Of a stretch of 64,000 nt of DNA, positions 1 to 64,000 are shown in pieces. Both the position numbers and the translations under genes were made by a program. Origin of the DNA: a virus; IMG/VR virus record IMGVR_UViG_3300042547_000432. The stretch is one strand, 5' to 3'. Each line of letters begins with the position of its first letter. Within the stretch, counting starts at the first letter, position 1. Below the pieces are notes generated by a model. That model worked only from the letters and a program-made list of their open reading frames with translations, was not told the origin of the DNA and did no database searches.

Positions 1-2
1 GG

Positions 3-344
3 ATTAAAACATTACAAATTATTGGAACTGGTAACGTAGTGACAACTGGCATTACAAATAATGGAGCAACATCAGGCAGTATCATTTGGGACACCACTAA
101 CGTTGCTCCTGGAACTTATTATTATATTTCACAAAACTCTTCTATCATGACAGGAACTATCACCCTAAGATATTCTCAGATTGATAGATCTTACACTGCG
201 GTTGATGCTAGAACTCAACCATATGTTTTATTCCCAAAAACACTAAGAAAAACTACAGGTTACGTTACTCCAGATGCTACGGCAACACCAAGACCTTCAT
301 CTGGGTTGACATTTCCACGAAGAATAATTTATCAATCAAAATAA
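3..344 (+). CDS. C-terminal part of a virion structural protein (ORF open from window start); degenerate cupredoxin-like GTYYY..M.G.I motif
   Basis: Frame open from base 3 (IKTLQIIGTGNVV..) into the track ORF 39..344; Thr/Gly-rich. Confidence 0.6.
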   Translation: MKTLQIIGTGNVVTTGITNNGATSGSIIWDTTNVAPGTYYYISQNSSIMTGTITLRYSQIDRSYTAVDARTQPYVLFPKTLRKTTGYVTPDATATPRPSSGLTFPRRIIYQSK

Positions 345-347
345 TAA

Positions 348-953
348 TTAGTTGAATGATATATTAAAAGATATTGCGATTTTTTCTTCTTCCGATCCTC
401 TTCTAGGATTTCCATGTAATAAATCACTATTCCAAATCAATAATGTTCCAGGAAAACATTTATAAGTTGTCTGTGAACAAGAAATTCTAGTGGGACTATT
501 TGCTTTATAAATATTGCTAATCAATTTTTGTGTATTGTAAAATATTATAGAATCTTCTTGACTTGTTTTTACATAAAAAACTCCAGATAACATAGATCCT
601 GAATGTGTGTGTGGAAATAGGAAACTTTCTTTTTCACATACATTACACCACATATCAATACTTAATTTTGTATCATCATTGATATTATATCCTTGAGCAC
701 CAAGCATTATTAAAGAATAATGGTTTATATATTCTCCCAAAGAATCAAATGGATATGTATTTAATTTTTTAAATGAAGTATGAGTTGAATCAACGTAGAG
801 AATATTGTTTTTAAATGAATATTCTTCAACTTCTTTTTTACAAGATGTTTCCAAATCTGCCAAAAGATGATTACAGCAATCATCAACTATCAATATTGGA
901 CAAGGAAACAACTCATCTATGACATAATTTTGATTAACATATGAGTCTGACAT
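348..953 (-). CDS. 2OG-Fe(II) oxygenase (TIGR02466-like)
   Basis: HTH(S)GSMLSGVFYV, distal LLH and RxxISFN-like (KIAISFNI) motifs. Confidence 0.85.
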   Translation of the reverse strand: MSDSYVNQNYVIDELFPCPILIVDDCCNHLLADLETSCKKEVEEYSFKNNILYVDSTHTSFKKLNTYPFDSLGEYINHYSLIMLGAQGYNINDDTKLSIDMWCNVCEKESFLFPHTHSGSMLSGVFYVKTSQEDSIIFYNTQKLISNIYKANSPTRISCSQTTYKCFPGTLLIWNSDLLHGNPRRGSEEEKIAISFNISFN

Positions 954-960
954 TAAAAAA

Positions 961-986
961 AAGATGTAAGCAATTGCTTACATCTT
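961..986 (-). terminator. Perfect 26-bp palindrome followed by a T-run on -; likely intrinsic terminator of the hli operon
   Basis: aagatgtaagcaattgcttacatctt, adjacent A-run on +. Confidence 0.6.
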
Positions 987-1010
987 ATCAAAGATATTTT
1001 ATTTTGTCAA
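982..1010 (-). promoter_or_regulatory. Sigma70-type promoter for the 2OG oxygenase
   Basis: TTGACA-17nt-TAAGAT on -. Confidence 0.6.
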
Positions 1011-1014
1011 GTTA

Positions 1015-1134
1015 TCACCAAATGCCAGGAATAATCTGACCAGTAGTAGCGTATGTTCCAACAGCAATGACGAAACCGAGCATTGCCAGACGAGCGTTGA
1101 GGATCTCTGCCTCAGGGGTGAATCCGAATTTCAT
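1015..1134 (-). CDS. hli: High-light-inducible protein, 39 aa (not in ORF track)
   Basis: MKFGFTPEAEILNARLAMLGFVIAVGTYATTGQIIPGIW; ExxNxRxAMxG chlorophyll-binding motif. Confidence 0.95.
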   Translation of the reverse strand: MKFGFTPEAEILNARLAMLGFVIAVGTYATTGQIIPGIW

Positions 1135-1145
1135 AGTAGTTCTCC

Positions 1146-1232
1146 TTAATAAGTTTCAGCGAGTTGTTCTACAGCATAGCACAGGGTTACGAAAAAAGCA
1201 ACCGCAGTAAAAGTAAAGATTACTTCAGTCAT
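1146..1232 (-). CDS. 28-aa hydrophobic peptide between the hli genes
   Basis: MTEVIFTFTAVAFFVTLCYAVEQLAETY; ATGA overlap with the upstream hli. Confidence 0.7.
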   Translation of the reverse strand: MTEVIFTFTAVAFFVTLCYAVEQLAETY

Positions 1233-1435
1233 CAGAAGACTCCGAAGAAGAGTTTACCAGTGAGAGCATAAGAAATAGCACCAGCAATAATACCGACCAT
1301 TGCCCAGCGTCCATTGTACATCTCCGTAGTTTGCATAGGAGTCAGAAGACCCTTGCGATTGTATTCTTGGTAAACCATAGTGGGCTCCTTTGCCCACATG
1401 TTCTGTTGACCACGATCATTCGTTGTTACAGTCAT
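1232..1435 (-). CDS. hli: High-light-inducible protein
   Basis: EMYNGRWAMVG motif; NMWAKEP N-terminus typical of phage Hli. Confidence 0.95.
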   Translation of the reverse strand: MTVTTNDRGQQNMWAKEPTMVYQEYNRKGLLTPMQTTEMYNGRWAMVGIIAGAISYALTGKLFFGVF

Positions 1436-1462
1436 GTTACATTCTGTTGTAAATCTTTACAT

Positions 1463-1491
1463 AGTATATAGCATCCCAGCGCCCCTGTCAA
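1463..1491 (-). promoter_or_regulatory. Sigma70-type promoter for the hli operon
   Basis: TTGACA-17nt-TATACT on -. Confidence 0.75.
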
Positions 1492-1560
1492 GCCCCCGTT
1501 TGTCAGCAAATCTTAATAAGTATATTGACTCATCTAAATAGCTCGTTATACTACATGTGT

Positions 1561-1686
1561 ATGAGATACATTCACATCTGCCTTTTACTTTGGAATGGAA
1601 AAACTGAATGGAGGGTGATACCTTGGGGCAAAAAGCACCTTGATTTTCACAGACAACATGGCGACATAATAATGTATAGAGAGTAA
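1561..1686 (+). CDS. Small hypothetical protein, 41 aa
   Basis: MRYIHICLLLWNGKTEWRVIPWGKKHLDFHRQHGDIIMYRE; follows a TTGACT..TATACT promoter-like site. Confidence 0.5.
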   Translation: MRYIHICLLLWNGKTEWRVIPWGKKHLDFHRQHGDIIMYRE

Positions 1687-1690
1687 CCAT

Positions 1691-1903
1691 ATGTATAACC
1701 TATCAAGCAGAGATGTCAATCGAATTATCACAGCATGTAAGCACTATGCCTATCACGAAACTGGTAGCGAATGGATGCATGATGAATATCTAAAAATCAT
1801 TGAGAAACTTTGTGTTTACTTAGATCAAAACTTTGACGCAGAGACACAAAAACCACTTGAGTGTTACATCCATGTAAAGAAAAATGACTCACATAATAGT
1901 TGA
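1691..1903 (+). CDS. Hypothetical protein
   Basis: ORF track; tightly packed + strand cluster. Confidence 0.7.
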   Translation: MYNLSSRDVNRIITACKHYAYHETGSEWMHDEYLKIIEKLCVYLDQNFDAETQKPLECYIHVKKNDSHNS

Positions 1904-2027
1904 AATCTTAAATAACCCTATCAGTTTGGGCATCCTATGCTTTGCCCTTGTTATGTTTCCCATTATTGGTATCGCTAAAATTCATGACACAAGTAACCAA
2001 AGAAGAAGTGAAGGAGATGATAGATGA
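1884..2027 (+). CDS. Small membrane protein, 47 aa
   Basis: MTHIIVEILNNPISLGILCFALVMFPIIGIAKIHD..; one TM segment. Confidence 0.55.
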   Translation: MTHIIVEILNNPISLGILCFALVMFPIIGIAKIHDTSNQRRSEGDDR

Positions 2028-2172
2028 TGCAATACGACAACATAATCGTAATGCTTCAATTATCTCAATGTGTGTTGGCTGGGTTGTTTTGTCTCTTTTT
2101 GCTGAAGGTTTGCTTCGACTTATTGGAGTAATTCCCCCACTACTACCATGGCTCAACATTACCCTGAAATAA
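1984..2172 (+). CDS. Hypothetical membrane protein (start moved to MTQVTKEEV)
   Basis: ORF track 1942..2172; TM segment. Confidence 0.7.
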   Translation: MTQVTKEEVKEMIDDAIRQHNRNASIISMCVGWVVLSLFAEGLLRLIGVIPPLLPWLNITLK

Positions 2173-2327
2173 TAGGAATAGCATCCCTTCTAGTGTTTGC
2201 TGCCACCATGTTCTATCAAGGAACATGTATTATGAAAGGGCAGCGTGGTTATTCTTTGAGAGATTATCTCAAGCAAGATAGCACAAACATGCGTAAAAGA
2301 GTAGAAGAATTATTAAAAGACAAATGA
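2148..2327 (+). CDS. Small membrane protein, 59 aa
   Basis: MAQHYPEIIGIASLLVFAATMFYQG..; overlaps both neighbours. Confidence 0.6.
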   Translation: MAQHYPEIIGIASLLVFAATMFYQGTCIMKGQRGYSLRDYLKQDSTNMRKRVEELLKDK

Positions 2328-2434
2328 TTGTTTTAACGGAAGAAGATTTACAAGAACTAAGAGAAAGAGTTTACCAACAAAAGATGGATGAGTTATTTGA
2401 AGAACCATCTACTTACGAGGATGAACATGAGTAA
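2324..2434 (+). CDS. Small acidic protein, 36 aa
   Basis: MIVLTEEDLQELRERVYQQKMDELFEEPSTYEDEHE; ATGA coupling. Confidence 0.6.
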   Translation: MIVLTEEDLQELRERVYQQKMDELFEEPSTYEDEHE

Positions 2435-2552
2435 CTTACCTTGGGGAGTTATCACTATTCTTGGTATCGGATTAGCAGGCACTGTTTATATCATCTATTA
2501 CATTCTCAAACTAGCAAACGAGGAAATGAAAGATGAATCACATAAGCACTAG
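2427..2552 (+). CDS. Small membrane protein, 41 aa
   Basis: MSNLPWGVITILGIGLAGTVYIIYYILKLANEEMKD.. Confidence 0.6.
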   Translation: MSNLPWGVITILGIGLAGTVYIIYYILKLANEEMKDESHKH

Positions 2553-2766
2553 TCCATATGATTGGAGAGAGAAGAATGACAAGTGGCAAAAAAGACATTT
2601 CCTTTTGTCGTCTTTTGTTAGATTAGGTCTGCCAATCAAAGCAAATGTTTATGAGTTCATAGATTATCTTATTAGTCAAGGATACAAAGCTCCCTTGAAT
2701 AGTTTAACTGATGTAGATAAAGATATCAAAAAAATGTATCACGAGTATGTCGAGCACCAATTATGA
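2533..2766 (+). CDS. Hypothetical protein
   Basis: ORF track. Confidence 0.6.
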   Translation: MNHISTSPYDWREKNDKWQKRHFLLSSFVRLGLPIKANVYEFIDYLISQGYKAPLNSLTDVDKDIKKMYHEYVEHQL

Positions 2767-2852
2767 CTCGTTTAATTCTTAGTAGTATTTGTTTGTTTGG
2801 TTCTATTGGTCTTTTTATTGTTTGGGGATTGACTCACGCATATCCCTCTTGA
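2763..2852 (+). CDS. 29-aa single-TM peptide
   Basis: MTRLILSSICLFGSIGLFIVWGLTHAYPS; ATGA coupling. Confidence 0.55.
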   Translation: MTRLILSSICLFGSIGLFIVWGLTHAYPS

Positions 2853-2877
2853 CAAATTTACATATATATCTTATAAT
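2849..2877 (+). promoter_or_regulatory. Consensus sigma70 promoter
   Basis: TTGACA-17nt-TATAAT. Confidence 0.85.
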
Positions 2878-2900
2878 TAGCCACATATATCTGTTTTGTC

Positions 2901-3101
2901 ATGACACACTACAAACCATATTCACCCGAGTGGCACCGTAAACGCTATCTAAAAGAAGCGTTAGACAAATATCTGGATGAATACATTGACAATGATGTAA
3001 TCCTTGATGATATTTCTGATATTCTATCCGAAAGGTCTGAGCGAGCATACGAAGAGTTCAGTAGAATCAATGATTTGGAATCAATGATTAATGCTAAATA
3101 A
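2901..3101 (+). CDS. Hypothetical protein
   Basis: ORF track; YKPYSPEWHRKRYLKE. Confidence 0.75.
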   Translation: MTHYKPYSPEWHRKRYLKEALDKYLDEYIDNDVILDDISDILSERSERAYEEFSRINDLESMINAK

Positions 3102-3447
3102 CCCTATATGGAGACTACATATGCTCTCTACACAATATCGTCTACGCTTAGAAGAAATCTGCAGAAAGATTATCTTACACGAAGCGGTAGGTTTAGAAGA
3201 TATGATTTGGGCAGAAAAACTAGCTAAAGCAAATCGCACTGCTGGCACAATGCTTCGTCAAGCAAGACGGAAGGCAGAAAATCCAGACATGCAAGATGGT
3301 GACATGGATGATTTTCTAAATCAACTTGATATCGGTGGATTGGGTAACGAAAGATTTGGTGTCAGAAGATTTGATTCTGTAGATGACATCGTTGATTTCT
3401 TCTCTGAAGGTAGAGACAAACCAGAAGACTGGAGACAAAGAGATTAA
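3091..3447 (+). CDS. Hypothetical protein (start may be 3121, MLSTQYRLRL)
   Basis: ORF track. Confidence 0.75.
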   Translation: MLNNPIWRLHMLSTQYRLRLEEICRKIILHEAVGLEDMIWAEKLAKANRTAGTMLRQARRKAENPDMQDGDMDDFLNQLDIGGLGNERFGVRRFDSVDDIVDFFSEGRDKPEDWRQRD

Positions 3448-3450
3448 AAA

Positions 3451-3470
3451 AAGGGGGCATATGCCCCCTT
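3451..3470. terminator. Bidirectional terminator between convergent genes
   Basis: aagggggcatatgccccctt palindrome, A-run on the left and T-run on the right. Confidence 0.8.
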
Positions 3471-3475
3471 TAAAA

Positions 3476-3562
3476 TTATCCAAGAGTTGCCATATGATAT
3501 TGAGCTTCTTGAAGTTTTCTTTGCTTTTCAATTTGTTTGCGAATAACTAGTAACCAATTCAT
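3476..3562 (-). CDS. 28-aa peptide coupled to DUF4278
   Basis: MNWLLVIRKQIEKQRKLQEAQYHMATLG; ATGA overlap, GGAGG RBS. Confidence 0.65.
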   Translation of the reverse strand: MNWLLVIRKQIEKQRKLQEAQYHMATLG

Positions 3563-3720
3563 TGTGTTACCTCCTTGTTATTATTACAAGGGCGATACTC
3601 AACACCACGATATTTATTGGTTGGGTGAGCTGGTGCGTGAGTTTGCAAATACCAGCGTTGATATTCTTGCTTGGCGGTATCAGTATTATACTGACAACCA
3701 CGATAAGTTGCTTGTGACAT
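3559..3720 (-). CDS. DUF4278 'downstream peptide' family protein, 53 aa (not in ORF track)
   Basis: MSQATYRGCQYNTD...KYRGVEYRP: two YRG repeats; AAGGAG RBS; directly behind the riboswitch. Confidence 0.85.
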   Translation of the reverse strand: MSQATYRGCQYNTDTAKQEYQRWYLQTHAPAHPTNKYRGVEYRPCNNNKEVTQ

Positions 3721-3752
3721 TAGGTTTTCTCCTTAATGGTTTAGGTTAAAGA

Positions 3753-3834
3753 GCGTTCCTTCGGTCGTTTGCGTTCGCTATAGCGAATGAACGTTCCGTT
3801 CCGCGACTTACTTCCGTCCCATAGGGATGAACGT
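3753..3834 (-). promoter_or_regulatory. Tandem glutamine riboswitch (glnA / Downstream-peptide class)
   Basis: Two CGTTCAT..GAACG units; GGAAGTAA and CGACCGAAGGAACG signatures; GTCG/CGAC pseudoknot; upstream of DUF4278. Confidence 0.8.
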
Positions 3835-3875
3835 ATTTTATATATGATATTGAGATTGTAACATTCAATACCAAA

Positions 3876-3950
3876 CACTCTCTGTAGGATTCGAACCTAC
3901 GACACCTTGATCCGTAGTCAAGTGCTCTATATCCACTGAGCTAAGAGAGT
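3876..3950 (-). tRNA. tRNA-Arg(ACG)
   Basis: Cloverleaf; loop CTACGGA. Confidence 0.95.
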
Positions 3951-3953
3951 AGG

Positions 3954-4025
3954 CGAAGGGCCAGAGACTTGAACTCTGAACTTTGGTTTTGGAGACCAAG
4001 ATGTTACCAATTACACCAACCCAAC
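3954..4025 (-). tRNA. tRNA-Trp(CCA), two U.U mismatches in the acceptor stem
   Basis: Loop CTCCAAA; T-arm CAGAG-TTCAAGT-CTCTG. Confidence 0.8.
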
Positions 4026-4028
4026 ACA

Positions 4029-4100
4029 TTCTGAGGGTAGGATTCGAACCCACGAATGGCGGGACCAAAACCCGCTGCCTTACCGCTTGGCGACCTCAGA
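4029..4100 (-). tRNA. tRNA-Gln(TTG)
   Basis: Cloverleaf; loop TTTTGGT. Confidence 0.95.
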
Positions 4101-4172
4101 AGCCCTCAGTCGGATTTGAACCAACGACCTACTCATTACTAGTGAGTTGCTCTACCACTGAGCTATAGGGGC
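4101..4172 (-). tRNA. tRNA-Thr(AGT)
   Basis: ACTCA-CTAGTAA-TGAGT anticodon arm; U73. Confidence 0.9.
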
Positions 4173-4174
4173 GG

Positions 4175-4245
4175 GGTGTCGTGAGGGAATCGAACCCTCA
4201 TGTAGAGAACCACAATCTCCTGTCTTACCATTAGACTAACGACAC
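4175..4245 (-). tRNA. tRNA-His(GTG)
   Basis: Loop TTGTGGT; C73; base at -1 is T. Confidence 0.9.
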
Positions 4246-4246
4246 A

Positions 4247-4320
4247 AGGCAGTAGGTAGATTTGAACTACCGACCATAGGAATATGAGACCCGTGCTCTG
4301 CCAGACTGAGCTATACTGCC
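4247..4320 (-). tRNA. tRNA-Met or Ile2 (CAT) with weak anticodon stem
   Basis: Loop CTCATAT; perfect acceptor and T stems; only 3 pairs in the anticodon stem. Confidence 0.75.
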
Positions 4321-4323
4321 AAG

Positions 4324-4416
4324 TTGGGAGAGGGTGGAATCGAACCACCATTGCCAATGAACGGAATCGAACCGTCTCTGATACCGTCGTACCCACCATC
4401 CAAGGTGCTCTCCCAA
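4324..4416 (-). ncRNA. tRNA-like RNA with two T-arms and no canonical anticodon loop
   Basis: GGGAGAG/CTCTCCC-A acceptor; GACGG-TTCGATT-CCGTT and GGTGG-TTCGATT-CCACC. Confidence 0.7.
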
Positions 4417-4417
4417 G

Positions 4418-4489
4418 TGGAACCGACAAGATTTGAACTTGTGACCGCTCGGTTATCAGCCGAGTGCTCTACCACTGAGCTACGGTTCC
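4418..4489 (-). tRNA. tRNA-Ile(GAT)
   Basis: CTCGG-CTGATAA-CCGAG. Confidence 0.95.
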
Positions 4490-4493
4490 AAGG

Positions 4494-4566
4494 TCGAAGA
4501 GGGTGGAGTTGAACCACCGACACCATGTTCTTCAGACATGTGCTCTACCAACTGAGCTACTCCCCG
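4494..4566 (-). tRNA. tRNA-Phe(GAA)
   Basis: CATGT-CTGAAGA-ACATG. Confidence 0.95.
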
Positions 4567-4569
4567 AGA

Positions 4570-4643
4570 TAGTCCCAACGGGATTCGAACCCGTGTCTAC
4601 ACTGTGAAAGAGTGTTGTCCTAGGCCGACTAGACGATGGGACC
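4570..4643 (-). tRNA. tRNA-Glu(TTC)
   Basis: ACACT-CTTTCAC-AGTGT. Confidence 0.95.
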
Positions 4644-4646
4644 AGA

Positions 4647-4740
4647 TGGGAGGGGTATCCCACACGAAGTTGCTTACGGATTACGCTTCGTAGCCTTATG
4701 AATCCTGCCATCATCCGATGGTGGTTAGAAATCCCTCCCC
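4647..4740 (-). ncRNA. Unidentified structured RNA closed by an acceptor-like stem
   Basis: GGGAGGG/CCCTCCC-A terminal stem, internal hairpins, potential ACGAAG/CTTCGT pseudoknot. Confidence 0.55.
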
Positions 4741-4821
4741 AATTCCAGTTGTTGCTACAACATTTCTCTACACACTGGCAAACTCTAAGAAATGCGTGAG
4801 AGTTAGAATACTGACTCTCAA

Positions 4822-4895
4822 CGACCCATACGGGATTCGAACCCGTGATCTCCACCGTGACAGGGTGGCGTCATAGACCGCTAGACTAATGGGTC
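4822..4895 (-). tRNA. tRNA-Asp(GTC)
   Basis: CCACC-CTGTCAC-GGTGG. Confidence 0.95.
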
Positions 4896-4899
4896 AAGG

Positions 4900-4990
4900 T
4901 GAGAGAGGAGGGAATTGAACCCCCGATGGTTCTTATGTAACGGTTTTACAGACCGCAGCCACACGTATTGCCAACAGTAGCCACTCTCTC
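4900..4990 (-). tRNA. tRNA-Tyr(GTA), enlarged D-loop
   Basis: GCGGT-CTGTAAA-ACCGT; long variable region. Confidence 0.9.
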
Positions 4991-4993
4991 ATA

Positions 4994-5065
4994 TGGGTCT
5001 GGCGGGATTCGAACCCACAACTTGCTGGTTAAAAGCCAGTTACTCTACCGTTGAGTTACAGACCC
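4994..5065 (-). tRNA. tRNA-Lys(TTT)
   Basis: Loop CTTTTAA. Confidence 0.95.
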
Positions 5066-5076
5066 AAGAGTTAAAT

Positions 5077-5103
5077 TGTCAAGGTGCTGGTGGGTCTCCC
5101 ACC
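5077..5103 (-). promoter_or_regulatory. Putative boxB/boxA antitermination signal in the tRNA operon leader
   Basis: GGTGGG-AGA-CCCACC hairpin, then GCACCTTGACAA. Confidence 0.5.
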
Positions 5104-5112
5104 GATGTATCT

Positions 5113-5141
5113 ACAATAAAATAGGGGGGCGGTTTTGTCAA
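5113..5141 (-). promoter_or_regulatory. Sigma70 promoter of the main tRNA operon
   Basis: TTGACA-17nt-TATTGT; -35 enclosed by GGGGGGC/GCCCCCC. Confidence 0.7.
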
Positions 5142-5181
5142 CTGCCCCCCTGATAAATCTTGCTTATGTGTCAGATGTCGG

Positions 5182-5283
5182 TCATCGTTTCCACTTATGA
5201 GCAAGCACGGGGGCCTGAGCAATATGCCAATAACGGCAATCGCTTTCCATAAAAATCTCAATTTGCTTGCTGAAGTTAGTCAT
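5182..5283 (-). CDS. 33-aa peptide under a late promoter
   Basis: MTNFSKQIEIFMESDCRYWHIAQAPVLAHKWKR; TATAAATA at 5304-5311 and AAAGG RBS. Confidence 0.55.
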   Translation of the reverse strand: MTNFSKQIEIFMESDCRYWHIAQAPVLAHKWKR

Positions 5284-5303
5284 GATGTTCGACCTTTAGT
5301 GTT

Positions 5304-5311
5304 TATTTATA
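5304..5311 (-). promoter_or_regulatory. T4-type late (gp55) promoter
   Basis: TATAAATA. Confidence 0.7.
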
Positions 5312-5319
5312 AGAGTTTA

Positions 5320-5415
5320 GATGGAGTAAGCGTAATACACCTCAAGGATGTAACAGAGGCTTACCCTCTATCTCGCTACGGCATTCTGGATTATCAGCTC
5401 CAGCGCAAGTAGCAA
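5320..5415 (-). ncRNA. 96-nt structured RNA, copy 1 (directly 3' of tRNA-Asn)
   Basis: 93/96 identical to 8924..9019; differences preserve pairing. Confidence 0.7.
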
Positions 5416-5488
5416 CTCCCCCACCTGGACTCGAACCAGGAACCCCAGAGTTAACAGCTCCGTGCTCTGCCAATTGAGCTATAAGGGA
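5416..5488 (-). tRNA. tRNA-Asn(GTT)
   Basis: Loop CTGTTAA; G73. Confidence 0.95.
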
Positions 5489-5494
5489 ATGAAA

Positions 5495-5665
5495 TCAGGA
5501 TTGCTTACAATCCATCATGTATTCTACAGTATTTGCTATGTCATTCATAGCATCACGTAGATGTGGTTGTTGACCACTTTCTTGTCTAACCATTGGGCGA
5601 TGGTTATCGGTAAGAGACCAGCGCCATTGCTTTACAATAGCACAATACCATAGATTAATTTTCAT
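5495..5665 (-). CDS. Hypothetical protein, 56 aa (MKINLWY..)
   Basis: Subset of track ORF 5495..5779. Confidence 0.7.
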   Translation of the reverse strand: MKINLWYCAIVKQWRWSLTDNHRPMVRQESGQQPHLRDAMNDIANTVEYMMDCKQS

Positions 5666-5825
5666 GTTTGAAATATTCAAGTCTAATCCAGTTGAGAAGG
5701 GCATTGATTTCAAATGACGAATGATTTGGTGTGCCCAGATAATACTCAGTATTCTCTGCGTCGGCAACATATTTTTCAAGAGCTGCTATGGCAACTTCTC
5801 TGTCTCTTTGTGAAATAAGTGACAT
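5655..5825 (-). CDS. Hypothetical protein (MSLISQRDRE..)
   Basis: Track ORF 5655..5840. Confidence 0.7.
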   Translation of the reverse strand: MSLISQRDREVAIAALEKYVADAENTEYYLGTPNHSSFEINALLNWIRLEYFKHEN

Positions 5826-5847
5826 GTTATTTATCCTCAAGGATAAG

Positions 5848-5919
5848 AGCGGGGTATCGGAATCGAACCGACGACATCTAACTTGGAAGGATAGCGTTCT
5901 ACCGCTGAACTAACCCCGC
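5848..5919 (-). tRNA. tRNA-Gly(TCC)
   Basis: Loop CTTCCAA; U73. Confidence 0.95.
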
Positions 5920-6158
5920 AGATGCTCTCTGCTACACTATGTATCTGCTACGATACCATGTAGTTTTGAGCAAACCCAACATATTGGGTTGCAATCTCCA
6001 GTTTTTCATGCCTTTGATTGCGTGATAGAGGCTTGATTGCGAAAGGCAATCTGTTTGAGCATATCATAACGACCGTGCCAATCTCGGACTAGGCTAACTT
6101 AATACTACCTGGCCAGATAGTTGGCGTCTTTCTAGGCTATCTGCCTAACGACTACCAA
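5920..6158 (-). ncRNA. Candidate ~240-nt structured RNA between tRNA-Leu and tRNA-Gly
   Basis: Several hairpins (TAGGC/GCCTA, GATTGC/GCAATC, CCCAA/TTGGG); no convincing ORF. Confidence 0.4.
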
Positions 6159-6239
6159 TGTCGCTGAAAGGACTTGAACCTTCACGTTAAAAACACTGGA
6201 ACCTAAACCCAGCGCGTCTACCAATTCCGCCACAGCGAC
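6159..6239 (-). tRNA. tRNA-Leu(TAG)
   Basis: CTGGG-TTTAGGT-TCCAG; V-arm. Confidence 0.95.
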
Positions 6240-6240
6240 G

Positions 6241-6317
6241 TGGGGGCGGGAGTGGGATTTGAACCCACGACCTGCGGCTTATGAGACCGCTGAACTACCA
6301 GACTGTTCCATCCCGCG
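6241..6317 (-). tRNA. Initiator-type tRNA-Met(CAT), CCA encoded
   Basis: C1:C72 mismatch; loop CTCATAA; CGCGGGA 5' end. Confidence 0.9.
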
Positions 6318-6328
6318 TTGACCCCCAT

Positions 6329-6358
6329 ATTATATATGAGGGAAGTGGGGGTTGTCAA
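6329..6358 (-). promoter_or_regulatory. Sigma70 promoter for tRNA-fMet/Leu/Gly
   Basis: TTGACA-18nt-TATAAT. Confidence 0.75.
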
Positions 6359-6367
6359 TCCCCCCGT

Positions 6368-6510
6368 TGCTCGGCTCGCCACCTGCCCTTTGACCAGAGG
6401 CAGGAAACTGGGCGGGAGTAACCCCATCCGCACCACCAGTTTTTGAGAGAAACTGGAAACTCATGAAGGGGGACTTCACCCGACCAGGGCAAGTTTAGTG
6501 TCATTCCGAG
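6368..6510 (-). ncRNA. Structured RNA resembling the cyanophage wcaG RNA motif (3' part) plus upstream hairpins
   Basis: GGTGCGGA-TGGGGTTACTCC-CGCCCAGTTT-CCTGCCT..GGGCAGG-TGGCGAGCC with CCAG/CTGG pseudoknot; family name from memory, needs an Rfam search. Confidence 0.55.
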
Positions 6511-6695
6511 ACAGGTTGAGGAATCAAATCCTCGTATGCAGCTTCTACTGCTTTTTCAAAATCGTCGAAAGGTCCGTGGTTTACTTCATTATAGACATAA
6601 TAATATTTGTCTTCCACTTCCAAAACATCGAAGTAAGTAATAACTTCATCATCGTTGTCAAGTTTTTCAACAATTCTCATCTTAACAGGATTCAT
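6501..6695 (-). CDS. Hypothetical protein (MNPVKMRIVE..)
   Basis: Subset of track ORF 6501..6785. Confidence 0.65.
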   Translation of the reverse strand: MNPVKMRIVEKLDNDDEVITYFDVLEVEDKYYYVYNEVNHGPFDDFEKAVEAAYEDLIPQPVSE

Positions 6696-6705
6696 ACCTA
6701 AGCAT

Positions 6706-7080
6706 TCAAAGGGTAACATTGACTCCACCAGTACTGTTATAGTCCGTCCGTGACTCTGTATAATATGTATAAGGAGCAAATACATTCATATGCTCATTAA
6801 ACTTTACAGGAGTGCTGGCATACTTAAAATCATATTGTACTTTGCCATCTTCTCTTTTGGTTTTGTCAATAGAAATCAAACCTTCCACTGCGGAACCGCC
6901 CCTTTCTTTAGCAGCTGCTTCAATGCGCTCAGCAAACATCGTATTGTCAATTTCAATCAATGCTTTAGAAATCGCAGAGATTACATAAACACTTTCTTTA
7001 TCAGCAAACTTAAGTGCTGTGCGTAGAGCATCTTCTGCTCGCTCAAGTTGATACTTTACTGAGTCATTCATCTTCATCAT
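6706..7080 (-). CDS. Hypothetical protein
   Basis: Track ORF 6706..7149; start chosen by AAGGAG RBS. Confidence 0.65.
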   Translation of the reverse strand: MMKMNDSVKYQLERAEDALRTALKFADKESVYVISAISKALIEIDNTMFAERIEAAAKERGGSAVEGLISIDKTKREDGKVQYDFKYASTPVKFNEHMNVFAPYTYYTESRTDYNSTGGVNVTL

Positions 7081-7333
7081 CGTCATCTCCTTTAATATAG
7101 CATGGAACTGTATCTGGGTCAAGCCACTTAGTATACTCAAAATCCTCAATCGCTGTCATAAACTGCATTTCGTTATCACAGAGATACATGTCACGGTAAC
7201 GACCAGTAAACGAACACATCTTCTGAATTCGATAATCTGGTTTGCCGTTAATCTCCAGGATGCCTGCTTGAACGTAGCGATAAGGGAAACGATCAAGAAT
7301 GGTCTTCACGCGGTTTGGGTTTGTTACACTCAT
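7064..7333 (-). CDS. Conserved cyanophage hypothetical protein
   Basis: RFPYRYV..GKPDYRIQK. Confidence 0.75.
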   Translation of the reverse strand: MSVTNPNRVKTILDRFPYRYVQAGILEINGKPDYRIQKMCSFTGRYRDMYLCDNEMQFMTAIEDFEYTKWLDPDTVPCYIKGDDDDEDE

Positions 7334-7508
7334 TACAGTAGTAGGAGAATCCTGTGCGAAAGTATTTTACCACTTGGTAGTGGTCCTTGTCAAGGGGTTG
7401 CTCGGTGTGGCACTTGGAACAGATTCTAGTCCCACCACCAACAGAGATTTGTGAGCGTTGCGAGGAACTGTTCGTGATAGACTGTACGACTCGGATTGGG
7501 TTTACCAT
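7293..7508 (-). CDS. Small zinc-ribbon protein
   Basis: CSKC...CNEC; start uncertain (long overlap). Confidence 0.55.
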   Translation of the reverse strand: MVNPIRVVQSITNSSSQRSQISVGGGTRICSKCHTEQPLDKDHYQVVKYFRTGFSYYCNECNKPKPREDHS

Positions 7509-8013
7509 CTTTCATGTCTTGTAGATACTGGATTATACCACGAACTACTGGGGTGTCTTGGAAGTATTCGTGCATTCGGTAACAATCAAACTTCTCATTG
7601 TATTGAATGAAATCGTGAAGTGGATCCATGTTACGACGGTATCCCCAAATGAATACATCTTCATCTTTGATGCCATGTTTGTTGATGATTTCTAATGGAT
7701 AAAACTTTTGTCCATCTTCATCTTTCACAGCATCTTCTTCCCTTTCTTCTGTATCAAACTTGAAATGAAGACCATCATAATACTTTTCATGTAACTCTTC
7801 ATCTGGTGCTACACGAACTCGCTCATTCTTTGCCATGATATATTCCATGCGACCTTTGGCATCCTCGTTAGTCAAACGGAATACAATATTGCCAATGTAG
7901 TAATGTACGGGACCACCATAGAGGTGAGAAGATTCCCGTCTCCTGAATGATAGATGAGTAATCTCAAATCCAGGGTCTTCGTGTTCAGTTTCAACTAATC
8001 CTTGTGAAATCAT
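7426..8013 (-). CDS. Hypothetical protein
   Basis: ORF track, 195 aa. Confidence 0.75.
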   Translation of the reverse strand: MISQGLVETEHEDPGFEITHLSFRRRESSHLYGGPVHYYIGNIVFRLTNEDAKGRMEYIMAKNERVRVAPDEELHEKYYDGLHFKFDTEEREEDAVKDEDGQKFYPLEIINKHGIKDEDVFIWGYRRNMDPLHDFIQYNEKFDCYRMHEYFQDTPVVRGIIQYLQDMKDGKPNPSRTVYHEQFLATLTNLCWWWD

Positions 8014-8213
8014 AGTTCAAAATTGTCGAGGTCTTTACCAGATTTGATATGCTGCTTGCGAAGTTTTTTTAGTTCCTTCATCATGTCTTTAATCTCTTTG
8101 TATGCTTCATCAGCATTCATTTTACCACCAACTTCTAAACCAACGATAAGTTCTACTTTGTCACCGAATCTAGCAAGGGCTCGCTCAAATTCAGTAAGTG
8201 TTTCGTAACCCAT
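8010..8213 (-). CDS. Hypothetical protein (MGYETLTEFE..)
   Basis: Track ORF trimmed; its 5' extension lies over tRNA genes. Confidence 0.75.
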   Translation of the reverse strand: MGYETLTEFERALARFGDKVELIVGLEVGGKMNADEAYKEIKDMMKELKKLRKQHIKSGKDLDNFEL

Positions 8214-8237
8214 AATAACCTCATGTGTTTGTTTATA

Positions 8238-8330
8238 TAGGGGCGGAGGGACTCGAACCCCCAACCGCACGGTAATCTGCCGTATACGAAAGGTATAAGC
8301 TTTCCGCTCTGCCAATTGAGCTACACCCCC
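8238..8330 (-). tRNA. tRNA-Ile(TAT) with a 25-nt variable arm
   Basis: GAAAG-CTTATAC-CTTTC; V-arm TACGG-CAGATTA-CCGTG. Confidence 0.85.
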
Positions 8331-8337
8331 GTAAATA

Positions 8338-8410
8338 TGGAGAATAGCGGACTCGAACCGCTGACATTCGCCTTGCAAAGGCGCTACTCTACCAACTGAG
8401 TTAATTCCCC
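8338..8410 (-). tRNA. tRNA-Ala(TGC)
   Basis: Loop TTTGCAA; G3.U70. Confidence 0.95.
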
Positions 8411-8557
8411 TTGTATTCGCTCATAGTATGAATATGGAAGAAGCATAACATCAGAACCATTAGCAGTCGTAATAATAAAACTTTCTTTATTGAGCATCAC
8501 AGCATCCATAATCTCATCAAAGTCGTGGCAAAAAGTTTCTTCTGTAATCGTTTTCAT
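8384..8557 (-). CDS. Phd/YefM-like antitoxin-fold protein
   Basis: MKTITEETFCHDFDEIMDAVMLNKESFIITTANGSDVMLLPY matches the Phd/YefM pattern; ORF ends inside tRNA-Ala. Confidence 0.6.
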   Translation of the reverse strand: MKTITEETFCHDFDEIMDAVMLNKESFIITTANGSDVMLLPYSYYERIQGELTQLVE

Positions 8558-8826
8558 ACCATACACTCCATGTCTTTTTCTTCTTGTAGGCAACCGATAC
8601 TAGTTAAATATTCGATGGTTTCATTACATCCTCCCATCAGATGACCATCAAGAGTCACACGAGGAAAAGTAGCACCTTCACCAAACTTATTATAGAATGC
8701 TTCCCTATTGAAGTCAACATCCAGTTTATACTGCGTGTATTTGACAGTAAAACTATCAAGGATGACCTTGAGCTTACGACAATATTCACAGTTATCTCTT
8801 GTGTAAATAACCAGTTGCGAAATCAT
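8554..8826 (-). CDS. nrdC: Glutaredoxin
   Basis: IYTRDNCEYC, ATFPRV, MGGC motifs. Confidence 0.9.
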   Translation of the reverse strand: MISQLVIYTRDNCEYCRKLKVILDSFTVKYTQYKLDVDFNREAFYNKFGEGATFPRVTLDGHLMGGCNETIEYLTSIGCLQEEKDMECMV

Positions 8827-8847
8827 TAATGTCTCCTAAAAGAAGAA

Positions 8848-8921
8848 TCGGCGTGGCAGGATTTGAACCTGCGACCTTCTGCTCCCAAAGCAGTTGCGCT
8901 ACCAAGCTGCGCTACACACCG
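8848..8921 (-). tRNA. tRNA-Pro(TGG)
   Basis: Loop TTTGGGA; C1-G72. Confidence 0.95.
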
Positions 8922-8923
8922 TT

Positions 8924-9019
8924 GATGGAGTAAGCGTAATATACCTCAAGGATATAACAGAGGCTTACCCTCTATCTTGCTACGGCATTCTGGATTATCA
9001 GCTCCAGCGCAAGTAGCAA
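8924..9019 (-). ncRNA. 96-nt structured RNA, copy 2 (between tRNA-Ser and tRNA-Pro)
   Basis: Direct repeat of 5320..5415. Confidence 0.7.
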
Positions 9020-9104
9020 CGGAAGTGGTAGGATTCGAACCCACGATGGCTTTCACCATGCTTGTTTTCAAGACAAGTTCCTTCAACCACTCGGACACAC
9101 TTCC
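9020..9104 (-). tRNA. tRNA-Ser(TGA)
   Basis: CTTGT-CTTGAAA-ACAAG; V-arm; G73. Confidence 0.95.
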
Positions 9105-9120
9105 ATTTGTTGACCTCCAT

Positions 9121-9150
9121 ATTATATAGGAGGTCTGGGGGGTCTGTCAA
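9121..9150 (-). promoter_or_regulatory. Sigma70 promoter for the tRNA-Ser/Pro unit
   Basis: TTGACA-18nt-TATAAT, both hexamers inside inverted repeats. Confidence 0.75.
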
Positions 9151-9163
9151 CCCCCCACGGTCA

Positions 9164-10042
9164 TCAGAATTTGATGCCGAGACCCGTGGTAAACACAGGC
9201 GAGTAGGTGCCGTTGGTAGCACCGTAGCTGTTAGCAGCGTTGGTGGTAGGGAATTTCAGATCAGCAAAACCAACGAGGGAGTTGGTGATACGACCTTCAA
9301 GACCAATAGCAAGCACAGCTTGTCCACGATTACCAACTGCCGATTGGAAGTTAGCATCAGAGTTGTTAACAAAAGGCACTTGATAACCAGCAGCAGCATA
9401 GATGTTAGCGGCGCTTACACCTGCCTTGCGAGCGATAGACCAGTCATAAGAGACGAGAGCACCACCAGCAGTGCCAATGTTGCCAGAGGGACCAGCAACG
9501 GCATTCAGATAAGGACGAATAGACACAGCATTCTGGTTGCTGAAGTTTTTCACAGCATAGCGAGCCTGGAGGGTAGCACCACCCACAGTCTTCTGAGCGG
9601 TCTGACCAGCACCAGCAACGCCTTGCTGATTCAGCAGCACACCGAGACCAACGTAGTTGCCAACGCCCTGTGCCTTGCGAGCAGCAGCGACCTCAAGGGC
9701 GCTCACGCGGGTGTTGGTAGCAGCAATCTCCTTAGCAAACTGAGCGCGTAGAGCAGCAGCCAGAGCAGCGTCAGCGGCGCTCTGATACTCGCTGATACGG
9801 TCAAGGCAAGCGTTAGTGAGAGCGGCGAGCTCAGCACGAGAAGCAGGTTCACCAGGCTTGAAAGTGCCGTTAGGATAACCAGCGACACAACCGTAACGAG
9901 AGATCAGGTTAGAGATAGCTTGATAAGACCAGTCAGTAGGTTGGACATCTTTCAGTTGAGTCACACTGGTAACTTGTGCCATGGCAGGAGCAGCAATAGA
10001 AGCAGCAGCAACACCAGCAGCAATAAATGAACGAATCATCAT
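9164..10042 (-). CDS. SLH-domain outer-membrane protein (related to cyanobacterial Som/OprB-type porins)
   Basis: Signal peptide; DVQPTDWSYQAISNLISRYGCVAGYPNGTFKPGEPASRAELAA SLH; amphipathic beta strands; C-terminal Phe. Confidence 0.85.
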   Translation of the reverse strand: MMIRSFIAAGVAAASIAAPAMAQVTSVTQLKDVQPTDWSYQAISNLISRYGCVAGYPNGTFKPGEPASRAELAALTNACLDRISEYQSAADAALAAALRAQFAKEIAATNTRVSALEVAAARKAQGVGNYVGLGVLLNQQGVAGAGQTAQKTVGGATLQARYAVKNFSNQNAVSIRPYLNAVAGPSGNIGTAGGALVSYDWSIARKAGVSAANIYAAAGYQVPFVNNSDANFQSAVGNRGQAVLAIGLEGRITNSLVGFADLKFPTTNAANSYGATNGTYSPVFTTGLGIKF

Positions 10043-10086
10043 AGTTTCTTAATGTTTAAACGACATGTCATGCCCGTAATGGGCAA

Positions 10087-10175
10087 CGGAAGTGGTTGGA
10101 TTCGAACCAACGGATGCCCATAAAGACATCGGCGGTTTAGCAAACCGCTGCTTTAGACCTCTCAGCCACACTTCC
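10087..10175 (-). tRNA. tRNA-Ser(GCT)
   Basis: GCGGT-TTGCTAA-ACCGC; V-arm; G73. Confidence 0.95.
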
Positions 10176-10177
10176 AA

Positions 10178-10540
10178 TCACTCAATCACTTCAACATCAA
10201 CTTGGTCAATTGATTCATCGAAGTCTTGAACAAACTCGGATGGAGAGAGATCAACAAATTCTTGTTTTAATTTTCTTTCTTCAATTTCTTTTGCTGCTTT
10301 ATCAATCGCATCCCAATCAGGAGCAGATTTCAATTCAACAACATCTGGAAGGGCAGAAGAATATTCTACCACTTCCATGTTGTTTCCACTGTCAACAATT
10401 TTTTGTGGATCTTCTTTGTTGTCAAATTGTTGAGCTTCTTCGATATTAGTTGACCACAATTTTCCTGGTTCGGTATTACCAGTCCAGTATCCATTATAAC
10501 CAACAACACGAACAATATATGTCATAATAAATTCCTCCAA
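10178..10540 (-). CDS. Hypothetical acidic protein
   Basis: ORF track. Confidence 0.7.
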   Translation of the reverse strand: MEEFIMTYIVRVVGYNGYWTGNTEPGKLWSTNIEEAQQFDNKEDPQKIVDSGNNMEVVEYSSALPDVVELKSAPDWDAIDKAAKEIEERKLKQEFVDLSPSEFVQDFDESIDQVDVEVIE

Positions 10541-10541
10541 A

Positions 10542-10832
10542 TCAAGAAGCTAGTTTTCTTAGATCTTCTACTGATAGTGGTGATTCTTCTACCACAGTTT
10601 CTTCAGATACTTCTTCTGTTTCTACTACAGGAAGTTCTACCGAGAGAGCATCCTCAGACTTTACCGCATTAAGAGTCGAATATCCATGAGACTCAGCAAT
10701 TTCCTTGAGTTCTTTTTCTGCTTCTTTCTTGGTAGCGTACTCTTTTGCTTCCGCAGCTTGATTTACAAAAACAGCTTCTGGATTGCCAGACCAGTAAGTT
10801 GGGTTTTCTCCTACTCTAATTAGATAAGCCAT
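10542..10832 (-). CDS. Hypothetical acidic protein (N-terminus resembles the neighbour's: YxxRVxxxxxYWxGN)
   Basis: ORF track. Confidence 0.7.
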   Translation of the reverse strand: MAYLIRVGENPTYWSGNPEAVFVNQAAEAKEYATKKEAEKELKEIAESHGYSTLNAVKSEDALSVELPVVETEEVSEETVVEESPLSVEDLRKLAS

Positions 10833-10876
10833 ATTTTTATTTAAACAATACGTTTATTCTATCCTATTTATACCAA

Positions 10877-11134
10877 TCAACGAATTTCAAAATCCAATTT
10901 CCTTGGTATCCTTTTAGTATAACCTGATGCCAAAGGAATGTCAAGCTTCTTTTCTTTCGGTTTTCCGATCCCATCAATAGCAGTTACTAATGAAAGGTCG
11001 TTGCCTGTAATGATAGGAAGACCATTCCTATCTAGCCTCAAAAGCGTATGATTATCACAACCACACGCTTTACTTTTATTTGCTTGGTATACTTCTATCT
11101 CTACGCCACATGCGTTACATCTTATCTTTGCCAT
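10877..11134 (-). CDS. Small Cys-rich (zinc-binding) hypothetical protein
   Basis: CNAC..CGC. Confidence 0.75.
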   Translation of the reverse strand: MAKIRCNACGVEIEVYQANKSKACGCDNHTLLRLDRNGLPIITGNDLSLVTAIDGIGKPKEKKLDIPLASGYTKRIPRKLDFEIR

Positions 11135-11342
11135 TTTCTTTTAACCATTCCATCATTTCTTTTTGCATTTTCTTTGATTCCTTATCAAGTTGTCGTTTCA
11201 TATTCCTTGCCATGTTCCAACGAATGAAGTTAATATGGAGTAATTTTAATCTAAGATTAATATACTCTGGAACATTTGGATCCTGCCATATGATATAAAT
11301 CATGGCACAGATTAGTATTAAAGAAATATAATATGTATTCAT
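11115..11342 (-). CDS. Hypothetical membrane protein
   Basis: N-terminal TM segment. Confidence 0.7.
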   Translation of the reverse strand: MNTYYISLILICAMIYIIWQDPNVPEYINLRLKLLHINFIRWNMARNMKRQLDKESKKMQKEMMEWLKENGKDKM

Positions 11343-11350
11343 AGTTTATA

Positions 11351-11422
11351 TGGGCGATACTGGAATCGAACCAGTGACAGCTTGCTTGTAAGGCAAGAGC
11401 TCTACCGCTGAGCTAATCGCCC
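11351..11422 (-). tRNA. tRNA-Val(TAC)
   Basis: CTTGC-CTTACAA-GCAAG. Confidence 0.95.
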
Positions 11423-11721
11423 TGCCTAAGTTCTACGTGAACTTCACGATGACAGTTAGCACAAAGTATAGCACATTTGTCTAGTTCTGTCATTATCTTT
11501 TCCCAACTCCAAAGACGCATCTTATTCCAAGCTGCTTCTTTTTGTGTAGGGTCGAGATGGTGGAACTCTAAAACCTCTGAGTATTTATCATACCCACAAC
11601 GTTCGCACTTTCCACCTTTGTATTCTACAGCATCAAGTTTGCGTTGTTGCCATCTTTGAATACAATACTGATTGAAAGATGATTTCTCATCTTCGGTCAT
11701 CAGTTTATAAGGTTTTCCCAT
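11413..11721 (-). CDS. HNH endonuclease (putative homing endonuclease)
   Basis: CERCG..LEFHH..LCANCHREVH; own TATAAATA at 11747-11754. Confidence 0.9.
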   Translation of the reverse strand: MGKPYKLMTEDEKSSFNQYCIQRWQQRKLDAVEYKGGKCERCGYDKYSEVLEFHHLDPTQKEAAWNKMRLWSWEKIMTELDKCAILCANCHREVHVELRQGD

Positions 11722-11761
11722 TTGCTTAGACCAAATAATTCTAATCTATTTATACGGGAAA

Positions 11762-11833
11762 CAGGCTCACCTGGAATCGAACCAGGGACGACCGCTTAGA
11801 AGGCGGTAGTTATATCCGCTTAACTATGAGCCC
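11762..11833 (-). tRNA. tRNA-Arg(TCT)
   Basis: ACCGC-CTTCTAA-GCGGT. Confidence 0.95.
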
Positions 11834-11851
11834 GTGTGTAGGATTATTATA

Positions 11852-12280
11852 TCACTGCTGAGGGCAGTTGTCAAGCCATGGAGCACAGAGTCTCATTGGA
11901 GGGGCGAGTGCTTTACACTCATCACTGTAGCATAATGTTTCGTCATTTGCTTCTTCTATATAGCGTGGTTTGTATACTTCTGCTTTTGATAAACCAGATT
12001 GTCTCCAATAATCATTGATAGCATTGGTGACATCTCTTTCTACTCTACGTTTTACTTTGTCAGGGTCTTCAGTAATAACCCTGTTAATAGAAGTTTGTGG
12101 GAAATATTTTCTTTGAATCTCGTCAAATAAATCCCAAAGATTGTTTTCATGGATTCCTGTACATTGTGAAAGTGCTGCGATAATAGAAGATAATACTATA
12201 CTGGTTGTTATAATAGTTTTTTTAGAGGGCTTGCCAATGTGAAAGTTAAACATAAAGGGGAGTTCTGCAGCACTCCCCAA
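11852..12280 (-). CDS. Hypothetical protein with N-terminal membrane anchor
   Basis: ORF track; C-terminal Cys cluster. Confidence 0.7.
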   Translation of the reverse strand: MGSAAELPFMFNFHIGKPSKKTIITTSIVLSSIIAALSQCTGIHENNLWDLFDEIQRKYFPQTSINRVITEDPDKVKRRVERDVTNAINDYWRQSGLSKAEVYKPRYIEEANDETLCYSDECKALAPPMRLCAPWLDNCPQQ

Positions 12281-12295
12281 TATTTATTCAGTTAT

Positions 12296-12658
12296 TCAAA
12301 CCCGTGAATAGCAGACGCTGGCAACGCCTTGACCTGGGTGAGCGATAGAAGAGAAAGCACCATAAGACAAGTCAAGATCTCTACCTCCAACGTAGGGACC
12401 GCGATCATTTACACGCACAATCACTGTCTTGCCATTTCGTTGATTTGTAACCCTTAATCTAGTTCCGAAAGGAAGCCATTTGTGTGCGACTGATTTGCCA
12501 TAAGCATTGTATCTTTCGCCGTTTGCAGTCGTCTGCCCATGATATCCGTCACCAACTCCATAATGTGATGCGAGGGAACATCCGCTCGCTGCCTTTGCCT
12601 GTAGGGGTGCCAGTCCTGAAATAGCAACGGCAAGAATCGAAAGTGATTTAAGAAGCAT
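12296..12658 (-). CDS. rlpA: RlpA-family lytic transglycosylase (DPBB domain) with signal peptide
   Basis: ASHYG..TANGERY..AHKWLPFGT..VRVNDRGPY..DLSYGAF. Confidence 0.9.
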   Translation of the reverse strand: MLLKSLSILAVAISGLAPLQAKAASGCSLASHYGVGDGYHGQTTANGERYNAYGKSVAHKWLPFGTRLRVTNQRNGKTVIVRVNDRGPYVGGRDLDLSYGAFSSIAHPGQGVASVCYSRV

Positions 12659-12669
12659 TAATTTACATT

Positions 12670-12733
12670 GAACTCTACATCCCAATAGAGAAAGCGCACT
12701 TCCCCTTTCTCAAGGGGCAATCTCCTGGGCTCT
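12670..12733 (-). promoter_or_regulatory. Candidate cis-regulatory RNA in the rlpA leader
   Basis: CCCA/TGGG stem enclosing CCCCTT-GAGA-AAGGGG, alternative GAGAAAG/CTTTCTC pairing. Confidence 0.4.
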
Positions 12734-12853
12734 AATTTTCATTCACGTTATAATGACGAATGATCCCCAATTGTGAGGAATTCATAATATAACATTTATT
12801 TAGGATTTTGTCAAGCCCCTCCTAAATACCAGTGGTGTCGGGAAACCGAATGT

Positions 12854-13045
12854 ATGCCAAGAGAGTGGAATACTCCAATCAGGGAGCCATGGAATGCTCC
12901 CATCCATAATACTTTAAAAGCAATAGACAACCACACTCAAGAGTATTTCAAGAGTGGCGACATTTGGCACCTACAAAAAGCAGATCAACTCAGGCAATAT
13001 CTACACGAGTTAAAAACCTGGATACATAGGCAGGAAGGAAGATGA
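12854..13045 (+). CDS. Hypothetical protein
   Basis: ORF track; CTAAATA late-type promoter just upstream. Confidence 0.75.
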   Translation: MPREWNTPIREPWNAPIHNTLKAIDNHTQEYFKSGDIWHLQKADQLRQYLHELKTWIHRQEGR

Positions 13046-13281
13046 AACTCAATCTAAGCAAACTGATCTTTATTGTTTGTATATCAGCCGTTGGTTTTGT
13101 TGGATTGAATTTTATTGCCTGTAACTTTATGATACCAGGATCTATTATTAGTGCTAATGTATTGGGTGGATTAAAAAATCCTCCTCCCTTGGATTGTAAA
13201 GAATCCGAGAGAAGAGGATATGAAACTTTATTGGCAATTCTAACAACAGTAATTGCTTTAAGAACTAAAGTCGAAGATTAA
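13042..13281 (+). CDS. Small membrane protein (holin/antiholin candidate)
   Basis: Two hydrophobic segments; convergent with the lysozyme. Confidence 0.55.
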   Translation: MKLNLSKLIFIVCISAVGFVGLNFIACNFMIPGSIISANVLGGLKNPPPLDCKESERRGYETLLAILTTVIALRTKVED

Positions 13282-13736
13282 GAAACCCAGAGTTTACCTT
13301 CTGCTTTTCTTCTTCTGAGTAATCCTGCTTCAACTTTGCTACCAGGATTACGATACATCTCTAATGTTTTTGGGATGAGTCCCCAATTCTTCTCACGTAG
13401 ATGGCGAGAGATAGTACTGAAATTATATGCACCGTAAAACCCAGCACCGAGATTATAAGCAAAGGATAAAAGTGCTCCGCGTTGGTTATCATTCATTTCA
13501 CTCCAATAAGGTATTTTAGATAGGGCAGGAATAAACTCCTTCTTAATCTGATTCATCAAGAGATCATCAGCAACCTTCTGCGAAATCTTATCACCAAGTT
13601 TAAATGGTTTGCCGTTGAAATCTCTGGTGCTTCCCCAACCAATAGTGATGGGCAAACTACCTGTATGTGGATCTGGGTATGCTGTCAGTTTACAACCTTC
13701 AAACTCTTTGATTAACTCTACTCCCTCCACAGGCAC
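13278..13736 (-). CDS. GH24 phage lysozyme domain (probably made as a -1 frameshift fusion with the upstream peptidase)
   Basis: IKEFEG..AYPD..TIGWGST catalytic E-D-T pattern; ALLSFAYNLG; GLLRRRKAE. Confidence 0.9.
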   Translation of the reverse strand: MPVEGVELIKEFEGCKLTAYPDPHTGSLPITIGWGSTRDFNGKPFKLGDKISQKVADDLLMNQIKKEFIPALSKIPYWSEMNDNQRGALLSFAYNLGAGFYGAYNFSTISRHLREKNWGLIPKTLEMYRNPGSKVEAGLLRRRKAEGKLWVS

Positions 13737-13795
13737 ATCATATTTGCTCGCTGAAGGAGTAGAGTTGTCTACTTTTTTACGTCAAAGATTCTCCC
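13714..13795 (-). promoter_or_regulatory. Programmed -1 ribosomal frameshift signal
   Basis: GGGAG (13795-13791), 12 nt, A_AAA_AAG (13778-13772), 5 nt, 14-bp stem 13766-13753/13727-13714. Confidence 0.8.
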
Positions 13796-14470
13796 CCATC
13801 CATCATTGCGATTGGGGCACCAGCGACGCATGAGATCTGTCTTCTTATATACGGCGCCCTTACCGTTGGTTACAGCGCCCGTATAACCGTCGTTAAGACT
13901 GCCGTAAGGGTCGTTAACAACATAATCACCTGTAGGGGTCTTGCCGATGATTACAACCATGTGCCCCCCAGTAGGAGCAGATAGAGGGCCGCGATGGAGA
14001 ATGCCAGCAACCACGGGTCTCCCAGCAGCAAGCTCACGGTCAAGGTCATTAAAAGATAGACCATAACTAAAGTGTGACTTAATACCATAAGATGCCAAAA
14101 CTTTGGTTTGAACCACATGGTCAGTTGTGTCACCGATTGAGAAAACTTTTTGAACGTAAGCATCGTCGCCTTTCGCTCCCTTGAGTGTGCCTGGCTTAAA
14201 ATATTCTAACACCATAGCACAGGCAGATGAGTTACAAGTGCGATTAGCATCTCTGTAGTTATCTGTCTGTGGAAAGAAAGGCACGTCAAGTATATTTGAT
14301 TTTGGTTTTTCTGGTTGTGCTCTAAATGTTTTAACCCACCCAGAAGAATCTTCCATTTCTTCTGGTGTTTTTTTATTGAGAGCATCTTCAAAATATCCAA
14401 CAGCTTCTACATGCTTTGGATTCTTTTCGTCGTAATGTTTAAAAAAGTTGTGTAAATCAATCTTTGCCAT
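13769..14470 (-). CDS. C39-like cysteine peptidase (cell-wall hydrolase candidate)
   Basis: LDVPFFPQ..TCNSSACAM, GHMVVIIG, VNDPYG: Cys-His-Asp triad pattern. Confidence 0.85.
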   Translation of the reverse strand: MAKIDLHNFFKHYDEKNPKHVEAVGYFEDALNKKTPEEMEDSSGWVKTFRAQPEKPKSNILDVPFFPQTDNYRDANRTCNSSACAMVLEYFKPGTLKGAKGDDAYVQKVFSIGDTTDHVVQTKVLASYGIKSHFSYGLSFNDLDRELAAGRPVVAGILHRGPLSAPTGGHMVVIIGKTPTGDYVVNDPYGSLNDGYTGAVTNGKGAVYKKTDLMRRWCPNRNDGWGRIFDVKK

Positions 14471-14804
14471 CTTTGTCTCCGAATAGTTGAATGTAATACT
14501 CTGCGTCTACTACGACCAGTGGTTTTTTGCCATTCTTTTTCATGACAACAATAGGCTCATAGTCACCACAGTTGGCAGATGCTTGCTCGTAAGCATCCCA
14601 GATATTTAGCTTCTCTACATTCTTACATTCAATGCTATGAGGAAACTTTAATCTAGCAGCACGAGCCATGATAAGGTCTTCACCACCTGCCCCCATAGAG
14701 CGTGATTCAATATCTTCTGGATGAATATTGAGACACTCTACCAGTTTATCTCTCACCCATTGTTGCAGACGGCGACCTTTTGCTTTTGCTGATTGTGGGC
14801 GCAT
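14457..14804 (-). CDS. Holliday-junction-resolvase-like PD-(D/E)xK nuclease
   Basis: SAKAKGR..GAGGEDL..SIECKN. Confidence 0.75.
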   Translation of the reverse strand: MRPQSAKAKGRRLQQWVRDKLVECLNIHPEDIESRSMGAGGEDLIMARAARLKFPHSIECKNVEKLNIWDAYEQASANCGDYEPIVVMKKNGKKPLVVVDAEYYIQLFGDKDGKD

Positions 14805-14812
14805 AATAAAAA

Positions 14813-14829
14813 ACCTCCAAGATGGAGGT
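14813..14829 (-). terminator. Intrinsic terminator after nrdB
   Basis: ACCTCC-ATCTT-GGAGGT-TTTTT. Confidence 0.65.
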
Positions 14830-14969
14830 ATTTATCTATTCAGTTGAACCAGGGATCTGGAATTTTTCCATTAGAATCTTTAGTATCCACCTTTGTTGAT
14901 GATTTAAATTCTCTATATTTTGTTCCTGCTCCCTGAGTTTCTTTTGAATCTTTTCTATTTTTTTCTTTC

Positions 14970-16151
14970 TCACAGTTTAAAACCAGCGAAAGTATCTTTC
15001 TTAACATCTTGTTTAATGCCTCCAATGACATAACTCTCAACCTCTGTTTCCTGTGGGGCAACTTGAAGACCCTTAGAAGATAACCAATGCTGAGTCCAAG
15101 GCAGTGGATTATTTGACATAGGAGTATCAAACACAGGCTTCAAACCAATCGCTCTCATGCGACGGTTGGCGATATACTCAACGTAAGAGTTGAGTAGTTT
15201 ATCATTCAATCCAATGATGCTACCATCCTTGAATAGATACTGTGCCCATGCTTTCTCTTCGTCAACCGTCTTTTTAAACTGCTCTACTGTCCACGCTTCT
15301 TCTTCTTTAGCGATTTGAAGAATGTCTGGGTCATCTCCATTAAGCCAGTTTTTGATAATGTTTTGCGTAAGGACAAGATGCTGGCTTTCGTCTCTGGCGA
15401 TGAGAGAGATAATTTTAGCGGATCCCTCCATAAGTTTAAGTTCGCCAAAAGCGAACGAGCACGCGAACGAAACATAAAATCTAATCCCCTCTAAGATGTT
15501 AACGTTGACTACGGCACGATAGAGTTTACGCTTCAACTCATAGAGAGTCTCCTTCGCAGCAGGCACACCTTCAAGTTGATGTTGCCACTGATTACCCGAC
15601 GAGTAATCTTGTGCTGCTTGAATGAAGTCATCGTATGCTTCAGTTACACTCTTCGCCCTATCAAGGATATTCTGGTCATCAAGGATAGTATCAAATACTT
15701 CTGATGGATCAGAATAGATATTCTTAATAATGTATGTATAAGAGCGGGAGTGAATCATCTCCATCGTTTCCCAGATAGTCATCGCTGACTCCAACTCTGG
15801 GAGAGAACAATAAGGAATAAATGCCATGCCTGGACCACGACCCTGCACAGAGTCAAGCATAATCTGATACTTCAAATTAGAAGTATAGATATGCTTCTGC
15901 TCTGGGCGAAGGGTAGCATAGTCAGCACGATCCTTCTGAAGAGAAACCTCTTCAGGTCTCCAAAAGTATCCGAGTTGCTGTTGAGTTAGTTTATCGAAGA
16001 TAGGATACTTGTAGGTATCATATCTCTGAATGCCCAAAGGAGCACCGAAGAACATCGGTTGCTTTTTAATATCAACATGTTTGGTGTTGAATACCGTCAT
16101 ACCTTCTACGCTAGGTGTGTTTTCGGTTAGTTTAAATCTTACAGCTGTCAC
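14970..16151 (-). CDS. nrdB: Ribonucleotide reductase class Ia beta subunit
   Basis: FWRPEEV, EMIHSRSY, LEGIRFYVSFA, RDESQH, PQETE. Confidence 0.97.
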   Translation of the reverse strand: MTAVRFKLTENTPSVEGMTVFNTKHVDIKKQPMFFGAPLGIQRYDTYKYPIFDKLTQQQLGYFWRPEEVSLQKDRADYATLRPEQKHIYTSNLKYQIMLDSVQGRGPGMAFIPYCSLPELESAMTIWETMEMIHSRSYTYIIKNIYSDPSEVFDTILDDQNILDRAKSVTEAYDDFIQAAQDYSSGNQWQHQLEGVPAAKETLYELKRKLYRAVVNVNILEGIRFYVSFACSFAFGELKLMEGSAKIISLIARDESQHLVLTQNIIKNWLNGDDPDILQIAKEEEAWTVEQFKKTVDEEKAWAQYLFKDGSIIGLNDKLLNSYVEYIANRRMRAIGLKPVFDTPMSNNPLPWTQHWLSSKGLQVAPQETEVESYVIGGIKQDVKKDTFAGFKL

Positions 16152-18459
16152 AGTCTTCCTCCTCTTGTGCTCCTTCTAGAATTGAATTAAGTAGATTCTC
16201 TACTGACTTTTTCTTTTCTTCATCCTCAACATCATCTTTCTTAATATCATATGTGTTCTGATAATAAGATGTCTTCCATCCATATTTGTAGGTGTTGAGG
16301 AGATCTTGTGCCATTACCGACACAGGTACTTCATTATCGGCATAATGCTCTGGATTATACGACCAGTTACCTGAGATTGCCTGATCAAAGAACTTCTGCA
16401 TAACAGCAACAATATTGATATAACCAGTATTGTTAGGCATATCCCAAAGAAGCGTATAAGCATTCTTAAGAGTTTGATACTGAGGGACAATCTGCTTAAG
16501 AACCCCTTTCTTGGACTTCTTAACGGACAGGAAGGCACGGGGAGGTTCGATTCCATTTGTCTCATTTGACACAACGGAACTGCTCTCCGATGGCATCTGT
16601 GCGGACAATGTTGAGTTCCTAAGACCGTGCTGTTTAATAGATTCCCTGAGCTTATCCCAATCATAGTGGAGAATGTTTGGTACGATTTCGTCTACGTCTT
16701 TCTTATATGTGTCAATGGGAAGAATGCCATCAGCATATTTGGTGCGATCAAAATAACCACACTTACCTTTCTCGATAGCAAGTTGATTAGAAGCCTTTAG
16801 TAGATAATACTGAAATGCTTCAGTCAGACCATGTACAAGATGAGCAGCAGCTTCATCAGAATACTTAACCTGATGACGAGCCAACCAGTGTGCCAGTCCG
16901 ATGTAACCAATGCCCAGCGAGCGGCGGTTGCGAGTGGATGCTTCAGCAGCAACCACAGGATACTCTTGGTAATCAATCAACTCGTCCAGCGCCCTCACAG
17001 AGAGGTCACAGAGTTCTTCTAGGTCATCAAGGTTCTTAATCTTACCTACGTTAACCGCAGAAAGAATACAGAGAGCAATCTCACCATTGATATCATCAAT
17101 GTGCTGTAGAGGATTAGTGGGTAGCGTAATCTCCTGACAAAGGTTACTCATCCAAACTTTATCCTTAAAAGAAGAGTGCTCGTTACAATGATCAATATTC
17201 ATAATGTAAATACGACCAGTTTCTGCCCTCTCTTTCAGAAGTGAAAGAAATAGTTCTTGAGCGCCAATAGTTTTTCTTGGAATAGAGTCATCTCGTTCAT
17301 AAACATTGTATAGCTCGTCAAATCCAGCAAGACCAAAAGCATCAGACAAACCTGGAACGTCGTGTGGAGAGAAGAGTGAGATGTCTTCGTTACGGATGAA
17401 TCGTTCATAGAAGAGTTTGCTGATTTGAATGCTGTAGTCTAACTTACGAACTCGGTTGTCTTCAGTTCCCTTATTGTTTTTTAATACAATGATGTCTTCG
17501 ATTTCTTTGTGCCAGATTGGGAAGTGGACTGTCGCGCTTCCTCCTCGTATACCATTTTGCGTACAGCAACGGACAGTTGCTTCAAACTTTTTGAGAAACG
17601 GTATAACGCCAGTGTGGCTGACTTCGCCGCCTCTAATTTTGCTGTTGAGAGCACGGATTCTACCTGCGTTGATACCGATGCCCGCCCTTTGAGCAACATA
17701 GCGACCAATAGCCATGTCGCTACTGAAGATGCTATCAAGGGTGTCATCAGAATCAACCAGCACACAACTAGCGAACTGTCGCAGAGGCGTCCTAACTCCT
17801 GCGAGGATGGGAGTTGGCACGTTGATTTTGTGCTTGCTGATTGCGTCGTAGTATCGTTTGACATAAGATAGACGATTTACCTGAGGGTAGTTTGCAAAGA
17901 TGGTTGCAGCAACCAACATATAAGCGTATTGTGGTGTCTCAAAAACACTCCCACTGCTTCTATCTTGTACCAGATATTTATCTACTACTTGACGAAGACC
18001 AGCATAAGTGAAGAGATAGTCACGGTCATGATCAATGAAACTATTAATCTTATCCCACTCTTCATCCGTATACTTACCAGCAAGTTGCTTGTCGTAAATA
18101 CCCTTAAAGATACCTTTAGTAAGATGCTCTCCTACTGTGGGAAAACCGTGCTTCCAATCATTTCCAAAGACTTGCTTATATAGACCGAACAAAAGAAGAC
18201 GAGCAGCAACATACTGATAATTTGGAGTGTCAAGGTCAATGAGGTCACTAGCTGACCTAACCAGGATTTCTTGGATTTCATTGGTCGTGATACCATTATA
18301 AAATTGAATACCAGAGTTGATTTCTACTTGCGATGGGGACACTCCCGCGAGACCACCACAAGCACATTCTACCATGTTATGAATCTTATCAAGGTTAAGA
18401 GATTCTGTAGAACCGTCACGCTTTTTAACTTTGATTCCGTTGCTCATATTTTCTTCCAA
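16132..18459 (-). CDS. nrdA: Ribonucleotide reductase class Ia alpha subunit
   Basis: ATP cone, SCVL, SNLCQEI, C-terminal CDSC. Confidence 0.97.
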   Translation of the reverse strand: MEENMSNGIKVKKRDGSTESLNLDKIHNMVECACGGLAGVSPSQVEINSGIQFYNGITTNEIQEILVRSASDLIDLDTPNYQYVAARLLLFGLYKQVFGNDWKHGFPTVGEHLTKGIFKGIYDKQLAGKYTDEEWDKINSFIDHDRDYLFTYAGLRQVVDKYLVQDRSSGSVFETPQYAYMLVAATIFANYPQVNRLSYVKRYYDAISKHKINVPTPILAGVRTPLRQFASCVLVDSDDTLDSIFSSDMAIGRYVAQRAGIGINAGRIRALNSKIRGGEVSHTGVIPFLKKFEATVRCCTQNGIRGGSATVHFPIWHKEIEDIIVLKNNKGTEDNRVRKLDYSIQISKLFYERFIRNEDISLFSPHDVPGLSDAFGLAGFDELYNVYERDDSIPRKTIGAQELFLSLLKERAETGRIYIMNIDHCNEHSSFKDKVWMSNLCQEITLPTNPLQHIDDINGEIALCILSAVNVGKIKNLDDLEELCDLSVRALDELIDYQEYPVVAAEASTRNRRSLGIGYIGLAHWLARHQVKYSDEAAAHLVHGLTEAFQYYLLKASNQLAIEKGKCGYFDRTKYADGILPIDTYKKDVDEIVPNILHYDWDKLRESIKQHGLRNSTLSAQMPSESSSVVSNETNGIEPPRAFLSVKKSKKGVLKQIVPQYQTLKNAYTLLWDMPNNTGYINIVAVMQKFFDQAISGNWSYNPEHYADNEVPVSVMAQDLLNTYKYGWKTSYYQNTYDIKKDDVEDEEKKKSVENLLNSILEGAQEEEDCDSCKI

Positions 18460-19430
18460 AGACTAAGTTTTACTTTTGCTTCTAAACCATTATAGGTGTT
18501 ACATTCTACCATGGATTGTACGTCATGTCCAGCCAAGACCATATCGTTGATATCTTTTTCCTTAACTGACTCTGGCCAAATTACAATGCTCTCTCCTTTG
18601 TCAATACACCTTTCGTATCGTTCAACGATTTGTTTGTTTCTTGGTTCGTTGTCGTAAACAAATGTCCGACTAGGATAACGTACCCCGTCAAGTACAACAT
18701 CAGCGCCACACATCGCCAGTCCATTAGACAAGAAAAGAGAGTCGAACGGACCCTCTGTAACGTAGATATTTTCATTTGTGTTTATACGATCAAGTCCAAA
18801 TAGTTTAGGATATTGCTTATCCAAGATGGTAGTGATATAGCGAAGGTTTGAATTTTTGTTAAGAGACCTTGCTTGATATCCGAATACATTTCCATCTTCC
18901 GAGATTAGTGGGAGTATAATTCTAGGTTCTTTAATTGTATTTTTATTATTCTCCCAAGCGTTAAAATTCTCTGCGTAATAGAAGTTTGAGAAATAAATCT
19001 CTGGTATCTTTCGTGCGAGCAGATATTGTTTTGCTGGGTGTGTAGTATTTAGCGATTCGATAATTGGTAATTCGCTAAAAATATTTTTTTTAAAAACTGG
19101 AGTGGAAACAAATGGTTTAAAATCTGGAGTTTCTACCTGATAATTCTTGCCAGTCATGCCTTCCTTATAACGCTCCAACACATACTCATCATGGAGCATA
19201 GTGTTCTGGTCCTTCAGAAACTGTGAGAAGTTACGAGTGACTCCACAGTTATGACACTTATACACAAAGCTATCTCTCATCGAGAAGAGATATCCTCGTG
19301 CCTTATTCTGCTTCTTCTCCGAGTCACCACAATAGGGACAACGGAAATTGTAAGTTCCTTTCTTTTTCTCAGTAAACTTAAGGAGTTGTGAAGAGACCAA
19401 ACCAATATACTTGGTGTCAATGTAGTTCAT
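18444..19430 (-). CDS. g61: DNA primase (gp61)
   Basis: CPYCGD..CHNC zinc finger; TEGPFD..DNE TOPRIM. Confidence 0.95.
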   Translation of the reverse strand: MNYIDTKYIGLVSSQLLKFTEKKKGTYNFRCPYCGDSEKKQNKARGYLFSMRDSFVYKCHNCGVTRNFSQFLKDQNTMLHDEYVLERYKEGMTGKNYQVETPDFKPFVSTPVFKKNIFSELPIIESLNTTHPAKQYLLARKIPEIYFSNFYYAENFNAWENNKNTIKEPRIILPLISEDGNVFGYQARSLNKNSNLRYITTILDKQYPKLFGLDRINTNENIYVTEGPFDSLFLSNGLAMCGADVVLDGVRYPSRTFVYDNEPRNKQIVERYERCIDKGESIVIWPESVKEKDINDMVLAGHDVQSMVECNTYNGLEAKVKLSLWKKI

Positions 19431-19891
19431 TATCTAGTGTAGGTTTGCTGACTACCCCCATTATAGTGCGATCCGAGCATGTTGTCAACAAAGGGAACGA
19501 CCAACCCCACAAGCAAAACAGCAGCCCCAACGAGAGCTGCTGCCTGCCATTTGAATTTTGATAACTCGTTAACATTGTTTTCAACTGTCTCTAGTCTTTT
19601 GATGACCGAAGCATGTTCGATTGAGTTTTGGTGCTTGACATCCTCAATCATTTTGATAATGAGTTCGTCTGTCTTTATGCTTTGCTCAATACGCTCATCA
19701 TGTTTTGTCAGAATGTTAGCAATACGCTGATTCGCATCAGAGATTTTATCTACTGCTGTTTCCAACTTGTCGAGCATCTCCCTTGAGAGTGATTCGTAGA
19801 TGTTTAATTTAGATTCCAATACATCTAATTTCGATGAGTTTCCGTTAAACATCTTTTCCTCTTTATCAAACGTTACGAACGGCGAAGTCAA
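19430..19891 (-). CDS. Hypothetical coiled-coil protein with C-terminal TM
   Basis: ORF track. Confidence 0.75.
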   Translation of the reverse strand: MTSPFVTFDKEEKMFNGNSSKLDVLESKLNIYESLSREMLDKLETAVDKISDANQRIANILTKHDERIEQSIKTDELIIKMIEDVKHQNSIEHASVIKRLETVENNVNELSKFKWQAAALVGAAVLLVGLVVPFVDNMLGSHYNGGSQQTYTR

Positions 19892-20645
19892 GTGCCTTTT
19901 GATATGAAGATGCGCTCATGTTGAGCATTACACGGAACTTGTCTCTATTCTCTGGGGATAAACCTTCATAAGTTGCTAGAATTCTTTTGGCATCAAAGAC
20001 ACCAATTCTTCCACCAGTGCCGTCTTGGAATACAAGATTAGCAAATGATGTCTCTGGATCTCTGCCATATGCCGAACCTTCTTCAGCAACCTTTAAAGCA
20101 GTGGTGAATACATCTACACCACCAGCAGAACCAGTTCTAGGTACGCTAATCATTTGATCCATCTCCGAAATAACATTACCTTGTGGATCAAAAGAATTCT
20201 TTTGAACTACTTGCTTCTGTGCTTTTTGTTGCTTCGATGCTGCTTTTTTTCTAAAGTCTGACATACGTGCCTTAAGCAAAGTATTCATTTCATCAGACTT
20301 GTCTTGTGCTTGCTGCTTCGCTTCTCCGCGCTTCTTTTGAAGTTCTTTCTTAGCTCTCATCTGCTTGGCAGCTTTAATTTGCTTTTGAGCCTTCTCAGTT
20401 TCAGATGTTACTTCTGAGATCATTTCCATATTTTCTTCAGACATTTTAGTTTTCCTCCTTGACATAACTCGTTGGATTAATTTTCTAGCACTTTTTTTAC
20501 GACCATCAATCTTTTCATCTTTGGTCTTTTTCAGATTTTTCTTTTTCTTTGCTGTGTTAACAAAGACAAAGGCAGGAGGAAGTGCTAGTCCAGATCCATC
20601 ACCTGCCATCATTTCATTCACAGTAGTTTGAGAAGTTTCAGACAT
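19866..20645 (-). CDS. Hypothetical Lys-rich protein
   Basis: ORF track. Confidence 0.75.
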   Translation of the reverse strand: MSETSQTTVNEMMAGDGSGLALPPAFVFVNTAKKKKNLKKTKDEKIDGRKKSARKLIQRVMSRRKTKMSEENMEMISEVTSETEKAQKQIKAAKQMRAKKELQKKRGEAKQQAQDKSDEMNTLLKARMSDFRKKAASKQQKAQKQVVQKNSFDPQGNVISEMDQMISVPRTGSAGGVDVFTTALKVAEEGSAYGRDPETSFANLVFQDGTGGRIGVFDAKRILATYEGLSPENRDKFRVMLNMSASSYQKALDFAVRNV

Positions 20646-20977
20646 TGTTCGTCTACATCTGTTGTGTCTACGTTTTCTGGCAATCTATCCAAGAATAACA
20701 TATATGCTTTTAAAATTGACCAGTATTGCGATTCTATTTTATAGAATAGAAGCAGCGTTGCTGCGTCATTGAATACATTATATAATGTAATTATATGATT
20801 AAGAATTAAGTGATGTTTCAATTCACCCGTAGTTTCATAACGTCGAAGTAATCTTTTGATATATTTGAACTTTTGTAAGTCCTCTTCGAAGTCATCATAT
20901 GTAACAGATAACGGATTGTTGTAGTTTTTTATCGCAAACAACAACCAGTTATCTGGTGTCAACTCATGAAAGATCAT
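20618..20977 (-). CDS. Conserved T4-like hypothetical protein
   Basis: FEEDLQKFKYIKRLLRRY..LILNHII. Confidence 0.8.
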   Translation of the reverse strand: MIFHELTPDNWLLFAIKNYNNPLSVTYDDFEEDLQKFKYIKRLLRRYETTGELKHHLILNHIITLYNVFNDAATLLLFYKIESQYWSILKAYMLFLDRLPENVDTTDVDEQCLKLLKLL

Positions 20978-20983
20978 ACATCA

Positions 20984-22102
20984 TCAAGCAAAATTATTAT
21001 TATCAACTGTTAGGGTTGCTGTATTAGAAATAACTTCCTCGCCTCCAGCAGATCCACCAATCTTGACACGATATTTCTTACCGCTGTCACCAACGAGAAG
21101 ACCAGTGAGCGCAAGTGAAGATGATGTAGCACCAGTGATGTTGCTCCACTTAGTTGTCTGCGAAGCATTTTGAACTTGCCACTGATAGATGAGAGTTCCA
21201 GTTCCAACCGCAGCAGTTACCGAGAAGGTAGCAGCAGCAGTTCCAACAGCAGTTACAGTGAGTACCAAATTATCAGTTACATCAACACCACCAATTAGAG
21301 AACCAAGAATAGTAATGGTTTCGGCAGCAGCAAATCCAGTACCAACAGCAGTAATAGCAACACTGCTTACTGCTCCACCAGCACCTCTGGTTACAGTGAA
21401 TGCTGCTCCAGTTCCAGCAACTGATCCAGCAAGACCAGTTAGAGTATAAACTTGATTTGCTTGACCAACAATAGTTGTAGTTGTTCCAGCTGTGTAATTG
21501 GTAATCGAACCAGCAGGTGTGAAAGCAGTGGCGTTAGCAGGTTGTCCAGAAATTGTAATAGCAGATGCTACATCAGCAGCAGGATTATCTTCGGTTCCAC
21601 CCTGAGCGGTGCCATAGTCACCAGCGTTAGCAGCGGTCTGATTGGCAAACGCAATACACTCTGCCTTGTGACGAGTGTTGCCGTCGCCATCAGTGTAGGT
21701 TCTATATAACCACCAACCTGGCCACTTGAGACCACGAATCTTATTCTCTTCTAAAGCAGCTTCGGTATCATCAACGAAAATAAAATTAGTGCCGCTTGGA
21801 TAATGACTTTCATGTAGAAGACGAGCTGCTACTTCTTTTGGAGGAGTTCTGCGAATAGCATTAGCAGCAGTAACGGTTCCAGTTGTGCCTGCGTATGCTA
21901 CTTTAAGTTTGAGTGTGGTTGCCGAAACTACAGACTCAACAGTATACTGAACACCAGATAAAGAAAGAACGTCTCCGTTTTGAACAAAATCGTTGGTTGT
22001 TCTATCAGTGAAGTCGCCAGTTGTAGTAACAGTTGTGCTACCATTAGTAACACTAACATTATTTGCTAACGCCTTTGCGTCAATTGTTCCGAAAATTGCC
22101 AT
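20984..22102 (-). CDS. Virion structural protein with Ig-like domain
   Basis: Thr/Gly/Ala-rich; ISGQP..YQWQ..YRVKI; TATAAATA at 22139-22146. Confidence 0.7.
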   Translation of the reverse strand: MAIFGTIDAKALANNVSVTNGSTTVTTTGDFTDRTTNDFVQNGDVLSLSGVQYTVESVVSATTLKLKVAYAGTTGTVTAANAIRRTPPKEVAARLLHESHYPSGTNFIFVDDTEAALEENKIRGLKWPGWWLYRTYTDGDGNTRHKAECIAFANQTAANAGDYGTAQGGTEDNPAADVASAITISGQPANATAFTPAGSITNYTAGTTTTIVGQANQVYTLTGLAGSVAGTGAAFTVTRGAGGAVSSVAITAVGTGFAAAETITILGSLIGGVDVTDNLVLTVTAVGTAAATFSVTAAVGTGTLIYQWQVQNASQTTKWSNITGATSSSLALTGLLVGDSGKKYRVKIGGSAGGEEVISNTATLTVDNNNFA

Positions 22103-22152
22103 CGGTTTCCTCTATACAATATTTGCTTTTCTAAAAAGTATTTATAAAAAAA

Positions 22153-22170
22153 GGGATGCCTAAGCATCCC
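22153..22170 (-). terminator. Intrinsic terminator
   Basis: GGGATGC-TTAG-GCATCCC-T7. Confidence 0.8.
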
Positions 22171-22191
22171 CAAGCACATATGATTTGATTA

Positions 22192-22362
22192 TCAGCAACC
22201 CTTCATAAGGGCAACTCTTACTGTTGATGCGATTACGTTGTCAACATCGTTGTCTGTCTTCTCAACATACTTGTCAAGTAGATCACAAACGAGTTTCTTG
22301 GTATGGCAGCTGTTAAGTGCTGCAAAAATAATTGGTTTTACTAGTTCTACGAGTGCGCCCAT
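22192..22362 (-). CDS. Small hypothetical protein, 56 aa (not in ORF track)
   Basis: MGALVELVKPIIFAALNSCHTKKLVCDLLDKYVEKTDNDVDN..; CTAAATA upstream. Confidence 0.7.
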   Translation of the reverse strand: MGALVELVKPIIFAALNSCHTKKLVCDLLDKYVEKTDNDVDNVIASTVRVALMKGC

Positions 22363-22393
22363 GGTTATATCCTCTAAGAGAGTTTACAGCTAT

Positions 22394-23014
22394 TTAGGCT
22401 GATTTTTTTGCCATTGTGGTAGCAGTTCCATACATCACTTCTTTTGCTCTGTCGCCATACTTTGTCTTGAAGGAACCAAACTTCTTCTTCATACCTTTAA
22501 CAAATTTTTCTTTCTTTGCTGCTTCTGCCTTAGAAAGTTTTTTCTCGTCAAGAATTTCCACTTCTTCTTTCTTTAGTTCTTTTTCTTTCTTTGCTTTCTT
22601 ACCAGTTTCTTTTTCTGGATCATTGGGAATATCAACATCTGGCATTACTTCAATCTCAACTTTCTTTCCCTCAGCAATTTCTGCTGCCTTCTCCCACATT
22701 TCTTTTACTGATTTCTTAGCTTTCTTTGCGCGAAGAAGAGCAAAGTCATGAGCATCTACTTTACCATTCTTGTTGGCATCAATCTTTTCTTGATTGCCAG
22801 GCATATCTTTTCTTTCGGATAGTTCTTCGCCCCCATCCATTTCATACCCTGCCTTCACGCACTTATCTTTACCATTCTCAGTGCCAGCATACTTATAACC
22901 TTTCCAACAAGCTTTGCCGTCAGCACCTTGTTCCTTGCCTTCTTTGTTTTTTGCTTCATCTAATTCGGCAATTGCCCTTTCAATTAGACTTTTTGAAAAC
23001 TCATCAATTGTCAT
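22394..23014 (-). CDS. Highly charged hypothetical protein with EF-hand-like loop (possible internal head protein)
   Basis: DANKNGKVDAHD; Lys/Glu-rich. Confidence 0.65.
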   Translation of the reverse strand: MTIDEFSKSLIERAIAELDEAKNKEGKEQGADGKACWKGYKYAGTENGKDKCVKAGYEMDGGEELSERKDMPGNQEKIDANKNGKVDAHDFALLRAKKAKKSVKEMWEKAAEIAEGKKVEIEVMPDVDIPNDPEKETGKKAKKEKELKKEEVEILDEKKLSKAEAAKKEKFVKGMKKKFGSFKTKYGDRAKEVMYGTATTMAKKSA

Positions 23015-23291
23015 TGGTCTTTTGTCGTTTATTTTTATTTATAAATGACTTGACCTTATCCTTAGCACTCATCTCTTTTTCATCACATCCACAATGTTCT
23101 TTAATATCTTTCACCCAAGCGCGAAACATCTTACCTTCATTAGTAACAGCAATAACATAATTAACTCCACGGCGATGAATTCTTCCTGCTTCACCATTAG
23201 AATTTTGAACCCAATCACCCTCAGCAAATACATTACCGAGCATGTAAGATTTTTGTTTCGATTGTGCTAATAGTTCTTTAAGTGATTTCAT
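23004..23291 (-). CDS. Hypothetical SH3/KOW-like protein
   Basis: FAEGDWV..GRIHRRGVNYVI..RAWVKDI. Confidence 0.7.
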   Translation of the reverse strand: MKSLKELLAQSKQKSYMLGNVFAEGDWVQNSNGEAGRIHRRGVNYVIAVTNEGKMFRAWVKDIKEHCGCDEKEMSAKDKVKSFINKNKRQKTNDN

Positions 23292-23842
23292 TTAATTCCC
23301 AATCCTTCTCTAACTTCTGTCATTAATTTCATCATTTCTTTGTCATCTAAAGTTGTTGGAATTCCTTGACGAAATACAGCAATGTTTCCATTTGTTGCTG
23401 CCTCTCTCATTTTACTAGCTGACATTCCAGTTGCCCCATCAGCATCAGGATCTCGTTCACCAGCAGATTTTGTTTCAAGAGATCTAAATGTATACTCTGT
23501 TCCATTGTAACGCTGGATCAAAGTATCCATTTCAGACACACGATCACTACCAACCACAAGAGTAAGATCAGAATATTCACCTTGTAAACTTTGAAGAACT
23601 TTAATAATAGTCTTCAAATCTGTATCTAACATAATATGATCCTTATGTCTTGGAAACATTTTTTTCATGTAACCAACTTTCTGTTCAGAAGATAAAGGAT
23701 TCTTCTTCTTGTCTTTTGTATGACTGGTATAGATTTTATAGTCATCGGTTCCAGCAATCCTCGCCACAGCATTGATCAATTTTTCATGACCGATTGTGGG
23801 AGGATTGAAGCGACCGAAAGTAATGACTACTCTCTTAAACAT
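23288..23842 (-). CDS. Cytidylyltransferase-like nucleotidyltransferase
   Basis: TFGRFNPPTIGH (HIGH-like), VVGSDR, SASKMR. Confidence 0.9.
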   Translation of the reverse strand: MFKRVVITFGRFNPPTIGHEKLINAVARIAGTDDYKIYTSHTKDKKKNPLSSEQKVGYMKKMFPRHKDHIMLDTDLKTIIKVLQSLQGEYSDLTLVVGSDRVSEMDTLIQRYNGTEYTFRSLETKSAGERDPDADGATGMSASKMREAATNGNIAVFRQGIPTTLDDKEMMKLMTEVREGLGIK

Positions 23843-23854
23843 TTTTATTAGTAT

Positions 23855-25066
23855 TTAGTTTCCTTTCACCCAGTTCTTTTGAAGCGTGAAGTTTGCCTGA
23901 CTGAACTCAAGGCGGTCAACTAACTTGGTAGCAGAACCATCCTTGATAGCCACAAATCCTTCAGGAGCAGTAACTTTAAATCCATCATCAGTGCGAAGGA
24001 AAGTGCGAGTGCTATCAGCAGATTCCAGTTTCTTCACAAACAGATTCTTGGCATTCTGAAGAATAACATAGAGGGTGATCGTTGCCTTGAATCCAGCGAT
24101 GTTGGAATCCACGAACTCGATACCATCATAGAGTTTCTTCAGTTTAGCAGCTTTGGTTTTCTCCTGCTTCACTTTGTTAACTTCCTTCATCATCGTTTCG
24201 TGATAAGCATTCTTGAAGTCGCTGATAAATTTGTTAACATTATTGATACGTTTGCCTTCTCTTACATAGGTATTGAAGTAAGTTTTTAAACGAGTGCCAA
24301 CGCTAAAGTTATCGTTGGAATTAATTTGAGCAGATACTTCACCCAAGAAAGAACCAGCATTGCGAAGAGCAACAGGAGCAGTTCTCTTCATGTTATTAAG
24401 ATTCCTCTTCTCAGTTGCGCTAAGAATCATATTACTACCAAGAGTGTCAACCTCGGCACTAATTACAAACACATCATCAGTCTTGTTAAACTTACTGATG
24501 TCAACTCCAAAGGTAGCATTAGAAGTTGCGATGCTGGAACCAACATAACGAGTGTGAAATACTACGCCGATCTTAGCTCGCTTTGCTTTTTTGTATGCGT
24601 CAGTTCCTTTGGGGATGGCATAGGTAATCGTGTTAGGAGTAAAGGTGAGATAATCTACACCATCAATCTTCTCCTCTTTGGCATCATCAGTGAACAACAA
24701 GTCACCTTGAATGATCCCTTTGATGCCAAGTTTAGGAAAATGCTCCAATGCGACTTTTAACTTCTCAACTAACCCAGGAGAGTTGCCGTGGTTTGCTTCA
24801 ATAAAAGTATCATTATAATTAATTTTAGGTTCGGTCTTATTAAAAACAGATTTAGTTCCAACAAAAAATTTGTTGGTTTCTGGATCAATACCACAGATCA
24901 CAGCAGGAGCACCATCCCACTTGGTAGTGATTTTAAAGTTGCTGGTTTGAGTGCCACTAAAAGTTTTAGTAAGAGCATCAAGAAACGCAAACGCATCCTT
25001 AGCTCCCTCCTTACCATCAAAAAGGATGCTGTCTTCTAAGTGTTCGAGGTGAGTGTTCTTACTCAT
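23855..25066 (-). CDS. Conserved T4-like protein (DUF6267-like, ligase-type KxDG motif)
   Basis: NTHLEHLED, TTKWDGAPA, PEGFV..KLVDRLEFS. Confidence 0.75.
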   Translation of the reverse strand: MSKNTHLEHLEDSILFDGKEGAKDAFAFLDALTKTFSGTQTSNFKITTKWDGAPAVICGIDPETNKFFVGTKSVFNKTEPKINYNDTFIEANHGNSPGLVEKLKVALEHFPKLGIKGIIQGDLLFTDDAKEEKIDGVDYLTFTPNTITYAIPKGTDAYKKAKRAKIGVVFHTRYVGSSIATSNATFGVDISKFNKTDDVFVISAEVDTLGSNMILSATEKRNLNNMKRTAPVALRNAGSFLGEVSAQINSNDNFSVGTRLKTYFNTYVREGKRINNVNKFISDFKNAYHETMMKEVNKVKQEKTKAAKLKKLYDGIEFVDSNIAGFKATITLYVILQNAKNLFVKKLESADSTRTFLRTDDGFKVTAPEGFVAIKDGSATKLVDRLEFSQANFTLQKNWVKGN

Positions 25067-26364
25067 GTTACTGGATGCATTTGGTAGTTTCCTTTGCGGT
25101 CTTTCGACACGATGAATTTTGCGGCGCGACTCGCCCTCGGTTGAACCACTACTCTAGCACCTTGGATGCCATACTGTCGCCTATCACCTTTGTTAATAAG
25201 CATTAATACTGGTTCATAATCCCCCGTCATAGGAGTTGGATTCATAATTAAATGAGCAGACATTTCTAATTTATATTTACTTCCTATTTTTCTTAATGAT
25301 GGTGTTCCTTGTAAAACTCCCGTACAATTAGATATTCCGTATGTGGAAGTTCCAAAATTTTTCCCATAAACAGATTCCATTTTTAAAGCAGTATCTTCAA
25401 TTTCCATCATGGCGGTAAAACCTCTTCCACTGGATTGCTGAAAATCATACTGCATTCCAGCACCGCAAAAATTAGAAAGGTATTTCGCAAAAGCTCTAAT
25501 CTCTGGAAACTTATCTAAGGTTTCATCTGCTCCATCCTTATCATTTGCATAATGACTAACGCCACCCCATTGCTGAAAATGACTGGCACGAGATCCTTGC
25601 TTATGAGAAAACCAAGCAACATCTACAAGTTTTCTATTTTCTAAAGCAACAAAGGCAAGATCTGCTTTGACCTTTCCTTCAACTTTATTAACCCCAACAA
25701 TATTAGAAAAAGTTTTATTTCCTATTTGTAAGTCTATAGATGGAACACCAAGATTATCAAGTTCTTTATTAAAGGTGTTTATAAAATCTGCTTCTCCTTG
25801 TTCGGTTGCTGATGGGTCATTCAGTGAATATGAAGAGTCAATTGTATTCACATAAAATCCTAATTTGCCCCAATACATTCCAGGTTTACTTCCACCAGAA
25901 ACTTTTCCACCAAAACCAACATCCATTCCCATTCCATTATCTTTTAAAATTTTTCCACTATTAATAGAACTAGCAGTTGACTTTGTTGTTGTTGTATAAA
26001 AATTTACACGAAAAGGAGCTTTATCTAAATTTGGAGTATTTTTAATTGAATTTTCTATTGTTTTCAATATACCATTTTTCCCAGAATAAAAATTTTCAAA
26101 TGAAGTAAATTTTTTTGGTTGAAATTCTATAAACTCTTTACTTTGTTTCCACCTGCCATTTACTTTTTCTGGTATGCTAATGCCAACCATTTTAAAATAA
26201 ATTTCCACGCCATTATCTTCAGACAATCTATTTTTATCCAACAAAATAAATGGTCTGTCGTTTTTAATTCTGTCGTATATAACCTCAAAACACTGTTTGT
26301 ATCTTTTGGTTATTTCTCCCCAAGTTAGTCCTTTACCGCCTGCCATATAAAAATACCTCCCCAA
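25063..26364 (-). CDS. AT-rich hypothetical protein, possible nuclease
   Basis: KADLAF..SHKQG..FQQWGG. Confidence 0.6.
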   Translation of the reverse strand: MGRYFYMAGGKGLTWGEITKRYKQCFEVIYDRIKNDRPFILLDKNRLSEDNGVEIYFKMVGISIPEKVNGRWKQSKEFIEFQPKKFTSFENFYSGKNGILKTIENSIKNTPNLDKAPFRVNFYTTTTKSTASSINSGKILKDNGMGMDVGFGGKVSGGSKPGMYWGKLGFYVNTIDSSYSLNDPSATEQGEADFINTFNKELDNLGVPSIDLQIGNKTFSNIVGVNKVEGKVKADLAFVALENRKLVDVAWFSHKQGSRASHFQQWGGVSHYANDKDGADETLDKFPEIRAFAKYLSNFCGAGMQYDFQQSSGRGFTAMMEIEDTALKMESVYGKNFGTSTYGISNCTGVLQGTPSLRKIGSKYKLEMSAHLIMNPTPMTGDYEPVLMLINKGDRRQYGIQGARVVVQPRASRAAKFIVSKDRKGNYQMHPVT

Positions 26365-26384
26365 TTATTTAGGGGAGGCAAGCA

Positions 26385-26789
26385 TCAAAGGTCGTTGGCG
26401 ACTCTGTTTTCACTTCGTTCAATACTGAAGGTTCCTTCTGGATATCGAGCAGTCAGTTTCTCAAAATTCATTTGAGCAATTTCTTCAAACGAAATATTAA
26501 GAGCAATACATGCTTGAGCAACATACCACAGAATGTCACCGAGTTCACGTTTCATATGGAAGATGTTATCTTCGTTATAAGGTTTACCTTGGAAAGCAAT
26601 CTTTTTCACAATCTCAGTAAACTCCCCACCCTCAGCTGTAATACCACAAGCAGCAGTCATGAGACGCTGAATATCAGCACCTTCATCTCTAAGTTCTACA
26701 ATACGAGCAACAAACTCACTAGTATCGCGTGATGCTGGACTGGTGACGGCACCAACAAACTCAACATACTTATTAAAATCAATTGTCAT
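26385..26789 (-). CDS. mazG: MazG-like NTP pyrophosphohydrolase
   Basis: EGGEFTEIVKK..ELGDILWY. Confidence 0.92.
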   Translation of the reverse strand: MTIDFNKYVEFVGAVTSPASRDTSEFVARIVELRDEGADIQRLMTAACGITAEGGEFTEIVKKIAFQGKPYNEDNIFHMKRELGDILWYVAQACIALNISFEEIAQMNFEKLTARYPEGTFSIERSENRVANDL

Positions 26790-28168
26790 AAAATAAAACT
26801 GGTAAATTTACTTTGCGTGTTTCTACTTTGCTCTGCTGCCATTTCTTCAAAGTCATATTCTTCTTCTTTATCTGAAGAAAGGTCAACAGCATTGTCAACA
26901 TTATACAACTTCATACGTGCTCTGTCAACCCCAACAAGGAAACGCTTATACATGGTGGGATCGTTATATCGGTTCTTCAACTGCTTAACCATAATCTTAC
27001 CATCCTTCTCTAGATCCTCTGTAGCAATAAGAGCAAACATGAAGTCAGCAGTAGCGGGTAGACCAAAAGATTCAGAAGTATCAGTGAGGTCAACATCAGA
27101 GTTGCCGAATCCACTTCTAGTAGTTTGAGTAGCGGAGACAAGAGGAACGTTATGTTCAACCGCCAATCCCCTAAGTTCTTCAGCAATCGCTTTAACATAG
27201 GTGTAAGAGTTTACAATAGCTCCTTTGTATCTAGCCGAAGCACAGATGTTAAGATAATCAATAAAAATAATATCTGGTTTGAATGTCTTCTTCAGTTGTA
27301 GTTCGTTCAGCAGAGATTTGAAATGACCGACATGCGCTGATGCTGTTGGATATTCTTTGATGATAAGACGACCTTGTGTTTTACGCTTCAGTTCATTGAT
27401 GCGACTTTGAAAGATTGTCTCAGGCAAATCTACAAGGTCTTTGATGTTGACGTTGAATAGATTAGCATCAATACGTTCGGCAATCTTCTCCTCTGCCATT
27501 TCCATAGTGATGTAGAGAACGTTACGACCCATTGATAAACAATGAGCGGCAAGGTCACACATGAATAGTGACTTACCTACACCAGTGCCAGCAAGAGCTA
27601 CATTAAGAGTCTTGTTTGGCAGACCACCTTTTGTAATCTTATTGAAGTATTCGAGGTGGAAAGGAATCTTATCTTCTTCACGATGGTAGAACTCATATCG
27701 CTCTACGCTATTCTCTAAGTAATCGTGACCTACATGTTCATCGAACGATACTGCCAGGGCCTCTTGAAGGATTGCGGGAATCGCATCCTTTGATATTTTT
27801 GGATTACCTCCATCCGCGACCTTGATTGACTCAAGCAAGGCGAGGTAGATTGCTCTGTCTTTACACCACTTCTCTGTGGTGTCGAGCAACCAGTTATATT
27901 CAATTGGATCGGTAGACAACTCAGCAATTGTTTTAACTGCGTTTTGATATACTTCCTCATTTAAATCTTTTCTTGCTTCAAGGTTAATAGTTAATACTTC
28001 TTTGGTAGGCACCAATTCATATGTGCTTGCGAAGTTCCAGACTTCTTCATAGATCACACGTTCATGAATCTCATTGAAGTAATCTGGTTTTACAAAAGGA
28101 ACAACCTTCCTATAGAACTGTTCGTTACACAGGAGGTTGCGTAAAATAGTCGTTTCAATTCTCTCCAT
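26786..28168 (-). CDS. g41: Replicative helicase gp41
   Basis: [26 protein letters not shown]. Confidence 0.97.
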
Positions 28169-29180
28169 CCACTACTCCATACAGAAACTCTTTGCGGGCA
28201 CATTCATCAAGGGCTTGCATTACTTCTGGCGTGAAATACTTCTCAGGATCGGCAAGGATAACAGAAGGATAAACGGAAGATTCCCCAACAACAACCCGAT
28301 TGCCCTTGCGTTGGAATACTCCGTATTTCTCACCCAACTCCAGTAATCCATAATATTTGTCCAATCCCCGTGCGTCATAGAAGAGCCTCGTTTCGATGTC
28401 TGAGTTTTCTTTAGTGAAGCGCGACTTCTGTGCCTTCACCTTGATAATGTTACCAACCACTTCAGTGCCATCTTTTTCTTTCTTCTTAGAGAGGAAGAGA
28501 ATAGTCGAGGCAGAATATTTCAGACCACTACCACCACCCATCTCTTTGGTTGGCACATAAGCACCGACCACTTCATATGTATGGTTGGTAACAATGAGAG
28601 GAATACCTGCCTGCCCAAGTTTGAGTGACAGAATACGGAAGATAGATTTGATTACCTGAGCACGAGTCATGTCTCTGGTTTCTTTGCCGTCCGTAGCATC
28701 CTGCACTTCCTTAGAGGTTGAGAGCATCCCCAAAGAGTCTAGCACAAAAAGCAGCGGAGGTCTATCCTCCTTCTTAAGTTTCATATACTCATCCACTACC
28801 TTGATAGACTGAGTGCGAAACTCTTGCACGGTAGTAACAGGAACCAAACCAACACGTTTCACATCAATACCACGCGAAGTCATCATATCTTTTGAGATAG
28901 CTGACTCTGTTTCAAAATAGATTACCTGAGCGTCTGGGTTGTTGAGAAAGTTCCTGCATATTGAGAGAGCAAAAAAAGTTTTGCCAGTTGAGGATTCGCC
29001 CGCGAGGGCTGTGATTTTATTCGCGGGAAGTCCACCATAAATGCTCCCAGAAATAAGAGCATTGAGAATGAAACTACCAGTATCAACAAACGATTCACAG
29101 TCACCAGCAGCGACTCCATCTTCAACAACACTTGCGAATTCATTATCTAACTCCTTAATAACAGATTGTAGGAAACTCAT
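28155..29180 (-). CDS. uvsX: UvsX RecA-like recombinase
   Basis: [23 protein letters not shown]. Confidence 0.95.
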
Positions 29181-29186
29181 AATACC

Positions 29187-31679
29187 TCAAAAGAAAAAAC
29201 TAGTTAAATTGCCTTTACGTTCCGCTTGCCATCCGATACATTCTAGCACGTTCTTCAGCGGTTCAAAGAAACTCTTCTCAAATTGTAGCGTGTAGTCAAT
29301 GTATTTGTCAAGGTTCAGTTCCTTCGGCAGTTGTTGAAAGAAAGAAATGACATTCTCGCGGATAGGATTTGGTGTCTTCAGATAGATGAACTTGATCTTT
29401 TCACCTTCTTGAATAAGTGGATACTTGTGTTCCAAATTGTTTTTACGAACGTAATAGTTGTAGAGTAATGCTCCTCTTACTTGAATAGGAGTGCCTTTAG
29501 CATAAATGTCAGCAGCACTGCGATACTTCTTCAGACCATTACAACCGCGAGGGAAAGCAATGTTAAGATAGTTCTGTTTCTTGGTGTCTTCCTTGATCTC
29601 GTTAATGAAATCAAGAACATCATCGTTAGTTTTGGTTACAATGATACGATACGCCTGTTCCAGTTTGTCGCGGTAGTAAGCTGGCGTAGAAGAACGTGCT
29701 GTTTCCATACCACAGATTTTCATCTTCGGTTTGGCATAACGCACACCTTCACTATCCCATACGTTGAGAACATAGCGTTTCTTGGCGGTCCAGAAACCAC
29801 GCTCAGCAATGTTCTCGCGTTTCATCTTCATTTTCTGGTCGTATGCTTTGAGATAGTCGGCCAGTTCTTGGTAAGAACTTTCAATATATTGCTCAAGTTC
29901 CAGTGAAGCGACCTTATCAAGGAACGTAACAATGCTTTCAGGAGTTTTCTCTCGTACTCCGTATACACGTTCAACCAGAGGACCAAGGTTAAGATACATA
30001 GAGTCAGTATCAGAAGCAATAACATAATCAACATCCTGTGTCTTTAGAACTTTGTTAAGATAAGCATTCATCTTTCTCTCAATCCAGCGAATAGATAACT
30101 GACCAGAAAGAGTGATTGCCTCAGCGATTTCAAGTTTATAATAACGGAAGTGCTCGTTACCGATAGCACCATAAGCAGAGTTGAGTTGGATCTTACGTGC
30201 CATCTGAATGTTATTACAGCGGGCAATCTCTTTCTTCAACTCAATCGTTGGAGTCTTTTCGTATTGCTGTTTGGCAGCAAGCATCTTCTTTTTGTAGATG
30301 GTTCGGTCTTCGTAGATCTTCTCCATCAGCTTGGGCAGGAACCCCTGAAACTTGGTGGTGTAGTGCGTCCCATTGGCGCACAGGGTCTCCCCTACGAGGT
30401 CGCTGGTATCAAATGCCTTATCCAGCAGCATATCCACGTTGACGCTGCTGCGGCGCGGCAGGAGGGTCTCTGGGGACAGGTTATACTGCATGATCAAGTG
30501 AGGATACAGTGAATTTAAGTCGAAGTTCACAATCCAATCATACATACCAGGCACAGGTTCCTTCACATAAGCACCAGCATACTTAGCATCCTTGACACTA
30601 TCTTTCTTGGGAGGAATCACAACGCCCATCTTCGCCAGATAGATGAAGATGATGTTATCCCACATACGCACCTGAGAATAAACATCTTCGTAGTTTACTT
30701 TGGCGTCGTATGCCATAGTAAATGCCAATTCAAGCAACTTCATCTTGTCTTCCAGATGATCAACAAGGCGAACGTCGTGGATGTTATACAGCACGAACTT
30801 ATTCCAGTCCTTAGTGTAAAACTCTTTGAAAGTATCAAACTCAGAGTGGTCAAGTTTCTTGGCATCCAGTTCCACAGATGCGATATGGTCTAGGCGATAT
30901 GATTCTTGGTTGGTGTACGTAAACTTCTTATAAAGTTCAAGGTAATCCAACGTGGCGATGCCAGGAATATCATACGCAATCTGTTTGCGACCCTTGATGA
31001 AAATCTCACGCGATGAGATTAGTTTCCAAGGCGATAGAAGTTTGGTGTGATCTTCACCCAGCACTCTATCCATACGTCGGCAGATGTATGGCATATCGAA
31101 TAGCTGAACGTTCCAACCAGTGATTACGTCGGGGGTATTCTCCTGCCACCATCTGAGGAAGCACGAAAGGAGTTTCGTCTCATCGTTACAATGGATGTAA
31201 TCAACCTGTCTGTCTTCATTCTGGAAACTCTTGCTTCCCCAGACAGTGATACGATTTGTAAAAGAATCACGGATAGAAATGAGTAGAATCTCTTGGTCTG
31301 CCGATTCAATATCAGGGAAACCGTTTTCTGCTCCAGTTTCAATATCCAAAGTAAATGTGCGAATGAGGGAAGAGTCGAAACGAATCTCATCATCGGGATA
31401 TGCTTCGTTTATGTACTGATACAAGTATCTAGTATTTCCGTGAATTTCAAATCCCTCAACACCTTCATACTGATTGATAAATTGCCTACAATCATTAATA
31501 GAGCCTGGAGAGACTTCCTTGAGGAAGCGCCCATCCAGACTCTTATGATCTGTTTGCTTATTGCTAAGCACATACAGTTTGGGATTGTAGTTTACACGAT
31601 ACTGAACACGCTCACCATTTTCATAACCACGAACGAGGATACGATTCCCCGCCTGTTCAATGTTCGTATAAAACTTCAT
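29187..31679 (-). CDS. g43: DNA polymerase gp43 (family B)
   Basis: DIET exonuclease, DLNSLYP, KIQLNSAYG, DTDS. Confidence 0.98.
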   Translation of the reverse strand: MKFYTNIEQAGNRILVRGYENGERVQYRVNYNPKLYVLSNKQTDHKSLDGRFLKEVSPGSINDCRQFINQYEGVEGFEIHGNTRYLYQYINEAYPDDEIRFDSSLIRTFTLDIETGAENGFPDIESADQEILLISIRDSFTNRITVWGSKSFQNEDRQVDYIHCNDETKLLSCFLRWWQENTPDVITGWNVQLFDMPYICRRMDRVLGEDHTKLLSPWKLISSREIFIKGRKQIAYDIPGIATLDYLELYKKFTYTNQESYRLDHIASVELDAKKLDHSEFDTFKEFYTKDWNKFVLYNIHDVRLVDHLEDKMKLLELAFTMAYDAKVNYEDVYSQVRMWDNIIFIYLAKMGVVIPPKKDSVKDAKYAGAYVKEPVPGMYDWIVNFDLNSLYPHLIMQYNLSPETLLPRRSSVNVDMLLDKAFDTSDLVGETLCANGTHYTTKFQGFLPKLMEKIYEDRTIYKKKMLAAKQQYEKTPTIELKKEIARCNNIQMARKIQLNSAYGAIGNEHFRYYKLEIAEAITLSGQLSIRWIERKMNAYLNKVLKTQDVDYVIASDTDSMYLNLGPLVERVYGVREKTPESIVTFLDKVASLELEQYIESSYQELADYLKAYDQKMKMKRENIAERGFWTAKKRYVLNVWDSEGVRYAKPKMKICGMETARSSTPAYYRDKLEQAYRIIVTKTNDDVLDFINEIKEDTKKQNYLNIAFPRGCNGLKKYRSAADIYAKGTPIQVRGALLYNYYVRKNNLEHKYPLIQEGEKIKFIYLKTPNPIRENVISFFQQLPKELNLDKYIDYTLQFEKSFFEPLKNVLECIGWQAERKGNLTSFFF

Positions 31680-31685
31680 GCGTCG

Positions 31686-32075
31686 TCAACCCAGGGTCTT
31701 CTGGTAGTATTCTAACACAGAATACGATGGATCGCAAATGGTGAGGATGTCATCTGCTCGCATGTAGATTTGTGTTTGATTTGTATACTTGGGAAATTTC
31801 TCCAAAAGAATATAATCAGACTGAGTAACTGTTATTTCATTACCCTCCCTATCAATTTCTTTATCCGTGCTTTCACTAATAAAGAGAGCATCAGGATTAC
31901 GAACGCTTTTATAATCTACGTTGGAATGATCCCAATAAGTTAAATCAAGAATCCGATACGGATTCGTCAGAAGACACTCTGGACTTTCTTCCCTTTCTTC
32001 TATCTCCGCTATTAGATAATCCCGATCCTTCAGAACTATCACTTGAATCACTGGTTGGTACGGTGTTGTTGTCAT
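31686..32075 (-). CDS. Hypothetical protein (Sm-like fold suspected)
   Basis: ORF track. Confidence 0.7.
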   Translation of the reverse strand: MTTTPYQPVIQVIVLKDRDYLIAEIEEREESPECLLTNPYRILDLTYWDHSNVDYKSVRNPDALFISESTDKEIDREGNEITVTQSDYILLEKFPKYTNQTQIYMRADDILTICDPSYSVLEYYQKTLG

Positions 32076-32379
32076 TTAATTTATCTCCAAATTTTTTCAT
32101 GTATACATCAAGAATTCCATCTTCTGGTTCACCCAAAGCAACTACCGAAGTATATGGAATACGAAATTCTTCTGATTTAGAATACGCAAACCACTTGGTA
32201 AAGTTAATAGAAAATTGAGATGGATTGCCATCTGTATTATAGTCTCCTGTTGGTGCCATATCTAGAATATACGGACACTTAAGAAGTAAACAAATACCCT
32301 GACCATTTTCATCAGTTACTTCAGAAACTCCAGAGATTATTCTTTCTCCAGAATTTAAAATCATAACTCTCGGAATCAT
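31945..32379 (-). CDS. Hypothetical protein (Sm-like fold suspected)
   Basis: ORF track; promoter TTGCCC-17-TATAAT at 32403-32431. Confidence 0.7.
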   Translation of the reverse strand: MIPRVMILNSGERIISGVSEVTDENGQGICLLLKCPYILDMAPTGDYNTDGNPSQFSINFTKWFAYSKSEEFRIPYTSVVALGEPEDGILDVYMKKFGDKLNDNNTVPTSDSSDSSEGSGLSNSGDRRKGRKSRVSSDESVSDS

Positions 32380-32425
32380 ATAATTCTCCTAATGATAATT
32401 TGATTATAGCACAAAAAAGAAAATA

Positions 32426-32455
32426 GGGCAAGACTGATAGTTGCCAGTCTCGCCC
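32426..32455 (-). terminator. Terminator after hsp20; its 3' arm doubles as the -35 of the next promoter
   Basis: GGGCGAGACTG/CAGTCTTGCCC stem, then T-rich tail. Confidence 0.75.
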
Positions 32456-32491
32456 ATCGTGCCGACGATATTTGGGTTGCCCCGCGTCTAT

Positions 32492-32935
32492 TTATCCTTC
32501 CGTAAGTAGTTGCTTACTACCAGATCCAATTTTATACATCGTGCGCTTTTGATGCTCTGGGATAATTTTTTCCAATGAGATTGTTAGTAATCCATCAGCA
32601 AAATCTACAGAGGATACTCTGACATCTTCTGATAGTTGCCAGGAGTGATTGAAGGAACGTTTGGAGAGACCTTTGTGGAGGTATGTTCTTTCAGTATCTC
32701 GTTTCTCAGACTTAGAGGCAACTCTGAGAATGCTTTGTTCTGTAGAGACTTCAATCTCTTCTGGTTTAAATCCAGCAAGAGCGACTTCAATCTCATAGTT
32801 AGAGCTATCATTTTTGATGATGTTGTAAGGTGGATAGTTAGTATTGTGCCCAGACATGGCATCCAGTCTGTTGAAAATGCTTTCTAATCCAACTCCAAAT
32901 GGGGAATAGACATCCCAAGTATATGCGTTTGTCAT
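32492..32935 (-). CDS. hsp20: Small heat-shock protein
   Basis: YPPYNI, IEVALAGF, YLHKGLSKRSF, DGLLTI. Confidence 0.95.
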   Translation of the reverse strand: MTNAYTWDVYSPFGVGLESIFNRLDAMSGHNTNYPPYNIIKNDSSNYEIEVALAGFKPEEIEVSTEQSILRVASKSEKRDTERTYLHKGLSKRSFNHSWQLSEDVRVSSVDFADGLLTISLEKIIPEHQKRTMYKIGSGSKQLLTEG

Positions 32936-33016
32936 TTTAGTTCTCCTTAATAAGCGAGAGTTTGTTTAAGACCCCGAAGGCGTCTTCATTATTATATATC
33001 AGAAAGCAATAAAAAA

Positions 33017-33033
33017 GGGAGTGTGGAACTCCC
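33017..33033 (-). terminator. Terminator after regA
   Basis: GGGAGT-TCCAC-ACTCCC-T6. Confidence 0.8.
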
Positions 33034-33040
33034 TACAAAA

Positions 33041-33469
33041 TTATTCGGTTACTTCGGTCTTTTTGCGACCAATGTTGTATTTACTTTCAAGCGTCCATTC
33101 ATCTTTCTCTTTGAAAGCAAGAACTTTGATTTGATTCAACGGAGCAACATCAGCGATTGCTTCTGCTTTAACAACAGAAATCAATCCCCAATCGGATAAC
33201 AGTTGAATGATTCTGTTTCTACGTTGAACATCATTCACTGAAAGATTTGTATTCTTTCCATCAAGGGCAAACAGCTCCTTGAAGTGAACAATATAATATC
33301 TACCTTGCTTATGAAGAATATGGCAAGATTGGTAGATTTTCTTTTCTTTACGAGATGCTACACCGATACGGGTTAAGGTCTCACGAACTTTGAGGAAATC
33401 ATCAGGTTCATTGAGAGTCACCTCAACCATATCAGCTTGCTTCCATTCTACTTCAATATCAGGAGTCAT
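33041..33469 (-). CDS. regA: Translational repressor RegA
   Basis: FLKVRETLTRIG..QSCHILHKQGRYYIVHFKELFALDG. Confidence 0.97.
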   Translation of the reverse strand: MTPDIEVEWKQADMVEVTLNEPDDFLKVRETLTRIGVASRKEKKIYQSCHILHKQGRYYIVHFKELFALDGKNTNLSVNDVQRRNRIIQLLSDWGLISVVKAEAIADVAPLNQIKVLAFKEKDEWTLESKYNIGRKKTEVTE

Positions 33470-33852
33470 TTCTTTCCACCTTTGTCTACAAGTTTTTTAA
33501 TGTGTTCAAGTTGATCTTTTGATAAAATTCTCAATGCCTGTAGAGCTTTATCGTCGTTATAACCATAATACTCCTTAATCGCATCAAGGTATTCTACTTG
33601 AGATTTTTTCGCCCACGGCGAAAACCGCTTGCGCGGGTTGATACTATTTATAAAAAAGTCATACTGTAACTTCTTGTCCAAGTGAGGATACATATTCATC
33701 TCATTAGCAAAAAGAACTGTATCGTGAAAAGCAGCAAGACACTTGTTGACGATAAAAGGTGGATATGCTTTTTCAGATTCCTCGTCAATAACTACCGACT
33801 TCTTGTTTTGATTTATTGAGTTCAAATATTCCGTTAGAGATGGTTTCGTCAT
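33466..33852 (-). CDS. g62: Clamp loader small subunit gp62
   Basis: YPPFIVNKCL..HLDKKLQYDF. Confidence 0.92.
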   Translation of the reverse strand: MTKPSLTEYLNSINQNKKSVVIDEESEKAYPPFIVNKCLAAFHDTVLFANEMNMYPHLDKKLQYDFFINSINPRKRFSPWAKKSQVEYLDAIKEYYGYNDDKALQALRILSKDQLEHIKKLVDKGGKK

Positions 33853-34675
33853 AGTTAGTAATCAATAGTTCAGCGCGGTCTTTTTGCTCGTTCATGTAGT
33901 CACCCACTGAACGCATAGTATAGGTCAAATCCCATTTGGTTTGATAGTAACCATCATACCACTCTACGAGAGTTGGGTTGGTATTGTAAGTAATCATCCA
34001 CTTATCTTTTACATTCCCCTGAGTAATCCAAGCATGAAACTCTTCGTGATTGAATCCTTTGTGTAGCTCTCCTTTCTTTCCATAAAGATTATCTTTGATA
34101 TCGTAAGGAGGGTCAAAGAACCAGAATGTACCTACAGGAGCAGAAGTCATCATCATATCCCAGTAAGGACCACAAGTAATCTTCCAGTTCTGAACTAGTT
34201 CAGAATATTTGGGAAGGTTTTCAATACCTCGCATAGTAAAGTTATGGTCACTTGCTTGTGGAGAGAATGAAGATGATTCAGTCAGACCAGAGAAACTACA
34301 CTTGTTAACCACATAGAAAGCAGCAGCTCTACAAAGTTCTGGTTTCTCACTATCGTTCAGATCTTCTTTACAGTAGTTAAAAAGTTCCCTGGCAGTATCT
34401 GGTGTTGAGTGTTCTTTCTTGTATGCCTCCAGGAGAACAAACAATCCATCAGGTCTTGTCTGTAGCATCTGCCAGAAGTTTACCAAGGGTTCATAAAGAT
34501 CATTCACCCACACAGGAATGTCAGGGTATTCTTTTGTGAACGCGATTGCTACACTGCCACCACCAAGAAAAGGTTCACGATATTCAGTAGCATCCTTAGG
34601 CATCCTAGGGAGGAGGTATTTCATGGCACGAGATTTGCCACCAGGATAACGAAGAGGGGTCTTTAGTGATTTCAT
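33785..34675 (-). CDS. dam: DNA adenine methyltransferase (Dam/D12 class)
   Basis: LRYPGGKS, EPFLGGGS, DPPY. Confidence 0.92.
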   Translation of the reverse strand: MKSLKTPLRYPGGKSRAMKYLLPRMPKDATEYREPFLGGGSVAIAFTKEYPDIPVWVNDLYEPLVNFWQMLQTRPDGLFVLLEAYKKEHSTPDTARELFNYCKEDLNDSEKPELCRAAAFYVVNKCSFSGLTESSSFSPQASDHNFTMRGIENLPKYSELVQNWKITCGPYWDMMMTSAPVGTFWFFDPPYDIKDNLYGKKGELHKGFNHEEFHAWITQGNVKDKWMITYNTNPTLVEWYDGYYQTKWDLTYTMRSVGDYMNEQKDRAELLITNYDETISNGIFELNKSKQEVGSY

Positions 34676-35616
34676 TTAAACTTACACTCCACCATGATTT
34701 CAGTTAGACAAGCGAGAAGGTTAATCTCTTGGTCTGCCACAAAGGCAATCTGATACTGATACTTAGCAAGCACCAACACAGCAGGAGGAATAGAAGAACC
34801 TTCCAGCACTTCACTAAGAGCATTGTAGATTTTGCGAATGATAGTGTTGGGATCACTATCCATATTATCTACAACCCACTGACGAACAACATTATATTCC
34901 TTACCTTTCATCGCTCGCATGAGCTGGTCAATATTAACGTCAGCAATATCACAGAGCACAGCAGAGTCAAGGGAACCGCTTGCTGAGTGGCGCTGTGCTT
35001 CGTTCAGAAGACGCCTCCAATCGGGGTAGTAACGCTGAATCAGTTTGACCAGCACCTTGTCCTCATACGCCACGCCAGAGGCGTCTAGGATGCCCTGTAA
35101 GCGGGCGAAAAACGCCGCTTGGAGTTTCTGCTGCTCGCCCGCTTTGGTGCGGAAGTCAACGACGGTACAACGGGAATGGAGGGGTTCGACAATCTTGTTG
35201 ATGAAGTTACAGGTGAAAATGAAACGGCAGTTGCTATGAAACTCTTCAACAAATGCGCGAAGAGAAAGCTGAACATCATGTGTTGTGTTATCTGCCTCAT
35301 CAATGATAACAACTTTATGTTTACCACCACCAGTGAGACTGATAGTTGATGCGAACTGTTTAACTTTGTTTCGAATCGTGTCAAGGAAACGACCTTCATC
35401 AGAACCATTAATGACAATGTAACTAAGGTCAAGTTCTTCACACAATGCTTTGGCAACTGTAGTTTTGCCAACGCCAGGGGGACCAGACAGAAGGAGATTA
35501 GCAATCTCTCCCTGCTCTACAAATCCAGTAAATACTTTCTTTAACGAATCAGGGAGGATACAGTCTTCAATAGTATGAGGACGATATTCCTCCACCCACA
35601 GAAATTTTTTCATCAA
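34672..35616 (-). CDS. g44: Clamp loader large subunit gp44
   Basis: WVEEYRP, GPPGVGKT, IIDEAD, SRC. Confidence 0.97.
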   Translation of the reverse strand: MMKKFLWVEEYRPHTIEDCILPDSLKKVFTGFVEQGEIANLLLSGPPGVGKTTVAKALCEELDLSYIVINGSDEGRFLDTIRNKVKQFASTISLTGGGKHKVVIIDEADNTTHDVQLSLRAFVEEFHSNCRFIFTCNFINKIVEPLHSRCTVVDFRTKAGEQQKLQAAFFARLQGILDASGVAYEDKVLVKLIQRYYPDWRRLLNEAQRHSASGSLDSAVLCDIADVNIDQLMRAMKGKEYNVVRQWVVDNMDSDPNTIIRKIYNALSEVLEGSSIPPAVLVLAKYQYQIAFVADQEINLLACLTEIMVECKFK

Positions 35617-36275
35617 GGTTCAAGCGCAATGTAATATGTAACGTCAAGGTTTAGATGCTTCCACTCAGAAATGTGATGCTTAGAAACACCAACCACATAG
35701 TCACCTTGAAGGAGGCGAATATTCTCAACCTTTAGGTCAAGAGAATGCGTTCCTTCGAAAGTTCCAGGAACAACAATATCATACGTGTTGGAAGTTGACA
35801 CTTCATTATCACGCACTGAAAGAACAATCTCTTCATCAGAACTGATGTTCAAATCAGGCAGTTTGTAAATACCAGTTGCTTTCTGAATAGCAGCGATATC
35901 AGAAGCAGACAGAGTAAACTGAATATCTGAACCAGGATACTTTACCGATTTGTCGGGAGCAGTCTTGAGCGTAATCTCAGGATCTGAAAAATAGTATTTG
36001 ACACGGCTACGTCCGTCTTTGATAGTAACATAATCAGCATTGTCAAAGACCAGAGAAGGATTGTCAAACAAACTAAGACCAGCGAGAAACTGATTGAGAT
36101 CATAAATCGCAAAAGTCCGAGGAAAAGACTCTTCCACATTTGCCGCAGCCAAGATATTTTCAGCGTTGGAAATGGTTCGTAATGTGTTTCCCTTTTTGAT
36201 AATAATGCCATTGTTAATCGTGGCGAAGTTTTTTAGAATATTCAGAGTAGTTTGGGAAAGTGCGACTGTGCTCAT
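35613..36275 (-). CDS. g45: Sliding clamp gp45
   Basis: ILKNFATIN, IYDLNQFL, YYIALEP. Confidence 0.95.
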   Translation of the reverse strand: MSTVALSQTTLNILKNFATINNGIIIKKGNTLRTISNAENILAAANVEESFPRTFAIYDLNQFLAGLSLFDNPSLVFDNADYVTIKDGRSRVKYYFSDPEITLKTAPDKSVKYPGSDIQFTLSASDIAAIQKATGIYKLPDLNISSDEEIVLSVRDNEVSTSNTYDIVVPGTFEGTHSLDLKVENIRLLQGDYVVGVSKHHISEWKHLNLDVTYYIALEP

Positions 36276-36580
36276 TTAAACTCCTGTAGACCGTTCTGTG
36301 TACGACTGTAGTGACCATCAAAGTTAAGCAGAAGCATAGCATAGTGAATTACTTTGAGTAGGTCACGTTTGTTGCGACCATCCTTATCTCCGTAGCGACT
36401 GCCGTATTTTAAAATGTTTGCTTGACAGAAAGGAGCAGCGAGTTTTTTTGCTGCCATTAGATCAATTGTTTGAATATCATCGTATCCTTCTTCATCACCA
36501 CAGTAATGTCCGTGGTAGGTAGTCACAACATAATCCTCAACGTCTTTGAGAATTTTGTCTTCATTGTATTTCCATTGCAT
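36272..36580 (-). CDS. Conserved hypothetical protein (DUF3310-like)
   Basis: ILKYGSRYGDKDG..DLLKVIHY. Confidence 0.8.
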   Translation of the reverse strand: MQWKYNEDKILKDVEDYVVTTYHGHYCGDEEGYDDIQTIDLMAAKKLAAPFCQANILKYGSRYGDKDGRNKRDLLKVIHYAMLLLNFDGHYSRTQNGLQEFK

Positions 36581-36582
36581 AA

Positions 36583-36789
36583 TTAAAATTCCTTGATAAC
36601 AGAATCTATTTGGTTAGTATAGCACTTTGAGGAGTAAGAGTCAACACCCCCCATGCCATTTGGATATCGAATACCAAGATAGCAGTCAACATCTTTACCA
36701 CTATGATATTCAGTAATTTTACAGTAAACTAAAAAAACACCCCCATTTTTAAGATGGATGAGGGTGTGACGAGGAAGATTATCAAACAT
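36583..36789 (-). CDS. Hypothetical protein
   Basis: ORF track. Confidence 0.55.
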   Translation of the reverse strand: MFDNLPRHTLIHLKNGGVFLVYCKITEYHSGKDVDCYLGIRYPNGMGGVDSYSSKCYTNQIDSVIKEF

Positions 36790-37883
36790 CAGGATTCAAT
36801 AGTCAGTTCAGGTTCAGTGGTTTCAGTCTTAGGAGCATCAATGGAAGCATCAATCTTGGTGTAAAGCTCCATGAAGGATTGCTTAGTCTCATCATCAAAA
36901 CGAGCAATACACACTTCGATTGCTTTCTTGCGCTTGCCGAAGATGCTGAAGGCACGAATAACGTGAACCAGACGACGGGTAGAGATGATTTCATCAACAC
37001 CACCATCGTAGAAAGTCTTACGAATGATTTCCGCCCAAGCAACCAAACGGTCAACGAATTCTGAATCGTAAGCATTCAGAGACTCAGAAGCTTTCTTAAG
37101 AATGGCAGTTTCAACCTTAGGAGTAGGATATGCCTGCTCAAAGGTCACAGGAAAACGCTCAAGGAATGCCTCGTTAAGCACGTTGGTGCCGATGAAGCGA
37201 CCATCATCGCTACCCTTACCTTTGGTGTTAGCAGTAGCTACCACATTAAAACCAGCAGCAGGTTTGACATACTTACCAATCTTCTTAAGGAAGACACCCT
37301 TACCCTCAAGCACAGACTGGAGACAGAGGATTTTGTTAGAGGCAAGGTCAATCTCATCCAACAGCAGAATAGCGCCACGGTTGAGTGCTTGCACCACAGG
37401 TCCATCATGCCACACAGTCTCACCGTTAACGAGACGGAAACCACCAATCAGATCATCCTCATCGGTTTCGATGGTGATGTTAACACGAATCAACTCACGC
37501 TTCAGTTGAGCACAAGCTTGCTCCACACCGAAAGTTTTACCATTGCCAGAGAGACCAGTGATGAAGATAGGGTAATACTGACGAGAAGAAATAATCTTCT
37601 TAACATCACTAAAGTTACCAAAGCTGACGAAGGTAGCATCTTTCGCAGGAATAAAGTTTTCAGGATTTTCGACCACAGATTCTACAGCAGGTTGACTATA
37701 AGTTTGCTCCAGTTGCTCAATCGCAGTCAGGTGCCACATGCCGCGATGCACCTTAAACTGCTCCAGTTTCTTGGCGAGAGTCTGATAAGACATACCAATC
37801 TCATCAGCATAAGCACGAAGGTCAGCAGCAGTAACGACAGGACCGAAACGCTCGATGATGGGGGCGACTTCAAAGTTTTTCAT
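36789..37883 (-). CDS. cobS: CobS-like / MoxR AAA+ ATPase
   Basis: GLSGNGKT, LLDEID, NTKG, LNEAFLERF. Confidence 0.9.
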   Translation of the reverse strand: MKNFEVAPIIERFGPVVTAADLRAYADEIGMSYQTLAKKLEQFKVHRGMWHLTAIEQLEQTYSQPAVESVVENPENFIPAKDATFVSFGNFSDVKKIISSRQYYPIFITGLSGNGKTFGVEQACAQLKRELIRVNITIETDEDDLIGGFRLVNGETVWHDGPVVQALNRGAILLLDEIDLASNKILCLQSVLEGKGVFLKKIGKYVKPAAGFNVVATANTKGKGSDDGRFIGTNVLNEAFLERFPVTFEQAYPTPKVETAILKKASESLNAYDSEFVDRLVAWAEIIRKTFYDGGVDEIISTRRLVHVIRAFSIFGKRKKAIEVCIARFDDETKQSFMELYTKIDASIDAPKTETTEPELTIES

Positions 37884-37908
37884 GGTGTGGGTTGTTTCGT
37901 ATGTAAGT

Positions 37909-37937
37909 ATTATAGGGGAAAGAGGGTGGGGGCGCAA
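37909..37937 (-). promoter_or_regulatory. Sigma70 promoter for cobS; -35 inside a GC hairpin
   Basis: TTGCGC-17nt-TATAAT; GGGGGC-TTGC-GCCCCC. Confidence 0.7.
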
Positions 37938-37954
37938 GCCCCCAAGTGATTAGG

Positions 37955-40096
37955 TTAACTAATGAGTGTGGCAAAGGAAGTCAGCATTTTCTTATTGACG
38001 CCTTTCTTAGCAAGTGCCGTGGTGAATGCCTTGCCGATTTCTTTCTCAGAAGCATCTTCAGCAACTTCAAATTCGCTATTCGCAGATAGCGAATCGGTGC
38101 CCATCAGATAGAGTGCCTGATAACCAAGATGCTCAACCAGCTCAGCAGACTTAGTTTTCTTCCATTGCTTCTGAACTTCATTCCAATCGGTTTTACAATC
38201 TTCAGCATTGTAGGTGGTGTTAAGACCACGACCATTCACCAGACGAATACCAATCAGGTTTACATCCGAGAAACGATCACGCACATTCTGGAGAAATACT
38301 TTGGTGATAAGATCCGAGTTACCATAGTAACCTCCATCACTAAAGCGAGGATATACGCGACCAGTTTTACGGTCACGCAGAATACAATCATTACTCACAT
38401 AGCTGGTGCCAAGACGGCTACCGTAAGTCTGATCGGTGTAGTAATTGATATTGGAAGATTCGCCGTCAGTCAAAATAATAACGTTAGTCTTTTGAACCTT
38501 GTTACGCTTCTGAAAGTCGGGGATAAGTGCGGTCAGAGAAATTGCTGCTTCATGAAGAGGAGTGCCAGAAAGACTATATCCAGCAGGCATAGAGTAACCA
38601 GAGTAACTACCGTTGCCAACAACAAGACGCCAGAAGTTTTTAAGTTGTGCTTCAAGGTCTTTACCGTTTCGCCCATTGCTGCTAACAAGATTCAGCATAT
38701 TGAAATGGTCACACAGTTTAACTTGACCAGCCTTAGGAGTCTGAAGGCGAGGAGATTTGTTGCGAGTTTGAGTCTGATAATCGTAGGATTTGTGATACCA
38801 ATAATCATTGGTAAAGGCATAGATGTCAAAAGGAATCTGAACTTTCTTACAGAACCAAGCAAGGTTGAGAAGTTGCTTAGCAGTATCCTGAAGAATGTTG
38901 CCCATCGAACCAGACCAATCGAGAACAAAAATCAAACCGTGATTCTTACCGTCAGGCACCACATTGATTTTCTTGAATACATCTTCATTCCACTTGTAAG
39001 TGTGAAGAAGTGCCGTATCAAGGATACCAGTCTTGGCAGTAGATGCACGGGCATACTGATCTGCCGACTTACGCATTTCAAACTCTTTCACAAGGTAGTT
39101 AACCTCACGTTGAGCTTCACTACGAAAAGTAAGATACTGTTTGTCAACTTCCCTAAAGAGAGATTGCGATTGCTCGCCAAAAGTTTGATTACAATCTTCT
39201 TGAACTTCTTTATTAGTAATAACAAATTTTTCTACTTTCAAATCAGGCAACTCAATATAGTTGAGATGATGAGAACGAGGGTGGTCACTAATCAGTTGTT
39301 TCTGATTCTCAGTGAATGCCTTGTCAGTTTCAGACTCAAGTGTATTGTGTTGACCACCAGAAGTAGCTCCTTCACCCGCACCTTGAGGTTGATTAGCATC
39401 AGCACCGTCACCTTGAGTTTGATTACCATTGCCAGACACTTCTTGCGGTTGCTCGCCTTCGCCTTGATCACCCTCACCTTGAGTGGAATCACCCCCACCT
39501 TGAGTAGATTGCTGAAGGTCGGGTTGTGCTTCTACAACCTGCTGTTGCTCCTGTTCTTGAGTATATTGAAGAATCTTACGAGCAACTTCTACAACTTGCT
39601 CAAAGGTTTCGGCATTAGCAAGCTCATCCACCAGCATCTTCTCTTCAGTATTCCAAGCAAACACTTCACCAGCATGAATGCCAATCTTAAAGTAAAGATT
39701 CACACGGTCAATCAGAGCATAAGAATCTAACTCACGGTCACCAATACAGAAGAAATCATCATCTTGTAGCTCTTTGTAACCAGCATAGAAGTTACGAGCA
39801 AGACCAGGAAACTTACGTTTCATCAGTTTCTCAATACGAGCATCCTCACACACATTCAGGTAGGATTGAGGAATGCCATAATCATCACCCCATTTGTCGG
39901 GGGTATACAGAGCGTGACCGACTTCATGCCCAACCAGCATATCGTATACGTTGGCAGATGCTTTCTCCCACATAGGCAGGGTCAGCACACGATCCTTCAC
40001 GTTAAACATCGCCGTCTCAACAGGGCGGTGCTCTACGATCAGGTTTTCGGTAGCAAGAAGGCGAGCGAGATTGCCCTTGACTTCGGCGTTGAACAT
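37955..40096 (-). CDS. CobT-like metallopeptidase/vWA protein
   Basis: HEVGH zincin motif; DWSGS MIDAS; GTP; ILTDGES. Confidence 0.85.
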   Translation of the reverse strand: MFNAEVKGNLARLLATENLIVEHRPVETAMFNVKDRVLTLPMWEKASANVYDMLVGHEVGHALYTPDKWGDDYGIPQSYLNVCEDARIEKLMKRKFPGLARNFYAGYKELQDDDFFCIGDRELDSYALIDRVNLYFKIGIHAGEVFAWNTEEKMLVDELANAETFEQVVEVARKILQYTQEQEQQQVVEAQPDLQQSTQGGGDSTQGEGDQGEGEQPQEVSGNGNQTQGDGADANQPQGAGEGATSGGQHNTLESETDKAFTENQKQLISDHPRSHHLNYIELPDLKVEKFVITNKEVQEDCNQTFGEQSQSLFREVDKQYLTFRSEAQREVNYLVKEFEMRKSADQYARASTAKTGILDTALLHTYKWNEDVFKKINVVPDGKNHGLIFVLDWSGSMGNILQDTAKQLLNLAWFCKKVQIPFDIYAFTNDYWYHKSYDYQTQTRNKSPRLQTPKAGQVKLCDHFNMLNLVSSNGRNGKDLEAQLKNFWRLVVGNGSYSGYSMPAGYSLSGTPLHEAAISLTALIPDFQKRNKVQKTNVIILTDGESSNINYYTDQTYGSRLGTSYVSNDCILRDRKTGRVYPRFSDGGYYGNSDLITKVFLQNVRDRFSDVNLIGIRLVNGRGLNTTYNAEDCKTDWNEVQKQWKKTKSAELVEHLGYQALYLMGTDSLSANSEFEVAEDASEKEIGKAFTTALAKKGVNKKMLTSFATLIS

Positions 40097-40119
40097 CGGT
40101 CTCTTTCGTTGATGAATCA

Positions 40120-40152
40120 ACTATACATCAAAAGGGGTGCCGAAGCAACCCC
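40120..40152 (-). terminator. g46 terminator overlapping a TTGCTT-17-TATAGT promoter
   Basis: GGGGT-TGC-TTCG-GCA-CCCC-TTTT. Confidence 0.7.
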
Positions 40153-40159
40153 TCTTAAG

Positions 40160-41884
40160 TTATTCTAATGTCTCTTCCGTGACGTATGAGAAATTCTTAT
40201 GCTTCTCAAATCGTAGGCAGCGGTCAAACTTGTCTGCCATATTGTCTCGATGAGAGATAACAAACACATTTGTTTTGTCATCAAAGGTTTTAAGAATCCA
40301 CCCAAGATCGCTGTTACCAGATTGATCTAGTGAACCGTCAAAGATTTCATCAAGGATTAGAAGATTAGTATCCACGCTATTCTTAAGTTTAGCAACACTA
40401 CGCCAAGTAAGCAGCAGAGCAATATCAATTCTAGCCTTTTCGCCCTCAGAAAAAGATTCATAACTAAATTCATCTCTGTAACGTGATTTGATTACTTCTT
40501 CAAAACTTTCGTTAAGCATAAACGATGCTGGAAACTCCATCTTATCAAGGTAATCATTGATAAGCTTGTTCATCGTTGGAAGGTATTTTTTGATGATCCT
40601 CGTTTTGATGCCCGAGTCTTTGAGGAGTTGCGCCGCCGTGAGTAGGCAGTCTTTTTCTTCTTTTGTTTCAGAAATCGTTTCTTGGATTCGCTTCCCGTCC
40701 TCGCTGAGCGATTTAAGTATTGAAAACTGCTCTCGTTGACTGACATCTGAATCCCGCAGTTTTCTGATGTCGTCGTCCAGTTCTTCAATTCGTTTATGAA
40801 GTGACTTAATTTCATTATTGAGTTGTCTGTTCTTTAGATTGAGTTCGTTTATTTCATCAATCAAAAGAATAAAGGTATCTTCTTTACTTTGGAGATCGGA
40901 AAGTTGTTGTCCCAAATCAGACACACCTTTCTCCACCTCAGCAAGTTTATCCGAGAGAAGCGCGATCTTCTCTTGTTTAAAATGCTCTTCGATACTCTGA
41001 CCGCATGTTGGGCAAGTATCATTCTCCTCAAAGAATTTTTTCTCTTTTGTGTGAGACTTTCGTTTGGTTGACAATTTTTCTTTGATCGTAGTGATCTTAG
41101 ATATCGTTGCTTTAAGCGTCTGCGTGTCTGAAATGGCAGCGGTCTTAATGTTGATTTCCTTGTCGTTATTGAGGATTTCTGTTTCATGATTTAGAGATTC
41201 TGTTAACAGAGTTTCTTTCTTGTTCTCTTTTTCTTGAATGTCTTCTTTATTCTTTTTCTCAATTTCAAGCATAAACTGTTTCTGCATATCAATCTTTTCT
41301 TTGACAAGAGACAGTTTATACTCGTGATCTTTTAATTCGTCGTTAATTACTTTAATCTTTTCTTTGAGATTGACATTCATTGTCGAGAAGATTTGAATGT
41401 CAAGAATGTCTTCAATGATTTCTCTACGAGCTGCCAATGGAAGACGCATAAATGGCACAAAGGTAGATGACCCGAGCACCACAATCTGAGTAAATGATTT
41501 GTAATTCATTTTCAGAATAGTTTGCTCAAAATGTTTTTGCTGATCTACAGCAGAAGAATCTTGATTGAGTAGCGCACCATTCTGGTAAATTTCAAACTTC
41601 GCTGGTTTAATACCACGAATCACTTTGTATTTATTATTACCAATATTAAAATTAACTTCTACAACACAATCACTTTGATTAATGGAGTTGAGAAGTTGTG
41701 GTTTGTTAATTTTTCTAAATGGTTTACCAAACAACGAAAAAGTGAGGGCATCGAGAATGGTGGATTTACCAGCACCATTGCTCCCCACAATCAAACTACT
41801 TTTAGTGTCAGTAAGAGATACTTCAGTAAACTGAGCACCAGTAGACAGAAAATTTTTCCATTTAATGGTTTTGAATATAATCAT
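40160..41884 (-). CDS. g46: Recombination nuclease ATPase subunit gp46 (Rad50/SbcC-like)
   Basis: GSNGAGKS, CPTCGQ hook, FSEGE, LILDE. Confidence 0.97.
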   Translation of the reverse strand: MIIFKTIKWKNFLSTGAQFTEVSLTDTKSSLIVGSNGAGKSTILDALTFSLFGKPFRKINKPQLLNSINQSDCVVEVNFNIGNNKYKVIRGIKPAKFEIYQNGALLNQDSSAVDQQKHFEQTILKMNYKSFTQIVVLGSSTFVPFMRLPLAARREIIEDILDIQIFSTMNVNLKEKIKVINDELKDHEYKLSLVKEKIDMQKQFMLEIEKKNKEDIQEKENKKETLLTESLNHETEILNNDKEINIKTAAISDTQTLKATISKITTIKEKLSTKRKSHTKEKKFFEENDTCPTCGQSIEEHFKQEKIALLSDKLAEVEKGVSDLGQQLSDLQSKEDTFILLIDEINELNLKNRQLNNEIKSLHKRIEELDDDIRKLRDSDVSQREQFSILKSLSEDGKRIQETISETKEEKDCLLTAAQLLKDSGIKTRIIKKYLPTMNKLINDYLDKMEFPASFMLNESFEEVIKSRYRDEFSYESFSEGEKARIDIALLLTWRSVAKLKNSVDTNLLILDEIFDGSLDQSGNSDLGWILKTFDDKTNVFVISHRDNMADKFDRCLRFEKHKNFSYVTEETLE

Positions 41885-42149
41885 AATCTCTGGGGGGAAC
41901 AATAATGTCGTCGGGTTCAATAATAGTGTACTTCATCCCTTTCATTTCACACACTTGTATTCCAGCTTTTGGATCTACTTCGTGAGTTGTAAGAGGGGGT
42001 AGAGTTCCTTCGTAGTCGTTTGCCTCAAGCAAACCAAGATACCTCTCGGCATCTTCTTCTTCTTTGAAAAAGTATACCACATGATCACCCTCGTCGTCAA
42101 CAACCGAATAAACTCCATCTGAATGTTCGGCAAGGGTGATAAGAAACAT
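41862..42149 (-). CDS. Conserved hypothetical protein
   Basis: FFKEEEDAERY..IIVPP. Confidence 0.75.
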   Translation of the reverse strand: MFLITLAEHSDGVYSVVDDEGDHVVYFFKEEEDAERYLGLLEANDYEGTLPPLTTHEVDPKAGIQVCEMKGMKYTIIEPDDIIVPPRDYDYIQNH

Positions 42150-43199
42150 TTATACTACCTCACAACTCTCAATATATAGGGACTTCATAACGCTTTTTAA
42201 TTTTGCTTTGTCTACGGCAATCTCTACCTCATCAATATATTCGTTAAGAAGTGTGAGTGTGTCTTTGATTTCTACATTCTCATCATCCTCCACAAAAGAA
42301 TCATTCACAAGTGTCTCAACAATTTTAACATCATGTGGTTGAGTAGCAAATACAGAGTCAACAAACTTCTCAAACTCTGTATAGTCTTTCTTATCTTCTA
42401 CGATAATCTTGACAAAAGAATTTGAACACTCACTGGTATCGAAGCTGAGATGAGAACCAGTAGAATCATTGTAATAGATTTTCTGGAAAATCTCATAAGG
42501 GTTCTTGACCCGCTTGAGTTTATTTGTCTTTGGTTCATAGAGATGAAATCCTCGCTCGTCTTTATAATCATTCCAGAACATCTGGTAAGGATTACCCAGA
42601 TAAGTGATGTTACCTCTGGATGATTTGTGGTGGTAGTGTCCCGAGAATACTTGTTTAAACTTTTTAAAAATCTTAGGATCCATACCATGTTCCTGTGTAT
42701 TTCCAGGAGTCACTTCAAAACCAGATAGTTCAAGGTGACCCATAGCAATCTCAGCACTGGTCCCTTCAAGATGCTTCATGGTATCATCATAATTGCTGGA
42801 GTTAATCCAAGGCAACATAAGAATCTTAGCACCATCAATCATTACTGTCTCTGGATGAGCGTAGATTTCAATGTTGCTGAAGTCCTTGAGTAGAAGTTCG
42901 GGTGAGTTAATCTCGTTAGTGTTTTTATAGTAGACGCAATGATTACCAAGAATCATGTGAACGAAGATACCCATGTCTTCAAGGCGTTGAAAATAATGTT
43001 GGCGAACCCTATTCCAAACATTAAAATCAATCCCCTTACGATTATCAAACGTATCACCGAGGTCAATAACAGTTTTGATTCCGTGTCTCTCCAGTGTTGG
43101 GAAGAAGATGTCGTCGTAGAATTTTTTGAAGTATTCCCAAAACGCAACACTACCTTTCCTCCCGTCAAGATGTTGGTCAGTAATCAAAGCTACGGTCAT
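42150..43199 (-). CDS. g47: Recombination nuclease subunit gp47 (Mre11/SbcD-like)
   Basis: ITDQH, DLGDTFD, GNH, FSGHYH. Confidence 0.97.
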   Translation of the reverse strand: MTVALITDQHLDGRKGSVAFWEYFKKFYDDIFFPTLERHGIKTVIDLGDTFDNRKGIDFNVWNRVRQHYFQRLEDMGIFVHMILGNHCVYYKNTNEINSPELLLKDFSNIEIYAHPETVMIDGAKILMLPWINSSNYDDTMKHLEGTSAEIAMGHLELSGFEVTPGNTQEHGMDPKIFKKFKQVFSGHYHHKSSRGNITYLGNPYQMFWNDYKDERGFHLYEPKTNKLKRVKNPYEIFQKIYYNDSTGSHLSFDTSECSNSFVKIIVEDKKDYTEFEKFVDSVFATQPHDVKIVETLVNDSFVEDDENVEIKDTLTLLNEYIDEVEIAVDKAKLKSVMKSLYIESCEVV

Positions 43200-43714
43200 C
43201 GTTTAGATCTCATTTCAAGGTTTTCTTTGATGCTGTTCATGTCAGCACTACTGCTATTATATCCTATCATGTCACCACTGTAACTGTCTGTATGCAAAAC
43301 TTCATCATATCCAGAACGCTCAAGCAATTTATTTTTTGTTTCTAATTGCTTTTTCTCTTTAGCAATTCTACGAAGAAACGCAAAATATATCATTTGTGTA
43401 AAGTAAGCAAAAGGATTAGTAGATTTTGCTGGATCAAATCTATCAATATACTGTACACAATTTTCTACCGCATCACCTATCATATCATCCCTAAACATGT
43501 AATTTACAAAGTTAGGCTTGTAGGATAAATGCGTAGCAATTTTATAAAAACACTCCCCAATATAATTTGGAATACGTGGGCGCTGTGTTCCTTGTCTTGT
43601 TGCTTCGTCACACTGAAGTTTATAGACAACCAAAGCGTCCAAAAATTCTCTGTTGTTGACGTAGTTTTCTGTTTTCTTTTTGGTCATTTTTGACGCTATG
43701 GTACTGGTACTCAT
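43196..43714 (-). CDS. g55: Late sigma factor gp55
   Basis: YVNNREF, SYKPNFVNY, NPFAYFTQ..AFLRRI. Confidence 0.95.
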   Translation of the reverse strand: MSTSTIASKMTKKKTENYVNNREFLDALVVYKLQCDEATRQGTQRPRIPNYIGECFYKIATHLSYKPNFVNYMFRDDMIGDAVENCVQYIDRFDPAKSTNPFAYFTQMIYFAFLRRIAKEKKQLETKNKLLERSGYDEVLHTDSYSGDMIGYNSSSADMNSIKENLEMRSKR

Positions 43715-43737
43715 GAACTTAACCAATTTACAATACA

Positions 43738-43799
43738 ATTGTAGCATACGCTAACAAAATTGTAAAGGGCTTGACAAGACCTTCAATTCTGTGTATAAT
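43738..43799. promoter_or_regulatory. Back-to-back sigma70 promoters: - strand toward g55; + strand antisense
   Basis: - TTTACA-17-TACAAT (43766-43738); + TTGACA-17-TATAAT (43771-43799). Confidence 0.7.
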
Positions 43800-43814
43800 A
43801 GCAATGTGGCGCTT

Positions 43815-44231
43815 TCAAGATTTATTATAGATCTGTTCTAAAATACTTCTAGCTTCTTTAGTTGAACTGATGTATCCATCCATTATTCTTGTATCACGGC
43901 GGTGTCCTGGAATACCGCCGTTTTTTAACATGTGATCTTCTTGTTGTTTTCTTTGTAGATACTGTTCATAGAAGGAAACAATTCTACCGTCAGTCTCAAC
44001 CATTGTAACAATTTGATTACGAGGAATAATAAACATGTCTTCGTGTGTTGCTTGTATCCAAGATTGGAATTCAAATCCTTCTATTTTTATTCCCTTTTTT
44101 TTCATTTCAGTTCTAATTACAATCCTTGGATTAAAAATAATAATAACATCATCATCAGGATCATAGGAAACTTTTCCAACTAATTCTTCACTAGAAGTTA
44201 ATTTAATAGTGGCATAAAATTCTTCTTCCAT
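43815..44231 (-). CDS. Conserved hypothetical protein (Sm-like fold suspected)
   Basis: ATIKLTSSEELVGKV. Confidence 0.75.
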   Translation of the reverse strand: MEEEFYATIKLTSSEELVGKVSYDPDDDVIIIFNPRIVIRTEMKKKGIKIEGFEFQSWIQATHEDMFIIPRNQIVTMVETDGRIVSFYEQYLQRKQQEDHMLKNGGIPGHRRDTRIMDGYISSTKEARSILEQIYNKS

Positions 44232-44232
44232 A

Positions 44233-45711
44233 TTATCTTAAATCTATTTTAATAATTTCTACATTAAATTTTTCTTCCTCATAAATTTTTAAACGCTCAT
44301 CTAAATGTTTTAGCGTGTAATTTTTTTGTGGTGTTCTACAATACTCATCGGCAATGTCATAAAGAGTAGCGTAGGTTTTGTTGTTGCCCTTACGCAATAC
44401 ACGACCGATAGATTGTAAGTTTCTTACTCTTGATTTTGAAGGTGAAGCAAATACAACATTGTGTAGATTACGAATGTTGATGCCAGTGCTGAATGTTCCG
44501 TATGAAGCAACAATCACTGCGTTGTTTTCAGTTTCAGTGATGCGTCTAATCTCTTCGCGTTCTTCAGTGTCTACACCACCATAGACCAGAAAAACTTTAC
44601 GACCTTTTTCAACAACACTATTTATCGCCTCGTAAAGTGGCACTCCATGACGTTCCACATAGTTAAAGAGAACTAAAGAGTTACCTTCAAGATCACGCAC
44701 AAGATTTTTAATTAGACGATTGCGTTTTGGATTATCAACAATCGCATCAATCTCTCCTTGATAATCCCAGAACTCCATCTTCTCATGCTTGAGTAGGAGA
44801 ACTTTAATTCTAAAATCAGATAGGTGACCTTCTTTAATAAGCTTCTCTGTTTTAGTAACATGCTTACACTCACCAAACAATCCTTCCAACACCCACTTGT
44901 GTGTGGCAGAACCATCCAGTGTTCCAGTGAAACCGAAACGATATTTGGCTTCATGGAGTTTTGTCATGATGCCAGTGAGTGATTTGGATTTGAATAGATG
45001 TGCTTCGTCACCGATAACACACGAGAAATCATCAAACCAACGCTTAGGAAACTTGTAGATAGATTGCCAAGTGGAAATGATAACTGCTTTCTCTACGTTC
45101 TTATCTTTACCACCATAAATTTTATGGCAGTGTTCTTCTACATTCCAACCGTAGTCTTCGAAGTCTTTATACATCTGTTCCACCAGTGAAGTGGTGGGAA
45201 CAATGATAAGAGTTTTCTTCCCCGTTTGTTTATATTCAGATGCGTAGTAATAACGCACCAGAGAATAAATCATCAAAGACTTGCCTGAGGCAGTTGGAGA
45301 TAATAGGAGTCTGCGATTGTTTAGCAGTGCTTGATATACTGCTTGAACCTGATAATCGCGTGGTTCGTGGTTGGGGCATACAGCTGCCATGAAACCTTTT
45401 ACGCCTTCAAGCGTAATATGTTCATTCTTTTCTTCTACATCTCCATAGAACTTATTACCTTGATATTCTATTGAATAACCTTTAACTCCACTCCACTCTT
45501 TGAGGTGTGAGATGAGACCACAATAGAGCTCACCTGTTCCTGGAGAATAGAGTCTAATCTTACCGTCCCAGACACCACTTTTATATTGTGGCATAAACTT
45601 GGCATTAGGGATATCGAATGTAAAATAGTCTGCGAGTTCATAGTGAACATGTGGTTCTGCTTTGATTGTCAAGAAAATGTTGTTCTTTTTTGCGACGACC
45701 AGATTTGTCAT
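44233..45711 (-). CDS. uvsW: UvsW helicase
   Basis: PTASGKS, DEAH, TGT, QSIGRVLR. Confidence 0.97.
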   Translation of the reverse strand: MTNLVVAKKNNIFLTIKAEPHVHYELADYFTFDIPNAKFMPQYKSGVWDGKIRLYSPGTGELYCGLISHLKEWSGVKGYSIEYQGNKFYGDVEEKNEHITLEGVKGFMAAVCPNHEPRDYQVQAVYQALLNNRRLLLSPTASGKSLMIYSLVRYYYASEYKQTGKKTLIIVPTTSLVEQMYKDFEDYGWNVEEHCHKIYGGKDKNVEKAVIISTWQSIYKFPKRWFDDFSCVIGDEAHLFKSKSLTGIMTKLHEAKYRFGFTGTLDGSATHKWVLEGLFGECKHVTKTEKLIKEGHLSDFRIKVLLLKHEKMEFWDYQGEIDAIVDNPKRNRLIKNLVRDLEGNSLVLFNYVERHGVPLYEAINSVVEKGRKVFLVYGGVDTEEREEIRRITETENNAVIVASYGTFSTGINIRNLHNVVFASPSKSRVRNLQSIGRVLRKGNNKTYATLYDIADEYCRTPQKNYTLKHLDERLKIYEEEKFNVEIIKIDLR

Positions 45712-46187
45712 TAGGTGCTACCGTTAATAAATTTCTCCCACTCGATAGCGTTTTTAATTTGGAAACTTCTATTGGAAATCATTTTAAGAACATTATCCAA
45801 AAAGAAAAGTGCCTTATTAATAAACTCTATTTTCATTTCAATGTTAATTAAATCCTCATCCGCTTCCAAATATACTTTCATCTTCTCGGATGTTTTAATG
45901 GATTGTCCAAAAGGTTTTTCTTTATAAACTTCTGGGTCTGCTTCCCCTTGATAATATTCTCTTTTTTCTTTTAACTTCATACGATACTGGAATTCCAGTG
46001 CTGTTTTCTCTGTTGAGAAATCGTTGTAGAAGTTTAAATATTTATTGTGCTGATAAGGGATGTCTAGTGAAATTTGTGCTAGATCTGCTGAGTATTGTTT
46101 GTTTTTAAACTGGAAGTCAATATGTGAATCTTCTTGCCATTCTGATTTAACATGATTAAAAAGAGTTTTCAAATCATCAAATTTCAT
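45711..46187 (-). CDS. uvsY: UvsY recombination mediator
   Basis: HNKYL..YLEADEDL..RSFQIKNAIEW. Confidence 0.9.
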   Translation of the reverse strand: MKFDDLKTLFNHVKSEWQEDSHIDFQFKNKQYSADLAQISLDIPYQHNKYLNFYNDFSTEKTALEFQYRMKLKEKREYYQGEADPEVYKEKPFGQSIKTSEKMKVYLEADEDLINIEMKIEFINKALFFLDNVLKMISNRSFQIKNAIEWEKFINGST

Positions 46188-46190
46188 AAA

Positions 46191-46706
46191 TTAAATTCTC
46201 CTGTTGTTTTTGTTTGTGAAGTAATAGGTTGTAAATTTAAATACTACGTCAGCAGTCAAATAATCTACATCTCTATCTTCTACATCAAATGATAGTTCTG
46301 TCAAAGACGTTGGAAAAATATTCTCAAATTCTACAATAATATTTGGATTAAAATTGCTATTTAAAATTTGTAATTGAGCATTAGAATATTCTGGAATTTC
46401 TTGGTCGTCCATTTCTTCTGCTAAATTATTTTTTCTAATCCATTTCCAGATGGTCAAATAATTACTTAAATCTTCGTCAACAATAAATTTTAAATTTAAA
46501 TCTCCGTATTCAACTCCACCAGATGCTGGTAGAGCAATGCTTCTATATCTTGTTGGTGCCTCTACTGTTCCAACAGAAATGTCTGGAAGATTTGCTCGTT
46601 GACAGAAAAAATCTACACCAGCAAAAATATCAAGATTCATCTTGAATCCTGCTGGGGCAAGAAAATTTCTATTTGTTGGTTGCTCGTTATACCACTTAGC
46701 AGACAT
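46191..46706 (-). CDS. g3: Tail completion / tube terminator gp3
   Basis: NFLAPAGF..FFCQRANLP..FIVDEDLSNY. Confidence 0.88.
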   Translation of the reverse strand: MSAKWYNEQPTNRNFLAPAGFKMNLDIFAGVDFFCQRANLPDISVGTVEAPTRYRSIALPASGGVEYGDLNLKFIVDEDLSNYLTIWKWIRKNNLAEEMDDQEIPEYSNAQLQILNSNFNPNIIVEFENIFPTSLTELSFDVEDRDVDYLTADVVFKFTTYYFTNKNNRRI

Positions 46707-46744
46707 AACTTTATGTTTTTTTACTATTTATTTCCATAAAAAAA

Positions 46745-46762
46745 GACCCCCTTTCGGGGGTC
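46745..46762 (-). terminator. Terminator after g23
   Basis: GACCCCC-GAAA-GGGGGTC-T6. Confidence 0.9.
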
Positions 46763-46780
46763 AATGTATTTACCTGAAAA

Positions 46781-48199
46781 TCAGGTGAGGTTGATAACTT
46801 TAACTCTTCTGTAATACTGGTTGGTATTAGCAGTGAGAGCAGAACCATCAGGAGTAGCACCAGCGATACCGTTGCTATTTGTAGTTGAAACGAATGGGTT
46901 GCTGACCATACCGTAACGAGTCTTGAAGCCAATCTTAGGCTGGAAGGTGTCAGGGTTGATCGAACGAACCATTTGGAGAGGAACGTATGGGCAATAGAAG
47001 AGACCAGCATCATAAGGTGATGTGCCCTTGTAACCCATGACGTAGTAGTGCTTAGCAGCTTGTGACTGACTATAGATAGGAGCACCGAATGGATCAATGT
47101 AAACACGGATACCACCCTGAAGAACACCAGCAAATACGTTACCAGTGTCATCAACGTTGAGTGAAGTGTTGAGAGCAGGAGCGTAATCAAGCATACCAGC
47201 CATTGACATGGCGGAAGCAACGTCTGCTGAGCAGATCATGAAGTTGCCCTTACCACGACGGGTTAGTTGACCGATAGCGTTTGCGTCACGCTGAATTTGG
47301 AATAGAAGACCCTTGAACTTCTCTGCCATCCAACGACCGTTTGAATCAATGTCAAGGTCGAAAGTACCTTGAGTAGCAACGTCGTTCTGAGCGCCAGGAA
47401 GGGCAACAGTGTAGACGGTACGGATGATTTCACGGTTGATCTCAGCGAGGATTTCGCTTGAGAGGATGTTAGCAAGCTCTTGCTCAGCATCAAGACCATG
47501 GATTGCCTTGAGGTCTTGTGCTAGCTCTAGGGTGTACTCAGCCTTGAGAGCGCGTGTCTTAGCAGTCACCGAGGTCTTCTCGATGCTGAATGCCATCTCG
47601 CGGAAGAGTGTACCAGCTTCGCCAAGAACTTCTGAATTTTCACGAGTTAGTGAAGTTGTACCGCGCTCGTAAGTACCAGGAGTGCCGTCGTTAAGAACAG
47701 CTGGGTTGTTGCCCTCAGCATCGCCACCTGAACCAGCAGCGGAACGAACGTTATAAGCACCAGCAGTTGCGTCGGAACCACCCGAGAATCCTGCGTCTGG
47801 CTCGTAGTAGAGAGCTTCAGCGCCATTTTGGTTCTCATAGCGAGCACGCATTGCGAAAATAAGTCCAGTAGGACCGCTCATTGGTTGAACGCCAGCGATG
47901 TCGTAAGCGACAAGGTTAGGCATTGAACGGCGGATTAGGCTGATTAGGATAGGATCGAAACCAGCAAGACCAGCGGTGTTGCTTGAAGATAGAGCTGAAC
48001 CAGCAGGTGATACAGTTCCAGCGCCGAGTGAGTTAACGGCAACCTCGTTGAGCATACCATGCTCTTCGCGGATTGCACGCTCTTGGTTTTCTAGCAGGGT
48101 GGCAACTACCTGTCTGCGATATGCGTCCTTGATTTCAGGAAGGTCTTTGTGACCGAGAACAGGTGCCCACTTTTCCTGCAAAATTCTAGTGTCAGACAT
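46781..48199 (-). CDS. g23: Major capsid protein gp23
   Basis: GVQPMSGPTGLIFAMR, ELAQDLKAIHGLDAE, FQPKIGFKTRYG. Confidence 0.99.
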   Translation of the reverse strand: MSDTRILQEKWAPVLGHKDLPEIKDAYRRQVVATLLENQERAIREEHGMLNEVAVNSLGAGTVSPAGSALSSSNTAGLAGFDPILISLIRRSMPNLVAYDIAGVQPMSGPTGLIFAMRARYENQNGAEALYYEPDAGFSGGSDATAGAYNVRSAAGSGGDAEGNNPAVLNDGTPGTYERGTTSLTRENSEVLGEAGTLFREMAFSIEKTSVTAKTRALKAEYTLELAQDLKAIHGLDAEQELANILSSEILAEINREIIRTVYTVALPGAQNDVATQGTFDLDIDSNGRWMAEKFKGLLFQIQRDANAIGQLTRRGKGNFMICSADVASAMSMAGMLDYAPALNTSLNVDDTGNVFAGVLQGGIRVYIDPFGAPIYSQSQAAKHYYVMGYKGTSPYDAGLFYCPYVPLQMVRSINPDTFQPKIGFKTRYGMVSNPFVSTTNSNGIAGATPDGSALTANTNQYYRRVKVINLT

Positions 48200-48246
48200 T
48201 TTGCTTTTACTCCGTTGAGTGATTGGGTTAAAATTATTTATTATTA

Positions 48247-49374
48247 TCAGTTGCTCCAGCGTGAAATCGCCTGAAGATAAGCAGCCATTACTGGTGATAC
48301 TTCTTCGGATGATTGTTCGCCTGAGACTTCAGAAATTGCTTGTTCAGTTACAACATGCTTAGGGAAGTAACTTGAAATGAGAGTGGAAACTTTATTGCGG
48401 AAGTCTTCTTCCGAAACAAATTCTACACCTTCAGCAAGAGAAACAAGCTTTTCTCTTTGGGTATCAACTAGTCCCTCGCTCATCTGATTGAGGATTACGG
48501 TTTTTTGATAACCAGCGAGTTTATTATTAAGATCAATATTACGCTCAATCTGTTCGTTGAGACGACCTTCCATTTCACAAAGCTCCTCAGTCATTGTTTC
48601 TACAACATTGACTTTCTCCTCGGGGAGATTGAGGTAGTTATCTTCAAAAACTTTTTTGAGACCACCCATGAACTCTTCAGCGATCTCAAGCTTGAGACCA
48701 GCATCAAGAGCTACTTGGTTTTCTTCTACCCAAGTGGTGATTGCGTAGTTGAGTGTTTCGTCAACTTTCTCTGAGAGAGCAGCAATCTCTTCTTGGAGTT
48801 TTGTGGAGAATTGCTCTTCTAGAGTTGAAGCAATAGCATTTACTTGCTCTTCGATGCGTGACTTAACAGCAGCTTCGAAAATTGTAGTTGCTTTTGCTTT
48901 GAACTCTTCGGAAAACTCTTCGCCTTCGGTAAGGGCAGCAACGTCTTCCGCAGCGGAATATTCGATTGCTTCCATACCAAATACTTTTACGTTATTTGGA
49001 CCACCAGGAATCTGGTAACCAGATGACTTAACCGATGGAGCTGGATCTTGATGCTTCCCACGGGTTTGCTGATCGCTAACCTTTGAATTATGGTTAGATG
49101 ACTTAGCACCAGGATTTGATTCACCCTGAGGCTTCTCAAAGGTTGAACCACCGTCATCCTCTTCCGATTGACCAGGAGCAACGGAGGTTGGGATTTCAAA
49201 TCCTGAGTCTTTATGACCACCGCGAGTTTGAGCATCGCTTACAGCAGCACCAACTGGTTGCATGTACTGAGTGCCTGAAGATTGACCAGGAACGATTGAA
49301 GGGGAGAGCGCACTAGTGCCAACTTCTGACTCAGTTACAAGCTCCTCAAACTTTTCGTTTAAGTTATCTGACAT
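48247..49374 (-). CDS. g22: Prohead core scaffold gp22
   Basis: FKAKATTIFEAAV; position between g21 and g23. Confidence 0.9.
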   Translation of the reverse strand: MSDNLNEKFEELVTESEVGTSALSPSIVPGQSSGTQYMQPVGAAVSDAQTRGGHKDSGFEIPTSVAPGQSEEDDGGSTFEKPQGESNPGAKSSNHNSKVSDQQTRGKHQDPAPSVKSSGYQIPGGPNNVKVFGMEAIEYSAAEDVAALTEGEEFSEEFKAKATTIFEAAVKSRIEEQVNAIASTLEEQFSTKLQEEIAALSEKVDETLNYAITTWVEENQVALDAGLKLEIAEEFMGGLKKVFEDNYLNLPEEKVNVVETMTEELCEMEGRLNEQIERNIDLNNKLAGYQKTVILNQMSEGLVDTQREKLVSLAEGVEFVSEEDFRNKVSTLISSYFPKHVVTEQAISEVSGEQSSEEVSPVMAAYLQAISRWSN

Positions 49375-49426
49375 TTGAGATTCCTCGTAATTCTAATATG
49401 TGTTTATTCTACAATTATTTATTAAA

Positions 49427-50071
49427 TTATAAACTTTGTAAGAAGTGGTTGAACGCTTTCAACGACCTCTCTTCAATATTTTTTCTGGTAGATTCAGAAA
49501 TATATTTATGATATTTAGCAACATTAACCTCTTTAATGATGCCATTTTCCCAAACCCACTCTTTTCCTTCCATAATTCCGTTCACAAAAGCGTCAGGTGC
49601 GGAGGGATCTGCTACAATATCAGCAGCAGTTGCGAGCATAAAATCATCACGTACATAATTGGCACCGTTCTTCTCTTCGATAGAACCCATGCCTCTAGAA
49701 GAAACGCCAAGCTTAACTCCTGATTCCAGTAGTGACTTAGCAATGTTTCCCATTGGTGTATTTAGGATCTGTGCTTTACCGATAAAATTTGAACCTTCTG
49801 CTTTGAGAGAAACAATTTTATGCGACACACGATCTAGGTTTACAGTAGGACCATCGGGATGACCTAGTTCACCGAGAGCACGACCAACGTTTACATACTG
49901 TTCGTTGTATCTACCAACTTCACGCTCAAGAACGCCAAATGGATAAACGCGACCATTGCGATTTTTAATATCTCCCTGAAGGAACACACCTTCGATATGG
50001 AGAATTTTTCTTCCGTTTGATTCTTCTTCGAGGATCTGAATATCCTCAATACTCTCGGTGATTAGTTTCAT
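49427..50071 (-). CDS. g21: Prohead protease gp21
   Basis: NRNGRVY, GELGHP, GVSSRGMGS, DPSAP. Confidence 0.97.
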   Translation of the reverse strand: MKLITESIEDIQILEEESNGRKILHIEGVFLQGDIKNRNGRVYPFGVLEREVGRYNEQYVNVGRALGELGHPDGPTVNLDRVSHKIVSLKAEGSNFIGKAQILNTPMGNIAKSLLESGVKLGVSSRGMGSIEEKNGANYVRDDFMLATAADIVADPSAPDAFVNGIMEGKEWVWENGIIKEVNVAKYHKYISESTRKNIEERSLKAFNHFLQSL

Positions 50072-50268
50072 TGTTCTGATTCCTCTGCGGATGTTTCTTC
50101 CACCTCCTCTTCTGGAGATTCTGGTTCATCAAAAAAAGTTTGAGCAACTACTTGTTTGTAATCTTTCATTGCCTCTGCTGCTTTTCCGTAGAGGATATCA
50201 GCAATTTTATCAAGTGCTTGAACTCTGTCGCCGTTGCGAACGGCATTTACAACTTCAATAGTGTCCAT
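50068..50268 (-). CDS. Small prohead core protein (gp67/68-like position)
   Basis: Acidic 66 aa between g20 and g21. Confidence 0.7.
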   Translation of the reverse strand: MDTIEVVNAVRNGDRVQALDKIADILYGKAAEAMKDYKQVVAQTFFDEPESPEEEVEETSAEESEQ

Positions 50269-50291
50269 TTAATTTACCTATAATAAATTAT

Positions 50292-51917
50292 TTATTGTTC
50301 TGATGTTTTAGGTTTTGGTGCTGCAACAGGTGCTGGTGGTGGTGGCGGTAAAGCACCAATCTCCAAAGATGCTGCATTCATCAAGTTTGTGTGAACTGGG
50401 TCTGGAATTTTCCCTTCGGAAATTTCATTTTCCATTTGTTTGGAAATTTCTTCATACTCAGCATCAGATTGCATTAAAACTTGCTTTCTGACATATTCAA
50501 TCGAATAGTATTTACCCAAAAATGGATCTAATGCGGTAGCAACTTGGAGACGATTATTCATCAACTCTGCTTGCTTAAGTTCTTCAAAGTGATTATCAAA
50601 TTGATAATCATATTGAATATGTTCTTGCATCTCTTCCCAATCTTCGGGAGCAATAATTCCCTTTAGAATCAGTTGAGTTTTTAACATATCGTGGAATAAT
50701 CCACTGAATTTTTTACGAAGTCTCGCAATCCACTTCGCAAATTTAAGCTCATCACGAAGAATTTCTGATGAACGACCTAGAGAAAATCCTTGATTGGCGT
50801 CATCTAAACGTGATGGCGGGAGATTGAGGGAGTTGTATAATTTCTTTTTGAAGTATTCAACATCTTTAAGTTCGCCAAGATTTTGACCACCAGGAAGAGT
50901 AGTGATCTCAGTTCCTCTACCACCTTCGCGGCGAGGTAGCCAGAAATCTTCAAGCATACTCATATGCTTTTTGTCATCGCGGATTTCTCCAGTGGCAGCA
51001 TCGTATACAAGTTTGTTGCGGTAACGTGCCATTACCTCTCTGAGATATTGCTCTGCTTTTACTTTGGGTAGATTGCCAACATCAATGTAGAAAATTCTGC
51101 GTTCTGGTGCGCGTGAGAGTCTGTAGATAACCAGCGCATCTTCAATCATGCGTAACTGGTTGAGTGCCTTGATGGATTTGTGAAGGAAACTCAAGGTCAT
51201 CTTTTTGTTATAATCTTGAATGCCAGAGGTAATAAAAGTTATAGCATCATTTGCGATTCTAACACCAGTACCCACATTGTTGGTATCAAAAGAAGAAGCA
51301 ATAAAACCTCTAGGATTATACATGTAGAATTCTACATAGTCTCCAAAATCATATCTTGCTGCTCCATCCATCACCGTAGCGTTAGCAGTGACAGTGCTTA
51401 ATTTTGGATCTTTATTTTGAACTCGTACCTTTTTAATTTTTAACGGATCTATGTATCTGAGTTCAGTAATACCAGCCTTAGGATTTGCTAAATCAATTAC
51501 TTTGTGATAAAACATTCTACCATCTACATACCAAGTTCTAAAAATTTCATGTGCTCTAGTATCAAAAGCAAGAAGTCTTTTGATGTAATCAAATTCTTCA
51601 CGAATTTTTTTCTTTATTGATTCGCTTACTTCGAGATTAGAAAGTTCTATTTGAACTGGAGAATCATCTAAACTTGAATTAATTGCTTCATTCACAATTT
51701 CGTCAATCGCAGAGTCAACCTCTGGATGCATCGCCATATCACGATAGCGCCTAATGAGATCAAACTCATTACGCGCTATACCGTCTATATCTACATACGA
51801 ACCAAAATAACCACCAGCTACGGTGGTTACCGAATCATCTGCGTTAGGAGGAACTGGAGATTGACCTCTCAGCTCCTCCTGTTTAGATTTAATTGAGAAT
51901 CCAAATAACTGACTCAT
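50292..51917 (-). CDS. g20: Portal protein gp20
   Basis: YRLSRAPERRIFYIDVGNLP, EDFWLPRREGGRGTEI. Confidence 0.99.
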   Translation of the reverse strand: MSQLFGFSIKSKQEELRGQSPVPPNADDSVTTVAGGYFGSYVDIDGIARNEFDLIRRYRDMAMHPEVDSAIDEIVNEAINSSLDDSPVQIELSNLEVSESIKKKIREEFDYIKRLLAFDTRAHEIFRTWYVDGRMFYHKVIDLANPKAGITELRYIDPLKIKKVRVQNKDPKLSTVTANATVMDGAARYDFGDYVEFYMYNPRGFIASSFDTNNVGTGVRIANDAITFITSGIQDYNKKMTLSFLHKSIKALNQLRMIEDALVIYRLSRAPERRIFYIDVGNLPKVKAEQYLREVMARYRNKLVYDAATGEIRDDKKHMSMLEDFWLPRREGGRGTEITTLPGGQNLGELKDVEYFKKKLYNSLNLPPSRLDDANQGFSLGRSSEILRDELKFAKWIARLRKKFSGLFHDMLKTQLILKGIIAPEDWEEMQEHIQYDYQFDNHFEELKQAELMNNRLQVATALDPFLGKYYSIEYVRKQVLMQSDAEYEEISKQMENEISEGKIPDPVHTNLMNAASLEIGALPPPPPAPVAAPKPKTSEQ

Positions 51918-51950
51918 GTTTAAAGTTATATCACTTACTCTAGTTATTTA

Positions 51951-52550
51951 TCAATCTTCAATTCCGCCTGGTGATCTACCCTTTCTTCCATTTTCAACTT
52001 CCCAGTACTGAAGTTGGAATTCAACTGTAAAGTCTTCAATCTGATCATTGCTATCGTAGGCAAGATCAATTTGAGAAATGTTAGTTGGGAAACAACCCCA
52101 AAGAGTATATTCTCTAATAACTGATCCAGTTTCGCTGCTATCTCTCTCAAGTTGTTTTACGTGAAGATCGGCAGTATATCCTGTTGAAAACTCAGGAACA
52201 ATCAACTGTGCTCTATTTCCTTCGTGAGAATTAATCTTCGCCATCCAAGATTCCATGTAATGACGAATCTTGAAATCTTTATCATTAATAAATGTTGCTG
52301 TCCAAGTATCAAATGTTCTGTCACCAGCAATTTTTACAGTTCTTCCACGGAAAGGAACTTCAATTACACCTAGGTTGGAAGCAGGAAGAGCAGCAGACTT
52401 ACACAGAATGTTGACTAGTTTTCCATCTTCGCTAGAACCAGCTGGCAATCCAGCTGAATTAGGAAACACAATATCAACAAGGAATAAATTAGGTCTTACG
52501 CCTTGCTTAATAGTATTGAGAAAATCTTTAACGTTACTTTTGATGGTCAT
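51951..52550 (-). CDS. g19: Tail tube protein gp19
   Basis: RPNLF, PFRGRTVKIAGDRTFDTW, IEDFTVEF. Confidence 0.95.
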   Translation of the reverse strand: MTIKSNVKDFLNTIKQGVRPNLFLVDIVFPNSAGLPAGSSEDGKLVNILCKSAALPASNLGVIEVPFRGRTVKIAGDRTFDTWTATFINDKDFKIRHYMESWMAKINSHEGNRAQLIVPEFSTGYTADLHVKQLERDSSETGSVIREYTLWGCFPTNISQIDLAYDSNDQIEDFTVEFQLQYWEVENGRKGRSPGGIED

Positions 52551-52582
52551 TGTTTGTTTACCTCGTAATTAGTTTTTAAATA

Positions 52583-54202
52583 TCAAGCGACTGATCTAAC
52601 TACTTCTGAAAACTCTACACCAGATCTGGTAGCAACAAAAGTAATCGTGATGAAGTTAATTGAACGTGTTGGTTTAATATAAAGTTCAGCAACAAATTCG
52701 TTTCTATCAATTACATCTGGGGTGTTGTTTGTAGAATCACATACTACAAGATAATCTGTGAGACCTCTTTTTGCCTGAACTTCAGAAAGATATGAAGCTG
52801 CTGCGGAATAGAAAGAAGTTCTGGTCGTTTCATCATTAAGTTCAAACATTACAGTTCTTGCTAGTTGACCAATTCTTTTCTCTATAGCAAGGAAAAGACG
52901 ACGAACATTAATTCTGTCGAAAGCACTTGGAGTTGCTAAAGCAGTTTTATCACCAAACAGAACAGTTCCCTGACCTGGGAATGTAGCAATTGGATTAATT
53001 CTCTTAAGATATAATTTATCCCTGTCTGCTTTTGATGGAGCAAAGGCAAGTTTTACAACATTTTTAATGTTACCTCTGCTAACACCAGCGGGAGAGAACC
53101 AATCTTCTAAAGTGGCGGAAGTCTCTACGCAGAGACCAGCAACGTCTCCATTACATGGAATGTAACGATAAACGTCATTATACTTATCATAGAGATACTT
53201 GTATCCACTATCAAACACAGCGTATGAACTGCTGCTACCCACACCGTCGAAGAAAGTGATGATATCATCCCTTTTCGCTGAACTAGTGGAGAGTGAAAGC
53301 ATTCCACTGTGGGGTGAAACAAAAGCAATACAATCTTTTCTGGAACCAGCAAGCGTAATAACTTTTTGTGCTTTTGTGATTTGGTCTGCTTCTACGGCAA
53401 GATTACCACCAGTGAGAATAAAATCAATTGAAATATTTTCTGTGTCATCGAAAAGATCATAAGCTGCTGTGATGTTGGCAACTGTTGTAGTGTAAGCATC
53501 AATACCACCAGAAAGAACTACGTCGGATTCTCCAGCAGCTGCATTTTCTGGTCCAGCATAAATGTATTTTGAACGAGAATTGATTACGTTCTTATAAAAA
53601 ATTGAACCACCCTGCGAATCTTTTGCGGTTGATACGCGAGAAACATATAAAAATGTTTCTAAAATGTTGTTGTTAGCATCTAGAACCGCGATGTGAAGAT
53701 CATCAGCTCCACCTGGATCAAGAGCAATTGTGCTCCAAAGAACCGTGCCGTAAATAGTTGCTGTTGCGTAGTTAGTAACGCCACCATCTACAATAGCAAT
53801 CTTGAGACCATTTGCCCAAGTTCCTGCTGTTCTAGCAGCAAATTTAAAATCATATGTACTAAAAGCTGCTTCAAATGCGTCTGTATCTTTGATAAGAACT
53901 GGTGTTGCAGTTGTATCGTCGCAAGCATTTTTTAAAGCACTGTCTTCAATTCTTACGACATTTAATTGACCACCGTATGAAAGGAAGGATTGAGATACAA
54001 ACCAATCCTCGTAATTGTTTGCGTTAGGGGCACCGAATGTTTCTAATAATTCTCTTTCTGAAGCAATGCCGACAATTGATCCTACTGGACCCTGAGCAAA
54101 GCTACCAACCAGAGCAGCAACATTTCCTTGTTGATTCACAACTGTTTGATTGGTTAAATCACGTTCTCTTAGAACAATTCCAGGTGATACTTGACCTGCC
54201 AT
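52583..54202 (-). CDS. g18: Tail sheath protein gp18
   Basis: SPGIVLRERD, WFSPAG, FDRINVRRLF, KPTRSINFI. Confidence 0.97.
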   Translation of the reverse strand: MAGQVSPGIVLRERDLTNQTVVNQQGNVAALVGSFAQGPVGSIVGIASERELLETFGAPNANNYEDWFVSQSFLSYGGQLNVVRIEDSALKNACDDTTATPVLIKDTDAFEAAFSTYDFKFAARTAGTWANGLKIAIVDGGVTNYATATIYGTVLWSTIALDPGGADDLHIAVLDANNNILETFLYVSRVSTAKDSQGGSIFYKNVINSRSKYIYAGPENAAAGESDVVLSGGIDAYTTTVANITAAYDLFDDTENISIDFILTGGNLAVEADQITKAQKVITLAGSRKDCIAFVSPHSGMLSLSTSSAKRDDIITFFDGVGSSSSYAVFDSGYKYLYDKYNDVYRYIPCNGDVAGLCVETSATLEDWFSPAGVSRGNIKNVVKLAFAPSKADRDKLYLKRINPIATFPGQGTVLFGDKTALATPSAFDRINVRRLFLAIEKRIGQLARTVMFELNDETTRTSFYSAAASYLSEVQAKRGLTDYLVVCDSTNNTPDVIDRNEFVAELYIKPTRSINFITITFVATRSGVEFSEVVRSVA

Positions 54203-54290
54203 GTTTGTCTCCTCGTGAAGTAGTTCATTTTTTAACTACAAATATTTATTAAAATGAGTATCTTCATTGGGGAAACAACGCATGAACAAT

Positions 54291-54518
54291 TTACCAGTCA
54301 GGATATTCCCATAATTTAGGTGGTTTGACCACACGTTTTGCCATAATTCTTTTTATGGTACATTGTTTACATTCGTATGAATACGAAGAAGGTAAATATT
54401 TTTTTGATTTTCTAATAACATAGTAATCTGTCATGAGGTCTTTTGTCTCTCCACAGACCCTACACGTTCTTTCTCTAAACAATAAATGTTCTAGTGAAAA
54501 TTCGTCTTCTAAATCCAT
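54291..54518 (-). CDS. Small zinc-finger protein
   Basis: CRVC..CKQC; starts MDLEDEF at the g17 stop. Confidence 0.7.
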   Translation of the reverse strand: MDLEDEFSLEHLLFRERTCRVCGETKDLMTDYYVIRKSKKYLPSSYSYECKQCTIKRIMAKRVVKPPKLWEYPDW

Positions 54519-56182
54519 TAGAACCCTAGCATGTATTCTACGTCTGAAAAAGGATTGCCATACCCATCGGTGTACCAAACGTTTCCGTCTTCATCAATAA
54601 ATTTTTCTTCGGCATCTGTAATACCATCAGATACAAATCCAAACGGTGCCATGTCTTGTTCGATTTGATTCTTCTGTTCTTCGTAGATGCGTTTACGAAC
54701 ATCGTTATCAGTCATCTCCCTAAAGTAAGGTTGAACCGCTAACCACGAGAATAGAACTAGACACATCACAAGGTCATCGTTGTATCCATCATCAGCTTCG
54801 AAAGATTGATTCTTCTGAATGAATGTGGTAAGCTCACTGATGATTTCGTAGTCTGAGATTAGGAGTTTATCATCTTCGATCAATGTCTTTAAGTTAGAAC
54901 ATCCAACCTTCTTAGTAACTTTTGACATCTTTAGACCAAGTTGAGATTTGGTGCCAGAAAATCCCTGACCTACAATTTGACCTGCTCTACCACGCATGGC
55001 ACACATCAAAATGTTTGGATACTCCAAATCATAATGGAGAATGTTTGTTACCTGTTCTCCAATATCATTGACTTCCGCTAAGATGTATGCTTTATTGTAG
55101 TTCTTGGCAACCTGTTCGATAATGTTGGGAAACAGGATAGGTTTGATTTCGTTATTTCGATATTTAGCAACAACCTTCCAAGGTAGTGTGGTGATATCAA
55201 ATACAACAAAAGCAGAGTAATCATTGTTGGTTCCCCGCGATACGTCAACCGTCATGATATAATCGTGATCTGGTTTTGCTTCCTCGTATACCTTTAATCC
55301 TTTACTATTATCTTGTATAGGATCTTCGAATACCATCGAGCGTAACTTAGACGCTGAGATCAAAGTATCAACCGATCCAAGGAACTCACATTCAAACTCT
55401 TGTGTGAACTGCCTCTCAGAGGTGTTCCTGATCGTCTCTTCTTTCCACTTCTCATCTCTACCAGGAACTGCGCTCCAGTGAACTTCAAGTGGCACATATC
55501 CGTTCCTACCGCGCTCTGCGTCGTGCCACAGCTTGTAGAACATGTTCATACCCTGTGGGGTAGAAATGATAATAACTTTTGTTGTTTTACCAGACGAGAT
55601 AGTAGGATATACAGACGAGAAGAACTGTTCCGCCATATGGTTAGGAACGAACGCAAACTCGTCAAGGAAGATGATGTTGAAAGAGTTTCCTCGAACAGCA
55701 GATGATGATGTGGAAGCAGCAATAATCTTGGAACCATTATCAAGTTCCATGGAACCTTTGTTCCATGCTACAATGCCTTGCTGCATCCACTTGGGCAGAT
55801 TTTCATATGCTAACTGTAAACGAGACAGAAGTTCTCTTGACGTTTCTGCTTTGTTTGCTAGAATAGCAATCTTAATATTGTCGTTGAATACTGCGTAATG
55901 AAGTAGGTATGAAATAACAGTGGTAGATTTACCAGTCTGTCTTGGAAGTTTCGCAATATTAAATCTATGATTGTGAAAATTTTCAATAAGTTTCTCTTGA
56001 AAATCATACATCTCAAAGGGAACAAGACCTTCATCGAGTGAGATGATCTTTACATAGTTTTTTGCGAAGTAAACTGGATCATCTTTACATTTGATGAACT
56101 CTTCTACTTGTTCTTTTGTAAAACTAATGGCGGTATTAGCTTTCTTTAAATTAGGATTACCAAGATATACTGCGTCACTCAT
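54518..56182 (-). CDS. g17: Terminase large subunit gp17
   Basis: PRQTGKST, FLDEFAF, ISTPQG, DVSRG, DDLVM. Confidence 0.98.
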   Translation of the reverse strand: MSDAVYLGNPNLKKANTAISFTKEQVEEFIKCKDDPVYFAKNYVKIISLDEGLVPFEMYDFQEKLIENFHNHRFNIAKLPRQTGKSTTVISYLLHYAVFNDNIKIAILANKAETSRELLSRLQLAYENLPKWMQQGIVAWNKGSMELDNGSKIIAASTSSSAVRGNSFNIIFLDEFAFVPNHMAEQFFSSVYPTISSGKTTKVIIISTPQGMNMFYKLWHDAERGRNGYVPLEVHWSAVPGRDEKWKEETIRNTSERQFTQEFECEFLGSVDTLISASKLRSMVFEDPIQDNSKGLKVYEEAKPDHDYIMTVDVSRGTNNDYSAFVVFDITTLPWKVVAKYRNNEIKPILFPNIIEQVAKNYNKAYILAEVNDIGEQVTNILHYDLEYPNILMCAMRGRAGQIVGQGFSGTKSQLGLKMSKVTKKVGCSNLKTLIEDDKLLISDYEIISELTTFIQKNQSFEADDGYNDDLVMCLVLFSWLAVQPYFREMTDNDVRKRIYEEQKNQIEQDMAPFGFVSDGITDAEEKFIDEDGNVWYTDGYGNPFSDVEYMLGF

Positions 56183-56420
56183 TTGCTCGTTTAATATCCT
56201 TTTCTATATCGTCCATACTATTTAATCTTTTTTCCCACCCATCGCCTTTGGTGGTTCCCTGTGCTGGGTTGATACAAGTATCATCTCCAAATTTATCACA
56301 AACTAAAGAAGCGAGTTCAGTTTCGTTTCCCTTCTTATTTGTGCCAGCCCAGAAGTGTTGTCCTCCAATCCAGCACGCCCCACACTTAGGGCAGGTTTTG
56401 GTATCCATAAGTCTTACCAT
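56175..56420 (-). CDS. Cys-rich hypothetical protein
   Basis: CPKCGACW..C..C. Confidence 0.7.
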   Translation of the reverse strand: MVRLMDTKTCPKCGACWIGGQHFWAGTNKKGNETELASLVCDKFGDDTCINPAQGTTKGDGWEKRLNSMDDIEKDIKRANE

Positions 56421-56485
56421 GAGACGGTAATGCTATTATATAGGTAAATGTATGTTTGTCAAGTTACAAATGACACATATTTGTG

Positions 56486-57232
56486 TCAGCAATTCCAAGC
56501 TCTTAATGACTTATTGATACGTGAATCTGGATCTCTTGCTGTTTTCTTTGAAGTTAGTTTCTTTTTCATGCCTTTCATTCTGGCACAGAATGACGCCCTG
56601 CGGGGATTTCCAACCTTTTTTGAAGGTGCCTTAAGGTCGCTTCCAGGATTCTCACGTTCGTAAGATTTTCTGCCTTTTTCATTCAGACCACCCTCTGAAT
56701 TTTTACCAGACTTTTTTGTCCAAGCAGCTCCCTCAGCAACATACTCTTCATTCTTGCTGCTCATATAATCAGCAGCGGTATCAATATAATCAGCAGCGAG
56801 CGTGACCTTAGATTGAACCCATCCAGGTAGTTGCATCTTTGGATCTTGAACAATCAAACGAAGACGGTTAACAGCATCTTCGATCGTATCAAGTTGACTC
56901 ATAATCATTCCACCTTCGTCATCAATCTCTTTGCCCATAGCAACAGCGATGTGATTCTCACAAATCTCACGCATTTCTTTGACGGTTCTTTTCTTTTTGT
57001 GTTGTGCTTTTAGTTCTTTTTCCATCTTAAGTAAGTGAGTATAGTAATCTGGGAATTCATCTAAATGCTGGAGAGCAATACCATATGCTTCTTCGTGTGT
57101 AGTGACATGCTCTCGCTCTACAGTAGAACCAACTTCTGCCTGTTTGATAATAGTTTCAACAGACACACCATGCTTCTTGGCGATTTCTTTTTCTGTGGGA
57201 ACTTTCTTTTTCATTAGTAAATCTCCCTCCAT
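56486..57232 (-). CDS. Modular hypothetical protein (DUF5661-like N-terminus, DUF6321-like C-terminus)
   Basis: IALQHLDEFPDYY; RRASFCARMKG..NKSLRAWNC. Confidence 0.7.
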   Translation of the reverse strand: MEGDLLMKKKVPTEKEIAKKHGVSVETIIKQAEVGSTVEREHVTTHEEAYGIALQHLDEFPDYYTHLLKMEKELKAQHKKKRTVKEMREICENHIAVAMGKEIDDEGGMIMSQLDTIEDAVNRLRLIVQDPKMQLPGWVQSKVTLAADYIDTAADYMSSKNEEYVAEGAAWTKKSGKNSEGGLNEKGRKSYERENPGSDLKAPSKKVGNPRRASFCARMKGMKKKLTSKKTARDPDSRINKSLRAWNC

Positions 57233-58599
57233 TGAAGTGCTGCTCTAATTGTTCCAGAGTTATTACCAATATTTGTTGCTAACACAACATATACTTCTGA
57301 TGAAGTAGAGTCAAAATTTTGAACAATAATGTTTTTCTTGGCAGCAGAAATAGAACCTGTCGAAGCAGACGACAAAGAGTTCTGTGACGAACCAGCAGTT
57401 ACAAAACCACCAAATAAAGCATCACCACTTCCTACTGTATAACCAGTAGCACCAACTGAATATTGAACGCCACTATTGGTATCAACATCGGTCCAATTAA
57501 GTGTGCCAGTCAAGTTTGATTGACTTGGTAATTTAACAATTTGGAATGAAAATGTTTCTCCAGAAGGATACAAAGAAATATTATTTAACCTAACCGAAAT
57601 TCTGTTGGGGTAAGATTGAAATGTATTTTTCAAACGAATTGCCAATACTGGTAGAGTAGCACCACCAACAACTGACCTAGATGTCGTCATCATATACATG
57701 AAGTCAATACCACTTTCAACATATCCACCTTCTGACATAACAGTGGAACAAATCTGATCAAATGAACCACCAGATGTTGTACCTGTGTTTAGTATCTCAC
57801 ATCTTACTGGTAGATTAGGATTTGCGATATAAACTTCATCAAGTTCATTAGAACAATAATATTGGTGTGCTAAAATAAGTTGCCCATTATGAACAAAACC
57901 ACAACGAACTCTACCAACTCCCAACCATTGGAAGTCAATATAAACTAGTTGTGTTTTTGAAGTATTGATGTTGAAACCAGAAACACCAGTTCCATCACAC
58001 TTATCAATGTTCCATTCTGATTGTGGAACTCTTCTTTTGTAAGTTCCTGATGTTGCTTCGCTAGCAGTGCCACTAACATAAGAACGAACAACAAAGTTTA
58101 GAGTGCCATTGGTTGTTCCGTTGGCAGTAGCATCACCAACTTGCTCAAAATAGATACCATCTCTATCATCGTAGTATCCAGTTCTTTTGGTTACATTCTG
58201 TTGAGCATAACCAAAACATACCGAACTGTAAATCATCTGTGACTTACCAGGCTGGTAATGATGATAAAACTTAGTTTGGTGAACAACACGAGAAGTGGTG
58301 TTTGATGTGGTTGCTAAAGTAGCACAAGCCTTATTGATATTATATGTTGCTGTGCCGCCATTAGTTAAGTTATCAAGAAAGTTTGGGTCAATAGCATAAA
58401 GGTGTTTGTAATCACCCAGAGTAAATGATTCAGTAACTTTGAGACGACCAAAAGCATCTACTGCTGTTTCACTAAAAGATACAGAAGCACCAGAACTACC
58501 AGGCCCCACATTGCCGTTTGCGTCGGCAATCATGACTACCTCAAAGTTTGTTTTTTCCTGTGGTAGGAAATCTTCGTAATGCTTACTATACTGTGCCAT
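57214..58599 (-). CDS. Virion structural protein
   Basis: DAFGRL, YQPGKS, WLGVGRVRCGF; shares a domain with 61892..64000. Confidence 0.75.
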   Translation of the reverse strand: MAQYSKHYEDFLPQEKTNFEVVMIADANGNVGPGSSGASVSFSETAVDAFGRLKVTESFTLGDYKHLYAIDPNFLDNLTNGGTATYNINKACATLATTSNTTSRVVHQTKFYHHYQPGKSQMIYSSVCFGYAQQNVTKRTGYYDDRDGIYFEQVGDATANGTTNGTLNFVVRSYVSGTASEATSGTYKRRVPQSEWNIDKCDGTGVSGFNINTSKTQLVYIDFQWLGVGRVRCGFVHNGQLILAHQYYCSNELDEVYIANPNLPVRCEILNTGTTSGGSFDQICSTVMSEGGYVESGIDFMYMMTTSRSVVGGATLPVLAIRLKNTFQSYPNRISVRLNNISLYPSGETFSFQIVKLPSQSNLTGTLNWTDVDTNSGVQYSVGATGYTVGSGDALFGGFVTAGSSQNSLSSASTGSISAAKKNIIVQNFDSTSSEVYVVLATNIGNNSGTIRAALQWREIY

Positions 58600-58844
58600 C
58601 AGATTGAATACGCGACTTTAGCTGCTTTAAATGCCGCGCCTCCTTCTAGTGTGTCTGTAGAATCTTTTTCAACATAAGCAACTTCATTTGCCGCCATTGT
58701 GAAACTACCAATCGTAGCGCCAGCAGAATCCTTACGAGTTACTACCGCTGCTGTGCTGGTATTAATAACTCTAACAACAGTTGCTGAATCAACATTAGTA
58801 GCTGAGGTGAGCGTTGTTTCCGCCGCCAATACTTTAATGAGCAT
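58599..58844 (-). CDS. Small beta-rich hypothetical (virion) protein
   Basis: ORF track. Confidence 0.7.
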   Translation of the reverse strand: MLIKVLAAETTLTSATNVDSATVVRVINTSTAAVVTRKDSAGATIGSFTMAANEVAYVEKDSTDTLEGGAAFKAAKVAYSI

Positions 58845-58864
58845 TGTATTATTCCGTTTATTTT

Positions 58865-59272
58865 CTATTTATTCTTGGCGGCATCTTTAATCATCTTTTG
58901 AAGATCTGCCGTTGTGCCAATAAACATTGTATTATTGACAGTAGTTGGTGTTGATTTTTTGTCTTCTTTGCCAAGATTTTTCATCTTGTGCTGAAGGTCA
59001 ATCAGTTTGTCTGTCATGTCTGAGACCTGCTTCATAGCGTTCACAGCAACCTCATACGCTCTAGGGTGCCCCGACTCCTGAGCAACCTCTAAGGCACCTT
59101 GTACCGCCTCCTGACCCTGTGATATGAGAGTGTATAACTGCCCTCTGGTATATTCATAATCTTTGTTGGCATCAATGCTAATTTCGCTATTTGCTTGTGT
59201 GATCATTTCAGTTGTTTCTTCAATCGGTGTTATGTCAAAAATTTCTTCCATGTTGTCTTCAAATTTACTCAT
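58865..59272 (-). CDS. g16: Terminase small subunit gp16
   Basis: DYEYTR, HPRAYEV, FIGTTADL. Confidence 0.93.
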   Translation of the reverse strand: MSKFEDNMEEIFDITPIEETTEMITQANSEISIDANKDYEYTRGQLYTLISQGQEAVQGALEVAQESGHPRAYEVAVNAMKQVSDMTDKLIDLQHKMKNLGKEDKKSTPTTVNNTMFIGTTADLQKMIKDAAKNK

Positions 59273-60066
59273 AGTAGTGTAATTCCCTCGTTAAATCCAA
59301 AGTCATCGTCTGGCATTAGAAGCGCATCATCTGCTACATCAACATCACCATCTGCGTCTTGATCCGAAAGAGCTTTTGGTGTTACATCGTAACGAACTGC
59401 TCTCCTATGTTCTTGGAAATCGCCAAGACTTTCAAATACTGTCGCCTTGCGAATGATTTGGGAATCTGTGACTGGACCATATAAGTAAGTTTTTAATGTG
59501 AACGACAATGTATAAATGATAGCTCTTCTACGCATCATATCATCTTCATAATCATCCTCGTAACTAATATTGTTTAAAATAATTGGTAAATCTTTTTTTT
59601 CATCCATCTCAGGAATTAGATTTACTGTGACGTTGAAAGATGGTTGAAAGTATGGTAGAATTTGCTCAAGAATTTGTAGAGCGTCATCTTGATTCTTTGA
59701 TAAAATACCAAGTTCAAATTCAAGATTATATGGAACAGGCATATACTGAACACTTACTGAATCAGCATCTGCCTTTTTTAAATACTTTTGAATTGGGGAA
59801 GTTTTCCTTGAAGGATCGTAGGTTATACTAGTCATCTCAAAAGAGATGCGAGGCATTGTAATACTTACTTTGCGCTCTGTGCTTGGATCTTGATCTAGAC
59901 GAGCAAGGAATTTACTCTTGGGACCATAAGCAAGAGCAACTTTTTCTTGACGAATTACTGCGTTAGTATCTGGATCTCTCTTTTCAACTTGAATGTTGTT
60001 GAAAATAGTTCCAAATGCTTTTACATTTTTTTTAATAATTTCGTGATAAAAATGATTTCCTAACAT
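59269..60066 (-). CDS. g15: Tail sheath stabiliser gp15
   Basis: AFGTIFNNI, QILPYFQPSF, YLYGP. Confidence 0.95.
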   Translation of the reverse strand: MLGNHFYHEIIKKNVKAFGTIFNNIQVEKRDPDTNAVIRQEKVALAYGPKSKFLARLDQDPSTERKVSITMPRISFEMTSITYDPSRKTSPIQKYLKKADADSVSVQYMPVPYNLEFELGILSKNQDDALQILEQILPYFQPSFNVTVNLIPEMDEKKDLPIILNNISYEDDYEDDMMRRRAIIYTLSFTLKTYLYGPVTDSQIIRKATVFESLGDFQEHRRAVRYDVTPKALSDQDADGDVDVADDALLMPDDDFGFNEGITLL

Positions 60067-60965
60067 TAGAATACTCCCATATCTCCATATTCACCAAAAG
60101 GATTGTCCTCGTTAAAATCAATAATTAAATTAGCTTTATCTTCATACCACTTATTCTCGGCATTGTCATAATTGTCAATTTCAAAATCAATAGTGGAGAA
60201 AGTATCTACAATCCATGATGCGTTACTTGTTTGCCCAATTAAAACAACATTTTGTTGTAAATCACCATTTATATATGTTAATCTCAGTTTACGAGTAGCA
60301 GCAACCCATTCGGCAACTGTTGCTTTAGTAATTGTTGGTACTCCTCCAACAGTATAAGTCTGTCTAACTTCTTCTCCAACAACATATGTTCCTGTGCCAC
60401 CAACCTTTACTGTTACAGGGAATACATGGGATTCTTGTGTGAGATCATCAATCTCAGGATCACCTGTGTTGAAGTAATTGTCAGCATTCTCGATAAGTTC
60501 ACAAGTCATAGAAAAAATATAATTTTTCCCCAACTGATAGAAAGGAACTTCTCTTTCTACGAATTTAATTTCATAAAGATTTTTTGTCATTGGCACATAA
60601 AGAAGATCGCCTTCGTTTGGTCTGTTTGGAACTCTAGTATCAATCTCTGTTTCTACATAATTAATCCATCTTCTTTTAGATACAGCATATGTAATCTCAT
60701 CGCTCAATCGTAGACCAAACTTGGACATTGCGACAGCACCAGATCCACCAAATCCTTCTACATTGATTAGCATCATTTCAATTGTTACTTTATCTTCAAA
60801 TTTAGAAAGGATCACATCATTTAAAGTTCTATCAATTAACATTGTTTTTGGCACATAGATAACATCCTGCCCGAACAATTTAATCTGCTCGTCTACAAGA
60901 TCTTGAATTAAATCTTGTTCGTTAGATGTTCCACCGAATTGGGTGAAGTATTGACTTTTTGCCAT
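60066..60965 (-). CDS. g14: Neck protein gp14
   Basis: EQIKLFGQD, EGDLLY, PFYQLGK, NPFG. Confidence 0.93.
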   Translation of the reverse strand: MAKSQYFTQFGGTSNEQDLIQDLVDEQIKLFGQDVIYVPKTMLIDRTLNDVILSKFEDKVTIEMMLINVEGFGGSGAVAMSKFGLRLSDEITYAVSKRRWINYVETEIDTRVPNRPNEGDLLYVPMTKNLYEIKFVEREVPFYQLGKNYIFSMTCELIENADNYFNTGDPEIDDLTQESHVFPVTVKVGGTGTYVVGEEVRQTYTVGGVPTITKATVAEWVAATRKLRLTYINGDLQQNVVLIGQTSNASWIVDTFSTIDFEIDNYDNAENKWYEDKANLIIDFNEDNPFGEYGDMGVF

Positions 60966-61807
60966 TATCCGATCATATCTAATGGTGGTAGTTCATAATC
61001 AGAAATCATCTTGCTTTCAATTTCATCAATCTCTCTGAGAGCATCTTCATAGATTTGACGACCGTTGTATGATACACCGCCAGGTAACTGAACGTTGTTA
61101 AACTTGATTAAGTTCTGACCCCACTGACGCTTGATGAGAGCAGTAACATATCTCTTCATCCAAAAGTCATCCCAGATTTGAGTGAACACATTTGGATCTA
61201 AAGCACGATAGCAGTCAATAAGAAGATAAGCATCTTCCTTGACACGATTTACATCAATGTCAATATAGAGTCTATCTTGTCTTTTATTGAAACGATACTC
61301 TACAAAAGCACCAGTATTAATAACCATGTCGAGGGTTTCGAAATACTGTTTAATCATATAGTAGTTTGTCATGTCAAAGTTACCATAGGAAAATGTTCCA
61401 CCTGATGAGATGGCAAACAAATCCATGAGGTAATACTGGTTTGATAGACCAAACAAATCGTTTCTGAGGAAGTTGGATGATACTCCAAATACCCTTGAGA
61501 TACCAAACACATGATCTGGTATCTCAATAAAGTTTTTTCTGTTCTCCCATGTAGCTTCGTCAGGTGCTGAGGTGTTTGAGAGTTCGTCAGATTCTTGGAA
61601 GCGCGTTACATCATCAGCAGTTAACTTATGCTTTAAATACATTCTTTCCGAACCGTCAAAATGACGCTCATGAAAATACTGTAGAGCATCATCAATACAA
61701 TCTTCTATTTGTTGATCCGCAACATTGATTTCTAAAACAGGTGCTCCAAGTTTTCGTAGGCAATAATTTTTTAATTCAGTTCTTGTTGCTGGTTTTGACA
61801 CCGACAT
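60965..61807 (-). CDS. g13: Neck protein gp13
   Basis: LRKLGAPVLEIN, QWGQNL, LPGGVSYNG; TATAAATA at 61837-61844. Confidence 0.95.
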   Translation of the reverse strand: MSVSKPATRTELKNYCLRKLGAPVLEINVADQQIEDCIDDALQYFHERHFDGSERMYLKHKLTADDVTRFQESDELSNTSAPDEATWENRKNFIEIPDHVFGISRVFGVSSNFLRNDLFGLSNQYYLMDLFAISSGGTFSYGNFDMTNYYMIKQYFETLDMVINTGAFVEYRFNKRQDRLYIDIDVNRVKEDAYLLIDCYRALDPNVFTQIWDDFWMKRYVTALIKRQWGQNLIKFNNVQLPGGVSYNGRQIYEDALREIDEIESKMISDYELPPLDMIG

Positions 61808-61850
61808 TTACCAGTCCTATATTTATTTCCTAAAGATATTTATAAAAAAA

Positions 61851-61870
61851 GAGGGGGTTGCCCCCCCTCC
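61851..61870 (-). terminator. Intrinsic terminator
   Basis: GAGGGGG..CAA..CCCCCTC-T7. Confidence 0.75.
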
Positions 61871-61891
61871 TTCAAGTATGTTGGAAATGAA

Positions 61892-64000
61892 TCAGGCTTG
61901 TGATTCAGTCCAGGAGATACGAGCAGTAACTGCGGTACGACCTCTTTCGTTAGCACCAGCACCAGGGAGCTGAGTATTCAAGAATGGAATTGTCGTAACA
62001 ACAGCGAGTGTTAGAACATCAGGACCATTCGGGAATACATAATCGCCACCAAGGATGCTGTTACCCATTTCAACCAGTTCACCCAGTTCTTGAACTGAAG
62101 GAGCACCAGCAGCAGCACGGAATTCGAAGATGGATACACCACCTGTGATTGTATCAGCTACTTGACCAGTGTGCTTAATAATTTGACATAGTGAAGGAGC
62201 ACCATAGTTAGTGAAGTAAGCAGCTTGAGACAAGTTACCATTGAGAATTAGACGAACCGAAGAAGCATCTCTTCTGGTTGCTGTTACGGTTGTATTTAAA
62301 ACACCCGTTGTTTGATCAGCAACTTCTGGAGTACAAACAATACCACAGGAATTCATCTTTAGAATCATTCGGTTAATAAGGTCTCTTTCTCCAAGAGGAC
62401 CGACAAGAGAACTTGCGACAGATGGAGCAAGGCGGATTGAAAGGATAGGAACGGCAGTACCAGATAGGTTGCCAGAAATACTGACAGTATCTGAACCAAC
62501 TGAACCAGAAGCAACCGTGAAGAGGTATGCCTTATCATCCTCAAATTTACCATCCATGATTACCGAAGCACCCCAGTGATAGAGTGATGGAGCATAAGTT
62601 GGATTATTACCGTTCTCAACTTCATAACGAGCAGGTAGGTTACCAGAACGGAGGTAAGCTTCATTCTCGTGGTTGTTGTGAACAAACTCATGAACATAAG
62701 TTACGATACCATCTTGATCTTTGAATCCAAAGCGAACCTTACCAGCACCATACCATGAGTAATCCATGTATGCCATTTGCTGACGGTGGATATCAAGTTT
62801 GAATCCAGTTACGCCATTACCATCACACTTGTCAATATTCCACTGTGATTGAGGCACCTTGAGATCACGAACCTTAGACATAATAATTTTTGATCTCGTA
62901 GTTCCTCTGTATGAAGGAGAAATGTGAATCGAGGTGTCGGAATCAACAGCAGTGACTTTATAAGTCATACCACGAACAGCAACGTAGTCACCAACAACTA
63001 ATTGCTTAGTGAATTTGGTGCCAGTTCCGACAATAGCATTAGATTTGAACGCACACGAAACAGTTCCCGCCATTTGCGCGGTAGCATTTCTTCTTACACA
63101 ATAGAGATCTTGACCATCATATTCAAAGAACATACCATTTTGGTCATCAAACATACCAGCACGAACCTTGGCATCTGCCCACTCATAAAGGAATAGAGCA
63201 GGGAATCCAGCAGGATTTACATCAGCAGGAACGCCATTTGTAGCATAACGGAATGTAAATTCATCAATAACATTATTGACTGTGAAGAATTGACCATTTG
63301 AAGGAGTTGTGTATGGTGTAGCAACACCACTGGTTACAGTTACATCTTCGATGATAATTTTGTTGCCAGCAACTAACTTATGTGGTTTTCTTGTAACAAC
63401 TGTGGCGAATTGAGTTCCGTCATGATTGATGCTTGAAACATCAATTGAAGGACTGAAGTTAATACCAGTTGAATACTGTAGACCTTTACCTGACTGATAA
63501 CGGAAGTATCTTCTGGTTTGTCTTACAATGTTTACTCCAGGAGCTTTTGCTGCGGAGATTTCAACACCACCATCAAATGATCTGTGTAGGTTCAAGCAGT
63601 CTGGTCTTACGAACATTTGAGTTTCGTAAATGAATGGAAGTGCCTGTAGAACACCATCACGAATGTTTGAGGTATTCTGGTTTAAGTAATAATTAGCATT
63701 GGTAAGAACGTTATCAGCAGATAAGGCACCACCAGATTGGTAACGAATGTATGAACTACCACAATAAGTAGCAGCAACCAAATAATGGTTAAAACCAGCA
63801 CCAGTTGAAGTAAGTGTAATACGCTGCATGGTTAGAGCGTTGCTCAAGTTGGCAGCAAGACGAATTACATCCTCATTGATCTTAATTACATAATAAGTTT
63901 GACCATCAGTTAAACCACCAATAGCATTACCGATACCAAATCCGTTCGAATAGTAAACTTTAACCCCAGTGTTTAGACCATGATTTGGAATGTAAATTTC
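61892..64000 (-). CDS. Large virion structural protein (5' end beyond the window)
   Basis: Frame open from 64000 (EIYIPNHGLNTG..) through track ORF 61892..63847; RYFRYQSGK, WYGAGKVRFGF. Confidence 0.8.
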   Translation of the reverse strand, partial: EIYIPNHGLNTGVKVYYSNGFGIGNAIGGLTDGQTYYVIKINEDVIRLAANLSNALTMQRITLTSTGAGFNHYLVAATYCGSSYIRYQSGGALSADNVLTNANYYLNQNTSNIRDGVLQALPFIYETQMFVRPDCLNLHRSFDGGVEISAAKAPGVNIVRQTRRYFRYQSGKGLQYSTGINFSPSIDVSSINHDGTQFATVVTRKPHKLVAGNKIIIEDVTVTSGVATPYTTPSNGQFFTVNNVIDEFTFRYATNGVPADVNPAGFPALFLYEWADAKVRAGMFDDQNGMFFEYDGQDLYCVRRNATAQMAGTVSCAFKSNAIVGTGTKFTKQLVVGDYVAVRGMTYKVTAVDSDTSIHISPSYRGTTRSKIIMSKVRDLKVPQSQWNIDKCDGNGVTGFKLDIHRQQMAYMDYSWYGAGKVRFGFKDQDGIVTYVHEFVHNNHENEAYLRSGNLPARYEVENGNNPTYAPSLYHWGASVIMDGKFEDDKAYLFTVASGSVGSDTVSISGNLSGTAVPILSIRLAPSVASSLVGPLGERDLINRMILKMNSCGIVCTPEVADQTTGVLNTTVTATRRDASSVRLILNGNLSQAAYFTNYGAPSLCQIIKHTGQVADTITGGVSIFEFRAAAGAPSVQELGELVEMGNSILGGDYVFPNGPDVLTLAVVTTIPFLNTQLPGAGANERGRTAVTARISWTESQA

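Follow-up and report, generated by a model that had tools for sequence, protein, structure and literature searches.

How is the lysozyme made at a locus where its coding sequence overlaps the end of a peptidase gene in a different reading frame? In the 64,000-nucleotide stretch of viral DNA analyzed here (IMG/VR record IMGVR_UViG_3300042547_000432; "the window"), an open reading frame for a C39-type papain-like cysteine peptidase runs on the minus strand into a GH24 lysozyme that lies in the -1 frame. The lysozyme could be translated from a start of its own, or ribosomes could reach it by changing frame at the end of the peptidase gene. Our analysis makes it very probable that a programmed -1 ribosomal frameshift of the dnaX type joins the two, in a gene context new for such a cassette. 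What is established comprises the signals, with their phase, geometry, and conservation, the covariation of the hairpin, and the existence of natural in-frame fusions. That ribosomes slip here, and with what efficiency, is inferred, in the absence of proteomics, ribosome profiling, or reporter data.

The arrangement of the two frames leaves little room for joining them elsewhere. The peptidase ORF (233 aa; 13769 to 14470, minus strand, as for all features described here) has the C-terminus FDVKK and ends in the codons GTA AAA AAG TAG. This end contains, as the original prediction had claimed, the slippery heptamer A_AAA_AAG in the phase of the peptidase frame (13778-13772), and the stop codon TAG (13771-13769) follows directly 3' of it. 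Translation also bore out the claimed continuation into the lysozyme. Read from G13772, the -1 frame has no stop until 13278, and its 164 codons plus stop (13278 to 13772) encode a 12-residue linker and the lysozyme domain; together with the 233 peptidase residues this gives a predicted transframe product of 397 aa, in which FDVKK runs on into VDNSTPSASK. Three codons before G13772, just 5' of the shift site, a TGA (13784-13782) closes the -1 frame, so the frames can be joined only in the 10-nt stretch that holds the heptamer. A 5-nt spacer (13771-13767) separates the heptamer from a hairpin, the putative stimulator (13766-13714). RNAfold reproduced the 14-bp stem with one G.U pair that had been predicted at this distance; this outer stem pairs 13766-13753 with 13727-13714 and carries an inner extension. 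Folding of 111 nt gives a minimum free energy (MFE) of -31 kcal/mol (z = -3.0), and the 3' arm falls in the codons that open the lysozyme domain. No promoter-like site was found between the peptidase and lysozyme ORFs.

Both domains are recognizable by profile searches. The first ORF matches Peptidase_C39_2 (PF13529) in Pfam at 55 bits (cutoff, 24); it has 1926 homologues, and Cys79, Cys84, His159, and His170 are invariant in 41 homologues. Its AlphaFold model is modest (pLDDT 74.6), and the Foldseek matches of this model to C39-like, staphopain, and PeiR structures (TM-scores of 0.3 to 0.46) suggest a general papain-like fold only; a PDB sequence search with the peptidase returned nothing useful. 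The -1 frame matches Phage_lysozyme (PF00959) at 86.2 bits (cutoff, 22.3) over the full profile, and it aligns with solved GH24 lysozymes in the PDB from the Glu-Gly motif on (best E = 4.7e-14). PHROG 3617, a profile of 405 positions, covers both ORFs, and PHROG 3617 and PHROG 10051 describe fused forms; the "endolysin" label on PHROG 10051 and PHROG 7 lends support at the level of annotation only. Action of the two domains on peptidoglycan, and a lytic role for the peptidase, are inferred, without enzymatic data or a known peptidase substrate behind them.

The heptamer is not significant by its mere occurrence. A_AAA_AAG is found 27 times in the window against 29.8 expected, which is chance frequency, and its significance lies in its position, phase, and conservation. 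We compared 107 distinct junctions between peptidase and lysozyme, drawn from isolates and from IMG/VR contigs; the slip signals recur in dozens of related phages, marine and freshwater. Of the 107 junctions, 55 have the lysozyme in the -1 frame, overlapping the end of the peptidase, and an in-phase slippery heptamer is present in 48 of these overlaps (A_AAA_AAG in 46 and U_UUU_UUU, the S-CAM7 type, in 2); among overlaps without an ATG start, it is present in 48 of 48. A_AAA_AAG is invariant in all 46 relatives of this type, with all three synonymous positions frozen, although GCA, GTA, and AAG are minority choices in the rest of these genes (37% for Ala, 28% for Val, and 36% for Lys, respectively). 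Across these loci the A run is exactly six, the next base is G, and the codon phase is constant, and in most relatives the frames overlap by 10 or 13 nt, the same geometry as in the window. In all 65 distinct IMG/VR junctions that fit the pattern of a peptidase end plus heptamer, the -1 frame goes on into a lysozyme. The KK tail is absent from relatives that have the peptidase alone, with no lysozyme downstream. In S-CAM7 the heptamer lies in an 8-nt U run and is followed by an identical 5-nt spacer and a different stem. An alignment of homologous loci had been proposed as a check of the original prediction, and it found the heptamer, the frame offset, and a covarying stem all to be conserved.

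The covariation of the stem rests on pair counts in two alignments. In a MAFFT alignment of 23 sequences, 96.3% of stem cells were paired and 5 of 11 pairs showed compensatory changes, against 32 to 52% pairing in slid controls; when 50 sequences were aligned to a covariance model, 97.2% were paired, with 85 double-change cells. Slid controls over the two alignments gave 29 to 52%. The 50-sequence alignment was fitted to the covariance model's own structure, and the statistics are uncorrected for shared ancestry. Entire stems differ from clade to clade yet remain complementary, and they begin 5 to 8 nt after the heptamer, a spacing typical of ribosomal frameshifting. The hairpin was found only at loci with a heptamer: the mean MFE z was -3.96 for heptamer loci, -0.63 for loci with an ATGA start/stop overlap, and -0.14 for in-frame fusions that have no heptamer (p = 9e-13 by the Mann-Whitney test, uncorrected for phylogeny). 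No Rfam family matches the hairpin. Tests of cis versus trans complementarity, with fixed 3'-arm columns or fixed windows, were discarded in favor of the pair counts because they were too crude: stem registers differ, some short loops were truncated, and the "trans" set was contaminated by related families.

The original prediction had likened the whole architecture of heptamer, upstream Shine-Dalgarno (SD) sequence, and stem to E. coli dnaX and IS911. Its heptamer and stem are conserved, but its SD-like element is not. An SD-like stimulator 10 to 14 nt before the heptamer belongs to dnaX and IS911 but not to every cassette. GGGAG is present in the window 12 nt 5' of the heptamer (13791 to 13795), in Trp-Gly-Arg codons, but across 48 junctions only UGGGG, which is forced by the protein, is constant, and the next base varies. 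We rejected GGGAG as a conserved general stimulator, given the free variation at the third position of the Gly codon across these junctions. The statement that tRNA-Lys(UUU) is the only Lys tRNA in the window held among the 24 tRNAs found by ARAGORN (4993 to 5066). We can only speculate that this phage tRNA aids decoding of the heptamer; an abundant host tRNA-Lys(CUU) could make slips on AAG inefficient.

Some relatives reach the fused protein without any shift. ACG-2014f has peptidase and lysozyme naturally fused in frame, and in a lineage seen in 4 independent contigs A7 takes the place of A6, resulting in an in-frame fusion that encodes the junction predicted for the transframe protein. The natural in-frame fusions translate the linker upstream of the GTG position, which counts against the idea that the locus consists of two ordinary genes. 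In that case the lysozyme would start at GTG 13736 or 13730 (or at a noncanonical codon in relatives), perhaps by termination-reinitiation, and the heptamer would be nothing but a Lys-Lys tail. The original prediction had counted a single nearby GTG, but the hairpin holds two in the lysozyme frame (13736-13734 and 13730-13728), both of them before the catalytic Glu. They are possible but unsupported starts, and given the two of them, independent initiation cannot be excluded in the window. Cyanobacterial genes often lack an SD sequence, which also favors two separate genes, and such genes clearly exist among the related junctions: the seven -1 overlaps without a heptamer every one have an ATGA start/stop overlap, and S-SRM01, L054, and L074 combine the heptamer with an ATG. 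Nevertheless, we regard this explanation as unlikely for the window and its heptamer-bearing relatives. The strong hairpin encloses both GTGs, and their counterpart in S-PM2 and other relatives, at the position of the window GTG, reads ATT or ATA. In S-PM2 and roughly half of the loci with a heptamer, the stretch from the opening of the -1 frame to the catalytic Glu motif is free of ATG, GTG, and TTG (35 of 58 loci in a second sample had no start codon before this Glu), which would leave the slip as the sole route to the lysozyme domain, including its catalytic Glu, in many relatives. A Lys-Lys tail by itself gives no reason for three synonymous sites to be frozen at all 46 loci, and separate genes leave the covarying stem, restricted to heptamer loci, unexplained.

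The frame could also be changed in the mRNA, with RNA polymerase adding an A on A6 (or a U on the U8 of S-CAM7) so that some transcripts carry the in-frame fusion. The required change of frame indeed equals a +1-nt insertion in the run, the S-CAM7 run is 8 nt of U, and the natural A7 lineage exists. Bacterial transcriptional slippage, however, becomes appreciable at runs of about 8 to 9 or more, and A6 is shorter; moreover, the run is fixed at six, followed by G and always in one codon phase, and the conserved stem sits at the 5- to 8-nt distance of ribosomal frameshifting. We consider slippage of the polymerase very unlikely. That the layout is an artifact or a sign of decay is hardly tenable. 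It would mean a homopolymer miscall of a true A7 or a lysozyme pseudogene left by a frameshift mutation. In its favor, a single extra A would yield a plain fused ORF, A6 in the window (13778-13773) rests on the assembled sequence alone, and the S-PM2 and S-CAM7 reference genomes annotate the lysozyme as a truncated gene or short fragment. Yet the same A6 layout occurs in two independently deposited S-PM2 records and in more than 60 distinct metagenomic junctions, and the lysozyme frame is intact among relatives, with 65 to 90% identity and no internal stops.

Under the programmed -1 ribosomal frameshift that we favor, most ribosomes on the peptidase gene would terminate at TAG, giving the free 233-aa peptidase. 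Some would pause at the hairpin 5 nt downstream and, with tRNA-Lys on A_AAA_AAG, would slip back one base and enter the lysozyme frame; these ribosomes would make the 397-aa peptidase-linker-lysozyme protein. The original prediction of a -1 frameshift that gives the peptidase alone and a fusion is supported by the invariant heptamer, the covarying stem, the relatives without a start codon, and the in-frame fusions. A set product ratio, or fixed-ratio dosage control of lysis, as the purpose of the cassette is an inference without expression or protein data behind it.

The in-frame relatives hint at a further layer. In the ACG-2014f and L021 types, the heptamer and stem are retained, and the spacer differs by 1 nt, which brings the two domains into one frame; in ACG-2014f-type relatives the -1 frame then meets a TGA after one codon. 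It is conceivable, though we put it forward only tentatively and lean slightly against it, that the cyanomyovirus peptidase-lysozyme locus is a recoding switch in which one signal is kept in two opposite polarities: the slip would lead to the long product in loci like those of S-PM2, S-CAM7, and the window, and to the short peptidase, as in dnaX, in those of the ACG-2014f and L021 type. If this is true, selection acts on both products at a set ratio and not on either architecture, and single-base indels would flip the default product.

Current annotations of S-PM2, S-CAM7, and many uncultured cyanomyoviruses give the lysozyme as truncated or omit it, and the peptidase is a "hypothetical protein." Recognizing the frameshift restores a complete two-domain wall hydrolase, its function inferred, in ecologically abundant viruses, and adds a well-supported, widely conserved -1 frameshift beyond the usual contexts of tail chaperone, capsid, dnaX, and transposase genes. 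To our knowledge, recoding has hardly been studied in cyanobacteria, the host group of these phages. One gene family holds frameshifted, in-frame (with signals kept or lost), ATGA-coupled, separated, and domain-swapped forms, a natural experiment that lets one ask why a virus would fix the ratio of single-domain to fused enzyme. The prediction is directly testable with S-PM2 and Synechococcus WH7803, a pair well established in the laboratory. The claim that such a cassette is undescribed in cyanomyoviruses agrees with our literature searches: we found no description of a peptidase-lysozyme frameshift in the searchable literature, which did not cover most subscription journals. PRFect cites Shearman et al. 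(1994), on a Lactococcus phage, for a "lysin with frameshift."

Among known systems, dnaX tau/gamma of E. coli shares with the cassette the identical A_AAA_AAG, a stem-loop a few nucleotides downstream, and, as predicted for the cassette, two products with a common N-terminus. The shift in the window would make the long product, which inverts the logic of dnaX; ACG-2014f-type relatives copy that logic, as the shift would give the short form. dnaX also uses an upstream SD stimulator that is not conserved in the cyanophage cassette, and its products are unrelated to the cell wall hydrolase domains. In IS911/IS3 orfA-orfB, A_AAA_AAG and a downstream structure likewise fuse two functional domains, but the product is the transposase of a mobile element, and the SD-like stimulator of IS911 has no conserved cyanophage counterpart. 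The λ G/GT tail assembly chaperone and the T7 10A/10B capsid proteins are similar cases of a conserved phage -1 shift that extends the short major product, with RNA signals setting how much of the longer minor product is made. These are structural or assembly proteins, whereas the cyanophage extension would add a complete second catalytic domain, and their heptamers and stimulators differ. Closer at hand, ACG-2014f, S-CREM1, S-SRM01, and DSL-LC02/03 carry orthologous domains at the same locus with no need for recoding, as in-frame fusions in either domain order, as ATGA-coupled genes, or as well-separated genes, in the last of which the lysozyme carries a start of its own and 52 to 83 additional N-terminal aa. 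The endolysins CTP1L, Lys170, and Ms6 LysA also obtain a full-length two-domain enzyme and a single-domain product from one lysis locus. In these, an internal in-frame start yields the C-terminal part alone, whereas recoding in the cyanophages would yield the N-terminal part alone together with the fusion.

The minus-strand peptidase-lysozyme locus is, very probably, a site of canonical -1 programmed ribosomal frameshifting, in which default translation would yield a 233-aa peptidase and a slip would yield a 397-aa peptidase-lysozyme fusion. The peptidase ORF (233 codons, 14470-13769, -) ends in GTA AAA AAG TAG, and its product matches Peptidase_C39_2 (55 bits; cut-off, 24), with Cys and His residues that are invariant in 41 homologues. 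A structure model of modest quality (pLDDT 74.6; TM-scores 0.3-0.46) predicts a papain-like fold, with a C39-like peptidase, staphopain, and the pseudomurein endoisopeptidase PeiR among its closest solved counterparts. Translation of the -1 frame gives 164 open codons from G13772 down to 13278 (-), specifying a 12-residue linker and then a complete Phage_lysozyme/GH24 domain (86 bits) whose alignment with GH24 lysozymes of known structure starts at the catalytic Glu-Gly motif. Because a TGA at 13784-13782 (-) closes this frame upstream of G13772, only 10 nt are left in which the two frames can meet, and these are essentially the in-phase slippery heptamer A_AAA_AAG (13778-13772, -). The coordinates and features in the original prediction of this cassette were all correct except that it placed a single GTG codon inside the downstream hairpin, where we found two (13736 and 13730). 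The peptidase start shares 14 nt with a RusA-like resolvase ORF (14457-14804, -), upstream of which lies nrdB (14970-16151), with a terminator-like hairpin between the two (14829-14813). Downstream of the lysozyme is a gene for an RlpA-like (DPBB) lipoprotein (12296-12685, -), separated from it by two small plus-strand ORFs (12854-13281, +); phage S-PM2 has the same RlpA-like gene and small ORFs as neighbors.

By itself, A_AAA_AAG is no commoner in the window than chance allows (27 found versus 29.8 expected), so the evidence for frameshifting lies in the heptamer's context and its conservation. Lysozyme queries in two scans of IMG/VR, together with isolates, gave 107 distinct peptidase-lysozyme junctions, which a script classified as -1 overlaps (55, mostly of 10 or 13 nt), in-frame fusions (23, with the heptamer retained in 7), separate genes (27), and fusions in reverse domain order (2). 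The in-phase A_AAA_AAG is present in 46 of the 55 -1 overlaps and a U-run heptamer in 2, and in each of the remaining 7 the stop codon is overlapped by an ATG; thus, a slippery heptamer occurs in every -1 overlap that has no ATGA start of its own. In about half of the heptamer loci, the -1 frame offers no canonical start codon from its opening to the catalytic Glu. A separate IMG/VR scan for a DNA pattern (peptidase end plus heptamer) returned 90 contigs; each of their 65 distinct junctions runs on into lysozyme in the -1 frame, and 35 of 58 scorable loci lack a start before the catalytic Glu. In the class of separate genes, the peptidase stops directly past its last conserved motif, without the Lys-Lys tail, and the lysozyme (L004, L005, L032, L128, and L133, among other records) has its own ATG and an unidentified N-terminal extension of 52 to 83 residues. 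The peptidase can also stand alone at the locus, since three records with close homologues lacking the Lys-Lys tail (L168, L169, and L170) have the RlpA-like DPBB gene next, with no lysozyme between.

The heptamer and the stem that follows it appear, from these comparisons, to be under selection as RNA and not as protein alone. At all 46 A_AAA_AAG loci, the Lys-Lys codons are AAA then AAG and the preceding base, the third position of the prior codon, is A; elsewhere in the same genes, GCA, GTA, and AAG account for 37%, 28%, and 36% of the Ala, Val, and Lys codons, respectively, and synonymous sites neighboring the heptamer are free to vary. The hairpin in the window begins 5 nt past the heptamer and has a 14-bp outer stem (13766-13753 with 13727-13714; one G.U pair) and an inner extension, with an MFE of -31 kcal/mol over 111 nt (z = -3.0). 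Nearly every heptamer locus has a stem beginning 2 to 8 nt past the heptamer, whose sequence differs wholesale from clade to clade while complementarity is kept. When 23 sequences were aligned with MAFFT, pairing held in 96.3% of cells (32 to 52% in slid controls), with changes on both sides at 5 of 11 pairs. A covariance-model alignment of 50 sequences, which is fitted to the structure and takes in two reverse-strand hits, gave 97.2% (29 to 49% in slid controls), with 85 double-change cells. Folding beyond that of shuffled sequences just 5' of the lysozyme domain is strong only where the heptamer is present (mean z of -3.96, versus -0.63 at ATGA loci and -0.14 in heptamer-less in-frame fusions; Mann-Whitney p = 9e-13, without phylogenetic correction). 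An SD-like GGGAG does lie 12 nt upstream of the heptamer, as originally proposed, but it falls outside the conserved signal, since the third base of its Gly codon varies among A, T, G, and C in relatives. The tRNA-Lys(UUU) gene at 4993-5066 was confirmed as the sole Lys tRNA gene among 24 in the window. These tRNA genes occupy about 8 kb (3875-11834, -) and include tRNA-Phe(GAA), which with tRNA-Lys(UUU) would decode the two slippery heptamers of this gene family.

Among isolates, S-PM2 is the nearest (76% DNA identity across the locus) and shares with the window both the heptamer, which TAA follows in S-PM2, and the frame offset; one stem position is compensated, being G-C in S-PM2 and A-U in the window. 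S-CAM7 combines its U-run heptamer with a 5-nt spacer again and an 8-bp stem unrelated in sequence. In both, the peptidase is annotated as a hypothetical protein and the lysozyme only as a C-terminal fragment, leaving the catalytic N-terminal half unannotated: a 72-codon "putative lysin" in both S-PM2 records (locus at 1581-2764 of record L001, NC_006820) and a 90-codon "lysin" in S-CAM7 (locus at 567-1783 of record L086, NC_031927). None of the records inspected carries a joined CDS annotation. S-SRM01 has both the heptamer and an ATGA-overlapped start, and DSL-LC02/03 have separate genes. In S-CREM1 (record L003, 1474-2655) and record L151, a single ORF matching PHROG 10051 encodes the lysozyme first and the peptidase second.

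Could the lysozyme instead be initiated independently at the GTG codons? This cannot be excluded for the window, but it fails in relatives without any start codon, such as S-PM2, where the catalytic Glu is preceded by neither ATG nor GTG nor TTG, and it leaves the frozen synonymous sites and the covarying stem unexplained. Transcriptional slippage is unlikely on an A6 run that is fixed and phased with a stem downstream; it stays a consideration mainly for the U8 run of S-CAM7. On comparative grounds, without reads of the window's phage, assembly error or a pseudogene is excluded in practice, as two S-PM2 records agree on the arrangement and more than 60 independent junctions keep the lysozyme frame intact.

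Frameshifting would make a protein that other phages encode outright. Both window ORFs match PHROG 3617, a 405-position profile, end to end, ACG-2014f has a single in-frame ORF of 405 aa, and 22 further distinct junctions are likewise in-frame fusions; these fusion genes and the profile, in the absence of protein data, indicate that the fusion is a real product in nature. One lineage, which shares 89% identity with a relative of the frameshift type, carries A7 for A6 and encodes in a single frame the junction predicted for the transframe protein; its presence in four independent metagenome contigs (IMG/VR L120, L121, L123, and L124; near 1957-1964 of L120) makes assembly error unlikely. Six in-frame fusions (ACG-2014f, NC_026927, at 1279-1310 of record L087, and records L021, L024, L101, L104, and L106) retain the in-phase A_AAA_AAG, a 5- to 6-nt spacer, and the hairpin. 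As in dnaX, their -1 frame ends at a TGA after one codon, which suggests, without showing, that in these phages the same slip produces the short peptidase.

How efficient the shift is, what the peptidase cleaves, and why two products are made are all inferred only. The frameshift cassette occurs widely, is mis-annotated in reference genomes, and can be tested directly in an established system; the natural variants in architecture that accompany it form an unusual set. Consistent with the original prediction, we found no description of it in cyanomyoviruses in searchable full-text literature on cyanophage or S-PM2 frameshifts, slippery sites, endolysins, C39, or ribosome profiling, a search that leaves most subscription journals uncovered. 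The PRFect paper names lysins among genes "known to contain a frameshift," citing a 1994 study of a Lactococcus phage. The mechanism is of the same kind as that of dnaX, IS911, phage G/GT, and T7 10A/10B; what is new is the gene context, a lysis-type locus of cyanomyoviruses where a complete second catalytic domain is added by recoding.
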